A stretch of DNA of 61,899 bases, the filler included, from Deltaproteobacteria bacterium (GTDB taxonomy: Bacteria; JAEEML01), in NCBI GenBank assembly GCA_016283195.1. It is 6 parts of 6 records of this genome, joined end to end, with 100 filler letters (N's around TTAATTAATTAA, not from the genome) between each part and the next. Parts side by side here need not be neighbours in the genome. Positions count along the whole stretch, not along the records: positions 27,747 to 41,823 come from JAEEML010000072.1; 5 more parts are not named here. One strand, 5' to 3'. The stretch's first letter is position 1. Each line of letters opens with the position of its first letter. Of this stretch, positions 1-61,899 are shown piece by piece. A program made the position numbers and the translations under genes. The notes beneath the pieces were generated by a model. It worked only from the letters and a program-made list of their open reading frames with translations. It searched no databases and was not told the DNA's origin.

Positions 1-882
1 GTGCCCACCAGCCACGGCGAGCGCATTACCATGCGTCTATTAGACAGAAGCTCCATTTTGCTCGATCTTACCGACCTCGGCTTTTCGCCGGAAAATTACA
101 AAAAGATGGATCATCTGATCCATTCGCCGCACGGCATTATTCTCGTTACCGGCCCCACGGGCAGTGGTAAAACAACAACTCTATATGCTTGTCTTTCCAA
201 GATAAATACGCCGGATCGCAATATCTTAACCGTTGAAGACCCGGTGGAATATCAGCTCCAGGGCATTAGCCAGGTGCAGGTGAATCCTAAAATTGAGCTC
301 ACTTTTGCTTCCGGCTTGCGCTCTTTCTTGCGTCACGACCCGGATGTTATCATGGTGGGTGAAATCCGCGATTTGGAGACGGCCGAAATTGCTATTCAGG
401 CTTCGCTCACCGGCCACTTGGTGCTCTCAACAATCCACACCAACGACTCTTCTGGCGCTATTATGCGTCTTGTCGATATGGGTGTTGAACCATTTTTGGT
501 AGCCTCTTCGCTCATCGGTATTTTGGCGCAGCGCCTGGTGCGCACCATCTGCCCCCATTGCAAAAAGGCTTACCAGGCGAGCGGCCGCGAGCTAGATGAG
601 CTGGGTATCGATAGCTCTTCTTCCACTTTGCTCTATAAAGGCGAAGGCTGCGAAGCTTGCGGCTATTCCGGCTATCACGGCCGCGCCGGTATTTATGAGC
701 TTTTAACCATTGATGACGATATCCGCCGCCTGGTTATGGCCAATAGCGATGCCAGTACAGTAAAGCGCACCGCCACCGGCAAAGGTATGTTAACCTTGCG
801 CGAAGACGGTGCCCATAAAGTTTTGGCCGGTATCACCACTACTTCCGAAGTTTTGCGTGTTACCCACGAAGATGAGTTCTAG
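1..882 (+). CDS. gspE: Type II secretion ATPase GspE (5' truncated at window edge)
   Basis: Walker [10 protein letters not shown], Asp box [22 protein letters not shown], His box [10 protein letters not shown], CxxC...CxxC zinc motif; followed by gspF. Confidence 0.93.
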
Positions 883-884
883 CT

Positions 885-2126
885 ATGCCGGTATTTGCCT
901 ATAAAGGACTAAATAGCGCCGGGCGCAATGTGAGCGGTATGCTCGATGCCGATAATGAGCGCCATGCCAAGCAGCTACTTAGGCGCGATGGCATTTACCC
1001 TACCTCGCTTAAAGAGACAGCCGGTGGCGGCTCTAGCGGCGGGAAAGGCGGCGCGGCCGGTGCGGCCAGCGATTTGCGTAGTTCCATGCAAAGAGTTTCC
1101 ACGCAGGACCTCGCTGTGGCTACCCGCCAGCTGGCTACGCTGGTGCATGCCGGTATTCCACTGGTGGATTCTCTCGCCGCTTTGGTGGACCAAACAGAAA
1201 ATGTCAAATTAAAATCCATACTTGGTGTGGTAAAGCAAGACATTAACGAAGGCGCCTCTTTTGCCGATGCCTTAACGAAGCACCCAAAAGTATTTAATTC
1301 TCTTTACATAAATATGATCCGCGCCGGCGAGCAATCTGGCGCACTCGATATTGTTTTGAGCCGTCTCGCCGACTTTACCGAAAGCCAGAATCAACTCAAA
1401 AATAAAGTAGTAAGTACGCTGGTTTACCCGGTGATTATGCTGGTTGTCTCGGCTATTGTCGTTGGTATTCTCTTTGTTTTTGTCATTCCCAAAATCACCA
1501 AGATTTTTGAAGCGCAAAAGGTGGCCTTGCCATTTTTGACTCAGGCGCTTATTTTTGTGGCCACCGCCGCCAGCCAGTATTGGTGGCTTTGCATTATGGT
1601 GGTGGCCGCCCTTGTTTGGGCTTTTAATAAATATATCAACAGTAAGAGCGGGCGCGTTAAATGGGATGCCTTTATTTTAAAAGTGCCGGTTATCGGGCCG
1701 CTCCTGCGTATGCTGGCTGTTTCCCGTTTTACCCGCACTCTGGCTACGCTGATGAGTTCCGGCGTGCCGCTCCTTGCCTCTTTTGATATTGTGAAAAACG
1801 TAGTGGGCAATACCATTTTAAAAGAGGCTATCGAGCATGCCCGCGAGGGAGTTAAAGAGGGCGAAAGCATTGCTGCGCCTTTAAAAAGAAGCGGCCAGTT
1901 TCCGCCTATTGTTACCCACATGATAGCGACAGGCGAAAAAACGGGCCAACTTGAAGAGATGCTCACCAATATTGCGACAAGCTACGAAACCCAGGTGGAT
2001 GCCAAAGTAATGGCTTTAACTTCCATCATGGAGCCCATTATTATTGTCATGCTGGGCGGCGTGGTGGCCTGCGTGGTGTTTGCTATTATTATGCCCATGG
2101 TACAACTATCCAGTTTTGCTGGATAA
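885..2126 (+). CDS. gspF: T2SS inner-membrane platform protein GspF
   Basis: MPVFAYKG start, two T2SSF repeats (AGEQSGAL, TGEKTGQLEEML), three TM segments. Confidence 0.93.
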   Translation: MPVFAYKGLNSAGRNVSGMLDADNERHAKQLLRRDGIYPTSLKETAGGGSSGGKGGAAGAASDLRSSMQRVSTQDLAVATRQLATLVHAGIPLVDSLAALVDQTENVKLKSILGVVKQDINEGASFADALTKHPKVFNSLYINMIRAGEQSGALDIVLSRLADFTESQNQLKNKVVSTLVYPVIMLVVSAIVVGILFVFVIPKITKIFEAQKVALPFLTQALIFVATAASQYWWLCIMVVAALVWAFNKYINSKSGRVKWDAFILKVPVIGPLLRMLAVSRFTRTLATLMSSGVPLLASFDIVKNVVGNTILKEAIEHAREGVKEGESIAAPLKRSGQFPPIVTHMIATGEKTGQLEEMLTNIATSYETQVDAKVMALTSIMEPIIIVMLGGVVACVVFAIIMPMVQLSSFAG

Positions 2127-2144
2127 ATTTATAGGAGCTACAAA

Positions 2145-2582
2145 ATGCAAAAGAAGGAATTGAATAAGCGCAGAAGAAGAGCCCAGCTGGGTATGACCCT
2201 CGTGGAAATCATGGTGGTTATCGTCATCATCGGTATGGTCATGGGTATGGTTGGTGCTTCGGTCTTTGGTTCTCTCGGCAACGCCCAGCGCGATGTGGCC
2301 AGCAGCCAAATCAAGAAATTCGGTGAAGCGCTCGACCTTTACAAACTGGCTCTCAGAAAATACCCCTCCACCGGCGAAGGGCTTAACGCTCTCGTTTCTC
2401 CGCCCAATAACCAGGAGCCTTTTATGAAGGAAATTCCCAAAGATCCCTGGGATAATCCTTATAGCTATGTTTACCCCGGCACTCACAATCAGGGGAGCTA
2501 TGATATTTGCTCTAACGGCCCTGATATGACCGCCGGCACCTCTGATGACGTGTGCAACTACGAAACAGCGGGATCTATGTAA
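2145..2582 (+). CDS. gspG: T2SS major pseudopilin GspG
   Basis: Prepilin motif GMTLVEIMVV; YPSTGEGLNAL and PKDPW..PY motifs. Confidence 0.93.
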   Translation: MQKKELNKRRRRAQLGMTLVEIMVVIVIIGMVMGMVGASVFGSLGNAQRDVASSQIKKFGEALDLYKLALRKYPSTGEGLNALVSPPNNQEPFMKEIPKDPWDNPYSYVYPGTHNQGSYDICSNGPDMTAGTSDDVCNYETAGSM

Positions 2583-2597
2583 TTTTTTTGAGGTATT

Positions 2598-3353
2598 ATG
2601 CTACTGAACGCGGCACCAAAGAGCTTCTGCGGCTCATCTTTTAAAAGAAAAAGCCGCGCTTTTACGCTGATTGAGGTCATCATTACTTTGGCGGTGATTG
2701 GCCTCATGATGGGGGTCTCTGTGCCTCTCGTCTCCTCCTTCTCCAAAGCCGAACTGCGTCTTGCCAGTGGGCGCATCTCGGCGCTCATGCGTGATGCTTA
2801 TAACAGTGCTGCTCTTATGGGGGGCACCAGTCGCTTGGTTTTTGACCTGGATGAAGGTACCATTACTCTCGAAAGTCAGGAGCAGGTGCAGTATTTAAAA
2901 AAAGCCGGTGAAAGCGAGGAAGAGCAAAAGGCCAACTCGCTCGATAAAAATAAAGAAAAAGAAGAAGAAGAGGAAGAACATTCGGAAGATAACGAACTGG
3001 CTATCGGCGGTGAAACCATCACTAAAGGCGAGCTGGCAGCTCTGGCTAAGGCCATGGGAATTGGCGGCGGCGGTAGCATGGCTCCCAAAACCACCCTTTT
3101 TTCTTATGCCGATGCCGGAGATGAAAATACCTCTTACACTTTGCCGGAAGGGATTAAATTTGCCGGTTTTTGGGCCGAGCATTTAAGCGATGAATTGCAT
3201 AGCGGAAAAGTATATTTATATTTCTTTTCCATGGGTTATACAGAGGAGGCTATTATTTATATAACCAATGAAGAAGGCACTATCTATAGCCTGGAAGTGG
3301 CTCCTTTAACCGGGCGCATTACTATCCACGATGAGAGGATTCCCCTGCCATGA
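2598..3353 (+). CDS. gspH: Minor pseudopilin GspH-like
   Basis: AFTLIEVI prepilin motif; position after gspG. Confidence 0.75.
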   Translation: MLLNAAPKSFCGSSFKRKSRAFTLIEVIITLAVIGLMMGVSVPLVSSFSKAELRLASGRISALMRDAYNSAALMGGTSRLVFDLDEGTITLESQEQVQYLKKAGESEEEQKANSLDKNKEKEEEEEEHSEDNELAIGGETITKGELAALAKAMGIGGGGSMAPKTTLFSYADAGDENTSYTLPEGIKFAGFWAEHLSDELHSGKVYLYFFSMGYTEEAIIYITNEEGTIYSLEVAPLTGRITIHDERIPLP

Positions 3354-4024
3354 AGCCAAAGCGCGCCGCTATAAGGGAGCGGAGTAGCTCCTTTCTTACT
3401 TTGCCCGGACGGGGCGGAGGCGGTTTTACGCTTTTAGAGACGGTGGTGGCTCTCGCCATTTTGGCTATTTCTCTGAGCTCGCTTTTAACTTCCAATGCTT
3501 CATCGGTAGATGTTATCGGCCGCTCGCGCGACCTTACCGTGGCCACACTTTTGGCTCAGAGCAAATTTATCGACATTGAAGAGCACTTAATAGACGAAAA
3601 ATTCAAGCAGGGCACAGAGAGCGAAAAGGGTGATTTTAAAGACGAAGGCTGGCCCGATTACAAATGGGCCTACGAAGTGCGCGAAATATCGGTTGATCTT
3701 TTGGATTTTAGCCAGGGAGTGGAAAATCTCATCCCCGGAGCGGCCGATATGGAAGATGAGGCCAAAGATGTCATGGAGGCTTCGGTTGACGGCATTATGG
3801 GCACTTTGGGCCCCATGGTTGACCCCTTTTTAAATGATGTGGCCAATTCTTTGCGCCTTATTTATCTTACGGTTACCTGGCCGCGTGGCCGTTATTACCA
3901 GAGCGCTTCTTTTAGCCGCCTGGTGACTACGCGCGATTATTCCTTTGCCCCGCTTTTAGACGAAATGACTAAAGGTCTGGAAGATTCAGCTAATACCAGC
4001 CAAAATCAGGGGGTACTAAGGTGA
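3350..4024 (+). CDS. gspI: Minor pseudopilin GspI-like
   Basis: GFTLLETVVALAIL motif; ATGA overlap with previous gene. Confidence 0.75.
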   Translation: MKPKRAAIRERSSSFLTLPGRGGGGFTLLETVVALAILAISLSSLLTSNASSVDVIGRSRDLTVATLLAQSKFIDIEEHLIDEKFKQGTESEKGDFKDEGWPDYKWAYEVREISVDLLDFSQGVENLIPGAADMEDEAKDVMEASVDGIMGTLGPMVDPFLNDVANSLRLIYLTVTWPRGRYYQSASFSRLVTTRDYSFAPLLDEMTKGLEDSANTSQNQGVLR

Positions 4025-4746
4025 AAATGGCCCCCGGAAAAATGTTTATTTACAGAGCCTTTACCTTGACAGAAGTTATGGTGGCCGTGCTGATTATCGG
4101 CATGATCGGCACTTTAACTTACGGAGTTTTCGGCAATACTTTAACTGTGCGCGACCGGGCTATGGAGGTTGGTCTGCGCTATCATGAAGTGCGCCAGGGC
4201 ATGAAGCGTATGTCGCGGGAAATATCCATGGCCTACCTTAGCCGCCATTACAATTGCCAGGACCGGCGCACCACCACTATCTTTCAAAAAAAGGAGAGCG
4301 GCGGCAGTGACAGCCTTTTGTTTTCCTCGTTTTCGCATATAAAAATGCGCGAAGATGCCAATGAGTCCGATCAAAATATTATCCACTATTTTGTTGAGCA
4401 AGATCCCAAAGACCGCACTGTAAAGTCACTTATGCGCCGGGAGAAAAATCGCATTGACGATGAACCGGAACGCGGCGGAAAAGTTCAGGTGCTGATTCCC
4501 AATATCAAGGAACTTAAGTTTGAGTTTTATAATGAAAAACAAGATGATTGGGTGGATGATTGGGATACCGAACATTCGGATAATCGCCAGCAATTGCCGC
4601 TTTATGTAAAAATCACCGTGGAGGTGGAAGGGGCAGGGCGCAGTAAAGAAGTATTTACCACCAAAACGCAGGTTTATCTCCATTCCACCGATTTTGTGGA
4701 CGGCCTTTTAATCAGCGGTACCGGTTTTACCGCCTGTCCGGAGTGA
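4021..4746 (+). CDS. gspJ: Minor pseudopilin GspJ-like
   Basis: AFTLTEVMVA motif; W..DWD and LP..VKI C-terminal pattern; gene order. Confidence 0.78.
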   Translation: MKMAPGKMFIYRAFTLTEVMVAVLIIGMIGTLTYGVFGNTLTVRDRAMEVGLRYHEVRQGMKRMSREISMAYLSRHYNCQDRRTTTIFQKKESGGSDSLLFSSFSHIKMREDANESDQNIIHYFVEQDPKDRTVKSLMRREKNRIDDEPERGGKVQVLIPNIKELKFEFYNEKQDDWVDDWDTEHSDNRQQLPLYVKITVEVEGAGRSKEVFTTKTQVYLHSTDFVDGLLISGTGFTACPE

Positions 4747-5960
4747 ATAAAATGGCCGAAATTAAAACAAAAAAACAGCATGAAAAAGGGGTGGCATTGA
4801 TTATGGTGCTGACAACCCTTACCCTGGTGAGCCTGGTGGTTAGCGAATTTGCTTTTGAAAGCCGGGTGGAATACCAGGTGGCGATAAATGCCCAAGATGA
4901 GCTTCAGGCTTATAATAATGCCCTCTCCGCTATGCGGCTACGCTCGCTGCTTTTAAAACAGGCCAGCAAAATGGAGAGCACGATTAAAATGCTCTTTACC
5001 GCTATGGGGCTGCCGGCCTCCTCGCTGCCGCCCACTTCGCAAATTATGCAAATGGTGCCTATTGATTGCGGGATGCTCTCCGGCCTTTTTAAATTAAAAG
5101 ACAGCCGCCTCATTCCGCAAACGGCGCTGGAAAATGCCGCTGCGCCGGCGGCCTCCGGCGATGAAGAAGCGGTAAACGCGGTATTCATGGGCGATTGCAG
5201 CGCCGAGCTCATTAGCGAGCACTCCAAAATATCGGTAAATATTTTGCGCAACAACAGTGGCATAGCGCCGCAGCAGACCATTCAGCGCCTTATTTTGAGC
5301 CTCTCTACCAAAGATATGGAAAAGTTTTTTGAAAAAGACGATGCCAACGGCCAACACGCCGAAAAACCCGATGAGCTTGTCTCCGCCATTAAAGACTGGG
5401 TGGACGACGACTCAGAAGAAACGGGCGGTTCGGCCGATGAAGACCGCCATTATCAATATTTGGATGATTCTTATAAAGCTAAAAATGCCCCCTTTGATTC
5501 TTTAGAAGAGATTCAGCTTGTCTATGGCATAAATGATGAACTTTGGAATATTTTGCGCGATAAATTAACTATTTATACTCAAGAAGGCACTATTGATGCG
5601 GCGACTGCTTCTCTGGAGCAGATACTTTTTGCTTTGGGCGCCTGCCTTAATCCGCAGGTTGATCCTTTGCAACTCCAAAATAATCCGGGTCTTGCGCTCT
5701 TTTTGGAGCAAATGCAACTGGCCCGTATCCCTGGGCTCTCTTTCGCCGTTATCAATAGCTCTTTTGTCACTTCGCTTTTAACCGATGCCAAAATCGTCGA
5801 ATACTTTGACACTGCCTGTATAAAGAGTAGTTTTGCCGAGAAGAGCGGAAACACCTGGTTCCGCATTATTGCCACCGGTTCCAGCGGCAATGTAACCAGG
5901 CGTATAAATGCCGTTTTTCAGGCCGGTGAAGGTAAGTATTATTACTGGCGCGAAGAGTAG
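4743..5960 (+). CDS. gspK: Minor pseudopilin GspK
   Basis: GVALIMVL start, IKDWVD, KNAPFDSLEEIQLVYGI motifs. Confidence 0.88.
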   Translation: MNKMAEIKTKKQHEKGVALIMVLTTLTLVSLVVSEFAFESRVEYQVAINAQDELQAYNNALSAMRLRSLLLKQASKMESTIKMLFTAMGLPASSLPPTSQIMQMVPIDCGMLSGLFKLKDSRLIPQTALENAAAPAASGDEEAVNAVFMGDCSAELISEHSKISVNILRNNSGIAPQQTIQRLILSLSTKDMEKFFEKDDANGQHAEKPDELVSAIKDWVDDDSEETGGSADEDRHYQYLDDSYKAKNAPFDSLEEIQLVYGINDELWNILRDKLTIYTQEGTIDAATASLEQILFALGACLNPQVDPLQLQNNPGLALFLEQMQLARIPGLSFAVINSSFVTSLLTDAKIVEYFDTACIKSSFAEKSGNTWFRIIATGSSGNVTRRINAVFQAGEGKYYYWREE

Positions 5961-5971
5961 GAAGGAATACT

Positions 5972-7690
5972 ATGGCTCGTACCGTTATAGCTTTGGACCT
6001 GGGCACAAAAGCCGTTAAGGCGGTGGTGATAAGCAGCCGTTTTAATAGCCGTGAGATGGTGGCTTGCCACACCGTTCCCGTGGCCATGGCAGAAAATGAT
6101 GAAGCACTGCTTACAAATTGGCGCAGTGCTCTTGAAGAACTAAAAAACCTCGGTCTCTCGGCTCAGGGAGCGACGATTATCGCCTCTTACCCCGGCGGCG
6201 GTCTCAGTAGCCGCATTTTGGAACTGCCATTTAAAGAAAATAAAAAGATCGATACCACCTTGCAAGGCGAGCTCGATTTTCAGCAAACTATTACCGATGT
6301 TGGCGATTTGGCCGCCTGTTGGACGCACGCCGCCGGGGCCAAAGAAAAACTGGTTCCGCCGTATCCCGTTATTGTTTCTACCGTAAAACAGGAGCGCCTG
6401 GCAGCTATTTTAGCTCTATTAAAAGAATCCTCTTTTGACCCGCAAATGCTTTTGCATCCGGCAGCCGGTTATCCGGTTTGTTATAAAGAAAAACAAAAAG
6501 TTCTGGAAAAACAGGAAAAGCAGGAAAAATCCAAAGAAAAGCCGGGCGAAAACGGCCTGGAGTCGGCCCCGGCTATAGAAGCGGAAACCGCTCTCTCTAC
6601 TGAGAGCCAAAATTTTGAAGAACTGGAAATAGTGGCCGATATCGGAGCCAGCCGCACCAATATTGCCATTATCAATAGCCATAATGAATTGGTTTTGACG
6701 CGCACTTTAACTTTTGGGGCTAAAGCTGCCGATGGCGAACTGATGACTGCCCTTGGTATGAGCGCCGAAGAAGCGGCCCATTTTAGAGAAACAGAGATTA
6801 CTTTAGGCAGCCTCCCGAATACTGTTGAAGGGCAAAAAGCCCTTTTGATTTTGGAAAGCCATTTTCGCCTTTTGGCCAGTCAGCTCCGCCTCACCATGAG
6901 CCGCCTTTCAGGTGAAAAGGTCGCTAAAATGCGCCTTACCCTGACCGGCGGCGGTTCGCGGCAGAAGGGCATAACCGAATTTTTACAAAAAGAGCTCTCT
7001 ATCCCGGTGAGCCGTCTGGCGCCGGCTACTCTTTTGGGACCGATATTAAAAGGTGCCGAATTGCTGGAAGCCGAATATTTGCCTATAGCGAGCTTGGCGC
7101 TGCTCTTTTTAGTGGGCCCTAAAAGTTCGGCCCTAGATTTTCGCCGCGGCCCCTTTGCCTTTCAGGGCGAACTCCCATGGATAAAAGGGCAAATTATTCG
7201 CGGAGTTATCGGCTGCTTCGCCGTTTTCCTCTGTGCGCTTTTAAGCCAGGGAGTTGAGCTGCATTTGCTAAATAAGCTCGATAAGCATTTAAGCAGCCAG
7301 TTTTGCAAAATCACTAAGCAGACGGTAAAGCAGGAAATTTGTGACCCGCGGGCAGCTATTTCCGCTCTCACCACTCCTACCGGCCCGCAGGGCAGTACTC
7401 TGCCCACTTACTCGGCAGTGGATCAGTTTATCGCGCTTTCGAAGGGCGTGCCGAGTGAACTGGAAGTTGTCTTTTCAAATATTAGCATCCGCCAGACAAC
7501 CGTGATGATAAAAGGTACTTGCAAAGATTTTGAAACCTTGGATAAGCTTGTGGATTCATTGCAAAAATTACCATGCGTTACCGAGGCAAAACAAACTAAA
7601 TCAGGCAAAATAAAAGAAGAAGTGGAATTTAACATCACCATGAAATACGAGTGCCCGGCCGGGGCGACTCCCTTAAGTGAGGCAAAATAA
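5972..7690 (+). CDS. gspL: GspL/PilM-like actin-fold assembly protein
   Basis: ALDLGTKAVK, DIGASRTN, LTGGGS actin-like motifs, one TM and a periplasmic domain; follows gspK. Confidence 0.75.
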   Translation: MARTVIALDLGTKAVKAVVISSRFNSREMVACHTVPVAMAENDEALLTNWRSALEELKNLGLSAQGATIIASYPGGGLSSRILELPFKENKKIDTTLQGELDFQQTITDVGDLAACWTHAAGAKEKLVPPYPVIVSTVKQERLAAILALLKESSFDPQMLLHPAAGYPVCYKEKQKVLEKQEKQEKSKEKPGENGLESAPAIEAETALSTESQNFEELEIVADIGASRTNIAIINSHNELVLTRTLTFGAKAADGELMTALGMSAEEAAHFRETEITLGSLPNTVEGQKALLILESHFRLLASQLRLTMSRLSGEKVAKMRLTLTGGGSRQKGITEFLQKELSIPVSRLAPATLLGPILKGAELLEAEYLPIASLALLFLVGPKSSALDFRRGPFAFQGELPWIKGQIIRGVIGCFAVFLCALLSQGVELHLLNKLDKHLSSQFCKITKQTVKQEICDPRAAISALTTPTGPQGSTLPTYSAVDQFIALSKGVPSELEVVFSNISIRQTTVMIKGTCKDFETLDKLVDSLQKLPCVTEAKQTKSGKIKEEVEFNITMKYECPAGATPLSEAK

Positions 7691-8244
7691 TGGCTTTCGA
7701 AGCAATAAGCGGTAAAATTAACGACCGTCTGGCCGAGCTTTCCCAGCGCGAAAGAATAATGCTGGCTATCGGCGGAGTGGCCGTTATTATTATGATTTGT
7801 TTTATGAGCTCCTTTATCCTCTCTAAAAAAGTGGAAATGGCCAAAACCCGCACTGTTGCTAAGAGCAAGCAACTTTCCGAGCTTATGGCTTTGCAATCCA
7901 CTTATGCCAAAAGAGAGCTTTCCGGGCGCCAGTTACAAAATAAATTAAAAGCCAATAAAACGCGCCTCATCAGCCACCTGGAAACGGCCGCTAAAAATGC
8001 CGGGGTGGAAATAGGCAACATGACCCCGCACGACAGTAACCCCGATAGCGACGGTATTGTCGAAACTTCGGTCACCATTAAATTGCAGCGCCTTTCCATC
8101 ACCCGCTTGCAAGAGTTTTTAATGCGGGTTGAAAGCGGCACTCAGGGGCTGGTTTTTATAAAGAGCTTAAATGTCACCAAACGCTTTGACGATAAAACGC
8201 TCCTTGATGTGGAACTGGCTATTTCTACTTATAAAATAAGCTGA
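7690..8244 (+). CDS. gspM: GspM-like protein
   Basis: LSQRER..L plus N-terminal TM; gene order. Confidence 0.72.
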   Translation: MAFEAISGKINDRLAELSQRERIMLAIGGVAVIIMICFMSSFILSKKVEMAKTRTVAKSKQLSELMALQSTYAKRELSGRQLQNKLKANKTRLISHLETAAKNAGVEIGNMTPHDSNPDSDGIVETSVTIKLQRLSITRLQEFLMRVESGTQGLVFIKSLNVTKRFDDKTLLDVELAISTYKIS

Positions 8245-8258
8245 TTACGGAGTATAAA

Positions 8259-9248
8259 GTGAAGAACATACGGCGTTCTCTGTTAAAATGGCTCGGGTAT
8301 AGCGCCTTTAGCTTTTTTACCTTTTTGCTCTTTTTATACATTACTTTCCCGCGGGAAGCTGTTTTGCATCGCCTTGATGCCGAGATAGCCAAAGCCAGCG
8401 GCGGTAAAGTTACATTAAAAACGCAAAAACTGGAGCTGGCCGGTATTTCCGGTATTCGCTTAAAAGAAGCCAATGTTTTTATCGCTGCCGACGACGGCGG
8501 TACGCCCACCCGCCTTACTGTTGATAGCCTTGAAGTTAAAGTGCATATTTTTAAAACTCTAAAGCGCCTTATAAGTAAAGCAAACGGCATTATTTTAGGG
8601 CCGGTCGGCGGCCTTGATCTAAAAATGGTGCAAGGGGATGGTTCGCTTATAGTTACCATCAGCGAAGAAGAAAAAAGTGCGGATATTTTTGCGAATATGG
8701 AAAATTTGCGCCTCGAGCGGCTGCTCCCGGCTTTGGTTTCGCTGCCTTTTCCCGTGCGGGCCATTACCTCCGGTAAGCTGGAGGGGCAAATAAAAAAGCA
8801 GTGGTACACCAATGGTAAAGCCCGCCTGGATCTTAGCCTGAAGAATGTCTCTTTGGGCGAGGGAACAGTTAAAACCCCGCTTGGCCCCTTTGAATTGCCG
8901 CTGATTGATTTAGGCACGGTGGCAACGACATTGCTTTTGGAAAACGGCTCTTTAAAGGTAGATAAATGGCAACAGAGCGGCAAAGACCTTGTTAATAGTG
9001 ATATTTCCGGCAAGGTTATTTTGCAGAAAAAAATGGAATCATCCTCCATGGATATCGGTATATCTATAAAGCCAAGCAGCGAATTTTTAGAAAAGAACAG
9101 CAAATTTGGTGCCATGATCGCCATGGCTGGGCTCAAAAAAGATACCGACGACAGTTATTCTTTTACTATAAACGGACGTTTTTCTTCGCCAAAAGTTAAA
9201 AGCGGCAAAAGACGCCAGGCCAAAAGCACCGAGAAAAAAGACAAATAA
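8259..9248 (+). CDS. gspN: GspN-like protein (deltaproteobacterial type)
   Basis: N-terminal TM ending LYITFP, beta-rich body; last gene of the gsp cluster. Confidence 0.7.
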   Translation: MKNIRRSLLKWLGYSAFSFFTFLLFLYITFPREAVLHRLDAEIAKASGGKVTLKTQKLELAGISGIRLKEANVFIAADDGGTPTRLTVDSLEVKVHIFKTLKRLISKANGIILGPVGGLDLKMVQGDGSLIVTISEEEKSADIFANMENLRLERLLPALVSLPFPVRAITSGKLEGQIKKQWYTNGKARLDLSLKNVSLGEGTVKTPLGPFELPLIDLGTVATTLLLENGSLKVDKWQQSGKDLVNSDISGKVILQKKMESSSMDIGISIKPSSEFLEKNSKFGAMIAMAGLKKDTDDSYSFTINGRFSSPKVKSGKRRQAKSTEKKDK

Positions 9249-9305
9249 CTTTTAAAATCGGTATATTGGCTTTATGGCGCTTAAAGCTTAATTTTCGGCG
9301 CCATC

Positions 9306-9334
9306 TTGACAGGAACTGGCATCTTACTTACCAT
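9306..9334 (+). promoter_or_regulatory. Putative sigma70 promoter
   Basis: TTGACA-17 nt-TACCAT, 36 nt before the ATG at 9371. Confidence 0.5.
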
Positions 9335-9370
9335 GACATATCAGTGTTAGGGCTAACCTTGGAGTGAGCT

Positions 9371-11512
9371 ATGCAAACACATAAAATGGTGAAAATAAGC
9401 GTTTTAGCTATGTTTACCTCTCTTGTTCTGGCTGCCTGTCAGAGCCAAAGCGACCCTTTAAAATACAATGTTGGCACCCATAATCGCACCAGCGCGGCGC
9501 TTATGGCTTTTGATAGTTGCAGTGATCTGGAAGCATCTTTAAAAGAGCATTTTAAGGAAGAAATGCGCACTCGCCTCATATATTTGAAAGATAGTGACTA
9601 TTTTTACCCTTATTATGGCCCGGTGTATGAAAATAGCGCTATGCCCAATGCTGCTCCCGATGCGGATTCCAAGAACGAAAGCGGCGCTGCGCCAGGTTCT
9701 AAAGAACCGGTAGAAGGAGTTGATTATTCCGGCACTAATAATCAGGAAGAGGGTGTTGATGAGGCCGATATAGTCAAAACCGACGGTCATTACATATATA
9801 TTTTAAACCAGGATAAACTGGAAATTATGGGTGTACCGGAGTTTGGCCAATTAACCAAAATTGGGAGCACTCAACTAGAGGGCTGGCCTCAGGCAATGCT
9901 TATTGATACCCCCGCCGACGGCCCGGCCAGAGCTATTATATTTTCTAATATTTACAGCCATATAGGCCTTGCTGCCGATGGCCCGCGCGATATTATCGGC
10001 TACCGTTATTCCCGGCTCAAAATCACTGTTTTGAATATTAGCGATCGGGAAAAACCTGTGCCTGAGCGCTCCCTCTACCTCGAGGGTCAGCTTTTAGCCG
10101 CCCGTAAAGTCGGCAAAACCATTCGCTTTGTTACTTATGCCTCTGTGCTGGATAATGGCCTATCTTCTTGGTATTGGCCAGATTATCCTAATGAACTTTA
10201 CGATATGGATCCTGATTCCATAAATTACGAAAATACCGTTAACAGAATTATCAATGAGACTATCGAGAAAAACGAACAGGCTATAGATGCACTTACACTG
10301 GGCGACTTTTTGCCCAAAATGGCGCTGAAAAACGGCAGCGGCAAATGGGAAGAGGTGCCCTTTACAGCCGAGGAATGTCGCAATTTCCAAATGGCGCAAG
10401 ACGGTGTGGGGCGGGGTATTGATTCCGTATTCACCATGAATCTTCTAAGCGGTGAACCAACCTATAATATAAACCATGTGGTGGCTAATGCCGGAGTTAT
10501 TTACGCTTCCAAAAATGATCTCGTCATTGCCGAGCCGGCCCAGGATTATTGGTGGTATTACGGGGTATCTGATTACGAGGAAGCCACTAATATCCACCGC
10601 TTTGATATCAGCGACCCCGATAAAACAGTTTATAGCGGCTCAGCGCGCATAGACGGCACCGTAGAAGATCAGTTTGCTCTTTCCGAATATGAAGGCATTA
10701 TTCGCGTGGCTGCTACTTTGGGGAATTGGAACCGCTGGTGGCTTAATGAGCAGGAAGTAAGCTCCAGCACTGTTTACACCTTGGGCGGCCCGGCCGGTAA
10801 ATTGGAAGTTTTGGGCAGCGTGGGCGGCATTGCCAAGGGCGAGCGCCTCTGGAGTGCCCGTTTTGACAAAAATGCCGGATATTTGGTTACTTTTAGAAAT
10901 ACCGATCCGCTCTGGACTATCGATATGAGTAACCCCAGTAAGCCCACCATTAAGGGCGAACTCAAAGTGCCCGGCGTTTCCACTTATATCCACCCGCTGG
11001 ATGAAGGCAACCATCTCTTAACCATCGGCTATGGTGGCAATAATGAGGCTCTTGACTGGCAACCGCAAATCTCGCTCTTTAATATTGAAGACTTTTCGAA
11101 GCCTTATTTGCAGAGTTCCCTTACCCTGGCTTCCGAATATGTTGATGGCGGTTGGTCTTGGAGCTATAGCGAAGCTCTTTATGAGCATAAAGCTTTCCAA
11201 TATTGGGGACCCATGTCTATGCTGGCGGTGCCGCTTACGAGCGATTACGGTCATTACGAGGGCGATACATATTACTGGGAGGTGCTGAGCCTTTTGCAAC
11301 TGGTGAAAGTTGATTTACAAGCGGGCCTTAGTAAATACGGCGCGGTGGATCACAGCCAGTTTTATCGCGAAAATGCCGATTTATATTGGTATTGGGGCGG
11401 CGATGTGCGCCGTTCTATCTTTATGGGCGAATATATTTATGCTATATCCTCGGCCGGCGTGAGTTGTAACCGCCTAGATGATATGTCACTAAAAGCGCGT
11501 ATTGCATTTTAA
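9371..11512 (+). CDS. Beta-propeller domain lipoprotein (Beta_propel family)
   Basis: Lipobox LAAC; SGTNNQEEGVDEADIVKTDG, VTFRNTDPL, GELKVPGVSTYIHP motifs. Confidence 0.85.
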   Translation: MQTHKMVKISVLAMFTSLVLAACQSQSDPLKYNVGTHNRTSAALMAFDSCSDLEASLKEHFKEEMRTRLIYLKDSDYFYPYYGPVYENSAMPNAAPDADSKNESGAAPGSKEPVEGVDYSGTNNQEEGVDEADIVKTDGHYIYILNQDKLEIMGVPEFGQLTKIGSTQLEGWPQAMLIDTPADGPARAIIFSNIYSHIGLAADGPRDIIGYRYSRLKITVLNISDREKPVPERSLYLEGQLLAARKVGKTIRFVTYASVLDNGLSSWYWPDYPNELYDMDPDSINYENTVNRIINETIEKNEQAIDALTLGDFLPKMALKNGSGKWEEVPFTAEECRNFQMAQDGVGRGIDSVFTMNLLSGEPTYNINHVVANAGVIYASKNDLVIAEPAQDYWWYYGVSDYEEATNIHRFDISDPDKTVYSGSARIDGTVEDQFALSEYEGIIRVAATLGNWNRWWLNEQEVSSSTVYTLGGPAGKLEVLGSVGGIAKGERLWSARFDKNAGYLVTFRNTDPLWTIDMSNPSKPTIKGELKVPGVSTYIHPLDEGNHLLTIGYGGNNEALDWQPQISLFNIEDFSKPYLQSSLTLASEYVDGGWSWSYSEALYEHKAFQYWGPMSMLAVPLTSDYGHYEGDTYYWEVLSLLQLVKVDLQAGLSKYGAVDHSQFYRENADLYWYWGGDVRRSIFMGEYIYAISSAGVSCNRLDDMSLKARIAF

Positions 11513-11536
11513 GCGCTGTTTTTTTAAGGAAAAATC

Positions 11537-12637
11537 ATGGGAATTGGAAATTTCTTGGAGAAGAAGCGGGCGCAAGCCACTTATTGGGCCCTCACCGAGC
11601 AGCATCCTTTGCGTTATCTTTTTATGGAAGTGACGCGTAAATGCAATTTAGCTTGTCGTTATTGCGGCAGTAATTGCACGCCCAAAGAGCAGGGCGAAGA
11701 GATGCCTATAGAAAAATGGATAGAGCTTTTAAGGCATGTGGCCGATAATTTTGATGCCAAGAAGGTTATGCTGGCTATTATGGGCGGCGAGCCCCTGATT
11801 AAGGAGGGCATATACGACCTCTTTGCCGAAGCGCAAAAGCTTGGTTTCCCTTACGGTATTGTCAGCAACGGCTACTTTATAGACGAAGAAGCAGCTAAAA
11901 AATTGGTCTCTTTGGGAATCGGCTCTATTTCCTTAAGCATGGACAGCATCCCCGAATATAACGATATGTTCCGTGGCAAGGGCAGCGCCGAAAAGACAGC
12001 CAGAGCTGTAAATAATTTACATGCTGCCGGTTATAAAGGCATTTTGGAGATTCTCTCCTCTCTCACCAATGTCACTGCCGACCATCTGGACGAAATGCGC
12101 ACATTTGTAGCCGAGCTCAGGGTACCGCGCTGGCGCCTGGTGCCGGTTTTTGCCATCGGGCGGGCCAAAGATCACGATTATTTAGTGAGCACCGAGCAGC
12201 TGAAGAATATTTTAACTTATGTAGCGAAAGGGCGCAAAGACGGCAAATTACCGGTGCCGGAATTTGGCGAAGAGAGCTATTTGGGCTGCTTTAACGATGA
12301 TGTGCGCCCGGCTAAATTTACCTGTAATGCCGGCCTCACGGTGGCCGGAGTGATGTTTGACGGCAAAGTCGGCGCCTGCCCGGAACTGGGGCCGGATTTT
12401 ATCCAGGGCGATTTAAAAGAAGATACTTTTACCAATATCTGGAACAAGCGTTACCAAATCTTCCGCGACCGCAGTTGGACCAAAAAACTGGGCCCCTGCG
12501 CCAAATGCAAGAGCTTTAAATATTGCCACGGCGGCAGTTTGCACCTCTACCCCGATACCAAAACGCCGATAAGCCGCTGTTTTTATGATATGCTGGGCGG
12601 TGAAAAGGGCTGTAAAGAGCTGCACGAAGCTGGGTGA
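11537..12637 (+). CDS. Radical SAM/SPASM protein
   Basis: CNLACRYC, GGEP, C-terminal CNAG...AC...CAKC..F..CHGG. Confidence 0.88.
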   Translation: MGIGNFLEKKRAQATYWALTEQHPLRYLFMEVTRKCNLACRYCGSNCTPKEQGEEMPIEKWIELLRHVADNFDAKKVMLAIMGGEPLIKEGIYDLFAEAQKLGFPYGIVSNGYFIDEEAAKKLVSLGIGSISLSMDSIPEYNDMFRGKGSAEKTARAVNNLHAAGYKGILEILSSLTNVTADHLDEMRTFVAELRVPRWRLVPVFAIGRAKDHDYLVSTEQLKNILTYVAKGRKDGKLPVPEFGEESYLGCFNDDVRPAKFTCNAGLTVAGVMFDGKVGACPELGPDFIQGDLKEDTFTNIWNKRYQIFRDRSWTKKLGPCAKCKSFKYCHGGSLHLYPDTKTPISRCFYDMLGGEKGCKELHEAG

Positions 12638-12668
12638 GCTTTAAATAAAAATATTTGCCGCCAATTGT

Positions 12669-13208
12669 TTATTTCAGCTTAAAACTTAAACAGATAGTTA
12701 GAATAAAAAAGAGCACCACTCCGCCAAAGGCCCAGGAGACAGGCGAGAGGTGGAGCAAAGTGCCGCTGCCGTTCCAAAAATCATTAAAAGAGGCCACATA
12801 TAAAAGGCGATCGCGGTAAAGAACAATGCCGGTAGCCAAAGCGGCAAGGCTCAAAATCCATGGCAATTGCAGCATCACAGTGTGGCCGCTTAAGGCCGTG
12901 AGGCGGGAATAGCCGTAAGAAATAATGAGCACAATATAGCCTAAAAGCACAATGGCGGCCGAGAGCAAAAGCGGCTTGGTGGTGATTAGGGGAAAATTTT
13001 CCGGGGAAAGAAAATAAGAGAGGCTCCAATCACCGTGAAAGCGAAAGATGTAGAGCAAATACGGCGAGGCAGCAATGGTTTCATAGGCAAAAAGCAGGAG
13101 GAAAAGCCAACCAAAAAAGTTTTGGCTAAGTTCATCGCTTTTGCGGCGCAGAAAGACCACCAGCCAAGCTAAAAGTATTGAGAGGGCAAGCATAATGACA
13201 ATGGGCAT
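12669..13208 (-). CDS. Hypothetical integral membrane protein
   Basis: About five hydrophobic segments; GAGG RBS. Confidence 0.65.
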   Translation of the reverse strand: MPIVIMLALSILLAWLVVFLRRKSDELSQNFFGWLFLLLFAYETIAASPYLLYIFRFHGDWSLSYFLSPENFPLITTKPLLLSAAIVLLGYIVLIISYGYSRLTALSGHTVMLQLPWILSLAALATGIVLYRDRLLYVASFNDFWNGSGTLLHLSPVSWAFGGVVLFFILTICLSFKLK

Positions 13209-13364
13209 TTTTTACCTCGCGGCCGAAAGAGAAAGACTAAGGCCGCTTCTCTTTTAGCAGAGTAAAATTGATTTTCCAATTATTTGCCAAAATGGCCTTT
13301 TTAGACTTATATTGGCTTTGTCTTTAACCTTCCTTTTTCGGGATAAAGGCAGCCAGAGGAAAGA

Positions 13365-14219
13365 ATGATCGGCGCTTTAAAGATAGCAAAAGATAACAAA
13401 AGAGTTTTCCTGTGGCTTTTTGCTGCCTTATGCCTCCCGGCCTGCGGGGCTTCTACCAGGCAAAATAGAGCAATGGAACGCGATGTGCAAAAGATCATTG
13501 CCATTATGCAGCAGGATTTTAATTATGATGAAGGCTTTACCCTGGCCGAAGCCGGCTATATTCATTATATAAAAGAGGGCGAAACTATTTGGGCACTGGC
13601 TAAAAAATACGATGTGCCGGTGGAAAATCTTTTGGCTATTAACGATATTAAAGAACCTACAAAATTAACGGTCGGCACGCGTATTTATATCCCCAAAACC
13701 GAAGAAAGCGAAATTGCTTCGGCTAAAGCCAGCGGTAAAACTCCGGCTACGGCTCAAAAGAATACCAGCGTCAATGTGGCTCTTTCGCAGGCCAATAAGG
13801 ATAAAAAGGGCCAAGCTAAAGCCAACGATAAAGATAAAAAATTTAAAGACCTTTGCTGGCCGGTTGAGGGTACGACAATTACTTCGCGTTTTGGCGAGCG
13901 CTGGGGCAAAAAACATAGCGGTATTGATATGGGTAGCCCCATGGGTACGCCAGTAAGAGCTGCCGCAGCCGGAGAAGTCATTCTCTCGGCTTTTAATTCC
14001 AGCGGTTATGGCAATGTGATTCTGCTTATGCACGATAACGGCTACTTTACTCTTTATGCCCACAATAAGCGCAATTTGGTAAAAGAGGGCGAGCGGGTTA
14101 AAAGATGCCAGCAAATAGCTGAGCTGGGCAGCACCGGCCGTTCTACCGGCCCCCACCTGCATTTTGAAGTGCGGGAAGGTGAGACAGCTAAAAACCCGCT
14201 GGAATATTTAGAGCCCTAG
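13365..14219 (+). CDS. LysM + M23 peptidase lipoprotein (NlpD/MepM-like)
   Basis: LPAC lipobox, LysM (IKEGETIWALAKKY), HSGID, YAH, TGPHLHFE. Confidence 0.9.
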   Translation: MIGALKIAKDNKRVFLWLFAALCLPACGASTRQNRAMERDVQKIIAIMQQDFNYDEGFTLAEAGYIHYIKEGETIWALAKKYDVPVENLLAINDIKEPTKLTVGTRIYIPKTEESEIASAKASGKTPATAQKNTSVNVALSQANKDKKGQAKANDKDKKFKDLCWPVEGTTITSRFGERWGKKHSGIDMGSPMGTPVRAAAAGEVILSAFNSSGYGNVILLMHDNGYFTLYAHNKRNLVKEGERVKRCQQIAELGSTGRSTGPHLHFEVREGETAKNPLEYLEP

Positions 14220-14223
14220 CGCC

Positions 14224-15120
14224 TTAATCTTGCCCGGGTATTCTTCTCTCTGCCCGCCAGGTTGCCAGTAATTTATGCGCTTTTTCCACCAGCTCCGGCG
14301 AGATGCCAAAAATTTTTTGAATATTTTGCGCATATTCCGGGCCGCTTATGCTCTCTTTGCTCATGCCGCTACTCGTAATATGGCGCAATTGGTGATGGTG
14401 CAAATAGAGGCGGCCATTATCTCCGGCATAAGTGGTGATTAAAATTTTCCCGAGGCCAGGAGAGGTAAAAGAGGCGCGCCAAAGGTCCAAAAAGCGGCCT
14501 GGAGTAAGCGGAATGGCATTTAGGCGGTAGCGCTCTTTGGTTTCATTATCGGTGGTGGTGGTGACAGAGTAGCGTTTTTCGCCCAGATAATTAAGATTTA
14601 CTAGGGCAAAGCCGTTATCAAGAGTGGCATTTTGCTCCGGGATAAAGCGCATTGGCCGGGCCAGGAGATAGCCGGGATCGACATAATAAATCTCGCCGTC
14701 CATAGCTTCGGCCATGAGCGCGCAGTGGGCATTGGGGCGCGAGCCGATGTCGCAGGTAAAAAGGGCGCAAGGGTAGCCCAAAAATTGCAAAATAGTGGCC
14801 AGAGCGTGGGTGAGTGAGTAACAGGTGCCGCCGCCGCCAAAGCGAATATAATCTTTAAGCACGGTGAGCGGGCTCCTTAAGAGCGGGCTTTTCCCGCCGC
14901 TTCCGCCGGCAAATTTGGCAATTATCTTAGTGATGTTTTCATAGGGCAAAAGAGTGTAGGCTTCAACTATTTCGCCCAAAAAATCAAAGCTTGGGGCCCG
15001 CTGCCTAATGGAAAAGTGCTCCAAAAAGAGGGTGGCCGTAAGTTCCATTTCCTCTTTTTGCGCCGCAAAATCGGGCATTACACTATTATGAGTAACAAAA
15101 GGCAAGGGCAAAGAAAGCAT
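14224..15120 (-). CDS. Arylamine N-acetyltransferase family protein (start uncertain)
   Basis: PYEN, GGGTCY, HCAL, YVDPG: Cys-His-Asp triad pattern. Confidence 0.75.
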   Translation of the reverse strand: MLSLPLPFVTHNSVMPDFAAQKEEMELTATLFLEHFSIRQRAPSFDFLGEIVEAYTLLPYENITKIIAKFAGGSGGKSPLLRSPLTVLKDYIRFGGGGTCYSLTHALATILQFLGYPCALFTCDIGSRPNAHCALMAEAMDGEIYYVDPGYLLARPMRFIPEQNATLDNGFALVNLNYLGEKRYSVTTTTDNETKERYRLNAIPLTPGRFLDLWRASFTSPGLGKILITTYAGDNGRLYLHHHQLRHITSSGMSKESISGPEYAQNIQKIFGISPELVEKAHKLLATWRAERRIPGQD

Positions 15121-15168
15121 TAATACTTCGCGATGATAGAGGCTTTAAAGAAGCCCCGCGGCTTATTC

Positions 15169-15531
15169 TTAGCCGTATGTCCGCTCTTCGCGCTCCTGAT
15201 CTTCTTTGCAACGAATGCAGAGTGTGGTAACCGGGCGGGCCTCCAGGCGCTTTAAGCTGATTTCTTCACCGCAATTTTCGCAAATGCCAAATTCGCCGGT
15301 TTCGATTTTTTTTAAGGCCGCCTCTACTTTGTTAAGATAAGTTTTTTCGCGGTCGCGCAGGCGGAGAGCCAGGGATTGCAAGTATTCTGATGAGGCTTGG
15401 TCGGTCTCATCGGGCAGTTCGTTAGTGTCAACCTTGGCTTCGTCGTTTAAGGTTTTAGCGGCTTTGCGCAAAACTTCTTGTTGTTCCTTCAAAAGTATTG
15501 CTTTGAATTTTGCCAGTTCCTTTTTATCCAT
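15169..15531 (-). CDS. dksA: DksA/TraR C4 zinc-finger protein
   Basis: DETDQA coiled-coil tip, CENC...RLEARP...CIRC. Confidence 0.85.
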   Translation of the reverse strand: MDKKELAKFKAILLKEQQEVLRKAAKTLNDEAKVDTNELPDETDQASSEYLQSLALRLRDREKTYLNKVEAALKKIETGEFGICENCGEEISLKRLEARPVTTLCIRCKEDQEREERTYG

Positions 15532-15726
15532 AGTACGCTCCTCTGATAACCGGCCGCTTGGTGGTTACAGCCTTTAGAGTGTGCTTTTTAAAATAGGCTG
15601 GCGTAGGTGTCAACAGTTCATTATTAGAAAGAGCATTCTTTTAAGGTGTTGCATATAGGCGGATTATTGGGTAAATAATGCCGGCTGGATGGCCATAAAG
15701 CCATTTATAAGGAAAAAGTTTTAAAC

Positions 15727-16314
15727 ATGGGAAATTCGCCGTCTGCTTCTTTTATCGAAAAAGCCGCCGGAGCGGTTATCGCTCTTGTGCGTCCGCGCCT
15801 GGAGCAAGATTCCACCGCTATTGCTCTTTTCGGTGATTATAACTGTGGAGCCAAAGCTGTAAGCGAGAGAATAGCTGAGCTGCTCGATAAGGAGGATTTC
15901 ACCGTCCTCTTAATCAGCGAAGACGACTATTTTCGCCTAACTCCGGCAGCCAATTTGCAAAAACGCATCGAAGAGCCTGATTGGGTAGGGGTGGGAGAAG
16001 TACGCCTGGAGCTTTTGGATAGCCATATCGGCAAGCTTTTAGGCGAAAAAGGGCCGATAGAAAAGCCAGTGATTATCGCTGCCGAAGAGCGCTTTGATAC
16101 CGAGCAGATAGCGGCTTTTCATTACGATCTTATTTTAGTTTACGGCGCCTATACCGGCTTTCTTAGCAAAGTAAATCATCGCGTTTTTTTAAACCCGGCC
16201 TCACCAGACGATTTGCCTATGGATAATCCCATATTCAGTGCCATTTATCAGCGGGAAAAAGAGTGCATAAACGAGGAAAAAAAGGCCGCCGATTTGGAAA
16301 TAGGGCAGGACTAG
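15727..16314 (+). CDS. Uridine kinase-like P-loop protein, degenerate Walker A
   Basis: IALFGDYNCGAK, ISEDDYF, WVGVGEV. Confidence 0.55.
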   Translation: MGNSPSASFIEKAAGAVIALVRPRLEQDSTAIALFGDYNCGAKAVSERIAELLDKEDFTVLLISEDDYFRLTPAANLQKRIEEPDWVGVGEVRLELLDSHIGKLLGEKGPIEKPVIIAAEERFDTEQIAAFHYDLILVYGAYTGFLSKVNHRVFLNPASPDDLPMDNPIFSAIYQREKECINEEKKAADLEIGQD

Positions 16315-16361
16315 CCCGCTTAATTTGGCTGTTTTATATAAATATTGGGAGGCCTTAGACG

Positions 16362-17288
16362 ATGGTGCCTACTATTTCCGTTGTAGTACCTTGCTTTAAT
16401 GAAGAAGAGGCTATTCCTATTTTTCTTGCCGAGACGCAAAAAGTTTTAAATTCGCTAAATGTCTCTTATGAATTTATCTTTGTTGACGACGGCTCAACGG
16501 ATAATACGCTCAATGTTTTGGCAGAACTTACGCAAAAAGACTCCAGTGTGCATTATCTGAGTTTTTCGCGCAATTTCGGCAAAGAAGCCGGCCTCTATGC
16601 CGGCCTTTCCAAGGCTATTGGCGATTATATCACGGTGATGGACGCCGATTTGCAAGATCCGCCGGCGCTTTTGCCGGAGATGCTCGCCGCTATTCAGCAA
16701 GAGGGCTATGACTGCGCTGCCACCAGGCGGGTTACCCGCAAAAACGAGCCGCCGATACGCTCCTTTTTTGCCCGGATGTTTTACAAACTGATGGGTCTTT
16801 TTAGCGATGTGCCCGTGGTGGATGGGGCGCGTGATTTTCGCCTGATGACTAGGTGCTATAAAGATGCCGTGCTGAGTGTCATGGAGCGTTGCCGCTTCAG
16901 CAAAGGCATATTCCCTTGGGTGGGCTTTAAAACCAAATGGTTTTCTTATGAAAATATCGCCCGCGTAGCCGGAACAACCAAGTGGTCGTTTTGGAAGCTT
17001 TTTTTATATGCCATTGACGGAATTATCGGTTTTTCCACCAAGCCGCTGGCTTTTTCCGCCATGGCCGGGGTTTTATCGCTGATTTTGGCTTTGGGGCTCA
17101 TTATTTTCATTGCCGCCCGCCGCATATTCTTTGGTGACCCGGTGCCGGGCTGGGCCAGCCTTGTTTGTTTCATTACCTTTTTCTCCGGTTTGCAATTATT
17201 CAGCCTGGGCATCTGCGGCCTTTATATTGCCAAAATATATACGGAAGTAAAAAAACGGCCTCTTTATATAATAAGAGCGGAAAAATAG
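16362..17288 (+). CDS. GT2 polyprenyl-phosphate glycosyltransferase (GtrB-like)
   Basis: VVPCFNEE, DDGSTD, FSRNFGKEA, MDADLQDPP, two C-terminal TMs. Confidence 0.92.
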   Translation: MVPTISVVVPCFNEEEAIPIFLAETQKVLNSLNVSYEFIFVDDGSTDNTLNVLAELTQKDSSVHYLSFSRNFGKEAGLYAGLSKAIGDYITVMDADLQDPPALLPEMLAAIQQEGYDCAATRRVTRKNEPPIRSFFARMFYKLMGLFSDVPVVDGARDFRLMTRCYKDAVLSVMERCRFSKGIFPWVGFKTKWFSYENIARVAGTTKWSFWKLFLYAIDGIIGFSTKPLAFSAMAGVLSLILALGLIIFIAARRIFFGDPVPGWASLVCFITFFSGLQLFSLGICGLYIAKIYTEVKKRPLYIIRAEK

Positions 17289-17312
17289 AAAATCTGCTTT
17301 ATATTCAGCCTG

Positions 17313-18950
17313 TTATGGCGCAAGACCGAGCAAGTAACCTCCCAGCCTGCGGTATTCTAAGTTATAAGGCGGGGTTTTACCGGCTTGGGCTCTGAAAATA
17401 TAAAGTGTGTCGGCTCTGGGGGGGCGCGCCAGCTCTTTGAATTTAGTGTCAAAGACCTTTTCGCTGCCATGGGCAATGTAAAATCTATTCACTGTTTTTT
17501 GGTTTTTCATCGAGAAGTTGACAATGGCGTAAAGATCCTCTTTGGCAAATTTTTCGGCCATAAAAATATATTTAATATTGGTGTCTTGGGCTATTTCCTG
17601 CCAGAGCGGATTTTTTAGTATTTTAGGATTATATTGTTTTACCCGGTTGAAATTTGCTCTTTTGGCCTTTAATACCGGATAAATATCAACACCTTGGATA
17701 ATAATGGCCACGCTTATACAAGTTATGGCCAAATAGCGGCGGGGTAACTTGGCCGCTTCTCTTATGGCAAAGATAAAGATGAAGTAAACACAAATCCAGG
17801 AAAATCTGCCGGAAGATCTGAAAGTGCCCAAGACTTCTTTTAGCCCCTTGGGCAGCGGAATGGTGCAAAGCGTCAATCCGTTAAAGGTGATTTTGTCGGC
17901 CATGGCAAAGAGCAAAGCGGCCATAAACACAGCAAAAACCGGCACTAAAGTAGTTAAACCGGCCTTAAGTGCGCTTAGCCTTTCCAAAGCAAAAAATTCG
18001 ATAACGGCCCATATAGTAAGAAACAGGATGCCGGCCCCCAAATAGGCAAAGCCTTCATTTTGACCGCTTAATGAAGGCAATTTGTTAAAAAAGAAATATT
18101 TCCAGCCTCCGGTATTGAAAAAAGCGTTTAAATTCATATTGAAGTAGCCAAAGCCTCCGGCAGAAGCGGTGGCCACTTCGGTGGAAAAGCCGCCCAGCAA
18201 AAAAATAGTTATGGCGGTAGTTAATAAAAAGGCCGAGGCAGTGGCGATAAACTTTTTGCGCCCGTTTTTTTGTAATAATTTTTTTAAGAAAAGCCCGCCC
18301 AGGATAAGGCCGTTCATGCCAACATAATAAATATGGATAGAGGCGGATAAAAAAGCGATTAAAGCCCAAAAAAGCGGCTCTTTTTTGCCTGCCGGCTCCG
18401 GAGCCAGGAGGGCATAGAGGCCCAGCAGCAAAACCCATTGGCCGCCGAGAGCGGTGTGGGCATACATGCGGTAAATAACTACGGGCGCCGCCACAAAGAA
18501 GAGACTGCCTAAAAATATTTGCTCTTTATGAGAAGTAAAAAGTTGCAAAATTTTGGCGGCTATTAAGCCCTGGAGCATAAAGGAGATAATTCCGAAAAAG
18601 CCAAAATATTGAAAATCGGCCGGCAAAATCGGGCTAAGTAATTTAAAAAAAACAGCCAGAAGCGGGATGGAATCGGTGAATATCACCGAAGTGGCAAAGG
18701 GATATGAAAGCTCGCGGGAGAGGCCGAAGGGAAAGAGCCAGGGGGAATTGCGAAATGCAAGCCAGCCCAAATAGTGCTGACTTAAATCGCCGCCGGCCAT
18801 CAGCCAGTCAACGTAGCAGGGATTCAGAATATAAAAGCCGTAAAAAGCACAAAAAATCAGCCCTGAGGTGAGAGCTAGGGCACTATTAAAAAAGAGAGCA
18901 GATGAAAGAAGAGACTTTAATTTTGCTTTGCTTGCTGAAACATTAAACAT
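17313..18950 (-). CDS. Multi-TM membrane protein, DUF6311-like (putative GT-C)
   Basis: GDLSQHYLGW, FTDSIPL, EGFAYLG, FRSSGRF motifs; next to GtrB-like gene. Confidence 0.7.
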   Translation of the reverse strand: MFNVSASKAKLKSLLSSALFFNSALALTSGLIFCAFYGFYILNPCYVDWLMAGGDLSQHYLGWLAFRNSPWLFPFGLSRELSYPFATSVIFTDSIPLLAVFFKLLSPILPADFQYFGFFGIISFMLQGLIAAKILQLFTSHKEQIFLGSLFFVAAPVVIYRMYAHTALGGQWVLLLGLYALLAPEPAGKKEPLFWALIAFLSASIHIYYVGMNGLILGGLFLKKLLQKNGRKKFIATASAFLLTTAITIFLLGGFSTEVATASAGGFGYFNMNLNAFFNTGGWKYFFFNKLPSLSGQNEGFAYLGAGILFLTIWAVIEFFALERLSALKAGLTTLVPVFAVFMAALLFAMADKITFNGLTLCTIPLPKGLKEVLGTFRSSGRFSWICVYFIFIFAIREAAKLPRRYLAITCISVAIIIQGVDIYPVLKAKRANFNRVKQYNPKILKNPLWQEIAQDTNIKYIFMAEKFAKEDLYAIVNFSMKNQKTVNRFYIAHGSEKVFDTKFKELARPPRADTLYIFRAQAGKTPPYNLEYRRLGGYLLGLAP

Positions 18951-18962
18951 TACTTATCTTAA

Positions 18963-19190
18963 TTAAATCTCGTCTTGATATTCGGCCAGGAACTTGGAAA
19001 AACTCTCATCGAGCATTTGCGTGGCCACCTCTTCCGGGGTGGGTTCCGGTTTGGAAAAGAGGGTTATGCCAATGGAAATAAGGCCGGCAATTAAAAGCAC
19101 TGCCACAATCAGGGCGCTTTTCTTTTGCCAATCGGCCAAACTCTCTTCAATTTCGGCAAAATTCTCACAAGCGGCTAATGACATGGGCAT
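18963..19190 (-). CDS. Small hypothetical single-TM protein
   Basis: GGAGG RBS, one TM. Confidence 0.55.
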   Translation of the reverse strand: MPMSLAACENFAEIEESLADWQKKSALIVAVLLIAGLISIGITLFSKPEPTPEEVATQMLDESFSKFLAEYQDEI

Positions 19191-19334
19191 CTACCTCCAA
19201 ATAAATGCAATCTCATCTTAATCAGCTATTGAAATAGGTCAAAAAAAGTGCCTATAGTAGCGCGCCCGGTTGAAGTGTGAAGGTAAAACTTCGCCCGGTT
19301 TTGGCTTAATAATGAGCCTTTAGCAGGAGAGAGT

Positions 19335-20564
19335 ATGAACGACCAAAAAGTGTTTGAGACAGCTAAGAAGTACGAAAACGAAGTCTGCCAGTTCCTTCGG
19401 GACATCTGCGCCATCCCCAGCACCAGCTGCCACGAGCGCGATGTGGTGCTGCGCATCAAAGAGGAAATGAAAAAAGTGGGCTTTGATGAGGTCATCATCG
19501 ATCCCATGGGCAACATCATCGGCCGCATTGGCGATGGCCCGCGCGTTATTGCCATGGATTCACACATCGACTGTGTGGATGTTGGCTCCATGAGCGAGTG
19601 GAAACACGATCCCTTTAAAGGCAAACTGGAAAACGGCGTTATTTGGGGCAGAGGCGCAACCGACCAAAAAGGCGGCATGGCCGGCATGGTTTACGGCGTT
19701 AAAATTATTAAAGAACTTGGCCTTCTTAGCGATTATACACTTTATGTTGTCGGCTCCGTTCAGGAAGAGGATTGCGACGGCCTCTGCTGGCAATACATCT
19801 ACAACGAAGACATCGTGAAGAATAAACTCATCAAAATGCCGGAATGTGTGGTTATCACCGAGCCCACCAATTTGCAGATTTATCGCGGCCACCGCGGGCG
19901 CATGGAAATCACCGTCACCACTTACGGCGTTTCCTGCCACGGCTCCGCTCCCGAGCGCGGCAAAAATGCCGTTTATATGATGTCGAAAATCGCTCTCGGC
20001 GTGGAAAAGCTCAACGAAAAGCTGAAACATGACGACTTTTTGGGCAAAGGCACTGTTTGCGTCTCCTGCATTGAGTGCAAAACTCCCTCCTACTGCGCTG
20101 TGCCCGATGAATGTACCATCCACCTCGACCGCCGCCTCACCGCCGGCGAGACCGACGAAAGCGCGGTTAAAGAAGTTGATGATATGGTGAAAGAGCTCGG
20201 CTTTAAAGAGGGCGAATACAAGATTGAAATTTTGAATTACGCTGTGCCCAGCTACACCAATTTGGAATATCCTACCCGCAAATATTACCCCACTTGGGTT
20301 TTGCCGGAAGATCACCCGGTGAATAAAGCGGCTGTGGCCACCTTTAAAGGCCTCTTTAACGAAGAGCCGGTGGTTGATAAGTGGGTCTTCTCTACTAACG
20401 GCATTGCCACTATGGGTATGTTTGGTATCCCCACTGTGGGCTTTGGCCCGGCTAATGAAATTTACGCCCACACCGTGAACGACCAGTGCCCGGTGATGGA
20501 TTTGGTGAAGGCCGCGGCCTTCTATGCTCTCTTCCCAACAAAATTCTTGGCTGAGACCAAGTGA
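19335..20564 (+). CDS. ygeY: YgeY family M20 hydrolase
   Basis: DSHID, GRGATDQKGG, QEEDCDGLCW, GHRGRME, HGSAPERG; upstream of ygeW. Confidence 0.88.
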   Translation: MNDQKVFETAKKYENEVCQFLRDICAIPSTSCHERDVVLRIKEEMKKVGFDEVIIDPMGNIIGRIGDGPRVIAMDSHIDCVDVGSMSEWKHDPFKGKLENGVIWGRGATDQKGGMAGMVYGVKIIKELGLLSDYTLYVVGSVQEEDCDGLCWQYIYNEDIVKNKLIKMPECVVITEPTNLQIYRGHRGRMEITVTTYGVSCHGSAPERGKNAVYMMSKIALGVEKLNEKLKHDDFLGKGTVCVSCIECKTPSYCAVPDECTIHLDRRLTAGETDESAVKEVDDMVKELGFKEGEYKIEILNYAVPSYTNLEYPTRKYYPTWVLPEDHPVNKAAVATFKGLFNEEPVVDKWVFSTNGIATMGMFGIPTVGFGPANEIYAHTVNDQCPVMDLVKAAAFYALFPTKFLAETK

Positions 20565-20599
20565 TTATTTTTAATTACAAACTAAAGGAGTAACAAACT

Positions 20600-21267
20600 A
20601 TGTGTGATTGTGGTGGTATTGACGAGAATCTGGAATCTTTGGGTCAACTCGACTTTAATATGTACAATAAAGATTTCCTGCGCACCTGGGATAAATCTGA
20701 TGACGACCTTTTGGCCGTTTTGAACGTCGCTGATGCTCTTGAGCAACTGCGTAAAGACAACATCGATACCCGCGTATTTTCTAGCGGCCTCGCTGTTTCG
20801 CAGTTCCGTGATAATTCAACGCGCACCCGCTTCTCTTTTGCCTCTGCTGCCAACCTGCTCGGTATGGCCGTGCAAGACCTTGATGAAGGCAAATCGCAGA
20901 TTTCTCATGGCGAAACCGTGCGCGAAACTGCCAACATGATCTCCTTTTTGACCGATGCCATCGGTATCCGCGATGATATGTACATTGGCCGCGGCCACAA
21001 ATATCAAAAAGATGTGGCCGATGCTCTCGATGAGGGCTTTAAAGCCGGTATTTTGCCGCAGCGCCCGGCCGTCATCAACTTGCAATGCGACGAAGATCAC
21101 CCCACTCAGTCCATGGCCGATCTTTTGCACCTCGCTAACTATTTTGGCGGCGTGGAAGGCTTAAAAGGCCGCAAAATCGCCATGACCTGGGCCTATAGCC
21201 CCTCTTACGGCAAGCCGCTCTCCGTGCCCCAGGGCATCATCACTTTGATGACCCGCTTTGGTATGGA
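20600..21267 (+). CDS. ygeW: Knotted carbamoyltransferase YgeW (3' truncated by gap)
   Basis: FRDNSTRTRFSF, HPTQSMAD, WAYSPSYGKPLSVPQG. Confidence 0.9.
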
Positions 21268-21367
21268 NNNNNNNNNNNNNNNNNNNNNNNNNNNNNNNNN
21301 NNNNNNNNNNNTTAATTAATTAANNNNNNNNNNNNNNNNNNNNNNNNNNNNNNNNNNNNNNNNNNNN
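21268..21367. other. Artificial contig linker
   Basis: N run around TTAATTAATTAA (stops in six frames). Confidence 0.98.
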
Positions 21368-21442
21368 GGCTCCTGAAGAGGGACTTGAACCCCCGACCTA
21401 GTGATTAACAGTCACCCGCTCTACCGACTGAGCTATTCAGGA
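21368..21442 (-). tRNA. tRNA-Asn(GTT), copy 1 (last base lost in gap)
   Basis: Cloverleaf TCCTGAATAGCTCAG...GTGACT-GTT-AATCAC...GTTCAAGTC. Confidence 0.95.
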
Positions 21443-21470
21443 TAACTCGGTATATCGGCTTAAAAAAAAA

Positions 21471-21546
21471 TGGCTCCTGAAGAGGGACTTGAACCCCCGA
21501 CCTAGTGATTAACAGTCACCCGCTCTACCGACTGAGCTATTCAGGA
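21471..21546 (-). tRNA. tRNA-Asn(GTT), copy 2
   Basis: Identical 76-nt cloverleaf ending in CCA. Confidence 0.97.
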
Positions 21547-21658
21547 GCAGCCGATATGGCAAGCCTTTTATATAGCTTTTGAAATATTGTCAAGAAAAAA
21601 ATTTCATTGTATAAGACGAAAGTCACGGGTGAGTTTACCCAAGTAAGGAATTGCAAAG

Positions 21659-22924
21659 ATGGAATGTGAAATTGCCGCTCGTTCTGATGTTGGTAGAGTT
21701 AGAAAAAATAACGAAGATGCCTTTTTATCGCGCCCGGAACTGGGGTTGTTTGTGGTTTGCGACGGCATGGGCGGCCATGCTGCCGGTGAAGTTGCCTCCA
21801 ATAAGACCTGTGAAGTAATCGGTAATGAAATGGCAAAGCATGAAAAGCTGCGCCAACATTTTATTGAAACAGGCTCTGCCGAAGATGGCCATGAATTGCA
21901 AAAAGCCATGGAACAAGCCATTCAACTGGCCAGCAAAACCGTCTTTAAAATGGCCGAACGCAATCCGGAGCAACAAGGCATGGGCACAACTTGCAGTGCC
22001 CTGATGATTGCCGGCAACAAAGCCATTTACGGCCATGTCGGTGATAGCCGCATTTTTATGTTCCGCGACGGCCAGATTCACCAAATTTCCGAAGACCACA
22101 CTTATGTCAATGAGCTGGTAAAACGGGGCATCATCACCAAGGAAGAGGCTGTAAATCACCCGCAAGGCAATGTTCTCGCGCGGGCCGTCGGCGTACAGCC
22201 CTCGGTGGTGGTTGATACTTTGGTGTTTGATATCGGCAATGGCGATTATTTTCTCCTCTGCAGTGATGGCTTGCATAACTATTACAAAGATATAAATGAG
22301 CTTACCGGCCTTGTGAACGAAAATCTCGAGCCGGCACTGAACAATATAATCGACACCGCCTTAAACCGCGGGGGCCACGACAACTGCACCGGTATTCTCC
22401 TGCATCTTAAAGCCCCGGAAAAAACCGGCTTTATCAATGTGTCAAAGCGCCTCTCAATTTTAAAGAACATTCCGCTCTTTAATCACCTTAACTATGGTGA
22501 ATTATTAAAAGTTCTCGGAACAACACAAATGCGTCAGGTGGAGGCCGGCACCGATGTCATCATCGAAGGCACCCAGGGAACCGAGCTTTTTGTGCTCCTC
22601 TCCGGCGAAGTAGATGTTATTGTCGGCGGGCAGACTGTCGGCCACTTAACCGCCGGTAATCACTTCGGCGAAATGGCCCTTATTGATAAAGCTCCGCGTT
22701 CCGCCACCATCAGGACAACCGTTAAAAGCAATATTTTAGCCATGAAACGGCGCGACTTCTTTATGCTCATCCATGACGAACCGGCCATTGCCACCAAACT
22801 TTTGTGGAGCTTTGTCCAAGTTCTCTCCGGACGTTTGCGCACCACAAACAAAGAGTTGCAGCAAACTAAAAATCAACTTGTAGTAATGGACGAGCTGGAT
22901 GTGCTCTTTGAAGATGAGGAATAA
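21659..22924 (+). CDS. PP2C Ser/Thr phosphatase fused to a cNMP-binding domain
   Basis: SDVGRVRKNNED, CDGMGGH, GHVGDSR, CSDGL, GGHDN; C-terminal FGEMALI...RSAT. Confidence 0.92.
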   Translation: MECEIAARSDVGRVRKNNEDAFLSRPELGLFVVCDGMGGHAAGEVASNKTCEVIGNEMAKHEKLRQHFIETGSAEDGHELQKAMEQAIQLASKTVFKMAERNPEQQGMGTTCSALMIAGNKAIYGHVGDSRIFMFRDGQIHQISEDHTYVNELVKRGIITKEEAVNHPQGNVLARAVGVQPSVVVDTLVFDIGNGDYFLLCSDGLHNYYKDINELTGLVNENLEPALNNIIDTALNRGGHDNCTGILLHLKAPEKTGFINVSKRLSILKNIPLFNHLNYGELLKVLGTTQMRQVEAGTDVIIEGTQGTELFVLLSGEVDVIVGGQTVGHLTAGNHFGEMALIDKAPRSATIRTTVKSNILAMKRRDFFMLIHDEPAIATKLLWSFVQVLSGRLRTTNKELQQTKNQLVVMDELDVLFEDEE

Positions 22925-22929
22925 GCGCA

Positions 22930-23829
22930 ATGAGCCCAAGCTCAATGAATGATTCTAAAACTATAGTAACTTCTTCGGATGTGGGGCGCCCGGCTCGCTT
23001 TAAGCAGGCCGAAGCCTGTTTGGTGGAAATATACGGCCAGGATCTCGGCAAAAGATTTACTTTTGCCAGCAATACCATCGTCATAGGGCGCGATGAATCG
23101 TGTGATATTGTTTTGGCTCAGGATAATGTCTCGCGCTATCATGCCAAGCTCATTCTTTTTCACGATGACACAGTTGAGGTTGAAGACCTAAAATCAACCA
23201 ACGGCACATTTGTTAATGATGAAGATCTTTTAGTCCCAAAAACTTTGCAAAATGGCGATCTTATCCGCGTTGGTTCCACTATTTTCAAGTATATCAGCGG
23301 CTCAAATATCGAAGCCGGCTACTATGAAGAAATCTACCGCATGACCATCATCGACGGACTCACCGGCATTTATAACAAGCGCTATTTTATGGAATCGCTA
23401 ACCAAAGAAATCGGGCGCTCGCAACGTTATGAACGGCCTCTGGCTCTCATCATGATGGATATAGACCACTTTAAAAAGGTCAATGACAACTTTGGCCATA
23501 TAGCCGGTGATTTTGTCCTGCGCAATATGTGCCAAACCATCAATAAATTTGTGCGCCAGGAAGAGGTTTTCGCCCGCTATGGCGGCGAAGAATTTGCCAT
23601 TATGCTACCGGAGCGCACCATTGAAAAAGCGGCGATTTTTGCCGAAAAAGTGCGCAAGCAAGTAGAAGCGGCAAAATTTACTTTTGAAGGCCAGGAACTT
23701 CCGGTCACCATTTCCATCGGCGTAGCCCAGCTAAAAGATGAAAAAACACCGGAAGATTTTATCGCCGCCGCCGACAGCTTTTTGTATCAAGCTAAAAACA
23801 ACGGGCGCAACCAAGTACAACACGCCTGA
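22930..23829 (+). CDS. FHA-GGDEF diguanylate cyclase
   Basis: IGR, VSRYHA, STNGTFVN (FHA); DIDHFKKVND, RYGGEEF. Confidence 0.92.
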   Translation: MSPSSMNDSKTIVTSSDVGRPARFKQAEACLVEIYGQDLGKRFTFASNTIVIGRDESCDIVLAQDNVSRYHAKLILFHDDTVEVEDLKSTNGTFVNDEDLLVPKTLQNGDLIRVGSTIFKYISGSNIEAGYYEEIYRMTIIDGLTGIYNKRYFMESLTKEIGRSQRYERPLALIMMDIDHFKKVNDNFGHIAGDFVLRNMCQTINKFVRQEEVFARYGGEEFAIMLPERTIEKAAIFAEKVRKQVEAAKFTFEGQELPVTISIGVAQLKDEKTPEDFIAAADSFLYQAKNNGRNQVQHA

Positions 23830-23840
23830 ACTTATTTTCG

Positions 23841-24281
23841 ATGAATATTCACGAGAGCCACAAAAATACCGGCGAGGAAGAGGCTAAAAACACCTGCTCG
23901 CCGCAAATTATCCGGGCGGCTTTTCATCCTAGGCACCGTTTTGAGCTTTTATCGGCTACTGCCCTTAGCAGCCTAACCGGCGATTGTGGTGATGAAACAA
24001 ATATCTATTTGAAAATAGAGGATAATATTATTACTGACGCCTCTTTTACCACCAGCGGTTGCTTTGGCCAGGTGGCGGCGGCGGAAATGGCTGTGAATAT
24101 GGCCATTGGCAAAAGTGTGGCCGAGGCTTTTGCCATCAGCGCCGAAGAAATAGATGAAGAACTTGGGCACTTACCGCCGGAATTATACCATTGCTGCGAA
24201 GATTCGGCCACCCTGCTCTCCCTGGCTCTCCGCGACTATTTGAGCCAAAAAAGTGCCCCCTGGAAACGCATTTACGGCTAG
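23841..24281 (+). CDS. NifU/IscU N-terminal domain protein
   Basis: GDCGD, SGC, HCC Cys motifs. Confidence 0.8.
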   Translation: MNIHESHKNTGEEEAKNTCSPQIIRAAFHPRHRFELLSATALSSLTGDCGDETNIYLKIEDNIITDASFTTSGCFGQVAAAEMAVNMAIGKSVAEAFAISAEEIDEELGHLPPELYHCCEDSATLLSLALRDYLSQKSAPWKRIYG

Positions 24282-24305
24282 CAATCTAAGTTAACAGGCG
24301 GTAAA

Positions 24306-25538
24306 TCACGGTTCAAATGCCGGAGCACCATCGGAAGGCGGACAAACCCATTTAATATCCAGGTTTATTTGCAAAACAAAAAAAGCCAGCCAGTTATCAA
24401 TATTCTGCCGCTGTTGCCGCGCTCTGTCGTTTTGAGTAACTAGGTATTCTTCTGTTACGCGCTGCAAATTAACCAAGCCGCTGACTGCCGTTTTCATGCG
24501 GTCGTGGAGCCACTTTTGCTGCGAAGTAGCCGGCATGGCGCTGTAAATAGAGCGCTTAAGTTCCAAAAGCACCGGGGTGAGCGGAGTAATTTTTTTACGC
24601 CCATATTGGCGGGTTTCACGGCTACGCTCTTCATGGCTCATGCGTTTCATAGAATTTGTTCTTATCCACACATCAACTAACATGCCGGTTTCATTAGACA
24701 TATTGCGTAAATCTATATAAAAAAGCTCCATTTGCCGGCAAAAACTGTGGCCGATTTGATACTCGCGATAGCGGGTAAACTCCTGAAATTCACGCTCATA
24801 ACGGCCAAGGTAATTAGCGAGGTATTCATTATGATTTTTAATGGCTTCCGCGGCCTCCGGAGTTTCTGGGAAACGCACTGTAAGCAAGCGGTAATAGAGA
24901 TCAAACGGCATGGGATTACCTTTTTGAGGTGCACCGATCTTTTCAGGATTTTTTAACATTTCCAGCAAGATAGGCGGCAGGCGCTTAGCAGCCTCCAGGC
25001 CATTTTTAGATGAGGGATAAGTGCTCACCAGCTCGATCAAATCATCAAGGCGCCCATCTTTTAACAGCTGTTGCTGGGTATATTCGTTTTGCAAAGCCTG
25101 GGCAAATTCCAAGAGTTCATAAGCGCCGTCCTGCTCACTTAAAGCCAAACAACGCGACAAAGCCTGCCCGCCCTTTTCCAAATTATGATCCTCAAGCCAG
25201 GCCTGCGCGAGCAGGCAGTAAGCCTCTGCGGCGGTGGGAAACATTTCCGTAAGCCGCTGCAAAGTAAGCGCCGCTTGGGTGAGTTTTTGCTTCTTAGCCA
25301 ATTTTACAGCCCAAATTTTGTGATACTCATATTGCAAAGTGTGCAAGCTATTTTGCTCATTGCTATCGGGCGGAACATGCTTTTCGGCTTCATCCAACAG
25401 GAGAATTGCTTTTTGATAATCTCCGGCTGCAGCCATTTTACGCGCTTCGGCCACTCCGGAAACAAAGGCATCGCGCTCACAAGCCGAAAAGAGCGGCAGG
25501 AAAGCCAAAAGAAAAACTAATTTACCAAACTGCTTCAT
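24306..25538 (-). CDS. TPR-containing lipoprotein
   Basis: FSAC lipobox, TPR-like helices. Confidence 0.65.
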   Translation of the reverse strand: MKQFGKLVFLLAFLPLFSACERDAFVSGVAEARKMAAAGDYQKAILLLDEAEKHVPPDSNEQNSLHTLQYEYHKIWAVKLAKKQKLTQAALTLQRLTEMFPTAAEAYCLLAQAWLEDHNLEKGGQALSRCLALSEQDGAYELLEFAQALQNEYTQQQLLKDGRLDDLIELVSTYPSSKNGLEAAKRLPPILLEMLKNPEKIGAPQKGNPMPFDLYYRLLTVRFPETPEAAEAIKNHNEYLANYLGRYEREFQEFTRYREYQIGHSFCRQMELFYIDLRNMSNETGMLVDVWIRTNSMKRMSHEERSRETRQYGRKKITPLTPVLLELKRSIYSAMPATSQQKWLHDRMKTAVSGLVNLQRVTEEYLVTQNDRARQQRQNIDNWLAFFVLQINLDIKWVCPPSDGAPAFEP

Positions 25539-25957
25539 AGATGTTGCTCCAAACTAAAAGCCACCATCAGCTCACCTTTTACCCGCTGAAACAATTTATT
25601 TACAGCATTATTTTGCAAAGGAGACACATTAGCAGCGTTATACCGCATTATTACACAATTTTTTAGCAAATATCAGCAAAGTGCAATTTATGCATTTTTA
25701 TTCTGTACAATTTGCTCATCATGGTATAGGGTGGCCTCCGCTGGTGGGGGTATTAACCCGCACTTTTTATAAAAGTGTTAGAAATAGCTTAAGAGGCTTT
25801 CTAACTCCGAGATTTAGCTTAGATATTTACATAGAGCCTTTTGCCTCTATTTGGATATTGACATCTTCTCCGCTATATTGCCTGCAGCAGCAGAAGCGCC
25901 GGATCTCATCTTGTTATTAGCTATCTTACCTATTTTCAAGCACTATGGAGGTATCAG

Positions 25958-27520
25958 GTGACTATCGGAATGACTGTGCTTATCGCCGTTATCGCCGCGG
26001 CGGTTGGCGCCCTGGGAGGTTTTTTTGGTTTTAGAGGATGGGATGCCATACGCAACGGCTCTTTACAGGAACGCAAAGAGACTATGCGCCGCGAAGCCGA
26101 ACTTGAGCGCGACAATCTGCTCAAAGAGGCCGAAGCCAAGGCCAAAGAACAGGCTTTAAATGCGCGCAACGAATTTGAGCGCGAGGCGCGGAAACGCCGC
26201 GAAGAATACACTAAAAACGATAAGCGCATCCGCCAAAAAGAAGTTACAATCGACAAGAAAAACGAGCAGTTGGAGCACAAGGAGCAGGAGCTTAAAAAGA
26301 AAGAACAGGCTCTTAGCGTGCGCGAAAGCAAAATAGAAAAAGACGAACAGACCATCAGTTTTATGACCGACCAGGTACAAAACAAACTTGAAGAGGTCTC
26401 CGGTCTTTCCCGCGAGGAGGCACGGCGCCGCTTAATGGCCAATTTGGAAGAATCGGCGCGCATTGAAGCCGCCAAATCCATCCGCCTCATCGAAAAAGAG
26501 GCAGCCGAAGAAGCGCATCAGCGGGCCCACATGGTTATTGCCTCGGCTATGCAGCGTCTCGCCGGCGAATATGTGGCCGAAAAAACAGTGAGCGTCGTTG
26601 ACCTGCCCTCCGATGAAATGAAGGGGCGCATTATCGGCCGCGAAGGCCGCAATATCCGAGCTCTGGAAGCGGCCACCGGCGTGGATATTATCATTGATGA
26701 CACTCCGGAAGCGGTTATTCTCTCCTGCTTTAACCCCATCCGCCGCGAGATTGGTAAGCTCTCCTTAGAACGGCTCATCAGCGACGGGCGTATTCACCCG
26801 GCGCGCATTGAAGAGGTGGTGCAAAAAGTCACTTCGGAAATGGCGCTCAATATCCAAAAAGCCGGCGAGCAGGCCACTTTTGAACTGGGCCTCCACGGTT
26901 TGCACCCGGAAATTGTGAAACATATCGGCAAGTTAAAATATCGTGTTACCGATGGGCAAAACCAATTGCAACACGCCATCGAAACGGGCTTCATCGCCGG
27001 TATGCTGGCTGCAGAACTCGGCCTTAAAGTCAAATTTGCCCGCCGGGCCGGCCTCTTGCACGATATCGGCAAAGCCGTTGACCAGGAAATTGAGGGCCCG
27101 CATTATGCCGTGGGTGCCGAGCTTTTGAAGCGCTACGGCGAGCGGCCGGAAATTGTCCACGCTGTGCGCTGCCACCATGAGGCGCTGGAATACAGCTCGC
27201 CCCTCGATGTCATTGTGCAGGCGGCCGATGAACTCAGCAAAAATCGCCCGGGGGCCAAAAAAGAGGCTATTGATACCTATATCCGCCGCCTGGAAGATGT
27301 GGAAAAGGTGGCTTCCGGCTTTGCCGGCGTCAACAAGAGTTACGCCATTCAGGCCGGCCGCGAAGTGCGCGTCATGGTTGATTTCAACGAAATCGACGAC
27401 GACAAAATGTTTATTATTTGCAAGGATATAGCCAAAAAGATTGAAGAAGATCTCACCTATCCCGGGCAAATCAGAATCACTGTTATCCGCGAATCAAGAG
27501 CTATAGAACTTGCCAAGTAA
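25958..27520 (+). CDS. rny: Ribonuclease Y
   Basis: N-terminal TM, coiled coil, KH (MKGRIIGREGRNIR), HD (LLHDIGK), AIQAGRE. Confidence 0.96.
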   Translation: MTIGMTVLIAVIAAAVGALGGFFGFRGWDAIRNGSLQERKETMRREAELERDNLLKEAEAKAKEQALNARNEFEREARKRREEYTKNDKRIRQKEVTIDKKNEQLEHKEQELKKKEQALSVRESKIEKDEQTISFMTDQVQNKLEEVSGLSREEARRRLMANLEESARIEAAKSIRLIEKEAAEEAHQRAHMVIASAMQRLAGEYVAEKTVSVVDLPSDEMKGRIIGREGRNIRALEAATGVDIIIDDTPEAVILSCFNPIRREIGKLSLERLISDGRIHPARIEEVVQKVTSEMALNIQKAGEQATFELGLHGLHPEIVKHIGKLKYRVTDGQNQLQHAIETGFIAGMLAAELGLKVKFARRAGLLHDIGKAVDQEIEGPHYAVGAELLKRYGERPEIVHAVRCHHEALEYSSPLDVIVQAADELSKNRPGAKKEAIDTYIRRLEDVEKVASGFAGVNKSYAIQAGREVRVMVDFNEIDDDKMFIICKDIAKKIEEDLTYPGQIRITVIRESRAIELAK

Positions 27521-27528
27521 GGGTGCTC

Positions 27529-27646
27529 ATGCCTGGTTTTTATCATGTCATTCCCGTATGGCCCTTTGGCGCAAATTGCACCATTTTGCACGATGCGGAT
27601 TCCCGGCGGGCCATGGTGGTTGACCCGGGCGGCGACGCTCCCTTAA
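27529..27646 (+). CDS. MBL-fold hydrolase, N-terminal fragment (truncated by gap)
   Basis: Hand translation MPGFYHVIPVWPFGANCTIL...AMVVDPGGDA. Confidence 0.7.
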
Positions 27647-27746
27647 NNNNNNNNNNNNNNNNNNNNNNNNNNNNNNNNNNNNNNNNNNNNTTAATTAATT
27701 AANNNNNNNNNNNNNNNNNNNNNNNNNNNNNNNNNNNNNNNNNNNN
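27647..27746. other. Artificial contig linker
   Basis: N run around TTAATTAATTAA. Confidence 0.98.
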
Positions 27747-28318
27747 CCGGCGATTATGCCCTTCTGCATGGCTTCCGGCCCACTCTGGGTTATAGCGTAA
27801 GGGTCGCGCAAAATGGCGGCCATAAAGTCAAAAAGGCGCTCCTCGCCTTTAAGCACCTCTTGCAACATGGGCAAAAGCAAAGAAACATCCACAGAATTAA
27901 AATAATCGTGAATATCCAGCTTCAGGGCATACATGGCATTTATGCGCGGGCGGCGCACTAAATAGCGCAGCGCATCTTTGGCACTCTTGCCACTGATAAA
28001 AGAATAGAGATTTTTGGCAAAAAGGCTGTCGTAGCGGTGGAGAGCATGGCCGTAAAAGCGCAAGAGTTCATTTTCGGCCTGGGGAAAAGCAAAAACCGCC
28101 CGTTTGCGATCGGTGCCCTTTTTGTTTAAAAGAATCCTTTGCGGGTGCGGGAAAGAAAGCCCGGCCGCTAAATTTTCTAAAATGGGTAGATATTGCTTTT
28201 CGTCAATAAACTTGCGTAGATAGTGCTCTTCGCGCTTGGTGAGATGGCCACTTTCCAGCACTCCGGCATAATATTCTTCCCAGGCCTCCGCGCCAAATGC
28301 TCTGCCATATATGTCCAT
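27747..28318 (-). CDS. Reverse transcriptase, N-terminal part (3' truncated by gap)
   Basis: K..TDRKR (RT1), NLYSF (RT2), LKLDIHDYFNSV (motif A), KGIIAG at the motif B position; YxDD lies beyond the gap; GGAG RBS. Confidence 0.85.
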
Positions 28319-28336
28319 CTATACTCCAAATTGCGC

Positions 28337-28371
28337 AAAAAAAGCAAAAGCCCGTGCCAGGCACGAGCTTT
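28337..28371 (-). terminator. Intrinsic terminator between the candidate ncRNA and the RT start
   Basis: AAAGCTCGTGC-CTG-GCACGGGCTTT then TGCTTTTTTT on the minus strand. Confidence 0.7.
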
Positions 28372-28377
28372 CACTTT

Positions 28378-28500
28378 AAGCAGCGGAAATATTTAAAAGT
28401 TTTCCGATATTCGGAAACCTGTACCGGGTGATACTCAATAGGCCACATGCACGGCCCGCCTTGTCGGCGCTAAGTATTCAGCTGCCCCCTTTGCATGTGC
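28378..28500 (-). ncRNA. Candidate RT-associated structured ncRNA
   Basis: Hand-folded nested stems, three hairpins and an 8-nt pseudoknot-type complementarity, directly upstream of the RT. Confidence 0.55.
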
Positions 28501-28515
28501 ATAAGCATCCGCCGC

Positions 28516-29016
28516 TCATCCCATAAGCGCTTTGTTAATGCGGTCCACCACAAAGCTCTCTTTATTTTCATAGGGAGAATAGATAACTACATATTTTATA
28601 TTGTGATTTTTACAAATAATGGGCGCCTTTTTCGAGGCCTTCTCTTTGGTAATAGCCACGGCCAAAACCGGCTTTCCGTCTTTATTAAAGAGAAAATCAA
28701 GGGGCTTAAAAAACTTGCTGGCACCTGGCTCAATTTGAGTCATGGGCACATGTTCCTGAATGGTATATTCCGAAAAATTGCGCTCGATAATGTCTTTAAA
28801 GTAGGCATGACTGCGGTTAAAATCTTTAGTATAATCAACGCCATTAATGAATATGCGCCCATTTTCGCGGACCACATTCTGCGCTTTTTTCGGCGGCAAG
28901 GATTTACCGGACGCCGCCGTTTTTGCCGCCCCGGAGGCTCCCCCACCCTTTTTGCCTTTGGTCGCCGTGTAAATCACAAAAAGAACAATCGCCGCAATTA
29001 TAATTACTTTTACCAT
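28516..29016 (-). CDS. Membrane-anchored protein with DUF2726-like (restriction-endonuclease-fold) domain
   Basis: N-terminal TM; EHVPM...KPLDFLFNKDGKPVLAVAI pattern; co-oriented with the RT. Confidence 0.55.
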   Translation of the reverse strand: MVKVIIIAAIVLFVIYTATKGKKGGGASGAAKTAASGKSLPPKKAQNVVRENGRIFINGVDYTKDFNRSHAYFKDIIERNFSEYTIQEHVPMTQIEPGASKFFKPLDFLFNKDGKPVLAVAITKEKASKKAPIICKNHNIKYVVIYSPYENKESFVVDRINKALMG

Positions 29017-29244
29017 TTTCTGCCTCGGCAGCCAGTTTAGAAAAGCCGCGAAAAGTCATATTAAATGGGCCGCCAATTAATGTCAATCACCCTTTTTAGG
29101 CTAAATTATTTGTTTTTTCGCGGCTACCGAAAAAAGATGAACATTTTTTTAAAAAACCTCTTGACAGCCCTTTTTTGGCGCTTACTTCAAAGGCGTGGTT
29201 GGAAGATCCGGCGGGTGCCGGGTCACGAAAATAGGAGGTATGTT

Positions 29245-29694
29245 ATGAGTCTCAGGTCTTCATTAATGCGTGGTTCGATTTTCGATGAACTGGCAGCTAT
29301 GCAGCGCGAGATGAACCGCATCGTGCGCGCCGCGGAACAAGGAGCACCTTTGCCATTCAAAGCCTTCTCAGAAGTATATCCGCCAATCAATATTTCCGAG
29401 ACCGCTGAGGGCTATGAGCTGGAATGCGAATTGCCCGGTTACAGCATGGATGACATAGAGCTCACTGTTCAAGGTGACACCCTGACCATCAAGGGCAAAA
29501 AAGAGGCCGAAATGCCGGAAGACGGCAGTATTCACCGCCAGGAACGCCGCTATGGCTCCTTTAGCCGTAGCCTCACCCTGCCCGCCGCCGTCGATGTGGA
29601 AGCCGTGAGCGCCAAATTGGCCAACGGCCTGCTCTTGGTGAATTTGCCCAAGAGCGCAGCCGCAAAACCGCACAAAATTGCTATTAACGCCTAA
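29245..29694 (+). CDS. Hsp20/alpha-crystallin small heat-shock protein
   Basis: YPPINISET, ELPG, ERRYGSFSRSL, NGLL; AGGAGG RBS before ATG 29245. Confidence 0.93.
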   Translation: MSLRSSLMRGSIFDELAAMQREMNRIVRAAEQGAPLPFKAFSEVYPPINISETAEGYELECELPGYSMDDIELTVQGDTLTIKGKKEAEMPEDGSIHRQERRYGSFSRSLTLPAAVDVEAVSAKLANGLLLVNLPKSAAAKPHKIAINA

Positions 29695-29713
29695 GGACGA
29701 AGAGGAGAATATC

Positions 29714-30106
29714 ATGAGCGAGTTAGCTAATAATGAGAATATGAATATGACTACTTCTGCTGAAGGCACCCACAGCGGCCCTTATTTTGAGCCCAGAGTG
29801 GATATTTACGAGACGGAAAAGGCCCTGATTCTTTTGGCCGATTTGCCGGGCATTGGCGAAGATGATATCGACATCGATCTCAATGACGGCGAGCTGACCA
29901 TCCTCGGCAAGCAAAAGAAGGATGCCGCCAGCGGCAAATTGCTGCTGGAAGAATTTGAACATGGCAATTTTATTAGAAAATTCACGCTGACCGAGCGCAT
30001 CGACCAGAGTAAAATCCAAGCCGAGATGAAAAACGGCGTCTTAAAGCTCACTCTGCCGCTGGTAGAAAAGATGGCCCCGCGCAAGATTGTCATCAATAAC
30101 GGGTAA
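29714..30106 (+). CDS. Hsp20/alpha-crystallin small heat-shock protein
   Basis: PRVDIYET, ADLPG, NGVLKLTLP; GAGGAG RBS. Confidence 0.93.
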   Translation: MSELANNENMNMTTSAEGTHSGPYFEPRVDIYETEKALILLADLPGIGEDDIDIDLNDGELTILGKQKKDAASGKLLLEEFEHGNFIRKFTLTERIDQSKIQAEMKNGVLKLTLPLVEKMAPRKIVINNG

Positions 30107-30288
30107 AAACTACTGGCCGCCACACTAACTAATTACTGTTAAAATATCAATTTAACCGCCTAATTTCACTGCAATTTACAACATTCTAAAAACTCAGAAC
30201 CGCTACAGAACGCGGAAACCTATTGAAACTAAACAAGGTTATTTGCTATGAAATGTACGGAACAACAGTGAACTGTCATGGGGGTTTT

Positions 30289-30948
30289 ATGAGCCAGGAA
30301 ATCCACTTCAAACAATATACACCAAACGCGAACTACTATACGCCGATTCCTATGTTCACCCCTTACCTGAGAGTATGTGGCCAGGGCGTCGTGCGTCAAA
30401 ACGACCTCACCAATATCAACATGTGGCCTGCCACTTTTGAACCCGGAAATTACACAGCAATCGAGTTCGATAGCGGGATTACCGGTGCCAAAGCCGGCTT
30501 CTTAGAATCTTTTTATCATTTAGAGAAACTCATTCTGAGTGAATCTGTCCAAAGCATTGATGATACCAAAGAATTATCCGAAATGCTGACGAATAACCAG
30601 GTTATTGTGCGCGGCACGTTTGACACTTTTGCCGAAGAATTTGCGCATTTGCATCATCTACGCTTCGTTCATGCCAATATTGATATAGCGAATTCCTCGA
30701 ATCAATATGAAACCGATGTATGGACTCTTCGTTTTGAGGATAACGGCACACCATATTTACATTGTAATGCCTTTGGACAAGGTGGCTTTATGGGTGGCGA
30801 ACAGCGATCCGAACTTCCCGATGGCATATTTGATAACTGCACTATAGAAAAATTTGCAGAATTATTCGGAAAGGGTCTAACCGAACAGATACTCCAAAAC
30901 AAACCATTACAGCGTTTTTTACAGCGTATGAATTTGGGGAAACACTAA
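30289..30948 (+). CDS. Hypothetical protein (one LRR-like segment)
   Basis: Long ORF with LEKLILSESVQSI; start uncertain (30223-30289). Confidence 0.6.
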   Translation: MSQEIHFKQYTPNANYYTPIPMFTPYLRVCGQGVVRQNDLTNINMWPATFEPGNYTAIEFDSGITGAKAGFLESFYHLEKLILSESVQSIDDTKELSEMLTNNQVIVRGTFDTFAEEFAHLHHLRFVHANIDIANSSNQYETDVWTLRFEDNGTPYLHCNAFGQGGFMGGEQRSELPDGIFDNCTIEKFAELFGKGLTEQILQNKPLQRFLQRMNLGKH

Positions 30949-31053
30949 GCGGACAAATATACGACCGGCTACCTGTACTTAGGTGGTGGCAATGCGTCTA
31001 TGATCAACCTCTTCAAGGATAACGCTTTTTCCGTGCGCTGCCTCAAGGACTAA
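30949..31053 (+). pseudogene. Orphan C-terminal tail of a Fib_succ_major (FISUMP)-like domain
   Basis: Hand translation ...GYLYLGGGNASMINLFKDNAFSVRCLKD*; the rest of the domain is absent. Confidence 0.7.
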
Positions 31054-31059
31054 AGCTGA

Positions 31060-31198
31060 GCAGCCCGCCGCAGGCGGGTAGCCAGCACGAGAGTGAGCGT
31101 AGCGAACAGGGTGCCACCTAGCCGGGAGGCCAGGAAACCGGCCGCAGGCCGTTAGCCGCCGGGTGAAACCCGTTAGGGTGGGTCCGGCAGCAACTATT
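31060..31198. repeat. GC-rich REP-like hairpin cluster
   Basis: GCCCGCC-GCA-GGCGGGT, GAGCGTAGCGAA, GGCC-GCA-GGCC, CCC-GTTA-GGG. Confidence 0.55.
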
Positions 31199-31233
31199 CC
31201 GCCGAGTTTGAGAGCAACTGAGCCGCGCCGCAC
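31199..31233 (+). repeat. 35-bp direct repeat, copy 1
   Basis: CCGCCGAGTTTGAGAGCAACTGAGCCGCGCCGCAC, identical to 32034-32068. Confidence 0.9.
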
Positions 31234-31325
31234 CGAGCCTTGCATATCAGTCAAATTCAGCTCTGAATTATTACTGTTAAATGTCACAGAACTTTGCTAT
31301 AATTAGTCAGATATTGGAGGTGCAA

Positions 31326-31541
31326 ATGTCCATTACCACCGCAGAATTACAACAAAATTTAGCCAAATACCTGATGTTGGCGGCAACAGAGCAGATTCTT
31401 ATCACCCAAAACGGGCGCACGATAGCCATGCTGTCAAATCCCAATCAAGATAGGATTGAAACCGCCACATCTCTCTTCGGTGTTCTTCAGCCCGATACCA
31501 CTTTGGAAGAATCACAGGTAGAAAGATTAGCGCAAATATGA
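31326..31541 (+). CDS. Phd/YefM family antitoxin
   Basis: ITTAELQQNLAKYL...ILITQNGRTIA; GGAGG RBS; ATGA overlap with the toxin. Confidence 0.85.
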   Translation: MSITTAELQQNLAKYLMLAATEQILITQNGRTIAMLSNPNQDRIETATSLFGVLQPDTTLEESQVERLAQI

Positions 31542-31963
31542 AAATTCTGCTTGATACTTGCGTTATTATTGATGTTTTACAAAACCGCGAACCATTTGCC
31601 CATGACGCTAAAGCGCTATTTTTAGAAATAGCCAAACGAAATGTCATAGCCTGTATTACAGCAAAATCTGTCACTGATATTTATTACCTCACCCACAAAC
31701 AAACACACAGCGATGTTCAGACAAGATTAATTCTGCGGAAAATATTTACTCTCTTTGATGTTATAGACACCCTGGGCCTTGATTGCATTAATGCGATGTC
31801 CTCCCCAATAAATGACTATGAGGACGCCGTAATGTCAGAAACTGCCCTCAGAAACTCTGTTGATTACATAGTTACTCGCAATGAAAAAGACTATTCACAT
31901 TCAAAGGTTAGAGTTCTCTTACCGAAAGAGTTTCTTAATTTACTGCTGTTAGACCAAAAGTAG
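31538..31963 (+). CDS. PIN-domain toxin
   Basis: ILLDTCVIID, DYEDA, IVTRNEKDY. Confidence 0.88.
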   Translation: MKILLDTCVIIDVLQNREPFAHDAKALFLEIAKRNVIACITAKSVTDIYYLTHKQTHSDVQTRLILRKIFTLFDVIDTLGLDCINAMSSPINDYEDAVMSETALRNSVDYIVTRNEKDYSHSKVRVLLPKEFLNLLLLDQK

Positions 31964-32033
31964 CTTTTTATTCTTTCTCTGAGGCAATAAAAAACATTTT
32001 CTAATAATAACGCCATATTAACCATCACTGGCC

Positions 32034-32068
32034 CCGCCGAGTTTGAGAGCAACTGAGCCGCGCCGCAC
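32034..32068 (+). repeat. 35-bp direct repeat, copy 2
   Basis: Identical to 31199-31233. Confidence 0.9.
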
Positions 32069-32534
32069 TTAGTTTTAGCGTGACATCGGGGCAGCCAGCA
32101 CCATAGCTAAGGGCACAGCAAACGAAAGTAGCGGGGTTCCTTCCCGAAATAAAATCAAGAAGTAGTAACGAATAAAACGAGCAATAGAGCTAAGTGAGTT
32201 AAAATATAGGATGAAATGGAGAGCTATTTTGAGTCCAGCAACCCACTCCCAGCGGTAGCCAATGCCGCAGAGTAAACAAAAAAACTCTGCCTCCACCTGT
32301 TTAAAAAATTTGTCTTTGACGATCCGCTTAAAAGAGCCACCTTTAAAAGCCCGCCAGCCGCATTGCCCATAATGCCAAAATGGCTTTTAACTGCCAGAGT
32401 TCAAACACTGCCTGGCAAAAAGCCAGAGGAATCAGCTACCTGGGGTTTTTGGAACATTTTGATGTCTTTAAGCTGGCTGGAATGCTGGGAAATAATAGAC
32501 GCTACTTGTAAGGGAAGTGCACATATAGGTGAAC

Positions 32535-32610
32535 TGGAGCCAAGAAGCGGAATCGAACCGCCGACCTACGCATTACGAGTGCGTCGCTCTACCGACTGAG
32601 CTACCTTGGC
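32535..32610 (-). tRNA. tRNA-Thr(CGT)
   Basis: GCCAAGGTAGCTCAG...ACGCACT-CGT-AATGCGT...GTTCGATTC...CCA. Confidence 0.97.
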
Positions 32611-32669
32611 CCCGCGCAGGCTACCTTATTTAAATTCTACAGCTTGTCAATAAGGAAATTAAAGAAAGC

Positions 32670-33014
32670 TCAATAAACCGGCCGGAAACCGGCATCGAGT
32701 ACCGCTTTTTCTGCCTCATCTCTATCTGTATATTCAATAACGGAATCACCGTCCGGATCAATAACTCGCGAGACCTGGCGCCCCTCCATCTTGATAGCTG
32801 CCGGCACAATATATGAAGTGGCAATATTGGCACCTATTTCAATGCGCCCTTTTCTAATTTTTACCGTCTGGCGTTCTTCAAGAGGCAAAAACACCTTTTC
32901 CTGCTTGGGCGCAGGAACTTCATCATCTTCATCGTCATCATCGAGACCGTCTTCAAAGTCCTCGTCCTCGCCGTCAAAATCAGCAAATAAATCTTTTTCC
33001 TCGCTACTGGTCAT
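32670..33014 (-). CDS. Hypothetical acidic protein
   Basis: AGGAG RBS; D/E-rich N-terminus. Confidence 0.65.
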   Translation of the reverse strand: MTSSEEKDLFADFDGEDEDFEDGLDDDDEDDEVPAPKQEKVFLPLEERQTVKIRKGRIEIGANIATSYIVPAAIKMEGRQVSRVIDPDGDSVIEYTDRDEAEKAVLDAGFRPVY

Positions 33015-33035
33015 ATTTTACTCCTTTAAAACCAT

Positions 33036-36000
33036 TCAAGGCACATCACACCCGGCAGCTGCGTAATCAGCACCGCCAAAAACCTTAAGTTTATAAGACA
33101 CTTTGTTCCCGCTATCACGCGGGTCAAGAAAAACGCGGAGGTAATAATAGCCGCTTTCGGCCGGAGATGTAAGCATTATTCTTTCATAACCACGTTTTGT
33201 GGCCGATTCTAAAAGCGGATTTTGTAAATCACTAGCTTTATAAAGGGCTAAATCAATATCGCCGGCACTGTGGTCAAAAAAAGCACAGGCTGTAAGACCA
33301 TTAGCAAGGCCGCCATTAGCCTCATCCAGCTTAATAAGCAGCCAGTCCTCATTACCGCAAAGAGCCCCCTCCCCGCTTAAAGCACTGCCATTAAGCGGCA
33401 GAGCCGCCGGAGAATAAGCAGCAAAATTTTGCGGAATATAGGTTAAATAGCCTTGGTCGCTCTGGCCATCCATTACAGCCGGCGGCGACACAGCACCAAT
33501 CGAATCATTTAAGCAAAGGCGCCGCGTGGTAACCCAAAGAGCATAAAGATTATTAAAAGCTGTGCTCCCGATAGAGGCATAGGGACGCACTACAAAAGGC
33601 CAGTTTTGCTGGGGCTGGCCGCTCGGCACTTTATAAGCAATGTGCAAAAGGCCGGTATAAGGCGCTGTGTCGTCCCAAGAGTAAGCCACATGTTGCCCGG
33701 AAGAGGCCGAAAGCATAGCCGATGGCGGGTAAAGATAAAGGTCTAAATTGCCCTCGCCATATTGATAAAGCACTTTAATATCAAGGAGATCGTCGCCACC
33801 GGCCGTCACGGCAAACCAATCTTCGGTGCTGCCGTTTCCACAAATGGTTAGCTCGCTATTAAAATAGCTGTATAAATCGCCGCTCTCATGAGTTAGGGGC
33901 AGCAAATAGGCGTCTTGGGCGCTCGTATTAGCCGCGGCGGCCGTCAATTCGTCTTCTATGCAGCTCTCATTTTGATAAGATATTGTCATTTGATATGCCG
34001 AGAGTGGCCAGCCCTCCCCGTCACGAAGCACCAAATATACGGGCTGGCCACCAGCCGCCACCAGGCGCAGCCGCAACAAACCGGGGTAAAGTTCCTGAGC
34101 AGCAAGTATCAAACCGGGCCAAGTGGCAGCATCCTGCATATCAGCCGCCTGCAAGACTTCTGGGCCGTAAAGAGCGGCAAATGGTGACGGAAGTTCACTA
34201 TTATAAGCAATATCAACGCGGAGAGTAGTGCCGGCAGGCGGCGTCAGCTTATACCAATCGGTATCGCCGGTACAAAGAGAAAGATTTGCCACCTGATCCC
34301 CGGCCGCACCGTAATGGCCGGCCGCACCTGGGCCACCTGTCCAGCCAGAGCCACTTCCCGGTAAAGAAGTGGCCACAAGAGGGCTGTTATTGGGCTCAAA
34401 TTGGTCACCGGCACAGGCCGGCGGCGGCGTCAGGCGAACAGCCAAGCTGTATTCATACATTTTTTGCGGATTCTCTCCAAAAACCGCCAGCCAAATTTTT
34501 TGCCCGCCGGTAATAGGCAAAAGAATATTTTGATTATCTATAGAAGCCGCCGCCACTTGGGTGAGCTCACCGCCCGCACTTGCTGCATAAAGACGCAAAC
34601 TAACCTCTTCCGTGGCGCCTATAAGCGCGGCTTCAAATTTATATCCAGCCGGAATAATAATAAAACTTTGGCCATCTTTCAAAACCGGAGCATAGGTATC
34701 CTGGTCACCGGCACAAAGTGATAAATTATTCTTCAAAATTTCTATAGGCAAAGAGTCTTGGGCGCCCGGCAACTCACCTATATCAAGAAGTGTGGCCTTA
34801 CTCTCCGGCGCTCTTTTAATTAACTCATTGTTATAATTTATAAATACATCATTATAATTAATAGCGTCATAATTATCTTCCAAGCAGGATAGCTCTTTAT
34901 TGCTATCGCTGATAACTACTTCCAAATTATATGCCGTTTGCTCCATTCCTGCCGCATAAACCAAAAGCAAATAGTCTCCGCCCGGGCGAGCCGCAAGAGT
35001 CAAAGATTGCTCAGTAAGAGCCGCACCAGTAGCCATAAGCGCCGTCTCCAAAGTGGCGCCGGCCGCAACCGGGCCGAAAACTGCCATTTTAAGTGGCGCT
35101 AACTGGCCGGAAAGTTTGGCTTTTAATACCTCACCATCTTTCATGTGCAATAAATAGTAATCTTTATCACCGGCGCAAATCAGCATTTCTCCGCTCTCAC
35201 AAGTTACTTTCTTGCGCGTAGCTGCGGACAAATCCAAGCGACAATTTCCATAACCTTGAAAAAGATCGCTGGCATTTTGCGGATCGTCATTGGCACCGTT
35301 ATTCACCTCCGGCGCATCCGTGCAAACCTCGCCGGTACCATAAATAATAGATATAGAGTAACTCATGGCCGTTCCGGCCGATGTGGTATAAGCCAAAAGG
35401 TAATAATTGCCGTCACTATTGGCGGTAAAAGAAATCGGTTTACCGAAAAAGCCGTTATTACTTTCGCCGATAAGCGTTTCGCCGTCGGGCATATAAGCTT
35501 CTAAATAAATAGTGCCGCTGGATTGGTTAGTCTCATAAATTTTAATGGTCACCGCGTCGGCTCTTTTAAGGGGCAAAATATACCAATCTATATCGCTCGG
35601 GCACTTAACAGCTTCCACAAGTTGCTGTTTTTCTTCTAAAAGCGCCGCCGAGTTTTTGTCGTCGTTGGGTTCGTAACTATCCGGCTGGCAAGGACGCTGG
35701 CTCTCCGGCCGACACATATTCAGGGATTTTTCACAATATTCTTCATAGCCACATTCAAAATCAAAAGTGCACTTGGTAACACAGCGGCCAATAGTGGGGT
35801 CGCAAAGCTGGCTATTACTGTTACAATCGCCGTTTACCTGGCAGGAATAGGGGCTCTTGCAAAGTCCTGTGGCCAAATTGCAAACTAAATTAGAGCCTTT
35901 TGGGCAATCGGCATCGCAGGTACATTGCACGCAAATACCGGGATCCACACAGAATTTTCCGCTATCACACTCATCTTCCTCTTTGGGGAGATACGGGCAG

Positions 36001-36599
36001 CGCGATGTTGGCTCTGCCGGAGGTGTACATACAATTTCATAATCGTTACAGCGCCCGGTGGAAAGCGAGCAAGCCATAGGTAGGCCGGCAATTTTTTCAT
36101 CTACCGTGCAGCAATTATACTGCGAGGCACAGCTCGGCTGCGGCACACAAACATTGTGATAAATATCGCATACTTCGCCGTCCGGGCAGGGATTTTCCGT
36201 AGTGCAGGATCGCGTATAATCGGCCACTTTCAGGCAACGGCCGGAATAAATATCGCAAAAAAAGCCCAGTTTGCAGCAATTACCAAGAGCCGCAGAGCAC
36301 TCGTTTTCCGGCAAACAAATGGTAATTTCGCCATTATAAGCGCCAACATCCCCGCGATCTTCCAAATAGACACAACTGCCCTCAAGGCAGGCAATATGGC
36401 AAGAGCCGCACTGCTCGGCATTAAGGCACTCCACACACTCCCCGGAGCTGTTACAATGCGGAGCCTCTGGCGTAGTACAATCGGCATCTTTTTGGCACTT
36501 AAAAGAGCCCTCTCCGGCAGGCGGCGGTTTACAACCGGGAGCCAGAAAGCCGCAGAGCAGCAGTAAAAAGCATATACTTATTTTTATTAAATTTTTCAT
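33036..36599 (-). CDS. Large Cys-rich lipoprotein with repeated PPC-like domains
   Basis: APGC lipobox-like signal, C-x5-C repeats, repeated D.YEPN(D/N)...A and C..D.DWY modules. Confidence 0.8.
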   Translation of the reverse strand: MKNLIKISICFLLLLCGFLAPGCKPPPAGEGSFKCQKDADCTTPEAPHCNSSGECVECLNAEQCGSCHIACLEGSCVYLEDRGDVGAYNGEITICLPENECSAALGNCCKLGFFCDIYSGRCLKVADYTRSCTTENPCPDGEVCDIYHNVCVPQPSCASQYNCCTVDEKIAGLPMACSLSTGRCNDYEIVCTPPAEPTSRCPYLPKEEDECDSGKFCVDPGICVQCTCDADCPKGSNLVCNLATGLCKSPYSCQVNGDCNSNSQLCDPTIGRCVTKCTFDFECGYEEYCEKSLNMCRPESQRPCQPDSYEPNDDKNSAALLEEKQQLVEAVKCPSDIDWYILPLKRADAVTIKIYETNQSSGTIYLEAYMPDGETLIGESNNGFFGKPISFTANSDGNYYLLAYTTSAGTAMSYSISIIYGTGEVCTDAPEVNNGANDDPQNASDLFQGYGNCRLDLSAATRKKVTCESGEMLICAGDKDYYLLHMKDGEVLKAKLSGQLAPLKMAVFGPVAAGATLETALMATGAALTEQSLTLAARPGGDYLLLVYAAGMEQTAYNLEVVISDSNKELSCLEDNYDAINYNDVFINYNNELIKRAPESKATLLDIGELPGAQDSLPIEILKNNLSLCAGDQDTYAPVLKDGQSFIIIPAGYKFEAALIGATEEVSLRLYAASAGGELTQVAAASIDNQNILLPITGGQKIWLAVFGENPQKMYEYSLAVRLTPPPACAGDQFEPNNSPLVATSLPGSGSGWTGGPGAAGHYGAAGDQVANLSLCTGDTDWYKLTPPAGTTLRVDIAYNSELPSPFAALYGPEVLQAADMQDAATWPGLILAAQELYPGLLRLRLVAAGGQPVYLVLRDGEGWPLSAYQMTISYQNESCIEDELTAAAANTSAQDAYLLPLTHESGDLYSYFNSELTICGNGSTEDWFAVTAGGDDLLDIKVLYQYGEGNLDLYLYPPSAMLSASSGQHVAYSWDDTAPYTGLLHIAYKVPSGQPQQNWPFVVRPYASIGSTAFNNLYALWVTTRRLCLNDSIGAVSPPAVMDGQSDQGYLTYIPQNFAAYSPAALPLNGSALSGEGALCGNEDWLLIKLDEANGGLANGLTACAFFDHSAGDIDLALYKASDLQNPLLESATKRGYERIMLTSPAESGYYYLRVFLDPRDSGNKVSYKLKVFGGADYAAAGCDVP

Positions 36600-37370
36600 T
36601 TAGTAAATAAAATCATCATTGCCATTTGAGACAGTGAGCATAATTATGGCATCGCCTTTTATATCGGCACTAAGCTGGGCAAAAGCGGCCTCGATTTGAT
36701 CGGCAGCCGCATCATCAACAGCAATAACCGAAAGCATCGAACGCTCCCAGCGGTCAAAAGATGCGGCATTGGCCATACTAAGAGGAAGGTCCGCGAGCTT
36801 TTTTTTCAAAATACGTGTCGCATCTTCAAGCGTATATGCCCCTGGAACGTAGGCTCTAGTCACACTGACTCCCACCTTGCGATTATCAATTTTCACCAGA
36901 ATATCCGTTATTTTTCCGCCATCATCCTGATAAGCCACCTCGTTTTCTCCTTTTAAAAACTCGGCGCCTTCACAGCGATAAAGCATTTCAAAAGCAATTG
37001 CCTCGGATTCCACAGAAGATCCACCGGCATTATCATGAGTAGCAATATAATTGCCACCGCTCGAGAGTAGAGCCGGATCATACTCAGCGGTGCCAAAATC
37101 AATGGAGTTACGGAAAAGAAAGGGCTTATCGCTCAGCCATTCTTCATCATCAAGAACCCAGCAGGAACCGGAAATAGTGCCGAAACCGGCCAGCGGCCCA
37201 TCTGGGTCTTTATTACCGCTATCCGTCTTGGCATCCGTCTTGGCATCGGCCTGTTTATCAGCAGCGTTATTCTCGTTGCCCTTTTCTTTTTCACCGCCGC
37301 AAGCAGCCAGCAAGCAAACAGCTAACAAGCCGATATATAAAGCATTTTTTCTCATTTCACACCTCATCAA
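36600..37370 (-). CDS. Lipoprotein with AAC4-like domain
   Basis: LAAC lipobox; NAGGSS..SE, KITD, VGVSVTRA motifs; start may be 37358. Confidence 0.6.
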   Translation of the reverse strand: MMRCEMRKNALYIGLLAVCLLAACGGEKEKGNENNAADKQADAKTDAKTDSGNKDPDGPLAGFGTISGSCWVLDDEEWLSDKPFLFRNSIDFGTAEYDPALLSSGGNYIATHDNAGGSSVESEAIAFEMLYRCEGAEFLKGENEVAYQDDGGKITDILVKIDNRKVGVSVTRAYVPGAYTLEDATRILKKKLADLPLSMANAASFDRWERSMLSVIAVDDAAADQIEAAFAQLSADIKGDAIIMLTVSNGNDDFIY

Positions 37371-37588
37371 GCTAAAAATAAATGCTTTTCATCGCCAAAT
37401 AAAAGCACCCAGCACTCAAGCGGCTCGATATACACTCCGCCAATAAAACCTCATCTGCAAGCCTAAGGCCCACAAAATTAACCTATAGACTTCTATCATA
37501 AAAACACACTTTTTAGGCACTGCAAAAGTAACAGATAAGAAAAATTAAGGAGAAAAAAGTAGGAAAAAGAGAAACTTTTTAGGCACTA

Positions 37589-39484
37589 TCAATATAAACT
37601 ACACACACCGGGCATGGTGCTCTCGGTATCGCGTTCACAATGATAAGACAGCTCAGTATTGGCATCGCAGTCGTTATTATCCATACATTCAGAGCCTTCA
37701 CCGCCGCTCACGCAAATGCCGGAAGTATTCTCATCTGGTTGCATACAGTGGTGGCCGCTACCATCTTCTTTATGATCGCAATCACCGTCATCATCGCAAG
37801 GCGAAGCTACCGATTCCGGGTTGTTTGGATCTACCACTCCACCACTCACACACATTTTAATTGAAAGCATACAATGGTTACTTTCTTTGCAATCGCTGTC
37901 ATCATCGCAATCGCAGCGCCCTGTCCCGCTAGTGCATTGATTATCCGGCTGATTTTTATCATTATGAGCGCCGTCAACACAGGTAGATGTGCTAGCCCGG
38001 CAATATCTTTGAGTAACTTTTCCTTCACTATTAACTAATTTGCAATCATCATCATCATCGCATGGTGAATTTGTTTTGGCATCAACACAGCTATGAGTGG
38101 AAGCACGGCAAACTTTAGAATCGTCGCAATCGTCATCATCGTCACAATCAGCACCGACAATCCCGCTAACACATTTATTTGTAGAAGCACGGCAATGATT
38201 ACCAACATCACAATCGGCATCATCGTCACAGGAGTCGTCCACCCGGCCACCGACACAAATACTTTGTGATTGCCAGCAAAAATTGCCATCATCACAATCG
38301 CCGTCGTCATCACAAGGTGAGGCTTCACGATCATCTTTCGCTATGCCGCCGTGAACACATTTATGAGTGGACAAGCGGCACCAATTATCTTCATCACATT
38401 CGCTGTCGGTATCACAATCGGAAGGTTCGTCTCCATCTTTACCCCAGCCGCCGCTGACACATAAATTCGTCGATTTCCGGCAATGATGGCCAATATTACA
38501 ATCACCATCATCATCGCACTCTGTCCCGAGAGCGCCGCTCACACACTTTTTGGTAGAAGCACGGCAGAACATAGGAGCCGCTTCGGCATCGGTATTGCAA
38601 TCATCATCGGTATTGCAATCCAAAACAGGCGGATTAGGCGGAACAATCGGGTCATCGGAATTGGCATCAGAGTTGCCGTCGGGATTCTGAGCCGGATTAT
38701 CGTCGGAATTGGCATCGGAGTTGCCATCGGAATTACTGTCATCAATCCAGTCTTCGATTGTCTTATTCACCACACAGCGGCTGTCTTCGCAATGGAAGCC
38801 TGTTAGACACTGGCGGCGATTTTGGCAAACGGTATAGCAATGATCGCCATTGCAGGCAAAGCCGTTACAAAAAGTCGGAGCCGGAGCAGCCGGCGGGCAG
38901 GAACCATCACTGACACAAGCGATAGCCACTGTTTCGTAACCATCCTGGCAACTGGCGGGTGAACAGGTTAAAGGCTCCTCGGGCAGATTATAAACACACT
39001 TGCCATCTTTACACTTTTTGTCCCAGCAGGAAGCGCTGCCGGAAGGCACATTATTACACTGACTATCGTTATAACACTCCACACATTCGCCGTTATAACA
39101 GAGGCCAGAAGCGCATTTAGTACCATTTAAAGCATTTTGGTAATGACAGAAAGGCTCACCGTTTTCTACCGCGCAAGTGCCGTTTATTTTGCACTTATTT
39201 TTGCCTTCATTAAGCGGGCATTCCATGCCGTTACATTTGCCCATACAATTAGCGAGGCAATGCGGGCAGGAGTGATAAGTGGCTTCATAGCGACACTCTT
39301 TATCTTCATTATTGCAACTGCCTTCGGCGGCATAAGTAATATAAGAAGCGTCGTCGGCGCTACATTCGGCTGCGGGAGGGGTATCACAAGTTTTGTGGCA
39401 CTCTTTATCCTCACATGAACTGAGTAGCGGCAAAAATAACGTCACAGAAAACACATAAAGGTAATTAGCAAATTTAGCTTTCAT
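37589..39484 (-). CDS. Cys/Asp-rich repeat lipoprotein
   Basis: LSSC lipobox; about 10 C-DDD.DC...CR.ST..CV.G units; GGAGG RBS. Confidence 0.8.
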   Translation of the reverse strand: MKAKFANYLYVFSVTLFLPLLSSCEDKECHKTCDTPPAAECSADDASYITYAAEGSCNNEDKECRYEATYHSCPHCLANCMGKCNGMECPLNEGKNKCKINGTCAVENGEPFCHYQNALNGTKCASGLCYNGECVECYNDSQCNNVPSGSASCWDKKCKDGKCVYNLPEEPLTCSPASCQDGYETVAIACVSDGSCPPAAPAPTFCNGFACNGDHCYTVCQNRRQCLTGFHCEDSRCVVNKTIEDWIDDSNSDGNSDANSDDNPAQNPDGNSDANSDDPIVPPNPPVLDCNTDDDCNTDAEAAPMFCRASTKKCVSGALGTECDDDGDCNIGHHCRKSTNLCVSGGWGKDGDEPSDCDTDSECDEDNWCRLSTHKCVHGGIAKDDREASPCDDDGDCDDGNFCWQSQSICVGGRVDDSCDDDADCDVGNHCRASTNKCVSGIVGADCDDDDDCDDSKVCRASTHSCVDAKTNSPCDDDDDCKLVNSEGKVTQRYCRASTSTCVDGAHNDKNQPDNQCTSGTGRCDCDDDSDCKESNHCMLSIKMCVSGGVVDPNNPESVASPCDDDGDCDHKEDGSGHHCMQPDENTSGICVSGGEGSECMDNNDCDANTELSYHCERDTESTMPGVCSLY

Positions 39485-39663
39485 AGTAACCTCCTTCAGC
39501 AAAAGCACTTGCGCATTTTAGCAACCGGCGAATAAGTTGTCCATGCTTTTTTTTAGACACAAAAACATTTATTTCAATATTGCTATTAATGTCTAACGAG
39601 CTCCTTGAAATCTCTAAACAAAGCCTTTACAATTGCTGCGGATATTTTGCCAAGGAGGGCACC

Positions 39664-41823
39664 ATGTATATCCGCAAGACCAACACCATTTATGCAATAA
39701 GCCTCTTAACTGTCACGCTCCTTGCCTGTAGCAAAACACCGCCGGAGGCTGCCAAAACCACCATCCCGGAGGGTTCGCCTTGCACCAACAGCGATGCCGT
39801 TGTCTGCGAGAGCGGCACAACTTGCTATAGCGATGGCTTTTGCCGCAAGATGTGCCAGGTTTCGGAAGATTGCGCTCCTGTTCAACAATGCTATGGCGAT
39901 GTCTGCCTGGCTGTGGCCACTCCGCTCTGTACCAGAAACGAAGATTGTCAAAAGAACGTGCCACAGTGCGTGAATGTGGGCTCAGCTAAATGTGTGGCCG
40001 GAAATTGCGCCTACACCAACGAGCCACAAAGTAAATCCTGCGATGATAACAACACCTGTACAATAAATGACCATTGCGATGGCAAAGGTGGCTGCTTCGG
40101 CGAGGCCGTTATCTGCAATAATCCACCGGCTACCTCCTGCAACGATGCCGATGACACTTACATCAGCTATGCTGCCACCGGCACTTGCAAAGACAATGAT
40201 GGCCAAACTGAATGTGTATATGAAAAAAGCGAAACATCATGCGCAAGTTGCCGCGAAAACTGCTTGCACAGATGCGATGGAGTTGTCTGCCCCGCCAGTG
40301 CCGATGGTTGTCAGCTCGGCTCTTGCGACCCAACAAGTTTCTTAGAACCTCCCTGTACCTTTAAAAATGTTGAAGACGGTACTCTTTGTAGCACCTCTGA
40401 ATTTGACGGCCGATGTATAAGCGGCTCTTGTGCAGAATGTGATGCCAACTCTGAATGTTCCATCGGAGAGCAAGAATGGCCCAGCTGCTTTGCCGCTATA
40501 TGCTCAGATAGCAAAAGATGCGAAGTAATCCCAACAGCCGGCGAAGCTTGCGGAAATATTTGTAAAAATGGCATTATGTATGCCACTGGCAGTTGCGCTG
40601 CCGATGGTAGCTGTGATGCCAATACAGATAGCTGCGGGGTCTATACCTGTAATCAAGCTGGTAGTGCTTGCCTCACCTCCTGCCAAACCAACGATGATTG
40701 CATTGAAACTCATATTTGCTTTGAAAATGCTTGTATTGAATCAAATCTCATTCCCAACGGCACAACCGGCTGCACCAATAATGCAGAATGTCGCAACAAT
40801 CACTGCGACACTTCAACCGTTGGCCCGGAAACCGGCCGTTGCTGTAAAGGCGATGAATGTTGCGACGAGCGCGCCGATTGCCCCGCCCACACCTATTGCG
40901 ACAATGACAAATTTGAATGTGTTACCAGCGTAGTAGGCACAAGTTGCCAAAGCGATAACGACTGTGCCGTTGGTAATTTCTGCCGCGAGTCCACCAAACA
41001 ATGTGTAAGCGGAGATAATGGCACCGGTTGTGATGATGCCAGCGACTGTAAAAGCCAAAAATGTCGTGCTTCCACTCACGTTTGCATTTCCGGCGATGTA
41101 GGTTCATCCTGCGATGATAATAATGATTGCATATTAAATCATTGCCGTCCGTCCAGTCGCACCTGCGTTTCCGGCGAAAAAGGTTCTTCATGCGATAACG
41201 ATAGCAACTGCAATACCAATTTAAACTGCGTCGGCTTCATTTGCGTAACTGGCGCCAATGGCTCAACCTGTACCAAAGATAGTGAATGCCTCTCCAACCA
41301 TTGCCGCCTGTCAGAGCACAAATGCGTCAGCGGCGAAGTAGACGCCGGTTGCGATGACGACAGCAACTGCAATTCCGATAACCACTGTATTGCTTCCAAA
41401 CATATTTGCGGTGGCGGCGGAAAAGGTGATTTTTGTGATGACGACGGCGACTGCGACAGCGGCCATCATTGTCGTGAGTCAACCCACCTGTGTGTGGGCG
41501 GCGGAGTTGGTGATCTCTGTGACGACGACGGCGACTGTGACAGCAATATATATTGCCAAAAAACAACTCACAAATGTGTTAACGGTGGCATTGGCGACCC
41601 CTGTGACAACGACGGTGATTGTAGCGGCGGTACTGCCGCCGGCTTCAAAAACCACTGCCGGCTGTCAACCCATGTGTGTGTGGGCGGCGGCGAAGACGAC
41701 CCGTGTGACGATGACCAGGACTGTGATGAAGGATTTTTCTGCCGCCTCTCCACCAATAAGTGTGTAAGCGGTGAAACAGGCTCTCTTTGCGATGATGAAG
41801 GCGACTGCGCCAACAGCACCTCC
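39664..41823 (+). CDS. Cys/Asp-rich repeat lipoprotein (3' truncated by gap)
   Basis: LLAC lipobox; about 11 units of the same repeat; GGAGG RBS. Confidence 0.8.
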
Positions 41824-41923
41824 NNNNNNNNNNNNNNNNNNNNNNNNNNNNNNNNNNNNNNNNNNNNTTAATTAATTAANNNNNNNNNNNNNNNNNNNNN
41901 NNNNNNNNNNNNNNNNNNNNNNN
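41824..41923. other. Artificial contig linker
   Basis: N run around TTAATTAATTAA. Confidence 0.98.
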
Positions 41924-42082
41924 GAGCAGACAGAAAAGAACGAAATTTCAAGGAAAAATGAGCAGGAGGTAAGGCAGGAGATAGCCCAAAAGTTATCCGC
42001 CTTAAATATGGATGCCGCTAGCATTGCCGCGGCGACAGGTCTTACAAAAGAAGATATTGCGGCGGTTTTCCCCAAAAAATAA
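41924..42082 (+). CDS. C-terminal end of an Rpn/PD-(D/E)XK-family-like protein (5' truncated)
   Basis: Hand translation ...RQEIAQKLSALNMDAASIAAATGLTKEDI...*. Confidence 0.6.
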   Translation, partial: EQTEKNEISRKNEQEVRQEIAQKLSALNMDAASIAAATGLTKEDIAAVFPKK

Positions 42083-42165
42083 AAAGCCTACTTTGTGTTC
42101 CAGATCACACCACCAGAAATTCTCTTTTGTTTTCAGTAAGTTACGCACTCAAAAAAACATAACAT

Positions 42166-42318
42166 TTGCTAACTTTTGGCGAGTTCGCCCACTTCTGGTC
42201 AGCCTCGGAAAACGGTACCTTAGACGCCTACTACTTCAAGTTATCTAATAGCGGCATTGCGAAAGTGTTGTTCGATGAACAGGAAAACGCTTTCTCCGTC
42301 TGCTGCCTCAAGGACTAG
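42166..42318 (+). pseudogene. Second orphan Fib_succ_major (FISUMP)-like C-terminal tail
   Basis: Hand translation LLTFGEFAHFWSASENGTLDAYYFKLSNSGIAKVLFDEQENAFSVCCLKD*; in-frame stop at 42160. Confidence 0.75.
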
Positions 42319-42348
42319 AGCACTTACCAGTCCCCTCATTTTCGCTTA

Positions 42349-42786
42349 TTATGCAAACCAATTTTCTATTTTCAGCGGAAAATATGCTGCTATTTCGCTA
42401 AAATCTTTCACATTGCGTGTTACGAGTATCAGATTATTAGCTAGAGCTGTAGCCGCAATTTGCGCATCCTGGTAAGGTACTCTTTTTCCTACTGCTTCAA
42501 GTGCCTGAAACATATCAGCCTGAATATCGGCACATTCTCGTGTATATGGCACAAAATCATATACCAGAGCTATTTGCTCTTTCGCATAAGCTAGTAAAAA
42601 TTCCTTTTTTTTCCCGGCAGGAAGGCGTTTTATACCCTTTTGTATTTCATACCATGAAATGGTTGACAGCGAGCAATATTCCACTAAAACATCAAGCTTT
42701 TCAATAACACTTGGGGTTGGATTAAGTTTTGCCCCCTCGGATACAATATTGGTATCAAGCAGGTAGATTGCTTTTCTTACTGCCAT
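42349..42786 (-). CDS. vapC: VapC family PIN toxin
   Basis: YLLDTNIVSE, DAQIAATA, LVTRNVKDF. Confidence 0.9.
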   Translation of the reverse strand: MAVRKAIYLLDTNIVSEGAKLNPTPSVIEKLDVLVEYCSLSTISWYEIQKGIKRLPAGKKKEFLLAYAKEQIALVYDFVPYTRECADIQADMFQALEAVGKRVPYQDAQIAATALANNLILVTRNVKDFSEIAAYFPLKIENWFA

Positions 42787-43046
42787 TCTGCGGACTCCGT
42801 TCCTCTAAGCTGTTCTGTTTTGTCGCGCACATTTTCAAAAACGGCGTCAAGGTCAGCATTTTCTTCTTTATTTTCAAGGAAATCAGCAAATTTTGCTCGA
42901 AACGCAGCCAGAGTTTTAGAATAGGAAATTCGGCCCGTGCTTTCCTGGTCCTCTACCACAATCAAAACCTGCTGGCTTGGTTTGAAGGTATATTCCTGCA
43001 AAGGAATAAATCTGGTTCCGTCATAATATGCTTTTACAGCCATCAT
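42777..43046 (-). CDS. Putative antitoxin (AF2212/DUF104-like)
   Basis: AVKAYYDGTRFIPL; overlaps the vapC start; GGAGG RBS. Confidence 0.7.
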   Translation of the reverse strand: MMAVKAYYDGTRFIPLQEYTFKPSQQVLIVVEDQESTGRISYSKTLAAFRAKFADFLENKEENADLDAVFENVRDKTEQLRGTESAEWQ

Positions 43047-43317
43047 AATAAGCACCTCCGCTGACTTTTATAACATAAGAGCTCATGTTTAGTCACCTCT
43101 GAGGATTGCTACTAGCGCCAAGAGTTTAATGTCTACTTTCCCTCTGCTGCCTTCCGGCCCCTAATACTACCTGCTCTCCCGGCTTTTTTAAGCTTTTATG
43201 AGCCCTATTTGAGCCGCAAGCGCCCCAAAATTAAAATTTAGAAAAATATTCAAGAAAATCTTTTGCATGAAACTCGCCACTGGGTCTAATAAGGAGAACT
43301 TTTTTAGGAGGACGAAT

Positions 43318-46194
43318 ATGTCTGATATTTCTTCACTTGGAACAAATCCCATTTTAGTCAGCCAAAACTTTATCCCCGATGAGAATGATATTCCCGTCGA
43401 TCAGCGGCCGGCCCACTATGCCAACATAGCCGCTAATTTAAGAGAACTGGTGGCCGGTTCTCCTTCGCTCGATGAAAATGCCGCCAAAACTCTTTTGGAA
43501 GTTATCAGCCATTTGGAATCCAAAGGCGTCACTGATTTGGGCGCCTTAAAAGTGCAAATAAATACCAAAACCGTAAAACCGCCGGTTACCGGCCTGGCTG
43601 CTTCCAAACCCCTGCCGGATGCGCCTGTCAGCGGCTTGCAACACCAGGCTGCCCCCAGCGGGCCGGTGATTTCGGAGATTAATACCACCTCGGTTTTGGG
43701 TGATCTAATGGTGGATGAAAACCCGCTCGCCACCAAAACGGAAGCTTTTATCAAAAGTTTAGTGCCCACATATCATCCCGCAGAATTTTTAGCCGGCTTT
43801 ATGGCTCTTAACGACGAGCTCAAAAAATCGGCGGAAGCGCAAAAGAAAATAGCTATAGAAAATGGCACGACTGTCCAGGATTTACCGGAATTTACTCAAA
43901 AATATCTCCAGGAGGCCTTTTCTGCCTTAACTAATGACGAATTAAAAGCGCTGGCCAATATCTTAAGCGGCGAGGATTTAAAAAATCTAATCAGCGCACT
44001 CAGAAGCGAAGGACAGGAACTCTACTTTCGCCATCTCCGGGATGTTGTTAAAGTAAGTTGTGGCATAAATATTTTAAGAGCTATCGAGAATTTTAGCGAG
44101 TATAAAGCCGCGCTTAAAAATGTTATGGACGAGCGGCTACCCGATTATGTACCTGAGCCGCAGGCTCTAACTTTTGAAGCTGTTGATGAAGCCAATGAAG
44201 CGGAGGTAAAAGCCTTTTTACCGCAAGCCGAGGAAGCTGCAGAAGCTAACATATTCGGTTCCATGAATAATATGCTGGATGATATTCTGGCCAGCCAGGA
44301 TAACGGTGGCATTATCCACGCCATAGGTGAGTTTAAAAAGAATTTTTCCGGCGCCACCAGCCCTACTTATACTAATTCGGAATCTTTTAAGGCATTTGTC
44401 ACTAAAAGCTGGCGCGATATTGCCGCCCAAACAGAACCGGCCGTTTTAAAGCAGATTGTCGCCCGTTTACAGGAAGAGCCCTTTGCTACTCTCAGCGCCT
44501 CAGCGCAAAATACTTCTCCAGCCAGTGATATCAAGGAGATTAAATCTGTTTTTGAAGGCGAGCAGATAAAGAGAGCCACTGCTGCCTTGCCCAAAAATAT
44601 TGAGGTGCATGGTCTTACACCTTTTAACTATGTGGTGCCCTCATTTTCCAAATGGGATAATTTTAAGCGCGCGATAAGCAACTTTTTTGCCACCATATTT
44701 ACCTTTAAAGCCCACCATAGCCTAAATGAAGAGCAAATGATTAAAAGGGCTAAAGAATTTGGCCAGGAATACGGCCACCTGATGTGGCAAATGAGTGACG
44801 AAGGCTTTCAAAGCCTAGATATCCAAAAGCAGGTTGCCAGCGAACTAAGTGCGCATAATCCCAACATGACGCCCAAAGAGGCCCAAAAAATGGCCCGAAC
44901 CATTACGCAAGCCATGATTAGCGGCGGCACAGACTGGTGCCATAAACATATTGGCGATTTCAGCAAATTGCCGGATGATGACCTGCGCCGGGCTCTCGTT
45001 TTTAATGACCTGGTAAGCATCGCCGATGGTCTTGGCATTAAACTCGATTATCTTACTCCCGAGGAAGCTACCGGCATCAAAGAAAAAATTCTTCTCTATA
45101 TCAAAGAGGCCGAAAGTAAGCCGGATTTTTCAGCCGCTACTGTTGAAAGTATTGTTAAAGATTCGCTTACAGAAGTGGCTAAAGTCAATCACCTGCGCCT
45201 TTTGGGGCTAACTCCCGCCGAACCGGAAAGTTTGCAGAATACGGCCGCCTGGCTGATAAATGCCACCAGCCAGCATTTGCCGAATATTGGTAAATTCCTG
45301 GCCATCGCCACCAAATTGGAAATAGCGGTGCATAAAGAGGCCGATGCCAAATTTCAGCAAAAAAGACTGGCAAAACCCGACTGCACACCGCCGGGCAGAG
45401 ATGATTATAAAGCCATAAGACAAGAGACTTTTAATGGCCTCATCAGCCAGCTGAATGACACCCAGCTTATCCATTTGATGAAAATGGCCGATACCAAAGA
45501 CTTTAAGACTCTGGCCACCTCGCTTGATTTATTCACCGATGATCTTTCCGGCCAGGGTATCTATGGTGATAACGCCGTGGTATTCGTCGATAGTCTGGAA
45601 GAAATAATGACCGGTTTATATGAGGCCGCAGCTAATGCCGTGATAAATCGCGGGCTGGATGCCGGAATACCAAATCTTGAAAGTGAATTAAATTTCCGTA
45701 TCACTAAGGCGAATATTCCCGCCCACCTGAAAGAGCCCATGATAGCCCTAAATAATACCGTAATCGATGCCGGCCATATTGAAGCCAGGGAGCGCCTGGA
45801 CGGTATTTTTGAAACTATTACCCAAGGTTCTATCGGCCATATTCAATTTAGCGCGGAGGGCAATCTGGTGCTGCAGCTGAAAAATTTACGCGCCTGGACT
45901 CATACCAGCAGCACTATTCCGGACGAAGTCCAGGCCTTTAATGATTTCTTTAACAATCTGCTTAGCGAAGATTTGCCTAAAATGTCTAAAGAAGATTTTT
46001 CCAAACTGCTGCAGGCTTTAGAGGCAGAAGGTATTACCAGCCTGCATGCCGAGTTTGCTGATTTTATGCAAAAACAAATAGATGGAGAATTGCCGCCGCC
46101 TTCCCACGAAAACAATATGGCCCACGAAACTCTTAAAATGCTGGAAACTGCTGTGCAGGCGGAAAAAGCCAGAAGAGAAGCGAGCCACATCTAA
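43318..46194 (+). CDS. Large helical hypothetical protein, paralogue A
   Basis: Long ORF, AGGAGG RBS, blocks shared with the 46501 ORF. Confidence 0.8.
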   Translation: MSDISSLGTNPILVSQNFIPDENDIPVDQRPAHYANIAANLRELVAGSPSLDENAAKTLLEVISHLESKGVTDLGALKVQINTKTVKPPVTGLAASKPLPDAPVSGLQHQAAPSGPVISEINTTSVLGDLMVDENPLATKTEAFIKSLVPTYHPAEFLAGFMALNDELKKSAEAQKKIAIENGTTVQDLPEFTQKYLQEAFSALTNDELKALANILSGEDLKNLISALRSEGQELYFRHLRDVVKVSCGINILRAIENFSEYKAALKNVMDERLPDYVPEPQALTFEAVDEANEAEVKAFLPQAEEAAEANIFGSMNNMLDDILASQDNGGIIHAIGEFKKNFSGATSPTYTNSESFKAFVTKSWRDIAAQTEPAVLKQIVARLQEEPFATLSASAQNTSPASDIKEIKSVFEGEQIKRATAALPKNIEVHGLTPFNYVVPSFSKWDNFKRAISNFFATIFTFKAHHSLNEEQMIKRAKEFGQEYGHLMWQMSDEGFQSLDIQKQVASELSAHNPNMTPKEAQKMARTITQAMISGGTDWCHKHIGDFSKLPDDDLRRALVFNDLVSIADGLGIKLDYLTPEEATGIKEKILLYIKEAESKPDFSAATVESIVKDSLTEVAKVNHLRLLGLTPAEPESLQNTAAWLINATSQHLPNIGKFLAIATKLEIAVHKEADAKFQQKRLAKPDCTPPGRDDYKAIRQETFNGLISQLNDTQLIHLMKMADTKDFKTLATSLDLFTDDLSGQGIYGDNAVVFVDSLEEIMTGLYEAAANAVINRGLDAGIPNLESELNFRITKANIPAHLKEPMIALNNTVIDAGHIEARERLDGIFETITQGSIGHIQFSAEGNLVLQLKNLRAWTHTSSTIPDEVQAFNDFFNNLLSEDLPKMSKEDFSKLLQALEAEGITSLHAEFADFMQKQIDGELPPPSHENNMAHETLKMLETAVQAEKARREASHI

Positions 46195-46287
46195 GAAGGG
46201 GAATAATTTACTATATTTTCTTCATAATTTTTTAATAAAAATCCTTTACAAATTCTCATTCTTTTAAACAGGCGGTAACTACTCATC

Positions 46288-46416
46288 ATGAAGCTAGGCC
46301 ACATAATGGCGATAGGCTTCAGCGATGATAATCTGGCCCTTGAAGCGCTGAATTTATTGAAAGCAGCTCTCGGTGAGCAAATAAGTAGCTACGCCGTACA
46401 AATTTTATTTGCTTAA
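46288..46416 (+). pseudogene. Remnant resembling the C-terminus of paralogue A
   Basis: DDNLALEALNLLKAAL versus ENNMAHETLKMLETAV. Confidence 0.4.
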
Positions 46417-46500
46417 CCAGTACATTTTTCTTGTGACAAATATCCTTTACTTTCTCCCTTTTTTTGAGAAAATTGCCCCAACTTTTTTTAGGAGGATCCT

Positions 46501-48800
46501 ATGTCCGGTATAAGTTTAGAGCTACAAACACATCTTTCAACCATTACCAGCCTTTCGGCCGCCGAAAGTTCTGGCACAGTCAAAGCTGCTGATAATAAAG
46601 CAAAATATCAAGAAATAGCTTCTAGTATCAAAACGCTGATTAGCACCGAAAGCGCCCTTACACCGGAAACATCAAGCACACTTTTAAATATTATCGACAA
46701 ATTGGAAAAGGCTGGCGTGGCCGACCTGGGCCCGCTAAAAGCCAGTGTTGCAGCTTTAACCGCCAAGCCGGAATTAAAAGTCTCCGTCCCTACTACGGCG
46801 CCGGCCGCTCCGGCTCCTTCAGACAGTTTAAAAACTTCCGCTGCCCCCAGTGGGCCGGTTGGCGCAGCGGTAGCTGCCGGTTCTATACTCTCCGACATTG
46901 TGCTTGATGAAGATCCGCTTAAGAGTGCTGCCAAAGCTTTTGTGGAAAGTCTTATTCCGGCCAGTAATCCCATAAAATTTTTGGGCAGTTTTTTTGATCT
47001 CGGCACCGAGCTTTATCAATCGACGGTCGCCGCAGCGGCGGCAAAAGGCAAAGATGGTATTGGCACCGAGGATATAAATGCCTTGGCCAGCGCCTATTTT
47101 AGCCAATTTTTTGCCGAGCTTAGCGATAAAGATCTCAAACAATTGGCCAGCGCTTTTTCGGAGCCAGTAATTAAAAACCTGGCCAGCTCTTTTAATAATG
47201 CCGGCGCCGATTTGGTAAATAGTTCCGACCTAGTAAAAATGCTGACTGGCACCAATATTCTGCGGGGCACACGCAATTTTGAGACCATTACCAAAGCGCT
47301 GGAAGATGTCTTAAAAGCCCGCAATATTACCGTAAGCCATGATTTTAAGGTTGACCCCGATGCCGAGCCGACAGAACTTACAGCGGTGGTTCTTAAAGGT
47401 GTACTAATAGAAGCCGAGAAAATGACCGATGAATTTCTCGGTGAGCAGGCTAAAGAGCTTTTAACCACTGTTTTAACCAGCACCTCCTTTGCTGACATCA
47501 CCGCTGCTTTTGGCGAATTTGAAGCCCTTTTCCCCAGTGGCAGCGCGACTACGCCCCCCTTTAAAAAAATGCTCGCCAAGTATTGGAGTGGCCCCATTAA
47601 AAAGCTGCAAACACCAAATTTGAGTTCGCTGCTTTCTGCTTTTGACCATGCGCCGTTGCTCGATTTAGTTGAAAGAAAGATAACTAGCGGAGCCGATCTT
47701 TCACCCCAGGATATGGTAGCCAATGAAATGGCCACCTATGCTAAAAATATTAAAAAAATGGCTCAAGATGAGCTTATCAGCCGCACTTCAAAGGCCCTCT
47801 CCAACGGTACAGCCATTTATGGCCTCGATAACTTCGACTTTACCGTGCCCTCTTTTTCCAAATGGGAGAATTTTAAGCGCGGCATAGCTAACTTTTTTGG
47901 CAATATTTTCTCTTCAAGGCGCCCCATTGCTCCAGATGGTGCGCAAATGCAATATAGAGCCCGCGAATTTGGTAAAGAGCATGGGCGCATTATGTGGCAG
48001 ATTCAGCAGGATGGCTTTAGTACTATTGATGTGGAAAATTATGTGGCCGGAGAGCTGGCCCAGCGCAATCCCAATATGGATGCCAAAGATGTGCGCGCCA
48101 TGGCGGTCTTGATTACCGAGCAAATGAATATTGGGGCCGCAGAATGGCGTAAGGCCACACTTGGTGTTGATACTATTCCTGCGGATGATTTTCGCCACAC
48201 GCTTATTAGCCAGAATATCCAAAGCCTGGCCAAAGATTTGGGTGTTAGTATAGACCTTATTGATCCGGAAAAAGATGTGGCGATAAGAGAAAAAATTCTA
48301 ATGGATATTAAAGACGCTGCCGACAAAAAAGGCGAGCAGATTGATATCACTACCGGCGAACCCTTTAAGCTTACCCCAGCAGAAATGAAAGCTATTGCCA
48401 AAACGGCCATCGAAAGCTTGGCGGCAGTGCAACATAATTACCTTTTGCGCCTGATTCCTGAAGAACCGGCCAAACTGGATACAGTAGATGAACTCACTCA
48501 ATATATGGTGAGTGCCGCCAGCCAGGATATTCCCGATATTGATAAATTTTTTACCGCCGCCGCCAAGTTGGAAGGCGCTATTCAGGCCAAACTTGAGGCC
48601 GATTTCAAACAAAAACGGCTAAATGATCCCAATACTCCCCCACCAGGAGGCGATGATTTTTCCCGCGCCCGCTCTGGTGCCTTTCAAACGGTGCTTGGCG
48701 CTTTGACTAACGATCAAATAAAGCATCTTGCCACCATGGTCACCGGGCGGGAGTTCCGGCTAGTGCAGGAATCGGCCAACGAACTGGCCGAAAAGTTCAA
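46501..48800 (+). CDS. Large helical hypothetical protein, paralogue B (3' truncated)
   Basis: Shares AAPSGPV, VPSFSKW.NFKR, RA.EFG.E.G, NPNM, PPG.DD with paralogue A. Confidence 0.8.
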
Positions 48801-48900
48801 NNNNNNNNNNNNNNNNNNNNNNNNNNNNNNNNNNNNNNNNNNNNTTAATTAATTAANNNNNNNNNNNNNNNNNNNNNNNNNNNNNNNNNNNNNNNNNNNN
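48801..48900. other. Artificial contig linker
   Basis: N run around TTAATTAATTAA. Confidence 0.98.
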
Positions 48901-49210
48901 CAAAGTAGCCGGCATTGCAGTAAAGATAGCCGCCATTGCCATTTGGTAAACCATTGGCTTTGGGCAGATTTTCCGGGCTATAGATGACATAAGAAGAGCC
49001 ATCGGCCGGGCAAATAACTATGCCGTGGTCGGCATCTTTTTTCACCACATAGCAGCCCTCACCATCGCTCCCTGCATCGCCCTTGAAACCTTGCGGGCCC
49101 TGTTTGCCTTCTGGACCTTGCTTCCCTTCCGGCCCTTGTTCACCGGCACCGCCACAGGCCGTGAGGGCGAGAGTTAACATTGCTGAAACTAAGAGATTAC
49201 ACTTCTTCAT
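48901..49210 (-). CDS. Lipoprotein with short collagen-like repeat (3' truncated)
   Basis: LTAC lipobox; GEQGPEGKQGPEGKQGPQGFKGDAG; GGAG RBS. Confidence 0.8.
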
Positions 49211-49247
49211 ACTGCACTCCTTGTGCCAATGGGCACGGAAAAATTCG

Positions 49248-49328
49248 TTAGGTCTTTTCAAGACCTAATATACAGGGTACCCTGTAAAATTTTGAAAAAA
49301 TGGCGCGATCGCCCGCCTGCGGCGGGCG
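49248..49328. promoter_or_regulatory. Cluster of palindromes upstream of the lipoprotein gene
   Basis: TTAGGTCTT-TTC-AAGACCTAA; perfect TACAGGGTACCCTGTA; CGCCCGCC-TGC-GGCGGGCG. Confidence 0.5.
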
Positions 49329-49422
49329 CCAATTTGCCCCAAGTTGCGCCGCTCCCCATATCTTCCCTCTTGGCCGCCATGCCCTAGGTGTGCTAAAATA
49401 TTTGCCATGTTTGGAGGTTTAC

Positions 49423-49585
49423 ATGGCTTCGCGCAAGAAACTCAGCAATATTAGCAAATTACCGCCGCTTACTCCCTCACCCCGCCGCTTCGCGGCACCC
49501 TTTGGCCAAAAAATTCATGACTCTTGGCCATACCAAAGAAGAAGCTGCCGAGTTTGCCGAAATAGATGTAAAATTGCTTGATTAA
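49423..49585 (+). pseudogene. Possible internally deleted Rpn-like gene
   Basis: GGAGG-ATG MASRKKLSNISKLPPLT, then in another frame LAKKFMTLGHTKEEAAEFAEIDVKLLD*. Confidence 0.35.
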
Positions 49586-49971
49586 TAGTGTAAAGATTTC
49601 TTCCGCCGGCATATTCAATTTTTCTAAACAAACTCCTGACATAAGTAAAAGAAGTATATTGGCCCAAGCCCTACAAGGTAGGACAAAGATAAGTTATAGA
49701 TAAGCGCTGGGGAGATGATATATCACACGGCGAGGGCCGTGCGGTGTATTGCCAATATGCCGTAAACATTAGCTAAACTACGCTTGATGCGAAAATGGGT
49801 AAGCAATTTGGTCACCGAGCCCGGGGGCCTGGTCGGCTGTCCCGCCTAGTGAACTCTAGTTGAAAAAAACGATATAAAAGGTTATATACCGAGCGTTTCT
49901 GGTGGTTTTACCAGTTTTTCTTAATAGAAAAATCCATTTCCGATTTGACCAAGTGGCAACAGGGGACAAAT

Positions 49972-50298
49972 ATGGCCTCATCAAAAGAATATCTTGATTA
50001 CATTTTGGAGCAACTGGAATTGGCCCATCTGGAGGGTATCACCTATAAAGCCATGATGGGCGAGTATATCCTCTATCGCCAGGGCAAAATTTTTGGCGGC
50101 ATTTACGATGAGCGCTTTTTGCTTAAACCCACCAAAGCGGCTCTTGCTCTTATGCCGGATGCCCGGCGGGAAATACCTTACCCGGGGGCCAAAGAGATGC
50201 TCCTGGTGGAAGAAGCGGAAGATAGCGATTTTTTGCGGGAGCTGATTATCAAAACCTGCGCTGAACTGCCGGAGCCCAAAGCGAGAAGGACAAAATGA
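49972..50298 (+). CDS. TfoX/Sxy N-terminal domain protein
   Basis: MASSKEYLDYILEQL, YKAMMGEY, GGIYDERFL, PYPGAKEM. Confidence 0.85.
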   Translation: MASSKEYLDYILEQLELAHLEGITYKAMMGEYILYRQGKIFGGIYDERFLLKPTKAALALMPDARREIPYPGAKEMLLVEEAEDSDFLRELIIKTCAELPEPKARRTK

Positions 50299-50412
50299 GA
50301 GCTCACTTATCAGCTGTGATTGGAAGAAAATTCTGCTGCAATTTCCCAAATATTTAGCACAATAGTGTCTGTGCCTGGTGCTCAAAATCAGCGCTAATTT
50401 TAAGGAAGTGGA

Positions 50413-51054
50413 ATGAAAAACGGTATTATCCCAGACCCCAATGTGATTCACCCGCTCAAAGATTACCAAAATGAAATATATGTGAAACCGCAAATTAAAA
50501 ATCCTCATATTATTGTTGGAGAATTTACTTATATTGCCGCAGCGGATTTTGAGAGCCATGTAACTCACCTCTACGATTGGAACGGCGACTCCCTGATAAT
50601 CGGCAAATTTTGCCAGATAGCCGCTGGGGTGGAGTTTATTATGAACGGCGCTAATCACCAGATGAATGGTGTTAGCACCTATCCTTTTTATACGCTCCCC
50701 GGTTGGAATGCCGAGCCGCCCGCTTTGGCTGATTTACCGCTTAAAGGCGATACAGTCATTGGAAATGATGTGTGGATTGGGCAAAATGCCGTCATAATGC
50801 CCGGCGTCCATATTGGTGATGGAGCGATTATCGGCGCCAATGCGGTGGTGGCGGCGGATGTGGCTCCTTATACCATTGTGGTGGGGAATCCGGCGCGCCC
50901 AGTAAAAAAGCGCTTTGATGATGAACTCATTGAATTATTGCAGAAATTTAAGTGGTGGGATAAGCCTATAGAAGAAATTGATGCTCTTATTCCGCTTTTG
51001 ACCTCCAGCGATTTAGAAAAGGTGCGCGTGGAGCTCAAAGAGAGAATAGGCTAG
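50413..51054 (+). CDS. Vat/CatB-related xenobiotic O-acetyltransferase
   Basis: IGKFCQIA, NGANHQM, STYPF, KGDTVIGNDVWIG hexapeptide repeats, KWWD. Confidence 0.9.
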   Translation: MKNGIIPDPNVIHPLKDYQNEIYVKPQIKNPHIIVGEFTYIAAADFESHVTHLYDWNGDSLIIGKFCQIAAGVEFIMNGANHQMNGVSTYPFYTLPGWNAEPPALADLPLKGDTVIGNDVWIGQNAVIMPGVHIGDGAIIGANAVVAADVAPYTIVVGNPARPVKKRFDDELIELLQKFKWWDKPIEEIDALIPLLTSSDLEKVRVELKERIG

Positions 51055-51097
51055 GGCACTTTTGCTTCTTCTTTTTCACCCGCTCCCCATTTTCCCA

Positions 51098-51551
51098 TTA
51101 TGCCGCCCGCTCCAGAGCCGGTAAATTCCTTATTTGCTCCTTCAAAATATTTAAAAGCTCCCCATCGCTTTTTAGATAATCTTTGACTTTGTCGCGCCCC
51201 TGGCCAATGCGCTTATCCTGATAAGAAAACCAGCTGCCGCTCTTGGTGATTAAGCCATGTTCTATAGCAATATCAACAACTTCTCCAAGCTGGCTGATGC
51301 CTTCGCCATAGAGAATATCAAATTCGGCCTCGGCAAAGGGAGCGGCCAGTTTATTCTTAACCACTTTTACTCTGGTGCGGTTGCCGATGATGTAATCATG
51401 ATCTTTAATAGCCCCGATGCGTCTTATATCGAGGCGCATTGAAGCATAAAATTTTAGAGCATTGCCGCCGGTGGTAGTCTCCGGATTGCCAAACATCACC
51501 CCCAGTTTTTGGCGAATTTGGTTAATAAAAATCAGCATGGTGTTGCTCTGG
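51098..51551 (-). CDS. recA: RecA, C-terminal part (5' truncated by gap)
   Basis: [47 protein letters not shown]. Confidence 0.95.
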
Positions 51552-51651
51552 NNNNNNNNNNNNNNNNNNNNNNNNNNNNNNNNNNNNNNNNNNNNTTAAT
51601 TAATTAANNNNNNNNNNNNNNNNNNNNNNNNNNNNNNNNNNNNNNNNNNNN
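51552..51651. other. Artificial contig linker
   Basis: N run around TTAATTAATTAA. Confidence 0.98.
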
Positions 51652-51653
51652 AT

Positions 51654-51788
51654 CCGCAACTCCCGGTGATTATAGATTTTATTCGTGCTGAACTTGAGCG
51701 GCAAAAGGCCATTTCCATAGATCTTACGGCAGATAATAAAAAAGATATCTCGGCGCTCAATCGCTGCCTGGCGGAGGTGATTAGGTAG
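51654..51788 (+). CDS. C-terminal fragment, probably an RlaP/YcgL-like nucleotidyltransferase (5' truncated)
   Basis: Hand translation PQLPVIIDFIRAELERQKAI...DISALNRCLAEVIR*. Confidence 0.45.
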   Translation, partial: PQLPVIIDFIRAELERQKAISIDLTADNKKDISALNRCLAEVIR

Positions 51789-51906
51789 GCAAGGTGCCGC
51801 GGGCGGCTCTCCTTACCCCGCACTATGCTGTGCCCCTCTATTTTTACCAATGGTGAGTGTTGGGGTGGGGATGAAAATGTAGAGTGTGTTAGCGCTAAGG
51901 AATGCG

Positions 51907-54477
51907 CTACAGCCGGGGATCCACCGGCTCGCTCTCCAGCGCCAATACACCAAAAGCGCATTCATGTACCCGATAAAGCGGCTCATTTTTAACAAAACGG
52001 TTAAGCCCCTCAAGTCCCAGCGCAAATTCTTTGAGCGCCAGGCGCCGCTTGTGGTTAAGTGAGCGGACTTTAAGTCTTTTAAGATGCTCCGGTGTCAAAT
52101 ATTCCGGCCCGTAAATAATGCGCAAATATTCCCGCCCGCGGCATTTTATCGCCGGTTGCAAGAGCTTTTGCCCTAAAAAGGCGGTATATGTTTCCGGTTT
52201 TACCACCATGCCTTCGCCGCCGCTTGCCGTCAGCTTGAGCCACCAGCTAACACCGGCTTGCACACTCTCACTATCGGCGGTATCTACTTCCAAATAGGGA
52301 GTGGCGATAAAAATATTATCAATGCCGGTAAAATATTTGCGGATATTTTCCATGTGCCAGCTGTGCTTTTCCCGGCCAAAAACCTGCCCTTCGGTTGCCA
52401 AAATGTGGAAGGGAGCCAGGCGAAAATCATTAACGCTGTTTACCGGCCAGGAGTACTCGCGGTAGGCTTTTATATACTGCTCTATAGCTTGCGCTTTTTC
52501 CTGATAGCGCGTTACGAGCTCATTAAGATTGACATTTTGCCCGGAGGTGAGGGCTGCTACCTCCGGCGCGCTACCCGGCCGCCCGGCGGCAGCTTTTAGG
52601 GCCAAAGAGGCCGCTTTGAGGCTGTTTTTGGCCGCATTGCCTGTTGTGGCATATTGGCTCAAAATGAGCCCCTTGGCCTTTTCCGACCAGGGCATGAGCT
52701 CACAATCCAGGCAGAGCCAGTCGGTTTTAAAATCAGCATAAAATCCCGTTTTACGGAGCACACTACTTAGGCGGCCCAGAATTTCCTTTTCCACATTTTC
52801 AGCACTAAAAAAGCGCCGCCCGGTGCGGGTGTAAATAATGCCGCGCTCGCCGTTTTTTATACCAAAGCGCCTGGCGGCCGTCTCCGGCGAATCACAAAGC
52901 ACGATAACTGCCCGTGAACCCATGTGTTTTTGCTCACAAATAACCTTTTGCACTCCCTGGCTTTTATAATATTCAAAAGCTTCCAGGGGGTGCTCCAGAT
53001 AATCATCCAGAGGGCTGGTTTCGCAGGGCGACATGGTGGGCGGCAGGTAGATGAGCCAGTGCGGGTCGGCAGCAAAACGCGACATTATTTCCAGCGCGGC
53101 GGCAGAGTTATTCTCATGAATATCAATGCCCGTCATGAGCTCGGTTTCAATATGCAGCTTTTTGTTTACATCGCTCAAAGTGAGCAAATCACCAAGACCG
53201 GCCTCATCCTCATCGGCCCAGGGTTTTATTCTTTCGGCATATTGTTTAAGCGCGGGCACGGAGACAATCTCCCGCTCCGGATAGCGCAAAGCGCTCAATT
53301 TGCCGCCGTAAGCACAGCCGGTATCAATACAATAGGTGTTGTTTTTAGCCACAACTTTGCGGGCAGAAATATGGCCATAGACAATAGTGGCCCGCCCGCG
53401 GTAGTCGGCCGCCCAGTCGATTCTTTGCGGCAGGCCATATTCATCTGGCTCGCCACTTGTTTCGCCGTAGAGGCAAAATTCTCTGATGCAGGCCGAAGTG
53501 CGGCCGATATATTCTTCTTTTATGCCGGCATGGGTAATCACCAATTTGCCGTCATCGAGCACATAATGGCTGATGAGGCTGTCTATAAATTCTGCCGCCT
53601 CTTTTTTAAAAGCGGGATCGGCCGCGGCAAATTCGGCTTCTGTTTTATCAAAACCATGTTGCATTGAGGGATTTTTGCCGTTTAAATAGCGCAAAAGTTT
53701 GGCATCGTGATTGCCGGGCACAGCCAGCGCTCCGGCCTCTTTAACTTGGCGCATTACCAGCTTGAGGGCAGCTATATTCTCTGCGCCACGGTCGCAAAAA
53801 TCACCCAAAAAAGCCAGGCGCCGCCCGGCAGGGTGGTAGTAAAGGCCAGCTTTTTCTTCATAGCCCAATTTGGCCAAAAGCAGCTTTAATTCTTCATAGC
53901 AGCCGTGAATATCGCCGATTATATCAAAAGGGCCGTGTTCAGAACGCTTGTCAGTCCAGAGCTTTTGACGAATAATTTCAATATCTTCGAGCTCTTCCGG
54001 CGTATTTATCTCATAGACAAACCGAAAGCCCTCTTGGCGCAGATTTTTAAGAGAGTAGCGGGTATCTCGCGCGTGCTGGCGAATGACCTGGGCTGGCAGG
54101 CGGCGCTCGGCGCGCGCTTTATTGCGCTCCAGGAGAATATTTTCCGGCATGTTGAGCACAATAGCCACCGCGTGCACATTTTGCTCATGGGCCAGGGCGA
54201 GCACTCTGGCCCGGGCGCTTTTTTTGATATTGGTGGCGTCTATGACCGTGAGCTTCATCTGTTTGAGGCGCTTTTGGGCGGCGTAATAGAGCAGGTCAAA
54301 AGCTTCGGCCGAAATGCTCTGGTCGTTTTCGTCGTCACATATCATGCCGCGGAAAAAGTCGGAGGAGAGCACCTCGGTGGGCTTAAAATACTTTTGGGCA
54401 AAGGTTGATTTGCCGGAAGAAGAAGAACCCACCAGCGCCACTAGGGAGAATTCCGGGATTTCTATTTGCTTAGTCAT
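51907..54477 (-). CDS. pnkp: Polynucleotide kinase-phosphatase-ligase Pnkp
   Basis: GSSSSGKST kinase; GDIHG, GDFCDRG, GNHD phosphatase; EQKHMGSR, GEGMVVKP, KCRGREYL ligase; ends DPRL. Confidence 0.95.
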   Translation of the reverse strand: MTKQIEIPEFSLVALVGSSSSGKSTFAQKYFKPTEVLSSDFFRGMICDDENDQSISAEAFDLLYYAAQKRLKQMKLTVIDATNIKKSARARVLALAHEQNVHAVAIVLNMPENILLERNKARAERRLPAQVIRQHARDTRYSLKNLRQEGFRFVYEINTPEELEDIEIIRQKLWTDKRSEHGPFDIIGDIHGCYEELKLLLAKLGYEEKAGLYYHPAGRRLAFLGDFCDRGAENIAALKLVMRQVKEAGALAVPGNHDAKLLRYLNGKNPSMQHGFDKTEAEFAAADPAFKKEAAEFIDSLISHYVLDDGKLVITHAGIKEEYIGRTSACIREFCLYGETSGEPDEYGLPQRIDWAADYRGRATIVYGHISARKVVAKNNTYCIDTGCAYGGKLSALRYPEREIVSVPALKQYAERIKPWADEDEAGLGDLLTLSDVNKKLHIETELMTGIDIHENNSAAALEIMSRFAADPHWLIYLPPTMSPCETSPLDDYLEHPLEAFEYYKSQGVQKVICEQKHMGSRAVIVLCDSPETAARRFGIKNGERGIIYTRTGRRFFSAENVEKEILGRLSSVLRKTGFYADFKTDWLCLDCELMPWSEKAKGLILSQYATTGNAAKNSLKAASLALKAAAGRPGSAPEVAALTSGQNVNLNELVTRYQEKAQAIEQYIKAYREYSWPVNSVNDFRLAPFHILATEGQVFGREKHSWHMENIRKYFTGIDNIFIATPYLEVDTADSESVQAGVSWWLKLTASGGEGMVVKPETYTAFLGQKLLQPAIKCRGREYLRIIYGPEYLTPEHLKRLKVRSLNHKRRLALKEFALGLEGLNRFVKNEPLYRVHECAFGVLALESEPVDPRL

Positions 54478-55855
54478 ATTTGCTAAAAACTCCCATTTGA
54501 GTTGGCGCGCCTGCCGCCTCATCTGCCGCGCCGATGCCGCTTATTTTTACGGAATAGCCAAATTTATCGGCCACTTCTCCCGCCCAGGCGGCAAACTCGG
54601 CCCGCGTCCATTCAAAACGGTGGTCGGGATGGCGCAGGCTGTTATCCTCTAATTTGGCGTAATTCTTGTTATATTCGCTATTTGGAGTGGTGATAATCAC
54701 CGTTTTCGGGGCGGCAAATTCAAAGAGAATGCGCGCAAAAGCGGGCAGGCGCAAGGGCTCGATATGCTCGATAACTTCAATAACGGCAGCGCAGTCGTAG
54801 CCTTTAAAGCGCTCGTCGCGGTAGGTTAGGGAGGCTTGAATGAGGGTCAATTTTTCTCTTATATTTTCCGGCAGTTGCTCTGTTTTCAGCCGGGCTGCTG
54901 CCTTTTCCAGCGCCGAGACAGCCACATCGGCGGCTGTCACCCTTTTTATCTGTGCTTCTTTTAATAAGAGAGCCGTGAGCCGCCCCTCGCCGCAGCCCAG
55001 GTCGATGACACTTTGGGCGCCGCTATTTAAAATAGCCGCTTTTACAGTGGTGAGCCGCTCGCTATTTAGCGGATTATGCGCCGCTTTTTCCGCTGAAATT
55101 TCCGCCTGTTCGCTCTCTTCTTCACCGGGCGGCAAAAGAGCTTTCAGCGCCGCATGCACATAGCTCTTTCTGGCGGCCAGATAGCGGCGAGTGATCTTTT
55201 CTTTGGCTGGGTGCTTTTCCAGCCAGCCGCTACCGTGTTTAAGCAGCTTATCTATCTCGTCTTCGGCGGTGTAATAGTGCTTTTTAGGGTCAAAAACAGG
55301 AATTAAAACATATAGATGATTGAGTAGCTCCGTGAGGCGCAGCGTGCCTTTAAGGGTTAAATTGATATAAGGCGAGGGGCCCCATTCCGGAAAGCGCTCA
55401 TCCAGCAAAGTGCGCTCTATGGTCACTGTGTAACCAAGCGGTTCAAAGAGCTCATGAGCCAGGTTTTGTGCGCCGTTATCCTTTAGCGAATAGAGGGTGG
55501 CGCTCAGATTCAAGGCTTTTTGTAGCAAATCCGGGCGTTTTTCGCAGCGGCCGCTTAAGGCAGTGCTTAAAACACGGGCAATAGCGGTGCTCATAAATGA
55601 AGTAGTGGCGTAGGGGCGGTCGTTTACATAATCAAAAAGGCCGCCTTCGCCGCTGCCATCTTTGCCTCTGGCCAGATCCAGCGGGTCGATATCCAGCAAA
55701 AGAGCGGCAGTGGTGCGGAAAGAGCTCACTTCCGGGTAAAAGAAGTAGGCCCGGCCAAAAGAGAGCTCAAATTGCTGCGGCCGCTCCGGGTTCTTGTGCA
55801 GCAAAAAGCCAATCTCCTGGCTATTGGGGCCGGTATGAGTGATAGTAAGTAACAA
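54470..55855 (-). CDS. hen1: 3'-terminal RNA ribose 2'-O-methyltransferase Hen1
   Basis: FLLHKNP, YVNDRPY, DLGCGEG, EVIEH, TTPN.EYN, HPDHRFEW; overlaps the pnkp start. Confidence 0.95.
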   Translation of the reverse strand: MLLTITHTGPNSQEIGFLLHKNPERPQQFELSFGRAYFFYPEVSSFRTTAALLLDIDPLDLARGKDGSGEGGLFDYVNDRPYATTSFMSTAIARVLSTALSGRCEKRPDLLQKALNLSATLYSLKDNGAQNLAHELFEPLGYTVTIERTLLDERFPEWGPSPYINLTLKGTLRLTELLNHLYVLIPVFDPKKHYYTAEDEIDKLLKHGSGWLEKHPAKEKITRRYLAARKSYVHAALKALLPPGEEESEQAEISAEKAAHNPLNSERLTTVKAAILNSGAQSVIDLGCGEGRLTALLLKEAQIKRVTAADVAVSALEKAAARLKTEQLPENIREKLTLIQASLTYRDERFKGYDCAAVIEVIEHIEPLRLPAFARILFEFAAPKTVIITTPNSEYNKNYAKLEDNSLRHPDHRFEWTRAEFAAWAGEVADKFGYSVKISGIGAADEAAGAPTQMGVFSKYD

Positions 55856-56163
55856 ATGGAGCCTCCGTTTTTAAGGTGTGGCCATTTTTGCTGTTAGGGC
55901 AGCAAATTTAGCAGTAAAAATAGCATAATAATATAATATGTCAATACTAAATTCTGAAAGTACAGGATCACATCTACTCAATAAAGATATCGCTAGGAAG
56001 CAATTTAACGAACAGGGCAGATATTAAAGAAAATAATAATAGATTTTCCTGGATTATGCAGGCTATTCCGTTATATTGAACAGCGGTTGCTTGTGTGCCT
56101 CACAAGTTGCGAGTTTACGCTAAGTTGGCTTTTTTAATCAATTTTAACAAGCTATGCTAAAAC

Positions 56164-57354
56164 ATGATACCAAATAACGACTGGATTTCCGAACAAATCA
56201 AATATGTTTGCGATAATTATCAAAAACGGGCAGCCGGTTCTCAAAGTGTGCGCCGGTGCATGGAATTCATGGCCGAGCAGGTTAAACCGTGGGCCGACAA
56301 AGTGCAAATAGAGCCTTTTACCTTGCATCGCCAGCCATTTGTGGGCAGTATTCCATTGCTCTCGCTTGTCGGTTTAAGCGGCATTATTTGTTTTGCTTTA
56401 TCATGTGTTTGGCCCTCTTCTCTCCTTGCCATCATGAGTCCGCTGCTACTTGCCGCGTCTTTTATATTCTGGTTTTTGGAATTTGGCCTTTATCGGCAGG
56501 CTATTGATTTTTTATTTCCCAAATATCAAGCAATTAATGTTTTTGCCGCCAGAAAAGCCAAAATAGAGTCGCGCCGGCGCATTATTATTGCCGGCCATGC
56601 CGATGCCGCTTATGAAATGACTTTTTTCCTAAAGCTTAAGGCCTGGCAAATTTATACCCTCATCATTTTAACCATTCTTGGCATGATATCTTGTTTGGTT
56701 ATTGGCATTATACATGCCATTGGTGCTAGTGCTGCTGCTATGCCGCTTTTTGCTGGCATCGAAGCCCTCTCTTTTGTTATTTTTTTACCTTGGCTGTTCT
56801 TTATCAATTGGAAAAGAGTTGTAGATGGTGCCAATGATAATCTCACCGGCTGTTATATTGGGCTAAATATTTTGCGCGAAATGGCCCAAAATGACGAGCG
56901 CCTTAATTATACCGATGTCTGCTGCCTGATTACCGATGGTGAAGAAAGCGGCCTTAGAGGGGCAATTGCCTACGCCCGCGAGCATCAAAAGGAATTGCTT
57001 GAAAGTAATACCATTGTTATCGCCCTAGATACTATTCATGATCCCAAGGAACTCGCTATTTACCATCGCGGTATCAATTTTACGCAAAAAAATAGCCCGG
57101 ATGTTTGCGCTTTAATCGCCGAAGCTGCTAAGTCTTGCAATCTTCATGTGCCTTATACCGATTTCTATCCCGGGGCAACAGATGCCGAGGCCTTTTCGCG
57201 CTATGGTGTAAAAGCCGCAGCAATTTGTGCTGTTCAGCATTCTCCCACTGATTACTACCATACGCGGCGCGACACCTCTGATAATATTAATGCGGAATGT
57301 ATAAATATTACTCAAACGCTCGTAAAAACGGCTATGAGATTATATGATGAATAA
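56164..57354 (+). CDS. Membrane M28 family peptidase
   Basis: GHAD, GANDN, GEESGLRG, YYHT; four TMs. Confidence 0.85.
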   Translation: MIPNNDWISEQIKYVCDNYQKRAAGSQSVRRCMEFMAEQVKPWADKVQIEPFTLHRQPFVGSIPLLSLVGLSGIICFALSCVWPSSLLAIMSPLLLAASFIFWFLEFGLYRQAIDFLFPKYQAINVFAARKAKIESRRRIIIAGHADAAYEMTFFLKLKAWQIYTLIILTILGMISCLVIGIIHAIGASAAAMPLFAGIEALSFVIFLPWLFFINWKRVVDGANDNLTGCYIGLNILREMAQNDERLNYTDVCCLITDGEESGLRGAIAYAREHQKELLESNTIVIALDTIHDPKELAIYHRGINFTQKNSPDVCALIAEAAKSCNLHVPYTDFYPGATDAEAFSRYGVKAAAICAVQHSPTDYYHTRRDTSDNINAECINITQTLVKTAMRLYDE

Positions 57355-57425
57355 GGCTTTAAAAAAAAATGAAATTTTCGGAAAACAGCCTGCTACTGAA
57401 AGAATGATTGTGAGGGAAATTATTT

Positions 57426-58256
57426 ATGATTGAGCATACTTATACGACGCAATGCGGCAGTATTCATTATTGGGTAAATAAGAGCGCAGAACATAATTGC
57501 CCGCAGTTGATTTTTCTGCCGGGGCTAACTGCCGACCACCGGCTTTTCGAGAAACAAATCGAGTATTTTAGCGGGCGCTATCCGCTTTTTGTCTGGGATG
57601 CGCCAGGCCATGCTGCTTCCTGGCCCTTTGAGTTTAATTTTACCTTGGCGGATAAGGCTAAGTGGCTGGATGAAATTCTTGTTAAAGAAGAATTTGAAAA
57701 TCCGCTAATTATCGGGCAATCTATGGGCGGGTATGTGGGGCAAGTCTATGCGCAGTTATTCCCGGAAAAGCTTAGAGGCTTTATTTCCGTTGATTCAGCA
57801 CCCTTGCAGCGCCAATACTTAACAGCTGCGGAAATATGGCTCTTAAAGAGAATGGAGCCGGTTTACCGCTATTATCCTTGGAAAGCGCTCCTAAAAGGCG
57901 GCACTAATGGCGTTGCTACATCAGAATATGGCCGCAGTCTTATGCGTAGCATTATGCTGGTTTATGATGGTGATAAAGAGCGCTATGCCAAACTTGCCGG
58001 TCACGGTTTCCGCATATTGGCTGAAGCGCTGGAAGCCAATCTCCCCTATGAGATTAGGTGCCCGGCGCTTCTTATTTGCGGTGATAAAGATCGCGCTGGT
58101 TCTTGTATCAGGTATAATAGAGCTTGGCACAAGAAAACGGGCATTCCAATTGAATGGATCAAAGGGGCAGGGCATAATTCCAATACCGATGCCCCGGAAA
58201 TAGTTAACCACTTAATTGAAAAGCAGATTTCCTCTATACAAAAAGAGAATTTTTAG
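57426..58256 (+). CDS. Alpha/beta hydrolase
   Basis: DAPGH, GQSMGG, GDKD, AGHNSN. Confidence 0.9.
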   Translation: MIEHTYTTQCGSIHYWVNKSAEHNCPQLIFLPGLTADHRLFEKQIEYFSGRYPLFVWDAPGHAASWPFEFNFTLADKAKWLDEILVKEEFENPLIIGQSMGGYVGQVYAQLFPEKLRGFISVDSAPLQRQYLTAAEIWLLKRMEPVYRYYPWKALLKGGTNGVATSEYGRSLMRSIMLVYDGDKERYAKLAGHGFRILAEALEANLPYEIRCPALLICGDKDRAGSCIRYNRAWHKKTGIPIEWIKGAGHNSNTDAPEIVNHLIEKQISSIQKENF

Positions 58257-58293
58257 AGAGTGCTTGGCTATTAAAAAAATATATGCCCAAAAA

Positions 58294-58599
58294 TTATAGA
58301 GTTGAGAGCACTTTTTGCAATTGTTCATTAGAACGGGCGCTTAGCGGTTTATAGGAAATGCCCATGCCATCGGGCTGAATATGCACCACTCGGCCTTCCA
58401 CAGCGGCAGTTTGCCCGCTCTGCGGGTGGCGGATGACCACCAGCATTTTGGTGCCCACCGGGAAGCGTTCATCCACTTCGGCAAAGAGGCCTATTGGAGA
58501 GATGTTTTTGGTATAACCGCTGACCATATAGCCGCCGGAACCGGGTTGCAAAAGAACCTCAGCTTTGGCTTCCATGCGTTTCATAGCGCGCTTTTCCAT
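58294..58599 (-). CDS. PilZ domain protein
   Basis: RxxxR (RAMKR) and NxSxxG (NISPIG). Confidence 0.85.
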   Translation of the reverse strand: MEKRAMKRMEAKAEVLLQPGSGGYMVSGYTKNISPIGLFAEVDERFPVGTKMLVVIRHPQSGQTAAVEGRVVHIQPDGMGISYKPLSARSNEQLQKVLSTL

Positions 58600-58614
58600 A
58601 AAAAACCTCGCTTT

Positions 58615-59679
58615 TTAAAAAAACATTCCGATTACATCGCGAATGCTGACAAAGATTATTAAACCAAAGACCAAGATAAATCCAGCAAGATGTATAGCGG
58701 CTTCAACTTTTGGTGGAATTTTTCCGCCGGTAAAGAGGCCGATGACTAAAAAGAGCAGGCGGCCGCCATCGAGCGCCGGGATAGGCAAGAGGTTAAAAAA
58801 GGCGAGACTCATGGAGAGCATGAAGAGAATCATTAAAAATTCCGCCGCCCCGGCCTCGGCCTGTTTATAAACAACGCGGGCAATGCCGGGGATGCCCATG
58901 AGTTTGCCATCGCCTTTACCCACCAAAAGGGTGAGAAGTTTGGGCACATAGCTTTTGCTCTGTTCCACTGTATAAACCGTGCCGGTCACAATAGCAGCGC
59001 CCAGGCTCAGGCCCTCGCCGTGCTCAGTGTGCGGATAAATGCCCAATTTGCCCTGGCCGCCTTCCTGGCCGTCGGGGGTGATGGTGAGCGCCAGGCTGGC
59101 GCCGTCGCGGATAATCAGCACCTTTTGCTCTTTAGCGGCGGTGCCGCCGAGAGCGGCGATCATTGACTCCCAGCTGGTTACATCGCGTTCACCGATGCGC
59201 ACAATTTGATCCATGGGTTTCAGCTCGGCTTTGGCGGCCGGGCTACCCGGCTCAATATCGCCAACTAAAGCTTTATCGGCCACCGGCGCTGGCAGACCAA
59301 TCATAAAGGCAATAATAGCCAGCACAATGGCCCCCACCCAGTTGGTGAGCGGGCCGGCCAGAATGTAGGCCAGGCGCCCCCAGACAGGGCGATTTTCGTA
59401 GCGCTTGGGATCATCGGGTGCCGAAACGGGGAATTCATCATCCTCGCCCGGCTCCTCTTCGCCAACGCCGCCATCTACCATGACATAGCCGCCCAGCGGG
59501 ATGGCGCTTAGGCGATATTGAGTGTCGCCGCGTGTCCAAGAAAATAATTTGGGGCCAAAGCCAATGGAAAAGCAGAGCACCCGAAAGCCGGTGGCGCGGG
59601 CGGCGGCAAAGTGGCCGAGTTCATGAAAAAATATGAGCCCGCCAATGCCTAAGACTGTGAGAATTATGGATAATATCAC
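58615..59679 (-). CDS. rseP: RseP M50 intramembrane metalloprotease
   Basis: HELGH, FSIGFG, PLGGY, PDZ, NLLPIPALDGG. Confidence 0.92.
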   Translation of the reverse strand: MILSIILTVLGIGGLIFFHELGHFAAARATGFRVLCFSIGFGPKLFSWTRGDTQYRLSAIPLGGYVMVDGGVGEEEPGEDDEFPVSAPDDPKRYENRPVWGRLAYILAGPLTNWVGAIVLAIIAFMIGLPAPVADKALVGDIEPGSPAAKAELKPMDQIVRIGERDVTSWESMIAALGGTAAKEQKVLIIRDGASLALTITPDGQEGGQGKLGIYPHTEHGEGLSLGAAIVTGTVYTVEQSKSYVPKLLTLLVGKGDGKLMGIPGIARVVYKQAEAGAAEFLMILFMLSMSLAFFNLLPIPALDGGRLLFLVIGLFTGGKIPPKVEAAIHLAGFILVFGLIIFVSIRDVIGMFF

Positions 59680-59681
59680 TA

Positions 59682-60197
59682 TTAGTCCTCCGTAAGTTCA
59701 AATAAATCATCTACGCCGCCGGCGCGCATTACTTTGTAAATAACGCCGCTGGTAAAGCCGCGCCCTTGCAAATGGCGCATTGCCGCCGCCCGCTTTTTAG
59801 GCTCATTAAGATCCTCTTTGGCCCCGAAATGGCGGGCAAAGTAGTGTTGGCCGATAGCCAGCTCAGTATCGGCATCAAAGTCATTTTTTAGCAAAAGATC
59901 GTCTGCGGCCGCGCTTTCGATACCGGCTTCGCGCATTTTATTTAAAAGCCAAAAGCGCCCGCGCCCGCTGCGCTGGGCTTCGCGCACCAGTTGTTCCACA
60001 AAAGAAAGATCGCTCAAAATGCCTTTGGCGCGGAATTTTTCCACCACTTCCCGGCTTTCATCGGCGGCAAAGCCCTTAGCGCGCAGCTTTTTTAAAAGTT
60101 CGGCCTCGCCATAGGCCCGGCGGGCCAACAAATCGGTGGCATACATGAGAGCGGTTTTGCCGCTCTCCCGGCCTCTTGTCGCAGGGGAAAAGGGCAT
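59682..60197 (-). CDS. recX: RecX regulatory protein
   Basis: LLARR...EL..KL, LQGRGF. Confidence 0.82.
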   Translation of the reverse strand: MPFSPATRGRESGKTALMYATDLLARRAYGEAELLKKLRAKGFAADESREVVEKFRAKGILSDLSFVEQLVREAQRSGRGRFWLLNKMREAGIESAAADDLLLKNDFDADTELAIGQHYFARHFGAKEDLNEPKKRAAAMRHLQGRGFTSGVIYKVMRAGGVDDLFELTED

Positions 60198-60201
60198 AAT
60201 A

Positions 60202-61899
60202 TTACCAGTTTTTCATCTTTTCCAGGATGGGATAAGAAGGAGCTATATCAGCCGGCACATGGTCTTGGAAAGAGGCAATGGCTTCCACCATTTCCGGTTT
60301 CATTGGGCCGTATTTGGCCAAAAAGGCTTTGGCGCCCTCATAGTCGCCTTTGGCCTCCAGCTCCAGGAGAACGGCCAAAAGATCCTTCACCGCCGCGCCC
60401 ATTTTTTCGGCATCGACATAAAAGCGCTTTTTCTCGGCGTCATAGACATAGCCGCCTTTTTCCATAATAAAATTAAAAGAGCTGGAGACAGCTTTAGAGT
60501 GCGCTTCTTCGGCGCCAAAACGCACGGTGCGGAAGGCCCCGGCGAGGGAGGAGGCCCACACGGCGCGGGTGCTGCCGGCCGGATAAATGCCTTTTTCTTC
60601 CAAATAGGCCACAGAGTGCATACCGCCGATATCGGCCTTGGCCTCTTCTATGGCCGGGTAAGTCTCTTTGAGCTCTTTATTGACATCACTTTGCGAGCCG
60701 TCTGGGCGGGTAATGAGGCCCGGCCCCAGGCCATGAGCTACTTCATGCAGTAAGATAAATTGGAAGAAGGAATCCGGGGTGATAAGCGCTTTTTCTTCAT
60801 CGGTTAGGGTATAATCGGCGATGGGCAGCAAAATGGCTTTATATTTGGCATCCATCAGATTGCGCATCATCACCTTTTTGGAGCCGAATTTGGCCCGCGT
60901 CACCTCATCGTTGGGCAGGTTAAAGGCCACTGTTTGCACGCCGCCGCAGCCGCCGCAATAGACATTGGTCACCACCGAAATGGGCGAACCCAGCCCGCGC
61001 ATCGGGGTCTTTAGCTCCGGTTTCATGGGGAAGTTATTGTCCAGCTCTTCCATCATGGTGCCGATTTTGGCGAGTTGCCGCGAGGCTTCCTGGTCTTTTA
61101 TGGCCACATAAGCCTCAAAAATGGCTTTGTAATTCATTAGCTCATCGTCATAGACTTCATAAGGGCCAAAAGTGAGCTCGATGGGGCTTTCGTTAAGGTG
61201 CAGCCAGTCGCCGTCGGATTCCATATAATTATCGTTTTGCAAAGCGGCCGCCCGGCTTAAAAGGAATTTCTTTAAATCGGCGTGCTCGGTAATTTCGGCG
61301 GCCTCTTTAAAGAGAGCGGCCATTTTGGCTATATCTTCGGCATAAGCCTGGCTATAAGGCACAGCCACTAATTTACCGGCTTCATCGCGGCGAATGACGG
61401 TAAAGTAAGAGGTGAAAGCTTCGCGCTTATCGGGATTTTCGGCTAAAAACTTTTCAAATTCCTCTTTGGTCATGTCGTGGGGGTAAAACTCGCCTTCCGG
61501 CCGCCGCATAAAGTCACCAAAGACCAATTCACCGTTGGTGAGCTGATCCCAGGGAGCGTTATAAGTTTTAAAAAGTGCTTTGGCTTCGGCCGAATAATTG
61601 CCTTCAAGTATCTCTTTTTTGAGCGGCAAAATGCGCAGATCGATTTGCTTTCTGGAGAGCTCATCGGCCACTTCGGCGGCTTCTACCAACAATTTGAGCA
61701 CCTTTTTATCATTGGAGGAAAGGGCGCTGTCGTCAAAATCGAGGGCCACCTGGCCCCAGTTGCTCAGCCGTTTGGCTATATCATCGGCCACAAATACCGG
61801 CGCATCACTATGTTTTATTGTTTCGTTTCCCTGCACCTTAACCTCCGCTTCCGGCGCGGCTTTTACTTTGTTCTTTTGCCCGCCGCCGCAACCATTCAG
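60202..61899 (-). CDS. Peptidase M49 (DPP III-like, HEXXH type), probable lipoprotein; start lies outside the window
   Basis: GPYEVYDD, AFNLPND, HEVAHGLG, EEAKAD; frame open to the edge (LNGCGGG). Confidence 0.85.
   Translation of the reverse strand: MNGCGGGQKNKVKAAPEAEVKVQGNETIKHSDAPVFVADDIAKRLSNWGQVALDFDDSALSSNDKKVLKLLVEAAEVADELSRKQIDLRILPLKKEILEGNYSAEAKALFKTYNAPWDQLTNGELVFGDFMRRPEGEFYPHDMTKEEFEKFLAENPDKREAFTSYFTVIRRDEAGKLVAVPYSQAYAEDIAKMAALFKEAAEITEHADLKKFLLSRAAALQNDNYMESDGDWLHLNESPIELTFGPYEVYDDELMNYKAIFEAYVAIKDQEASRQLAKIGTMMEELDNNFPMKPELKTPMRGLGSPISVVTNVYCGGCGGVQTVAFNLPNDEVTRAKFGSKKVMMRNLMDAKYKAILLPIADYTLTDEEKALITPDSFFQFILLHEVAHGLGPGLITRPDGSQSDVNKELKETYPAIEEAKADIGGMHSVAYLEEKGIYPAGSTRAVWASSLAGAFRTVRFGAEEAHSKAVSSSFNFIMEKGGYVYDAEKKRFYVDAEKMGAAVKDLLAVLLELEAKGDYEGAKAFLAKYGPMKPEMVEAIASFQDHVPADIAPSYPILEKMKNW

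Follow-up and report, generated by a model that had tools for sequence, protein, structure and literature searches.

The locus described here is a self-contained minus-strand module made up of a gene for a COG2852/Vsr-fold accessory protein, an RT-5-type non-coding RNA (ncRNA) and a UG26 reverse transcriptase (RT), and we consider the identity of these three parts highly probable. It lies within a window of 61,899 nucleotides, the whole stretch of DNA analysed, which joins six parts of a Deltaproteobacteria bacterium assembly (GCA_016283195.1). The start of the ncRNA coincides with the stop codon of the accessory gene, and on its 3′ side lie a terminator and then the RT ribosome-binding site. 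An initial annotation of this DNA missed the 166-aa upstream ORF as part of the system. Both main parts (the RT-5 RNA and the UG26 RT) are already known kinds and the window's copy is divergent and truncated in the assembly; as regards the window alone, what is gained is mainly annotation. Linking UG26 with an accessory gene that is almost always present and with a compact RNA of about 132 nt, whose pseudoknot and closing helix covary, provides a ready three-part system for tests in the style of DRT2, DRT9 and DRT10.

Reverse transcriptase and accessory protein

The RT gene (27747-28318, minus strand) encodes an N-terminal fragment of 190 aa, running through motif A (DIHDYF) to KGIIAG. Its ORF opens at an ATG at 28318 and is cut by the linker at the contig join (27647-27746; N runs and TTAATTAATTAA), hence only about 190 aa are visible, as the initial annotation had stated. 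The RT is incomplete in the assembly because the contig ends: locus L100 is identical to 27747-31315 of the window, with the same terminal base, and tblastn found the C-terminal part nowhere else in the window. Against PADLOC, the fragment matched RT_UG26 with an E-value of 1.4e-53 (profile positions 3-189 of 398), the runner-up models being generic RT (1.9e-8) and Cas1_IIIb (2e-8). A full-length relative of 402 aa that is 90% identical to the fragment, P0001, matched RT_UG26 at 9.7e-151; its best named-group match after UG26 and generic RT was UG17, the DRT10 RT (2.7e-26), and RVT_1 is its only Pfam domain. By these profile matches the RT falls in the named group UG26 of the Class 2 UG/Abi RTs, replacing the unassigned class of the initial annotation. 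The same annotation had looked to a YxDD motif as a check, and P0001 carries YADD; the window's ORF stops before motif C. Both DIHDYF and Y.RY.DD are invariant across 37 RT homologues. No close RT was found in the PDB by sequence, the best match being 8bgj_A at 2.7e-19.

Other RT types were tried and rejected. For a group II intron with a maturase-type RT, TIGR04416 gave 25.4 bits where its cut-off is 300, and no group II Rfam family matched within 27747-29300 at E up to 10. For a diversity-generating retroelement, a pair of template and variable repeats was sought: no direct repeat of at least 35 nt was found near the RT in L035, L081 or L004, nor in the window's contig for this locus except for coding repeats 9 kb away.

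The accessory gene (28516-29016, minus strand) encodes 166 aa and matched the PADLOC model RTasCOG2852 (E 3.1e-6). Its product comprises a hydrophobic N-terminal helix, a disordered linker and a C-terminal Vsr/DUF559-like (COG2852) domain. The AF2 model has a pLDDT above 90 at residues 66-166, and VIA-align placed it closest to 3hrl_A (Z 9.4, rmsd 2.6, 87 aligned), followed by I-Bth0305I (3r3p_B, Z 8.8) and Vsr (1cw0_A, Z 7.7). As modelled, the domain has the Vsr/DUF559 (COG2852) PD-(D/E)XK fold. Foldseek against the PDB gave no match for the protein at E up to 1e-3, and Pfam gave nothing significant. Its atlas look-alikes were DUF2726/DUF559 proteins (0.90), which we note as a lead only.

Residue conservation was assessed in 50 of about 130 homologues (alignment A5). 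F81, V90 and R159 are invariant and E88, N151 and Y155 are kept in at least 90% of sequences, with no conserved set of Asp or His residues in the domain among these 50. Judged by sequence, nuclease activity of the accessory protein is doubtful, because E88 is the sole acidic residue kept in at least 90% of sequences.

Identity and fold of the RT-5-type RNA

Counted across its closing stem P1, both outermost bases included, the ncRNA is 140 nt long (28378-28517, minus strand), and 59 nt separate it from the RT start downstream. It aligned to the whole of the Rfam RT-5 model (RF03026; positions 1-104 of 104) at 40.7 bits (E 5.1e-6), below the gathering score of 45.7 bits, hence we file it as a divergent, sub-threshold relative of RT-5. 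Family models built here scored it at 68.6 bits (E 4.7e-10) and 56.6 bits (E 1e-9), the window being in the seed alignment of model R1. RT-5 is one of the motifs RT-1 to RT-19 of Weinberg et al. 2017 (PMC5737381), and no printed link between RT-5 and UG26 was found in the literature searched, supplements excluded. The initial annotation had described an RT with a cis-encoded structured RNA of unassigned class; the pairing of RT and RNA stands, and the RNA now has a family.

The RNA is near-universal among relatives of this RT. RT-5 scored above the gathering score at 16 of 17 relatives' loci (67-98 bits), and nhmmer found an RT-5-like RNA at 76/80 genome loci and 71/80 metagenome loci, these 160 loci being drawn from the roughly 350 relatives found (151 + 202). 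At the 13 remaining loci family model R2 found no RT-5, at least five of them having less than 170 nt upstream of the RT. R2 matched all 100 chosen sources; the RNA-model searches took in 100 of 118 distinct RNA sequences, with the last 18 in list order left out. Whole-genome searches found one RT-5 copy each for L003 and L024 and none in the genome of L001.

The 202 nt upstream of the RT fold at -76.5 kcal/mol, compared with -60.9 ± 4.1 for 200 shuffled sequences (z -3.76), none of which folded as well; the strong fold noted in the initial annotation is thus borne out. It consists of the closing stem P1, a short 5′ hairpin, helices P2-P4, a 7-bp pseudoknot, the P5 hairpin and a single strand, J5/1. 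The 5′ arm of P1 (GAGCGGCGGA, 28508-28517, minus strand) starts inside the TGA stop codon of the accessory gene and pairs with the 3′ arm (UCCGCUGCUU, 28378-28387, minus strand) at 10 of 10 positions (28517-28508 with 28387-28378). An alignment built without fitting to P1 shows the stem 90.1% paired across the family, with eight of ten pairs changed on both sides, and the window's P1 is a compensated, G+C-rich version.

The pseudoknot is real and family-wide. It joins the 5′ leader (ACAUGCA, 28492-28498, minus strand) to the P4 loop (UGCAUGU, 28445-28451, minus strand), with 7/7 pairs in the window (28498-28492 with 28451-28445). Three of the seven pairs covary across the family and are never unpaired (GC 65, AU 30, UA 1; CG 95, UA 2; CG 95, AU 2), and the window itself has two compensated pairs, A:U for G:C and A:U for C:G. 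In an alignment fitted to neither P1 nor the pseudoknot, 93.7% of cells were paired, against 43-55% when the partners were slid, and the observed pairing values were reached by none of 500 shuffles.

The core, aligned to the family model (28426-28489, minus strand), comprises P2 (28489-28485 with 28430-28426; 4/5 pairs), P3 (28482-28475 with 28440-28433; 7/8 pairs, and 8/8 in the nearest relative, L081), a lineage-specific insert hairpin (CGCC-GACAA-GGCG, 28469-28457) and P4 (GGCC/GGCC, 28456-28453 with 28444-28441; 4/4 pairs). These core helices are 91-98% paired across the family, with covariation. P5 follows as a 7-bp hairpin, UUUCCGA-AUA-UCGGAAA (28401-28417, minus strand, from sequence and folding), whose inner four pairs are 96.2% paired in the family and all covary, in an alignment fitted to that structure. 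Between P5 and P1 lies J5/1 (ACUUUUAAAUAUU, 28388-28400, minus strand; family consensus UUYAAAR...YU), which contains the longest unpaired stretch of strong conservation (U 95, U 98, A 89, A 99, A 94; n = 100). By eye, the P5 loop (AUUU) and J5/1 (AAA), both invariant, could form a second pseudoknot, a candidate only. The hairpins proposed initially (P4, P5 and the insert) and the pseudoknot were all recovered. Two proposed stems were not: the 3′ arm of the outer stem GGCAGC/GCUGCU pairs further 5′ in the 100 relatives, where P1 is the true stem, and the bulged 10-bp stem is P3 in a shifted register.

The window RNA shares with Rfam RT-5 the helices P2-P5, a conserved CAGC, the UGCAGG-type loop, the GUA junction and adjacency to an RT. 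It differs in the extra hairpin in the variable loop, in its two changed and compensated pseudoknot pairs, in a P1 that is G+C-rich instead of purine/pyrimidine and in a separate hairpin terminator; P1 and the 5′ hairpin fall outside the 104-position Rfam model.

Expression signals and gene order

A promoter-like site, TTGACA-17-TAATAT, lies upstream of the accessory gene (29058-29086, minus strand; 10/12 in a consensus scan, a pattern match only). Between the RNA and the RT, sequence and folding identify a putative intrinsic terminator (28336-28372, minus strand), a G+C-rich hairpin of 10-12 bp (28372-28346) with a U run, and L081 has the same element with its stem bases changed. A Shine-Dalgarno GGAG follows (28324-28327, minus strand), 5 nt 5′ of the ATG. 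Terminator and ribosome-binding site agree with the initial annotation, and its suggestion that the RT is expressed by read-through is plausible given the terminator separating RNA from RT. At least six U within 9 nt after P1 occur in 62/100 relatives.

Gene order was counted in 100 non-redundant relatives. In 91 of them the RNA is immediately preceded by a COG2852/Vsr-fold gene of about 175 aa (median gap 10 nt), and in 95 it is followed by the RT (median gap 14 nt). The RT comes first in L002, L005, L012 and L101, where the RNA lies 0.7-1.9 kb beyond it and behind the accessory gene. An accessory homologue also precedes the RNA in the genome of L003, on the RT's own contig and some 4.4 kb beyond the RT, and in that of L024, where the RNA is in L161, which does not overlap L024. 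Nine RNAs keep the RT with no accessory gene seen (L006, L007, L011, L014, L017, L022, L044, L048 and L094), an absence that is only apparent in L007 and L014, which have less than 220 nt of upstream sequence. L011 and L094 have a TATAAT 7-8 nt before P1; like the terminators and the U runs after P1, this speaks for a discrete RNA.

Neighbouring genes vary between loci. Among the 120 nearest flanking ORFs there was no defence-island signal, since each of 37 PADLOC families was matched by a single member; these were 120 of 148 picked ORFs, with 24 longer than 700 aa and four others left out.

Mestre 2022 (PMC9226505) places UG26 in Class 2. Our loci agree with that account in the COG2852 accessory gene and in RVT_1-only relatives of about 400 aa, and differ in frequency: the accessory gene is co-located in 9/35 members there, whereas a homologue precedes the RNA in 91/100 relatives here. 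No UG26 ncRNA is described in the article, whose supplements may hold more, in contrast to the near-universal RNA found here.

Proposed mechanism and rival explanations

By analogy with characterised systems, the locus is most likely a DRT-like RT-ncRNA module whose RNA would serve as scaffold and template. Transcription of all three parts would start at the promoter ahead of the accessory gene and would mostly stop after the RNA, giving a discrete and abundant ncRNA, and read-through would give a little RT. The RT would hold the RNA as a scaffold and copy a short internal template repeatedly, producing repetitive cDNA by synthesis that is probably protein-primed, as in the Class 2 systems DRT2, DRT9 and DRT10. 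The accessory protein would act on or sense the resulting nucleic acid, and the whole module would probably provide anti-phage defence. As a best overall explanation, a three-part, RNA-templated and probably defensive module has a somewhat better than even chance of being right. Its elements differ in strength: the RNA is likely a discrete partner of the RT, templated repetitive cDNA is suggested by analogy at slightly under even odds, and J5/1 as the template is a tentative and rather doubtful proposal, made because of the Class 2 logic in bioRxiv 10.64898/2026.06.29.735271. Literature searches found no experiment on UG26 or RT-5.

The analogy draws on several shared features. Class 2 RTs are described as copying short ncRNA templates framed by two stems (bioRxiv 10.1101/2025.10.16.682844; 10.64898/2026.06.29.735271), and the ncRNAs of UG2 and UG28 as exceeding the RT mRNA more than 1000-fold in abundance (PMC9226505). 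In common with DRT10 (UG17), DRT9 (UG28) and DRT2 (UG2), the module has a Class 2 RT without a fused effector (here from P0001), a cis-encoded structured ncRNA of about 130-280 nt beside the RT, and a short unpaired strand with a helix on either side (here J5/1, between P5 and P1); some of those systems also have a small accessory or effector gene. It differs in that P0001 matches the UG17 model far less strongly than UG26 (2.7e-26 vs 9.7e-151), the RNAs share no Rfam family, a Vsr-fold protein takes the place of SLATT as partner, the RNA sits between two genes, and there is no Neo-like ORF. A Neo-like endless (circular) ORF across the P1-enclosed loop was rejected: interior lengths modulo 3 are 41/26/31, and any open circular frame occurs in only 34/98, with inconsistent frames. 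A candidate A-B-A′ template repeat in J5/1 (column 284 equal to column 297 in 88/97) tracks clades, and the UU...UU sequence around J5/1 is low-complexity.

No template can be read from the RNA sequence, which favours a rather unlikely alternative in which the RNA is a scaffold or activator only and RT DNA synthesis is untemplated or protein-templated (Class 1-like), or in which the RNA just assembles an RT oligomer. The most conserved bases of the RNA also fall in helices or junctions, as is typical where proteins bind, and published accounts describe Class 1 systems that synthesise DNA without a template and, in DRT9 and DRT10, oligomers assembled by RNA. However, all characterised Class 2 systems (DRT2, DRT3a, DRT9 and DRT10) are described as ncRNA-templated, and the best named group for P0001 after UG26 is that of the DRT10 RT. 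We consider it very unlikely that the RNA is a cis-regulatory leader, an attenuator or riboswitch controlling the RT by termination with no role in trans. Its place in the RT 5′ region ahead of a terminator would suit such a leader, as would P1 and a U run 6-20 nt before the RT start in many relatives, but a search of Rfam to E 10 gave no riboswitch, and the RNA found downstream of the RT in L002, L005, L012, L101 and L003 is not tied to the RT leader.

The adjacency of RNA and accessory gene, kept even where the RT has moved, raises the comparably slight prospect of a 3′-UTR or antitoxin-like RNA that stabilises the accessory gene or neutralises a toxic nuclease-fold protein, with the RT secondary. 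When the accessory gene is present, the RNA always follows it directly (the 91/100 relatives plus L161 and L162); against this stand the nine RNAs that keep the RT without it, L007 and L014 among them with their short upstream sequence, and the lack of a conserved catalytic set in the accessory domain. A retron-like element, with P1 in the a1/a2 role and msDNA primed from an RNA 2′-OH, is extremely improbable. The 5′ and 3′ ends of the RNA do pair, as in retron ncRNAs, and a retron role for many RT motifs was a speculation of Weinberg et al. 2017 (PMC5737381), but retron RT models matched the fragment at E 0.0038-0.033 (PADLOC) and 0.036 (NCBIfam), against 1.4e-53 for UG26, and no retron family was matched in Rfam.

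A telomerase RNA core comprises a template, a pseudoknot, a core-enclosing helix and a template boundary element. The RT-5-type RNA resembles it in layout only, having a closing helix, a pseudoknot and a single strand next to a boundary hairpin, and its elements come in a different order. A more far-reaching reading, which we think unlikely, is a bacterial telomerase-like RNP in which P1 would be the core-enclosing helix, J5/1 (UUYAAAR..YU, with UU at both ends) the template and P5 the boundary hairpin, alongside the pseudoknot. Priming from a conserved C-terminal tyrosine region (LVHEYY), the RT would synthesise tandem repeats of about 9-10 nt complementary to J5/1, and this DNA would be read out or processed by the Vsr-fold protein, anchored in the membrane. 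Class 2 UG RTs have been proposed as relatives of TERT (bioRxiv 10.1101/2025.10.16.682844), and a pseudoknotted RNA partner in Class 2 UG/Abi RTs would bear on that proposed kinship with telomerase.

A truncated UG26 reverse transcriptase

The reverse transcriptase (RT) ORF, as read from the sequence, runs on the minus strand from an ATG at 28318 to 27747, with a GGAG at Shine-Dalgarno position (28327–28324, minus strand). Directly past its end lies a linker consisting of an N run, TTAATTAATTAA and a further N run. Five such linkers occur in the window (21268–21367, 27647–27746, 41824–41923, 48801–48900 and 51552–51651), so the stretch strings together at least six contigs, and truncation of the RT ORF reflects a contig boundary rather than a mutation. 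Gene neighbourhood across the linker points is meaningless. A contig from the metagenome collection (L100) is identical to window 27747–31315 and stops at the same base, and the missing part of the RT was not found elsewhere in the window.

The initial annotation left the RT in an unassigned class, yet the 190-aa fragment matched the PADLOC model RT_UG26 (E = 1.4e-53, profile positions 3–189 of 398). The next PADLOC models were generic RT (1.9e-8) and Cas1_IIIb (2e-8); Drt9 scored 4.1e-5 and retron RT models 0.0038 or weaker. On the fragment, Pfam RVT_1 did not reach its cut-off (20.5 vs 29.6 bits), nor did a group II maturase model (25 bits, cut-off 300). P0001, a full-length database protein (402 aa) 90% identical to the fragment, matched RT_UG26 at 9.7e-151 over positions 5–395 of 398; its second-best named group was UG17 (DRT10, 2.7e-26). 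RVT_1 is the only Pfam domain of P0001, and YADD is present. UG26 is a named Class 2 group of the UG/Abi RTs, and Class 2 RTs are described as having no extra known domain (Mestre et al. 2022, PMC9226505). Membership of the retrons, of the group II introns or of the DGRs was rejected in each case on a defining feature that was tested.

Motif A (DIHDYF) and motif C (Y.RY.DD) did not vary among 37 aligned homologues, and one tyrosine was at least 90% conserved in a C-terminal LVHEYY stretch, which is followed by a variable tail of 5–30 residues (P0001 residues 390–402; family alignment A7). The placement of LVHEYY near the C-terminus is reminiscent of DRT9 and DRT10, for which C-terminal priming residues have been reported.

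Identity and fold of the RT-5 RNA

Upstream of the RT, a minus-strand match to Rfam RT-5 (RF03026) at window 28385–28502 spans the entire 104-position model (E = 5.1e-6) and scores 40.7 bits against a gathering score of 45.7. RT-5 belongs to a series of motifs adjoining RT genes, RT-1 to RT-19, for which a possible role in retrons or DGRs was proposed (Weinberg et al. 2017, PMC5737381). Passages of the UG/Abi survey describe ncRNAs for UG2, UG3+UG8, UG28 and UG27, and none for UG26 (PMC9226505). We kept 80 of 151 RT relatives on one-genome-per-species contigs (L001–L080), predominantly Lachnospiraceae, other Bacillota and Bacteroidales MAGs from rumen and gut, and 80 of 202 on metagenome contigs (L081–L160). 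Of 17 loci scanned, 16 had RT-5 above its gathering score (67–98 bits), and an nhmmer profile detected RT-5-like sequence in 76/80 genome and 71/80 metagenome loci, always on the same strand as the RT. Covariance models were run on 100 of 118 distinct RNA sequences; model R1, whose seed alignment included the window, matched 98 of these 100 and model R2, with a fuller structure, all 100. The nearest relative of the window is L081, the contig of P0001, with RNA ~95% and adjoining coding DNA 84% identical. Both RT-5 and UG26 are known kinds, of which the window holds a divergent, sub-threshold and assembly-truncated copy.

The 202-nt upstream region folds at −76.5 kcal/mol compared with −60.9 ± 4.1 for shuffles (z = −3.76), none of 200 shuffles being as good. 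For the 140-nt RNA, the nested family structure reaches −46.9 kcal/mol against an MFE of −52.4, with the pseudoknot uncounted. Pairs were counted on alignment A3, which was fitted to the core stems P2–P4 only and is hence unbiased for the pseudoknot and closing stem. In A3, 93.7% of cells were paired, compared with 43–55% when partners were slid, and 0/500 shuffles matched the observed pairing values. Seven pairs make up the pseudoknot, in which the 5′ leader pairs with the P4 loop: pair 1 (GC 65, AU 30, UA 1), pair 2 (CG 95, UA 2), pair 3 (CG 95, AU 2), the invariant pairs 4 (UA) and 5 (GC), pair 6 (CG 84, UG 9, other 4) and pair 7 (AU 47, GU 40, other 10). The three covarying pairs were never unpaired, and both A:U exchanges at pair 3 come from the window and L081. 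In the window, ACAUGCA (28498–28492) pairs with UGCAUGU (28451–28445) at 7/7 positions. Together with the covariation in A3, this shows that the pseudoknot suggested in the initial annotation is real.

A 10-bp closing stem (P1) lies beyond the Rfam model: its 5′ arm immediately precedes the leader and its 3′ arm follows the P5 hairpin. In A3, P1 was 90.1% paired and both sides had changed at 8 of 10 pairs; in A4, a fitted alignment, it was 97.4% paired. Its 5′ side is purine-rich and its 3′ side pyrimidine-rich in most members, whereas it is G+C-rich in the window, L081, L007 and L014. Window P1 (minus strand) pairs GAGCGGCGGA (28517–28508) with UCCGCUGCUU (28387–28378) at 10/10 positions, beginning within the TGA of the upstream ORF, and replaces the previously drawn outer stem GGCAGC/GCUGCU. 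Similarly, the bulged stem drawn earlier is P3 in a shifted register; the family register gives 7/8 pairs in the window and 8/8 in L081. A variable loop accommodates the CGCC-GACAA-GGCG hairpin as an insert; in L007 and L014 another insert takes its place. P1-to-P1 length had a median of 132 nt (range 117–222, n = 100 relatives' RNAs). Large insertions in two further RT-5 copies (L012 6004–6225, with 222 nt from P1 to P1, and L063 3770–3948) indicate that the variable loop has room for sizeable inserts. Pairing in P0, a short 5′ hairpin, was weaker (75.7%, fitted alignment). The P5 loop (A-UUU) and an AAA in J5/1, the single strand between P5 and P1, are highly conserved and complementary (A4 columns 253–259 and 285–287); they could form a second small pseudoknot, both sides being invariant.

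Module layout and the accessory protein

A 166-aa ORF (28516–29016, minus strand) matching the PADLOC RT-associated COG2852 profile (E = 3.1e-6) is preceded by a TTGACA-17-TAATAT site (29086–29058, minus strand). A homologue of this accessory gene ends directly 5′ of P1 in 91/100 RNA sources (median gap 10 nt), and the RT begins directly past P1 in 95/100 (its first in-frame ATG at a median of 14 nt). A co-located COG2852 (YcjD/Vsr-like) gene was reported for 9 of 35 UG26 members (PMC9226505). The accessory gene was undetected beside 9/100 RNAs, in two of which the upstream DNA was too short to tell.

The RT lies upstream of the RNA in 4/100. In this RT-first subclade, between one and three further genes separate the RT from the accessory gene, which the RNA follows (L002 3992–6403, L005 3980–7315, L012 and L101); L003+L162 and, probably, L024/L161 also belong here. 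An extra gene in L005 (5262–6362) encodes a 366-aa zinc-ribbon protein (weak Pfam match, E = 1e-4) that looks membrane-associated by eye. No RNA was found in the fetched flanks of L003 and L024, but whole-genome searches located one RT-5 in each, each after an accessory homologue. That of L003 is on the RT's contig, ~4.4 kb past the RT; that of L024 was found elsewhere in the genome. As the RNA stays with the accessory gene where the RT has moved, the accessory gene is the RNA's constant neighbour, and the RNA is not simply a leader of the RT.

Accessory-less L011 and L094 possess a TATAAT box 7–8 nt before P1 (~3790–3801 and ~2798–2809, respectively), which would place the transcript start at the RNA 5′ end and suggests that the RNA has its own promoter in these loci. 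At its other end, at least six U fall within 9 nt past P1 in 62/100. The window lineage instead has a separate terminator, a 10–12-bp G+C-rich hairpin with a U run (hairpin 28372–28346, minus strand), kept in L081 with changed stem bases. Either signal fits a discrete RNA ending past P1, with the RT probably expressed by read-through.

An AF2 model of the accessory protein, built on 50 homologues, had pLDDT > 90 over residues 66–166 and a low-confidence N-terminal part. Foldseek gave no match at E up to 1e-3, and its weak rows were nearly all restriction-endonuclease-fold proteins. VIA-align comparison over 48,161 chains ranked highest the endonuclease-like 3hrl_A (Z 9.4), the I-Bth0305I catalytic domain (Z 8.8) and Vsr (Z 7.7); RAP-domain proteins reached comparable Z values. 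This predicted-structure ranking agrees with the COG2852 label. Only F81, V90 and R159 are invariant, with E88, N151 and Y155 at least 90% conserved; with so few conserved residues, nuclease activity is only putative.

Possible template and genomic surroundings

Parts, order and RNA fold come from the loci themselves; the mechanism we infer from relatives. The Class 2 RTs DRT2, DRT3a, DRT9 and DRT10 are reported to use a cis-encoded ncRNA with a short internal template that is copied repeatedly, framed by two RT-anchored stems and often showing A-B-A′ microhomology, with priming from a C-terminal RT residue in DRT9 and DRT10 (10.1101/2025.10.16.682844, 10.64898/2026.06.29.735271, 10.64898/2026.10.08.757509). 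By analogy, the UG26 RT would repeatedly copy a short internal template in the RT-5 RNA. J5/1 (28400–28388, minus strand; consensus UUYAAAR..YU), which starts and ends with UU, is the one long, conserved unpaired stretch of RT-5 that has a helix on each side, and is a tentative candidate template to which we give a rather low probability. Clade structure confounds an A/A′ identity signal in J5/1. A sequence test gave no support for a DRT2-like endless ORF spanning the loop that P1 encloses.

In the literature searched we found no RT-5/UG26 pairing, P1 closing stem or near-constant accessory gene. These modest additions prepare an uncharacterised Class 2 system for experimental work.

Among the relatives, the 120 flanking ORFs nearest the module were diverse housekeeping genes, suggesting the module moves as a unit. 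Each PADLOC family among them was matched by a single member, and no defence-island signal was detected in these 120 ORFs. Neighbours on the contig that carries the module in the window are two Hsp20 genes, a Phd/YefM–PIN pair and large repeat proteins. The pair is a type II toxin-antitoxin system 2.3 kb from the module (31281–31963, plus strand), in which an 86-aa Phd/YefM-type antitoxin overlaps a 141-aa PIN_3-domain toxin. Two large divergent ORFs without a Pfam match (37589–39508, minus strand, and 39580–41871, plus strand, the latter running into the contig end) are made up of tandem repeats, each 84 nt (28 aa) long, in which Cys and Asp codons abound.
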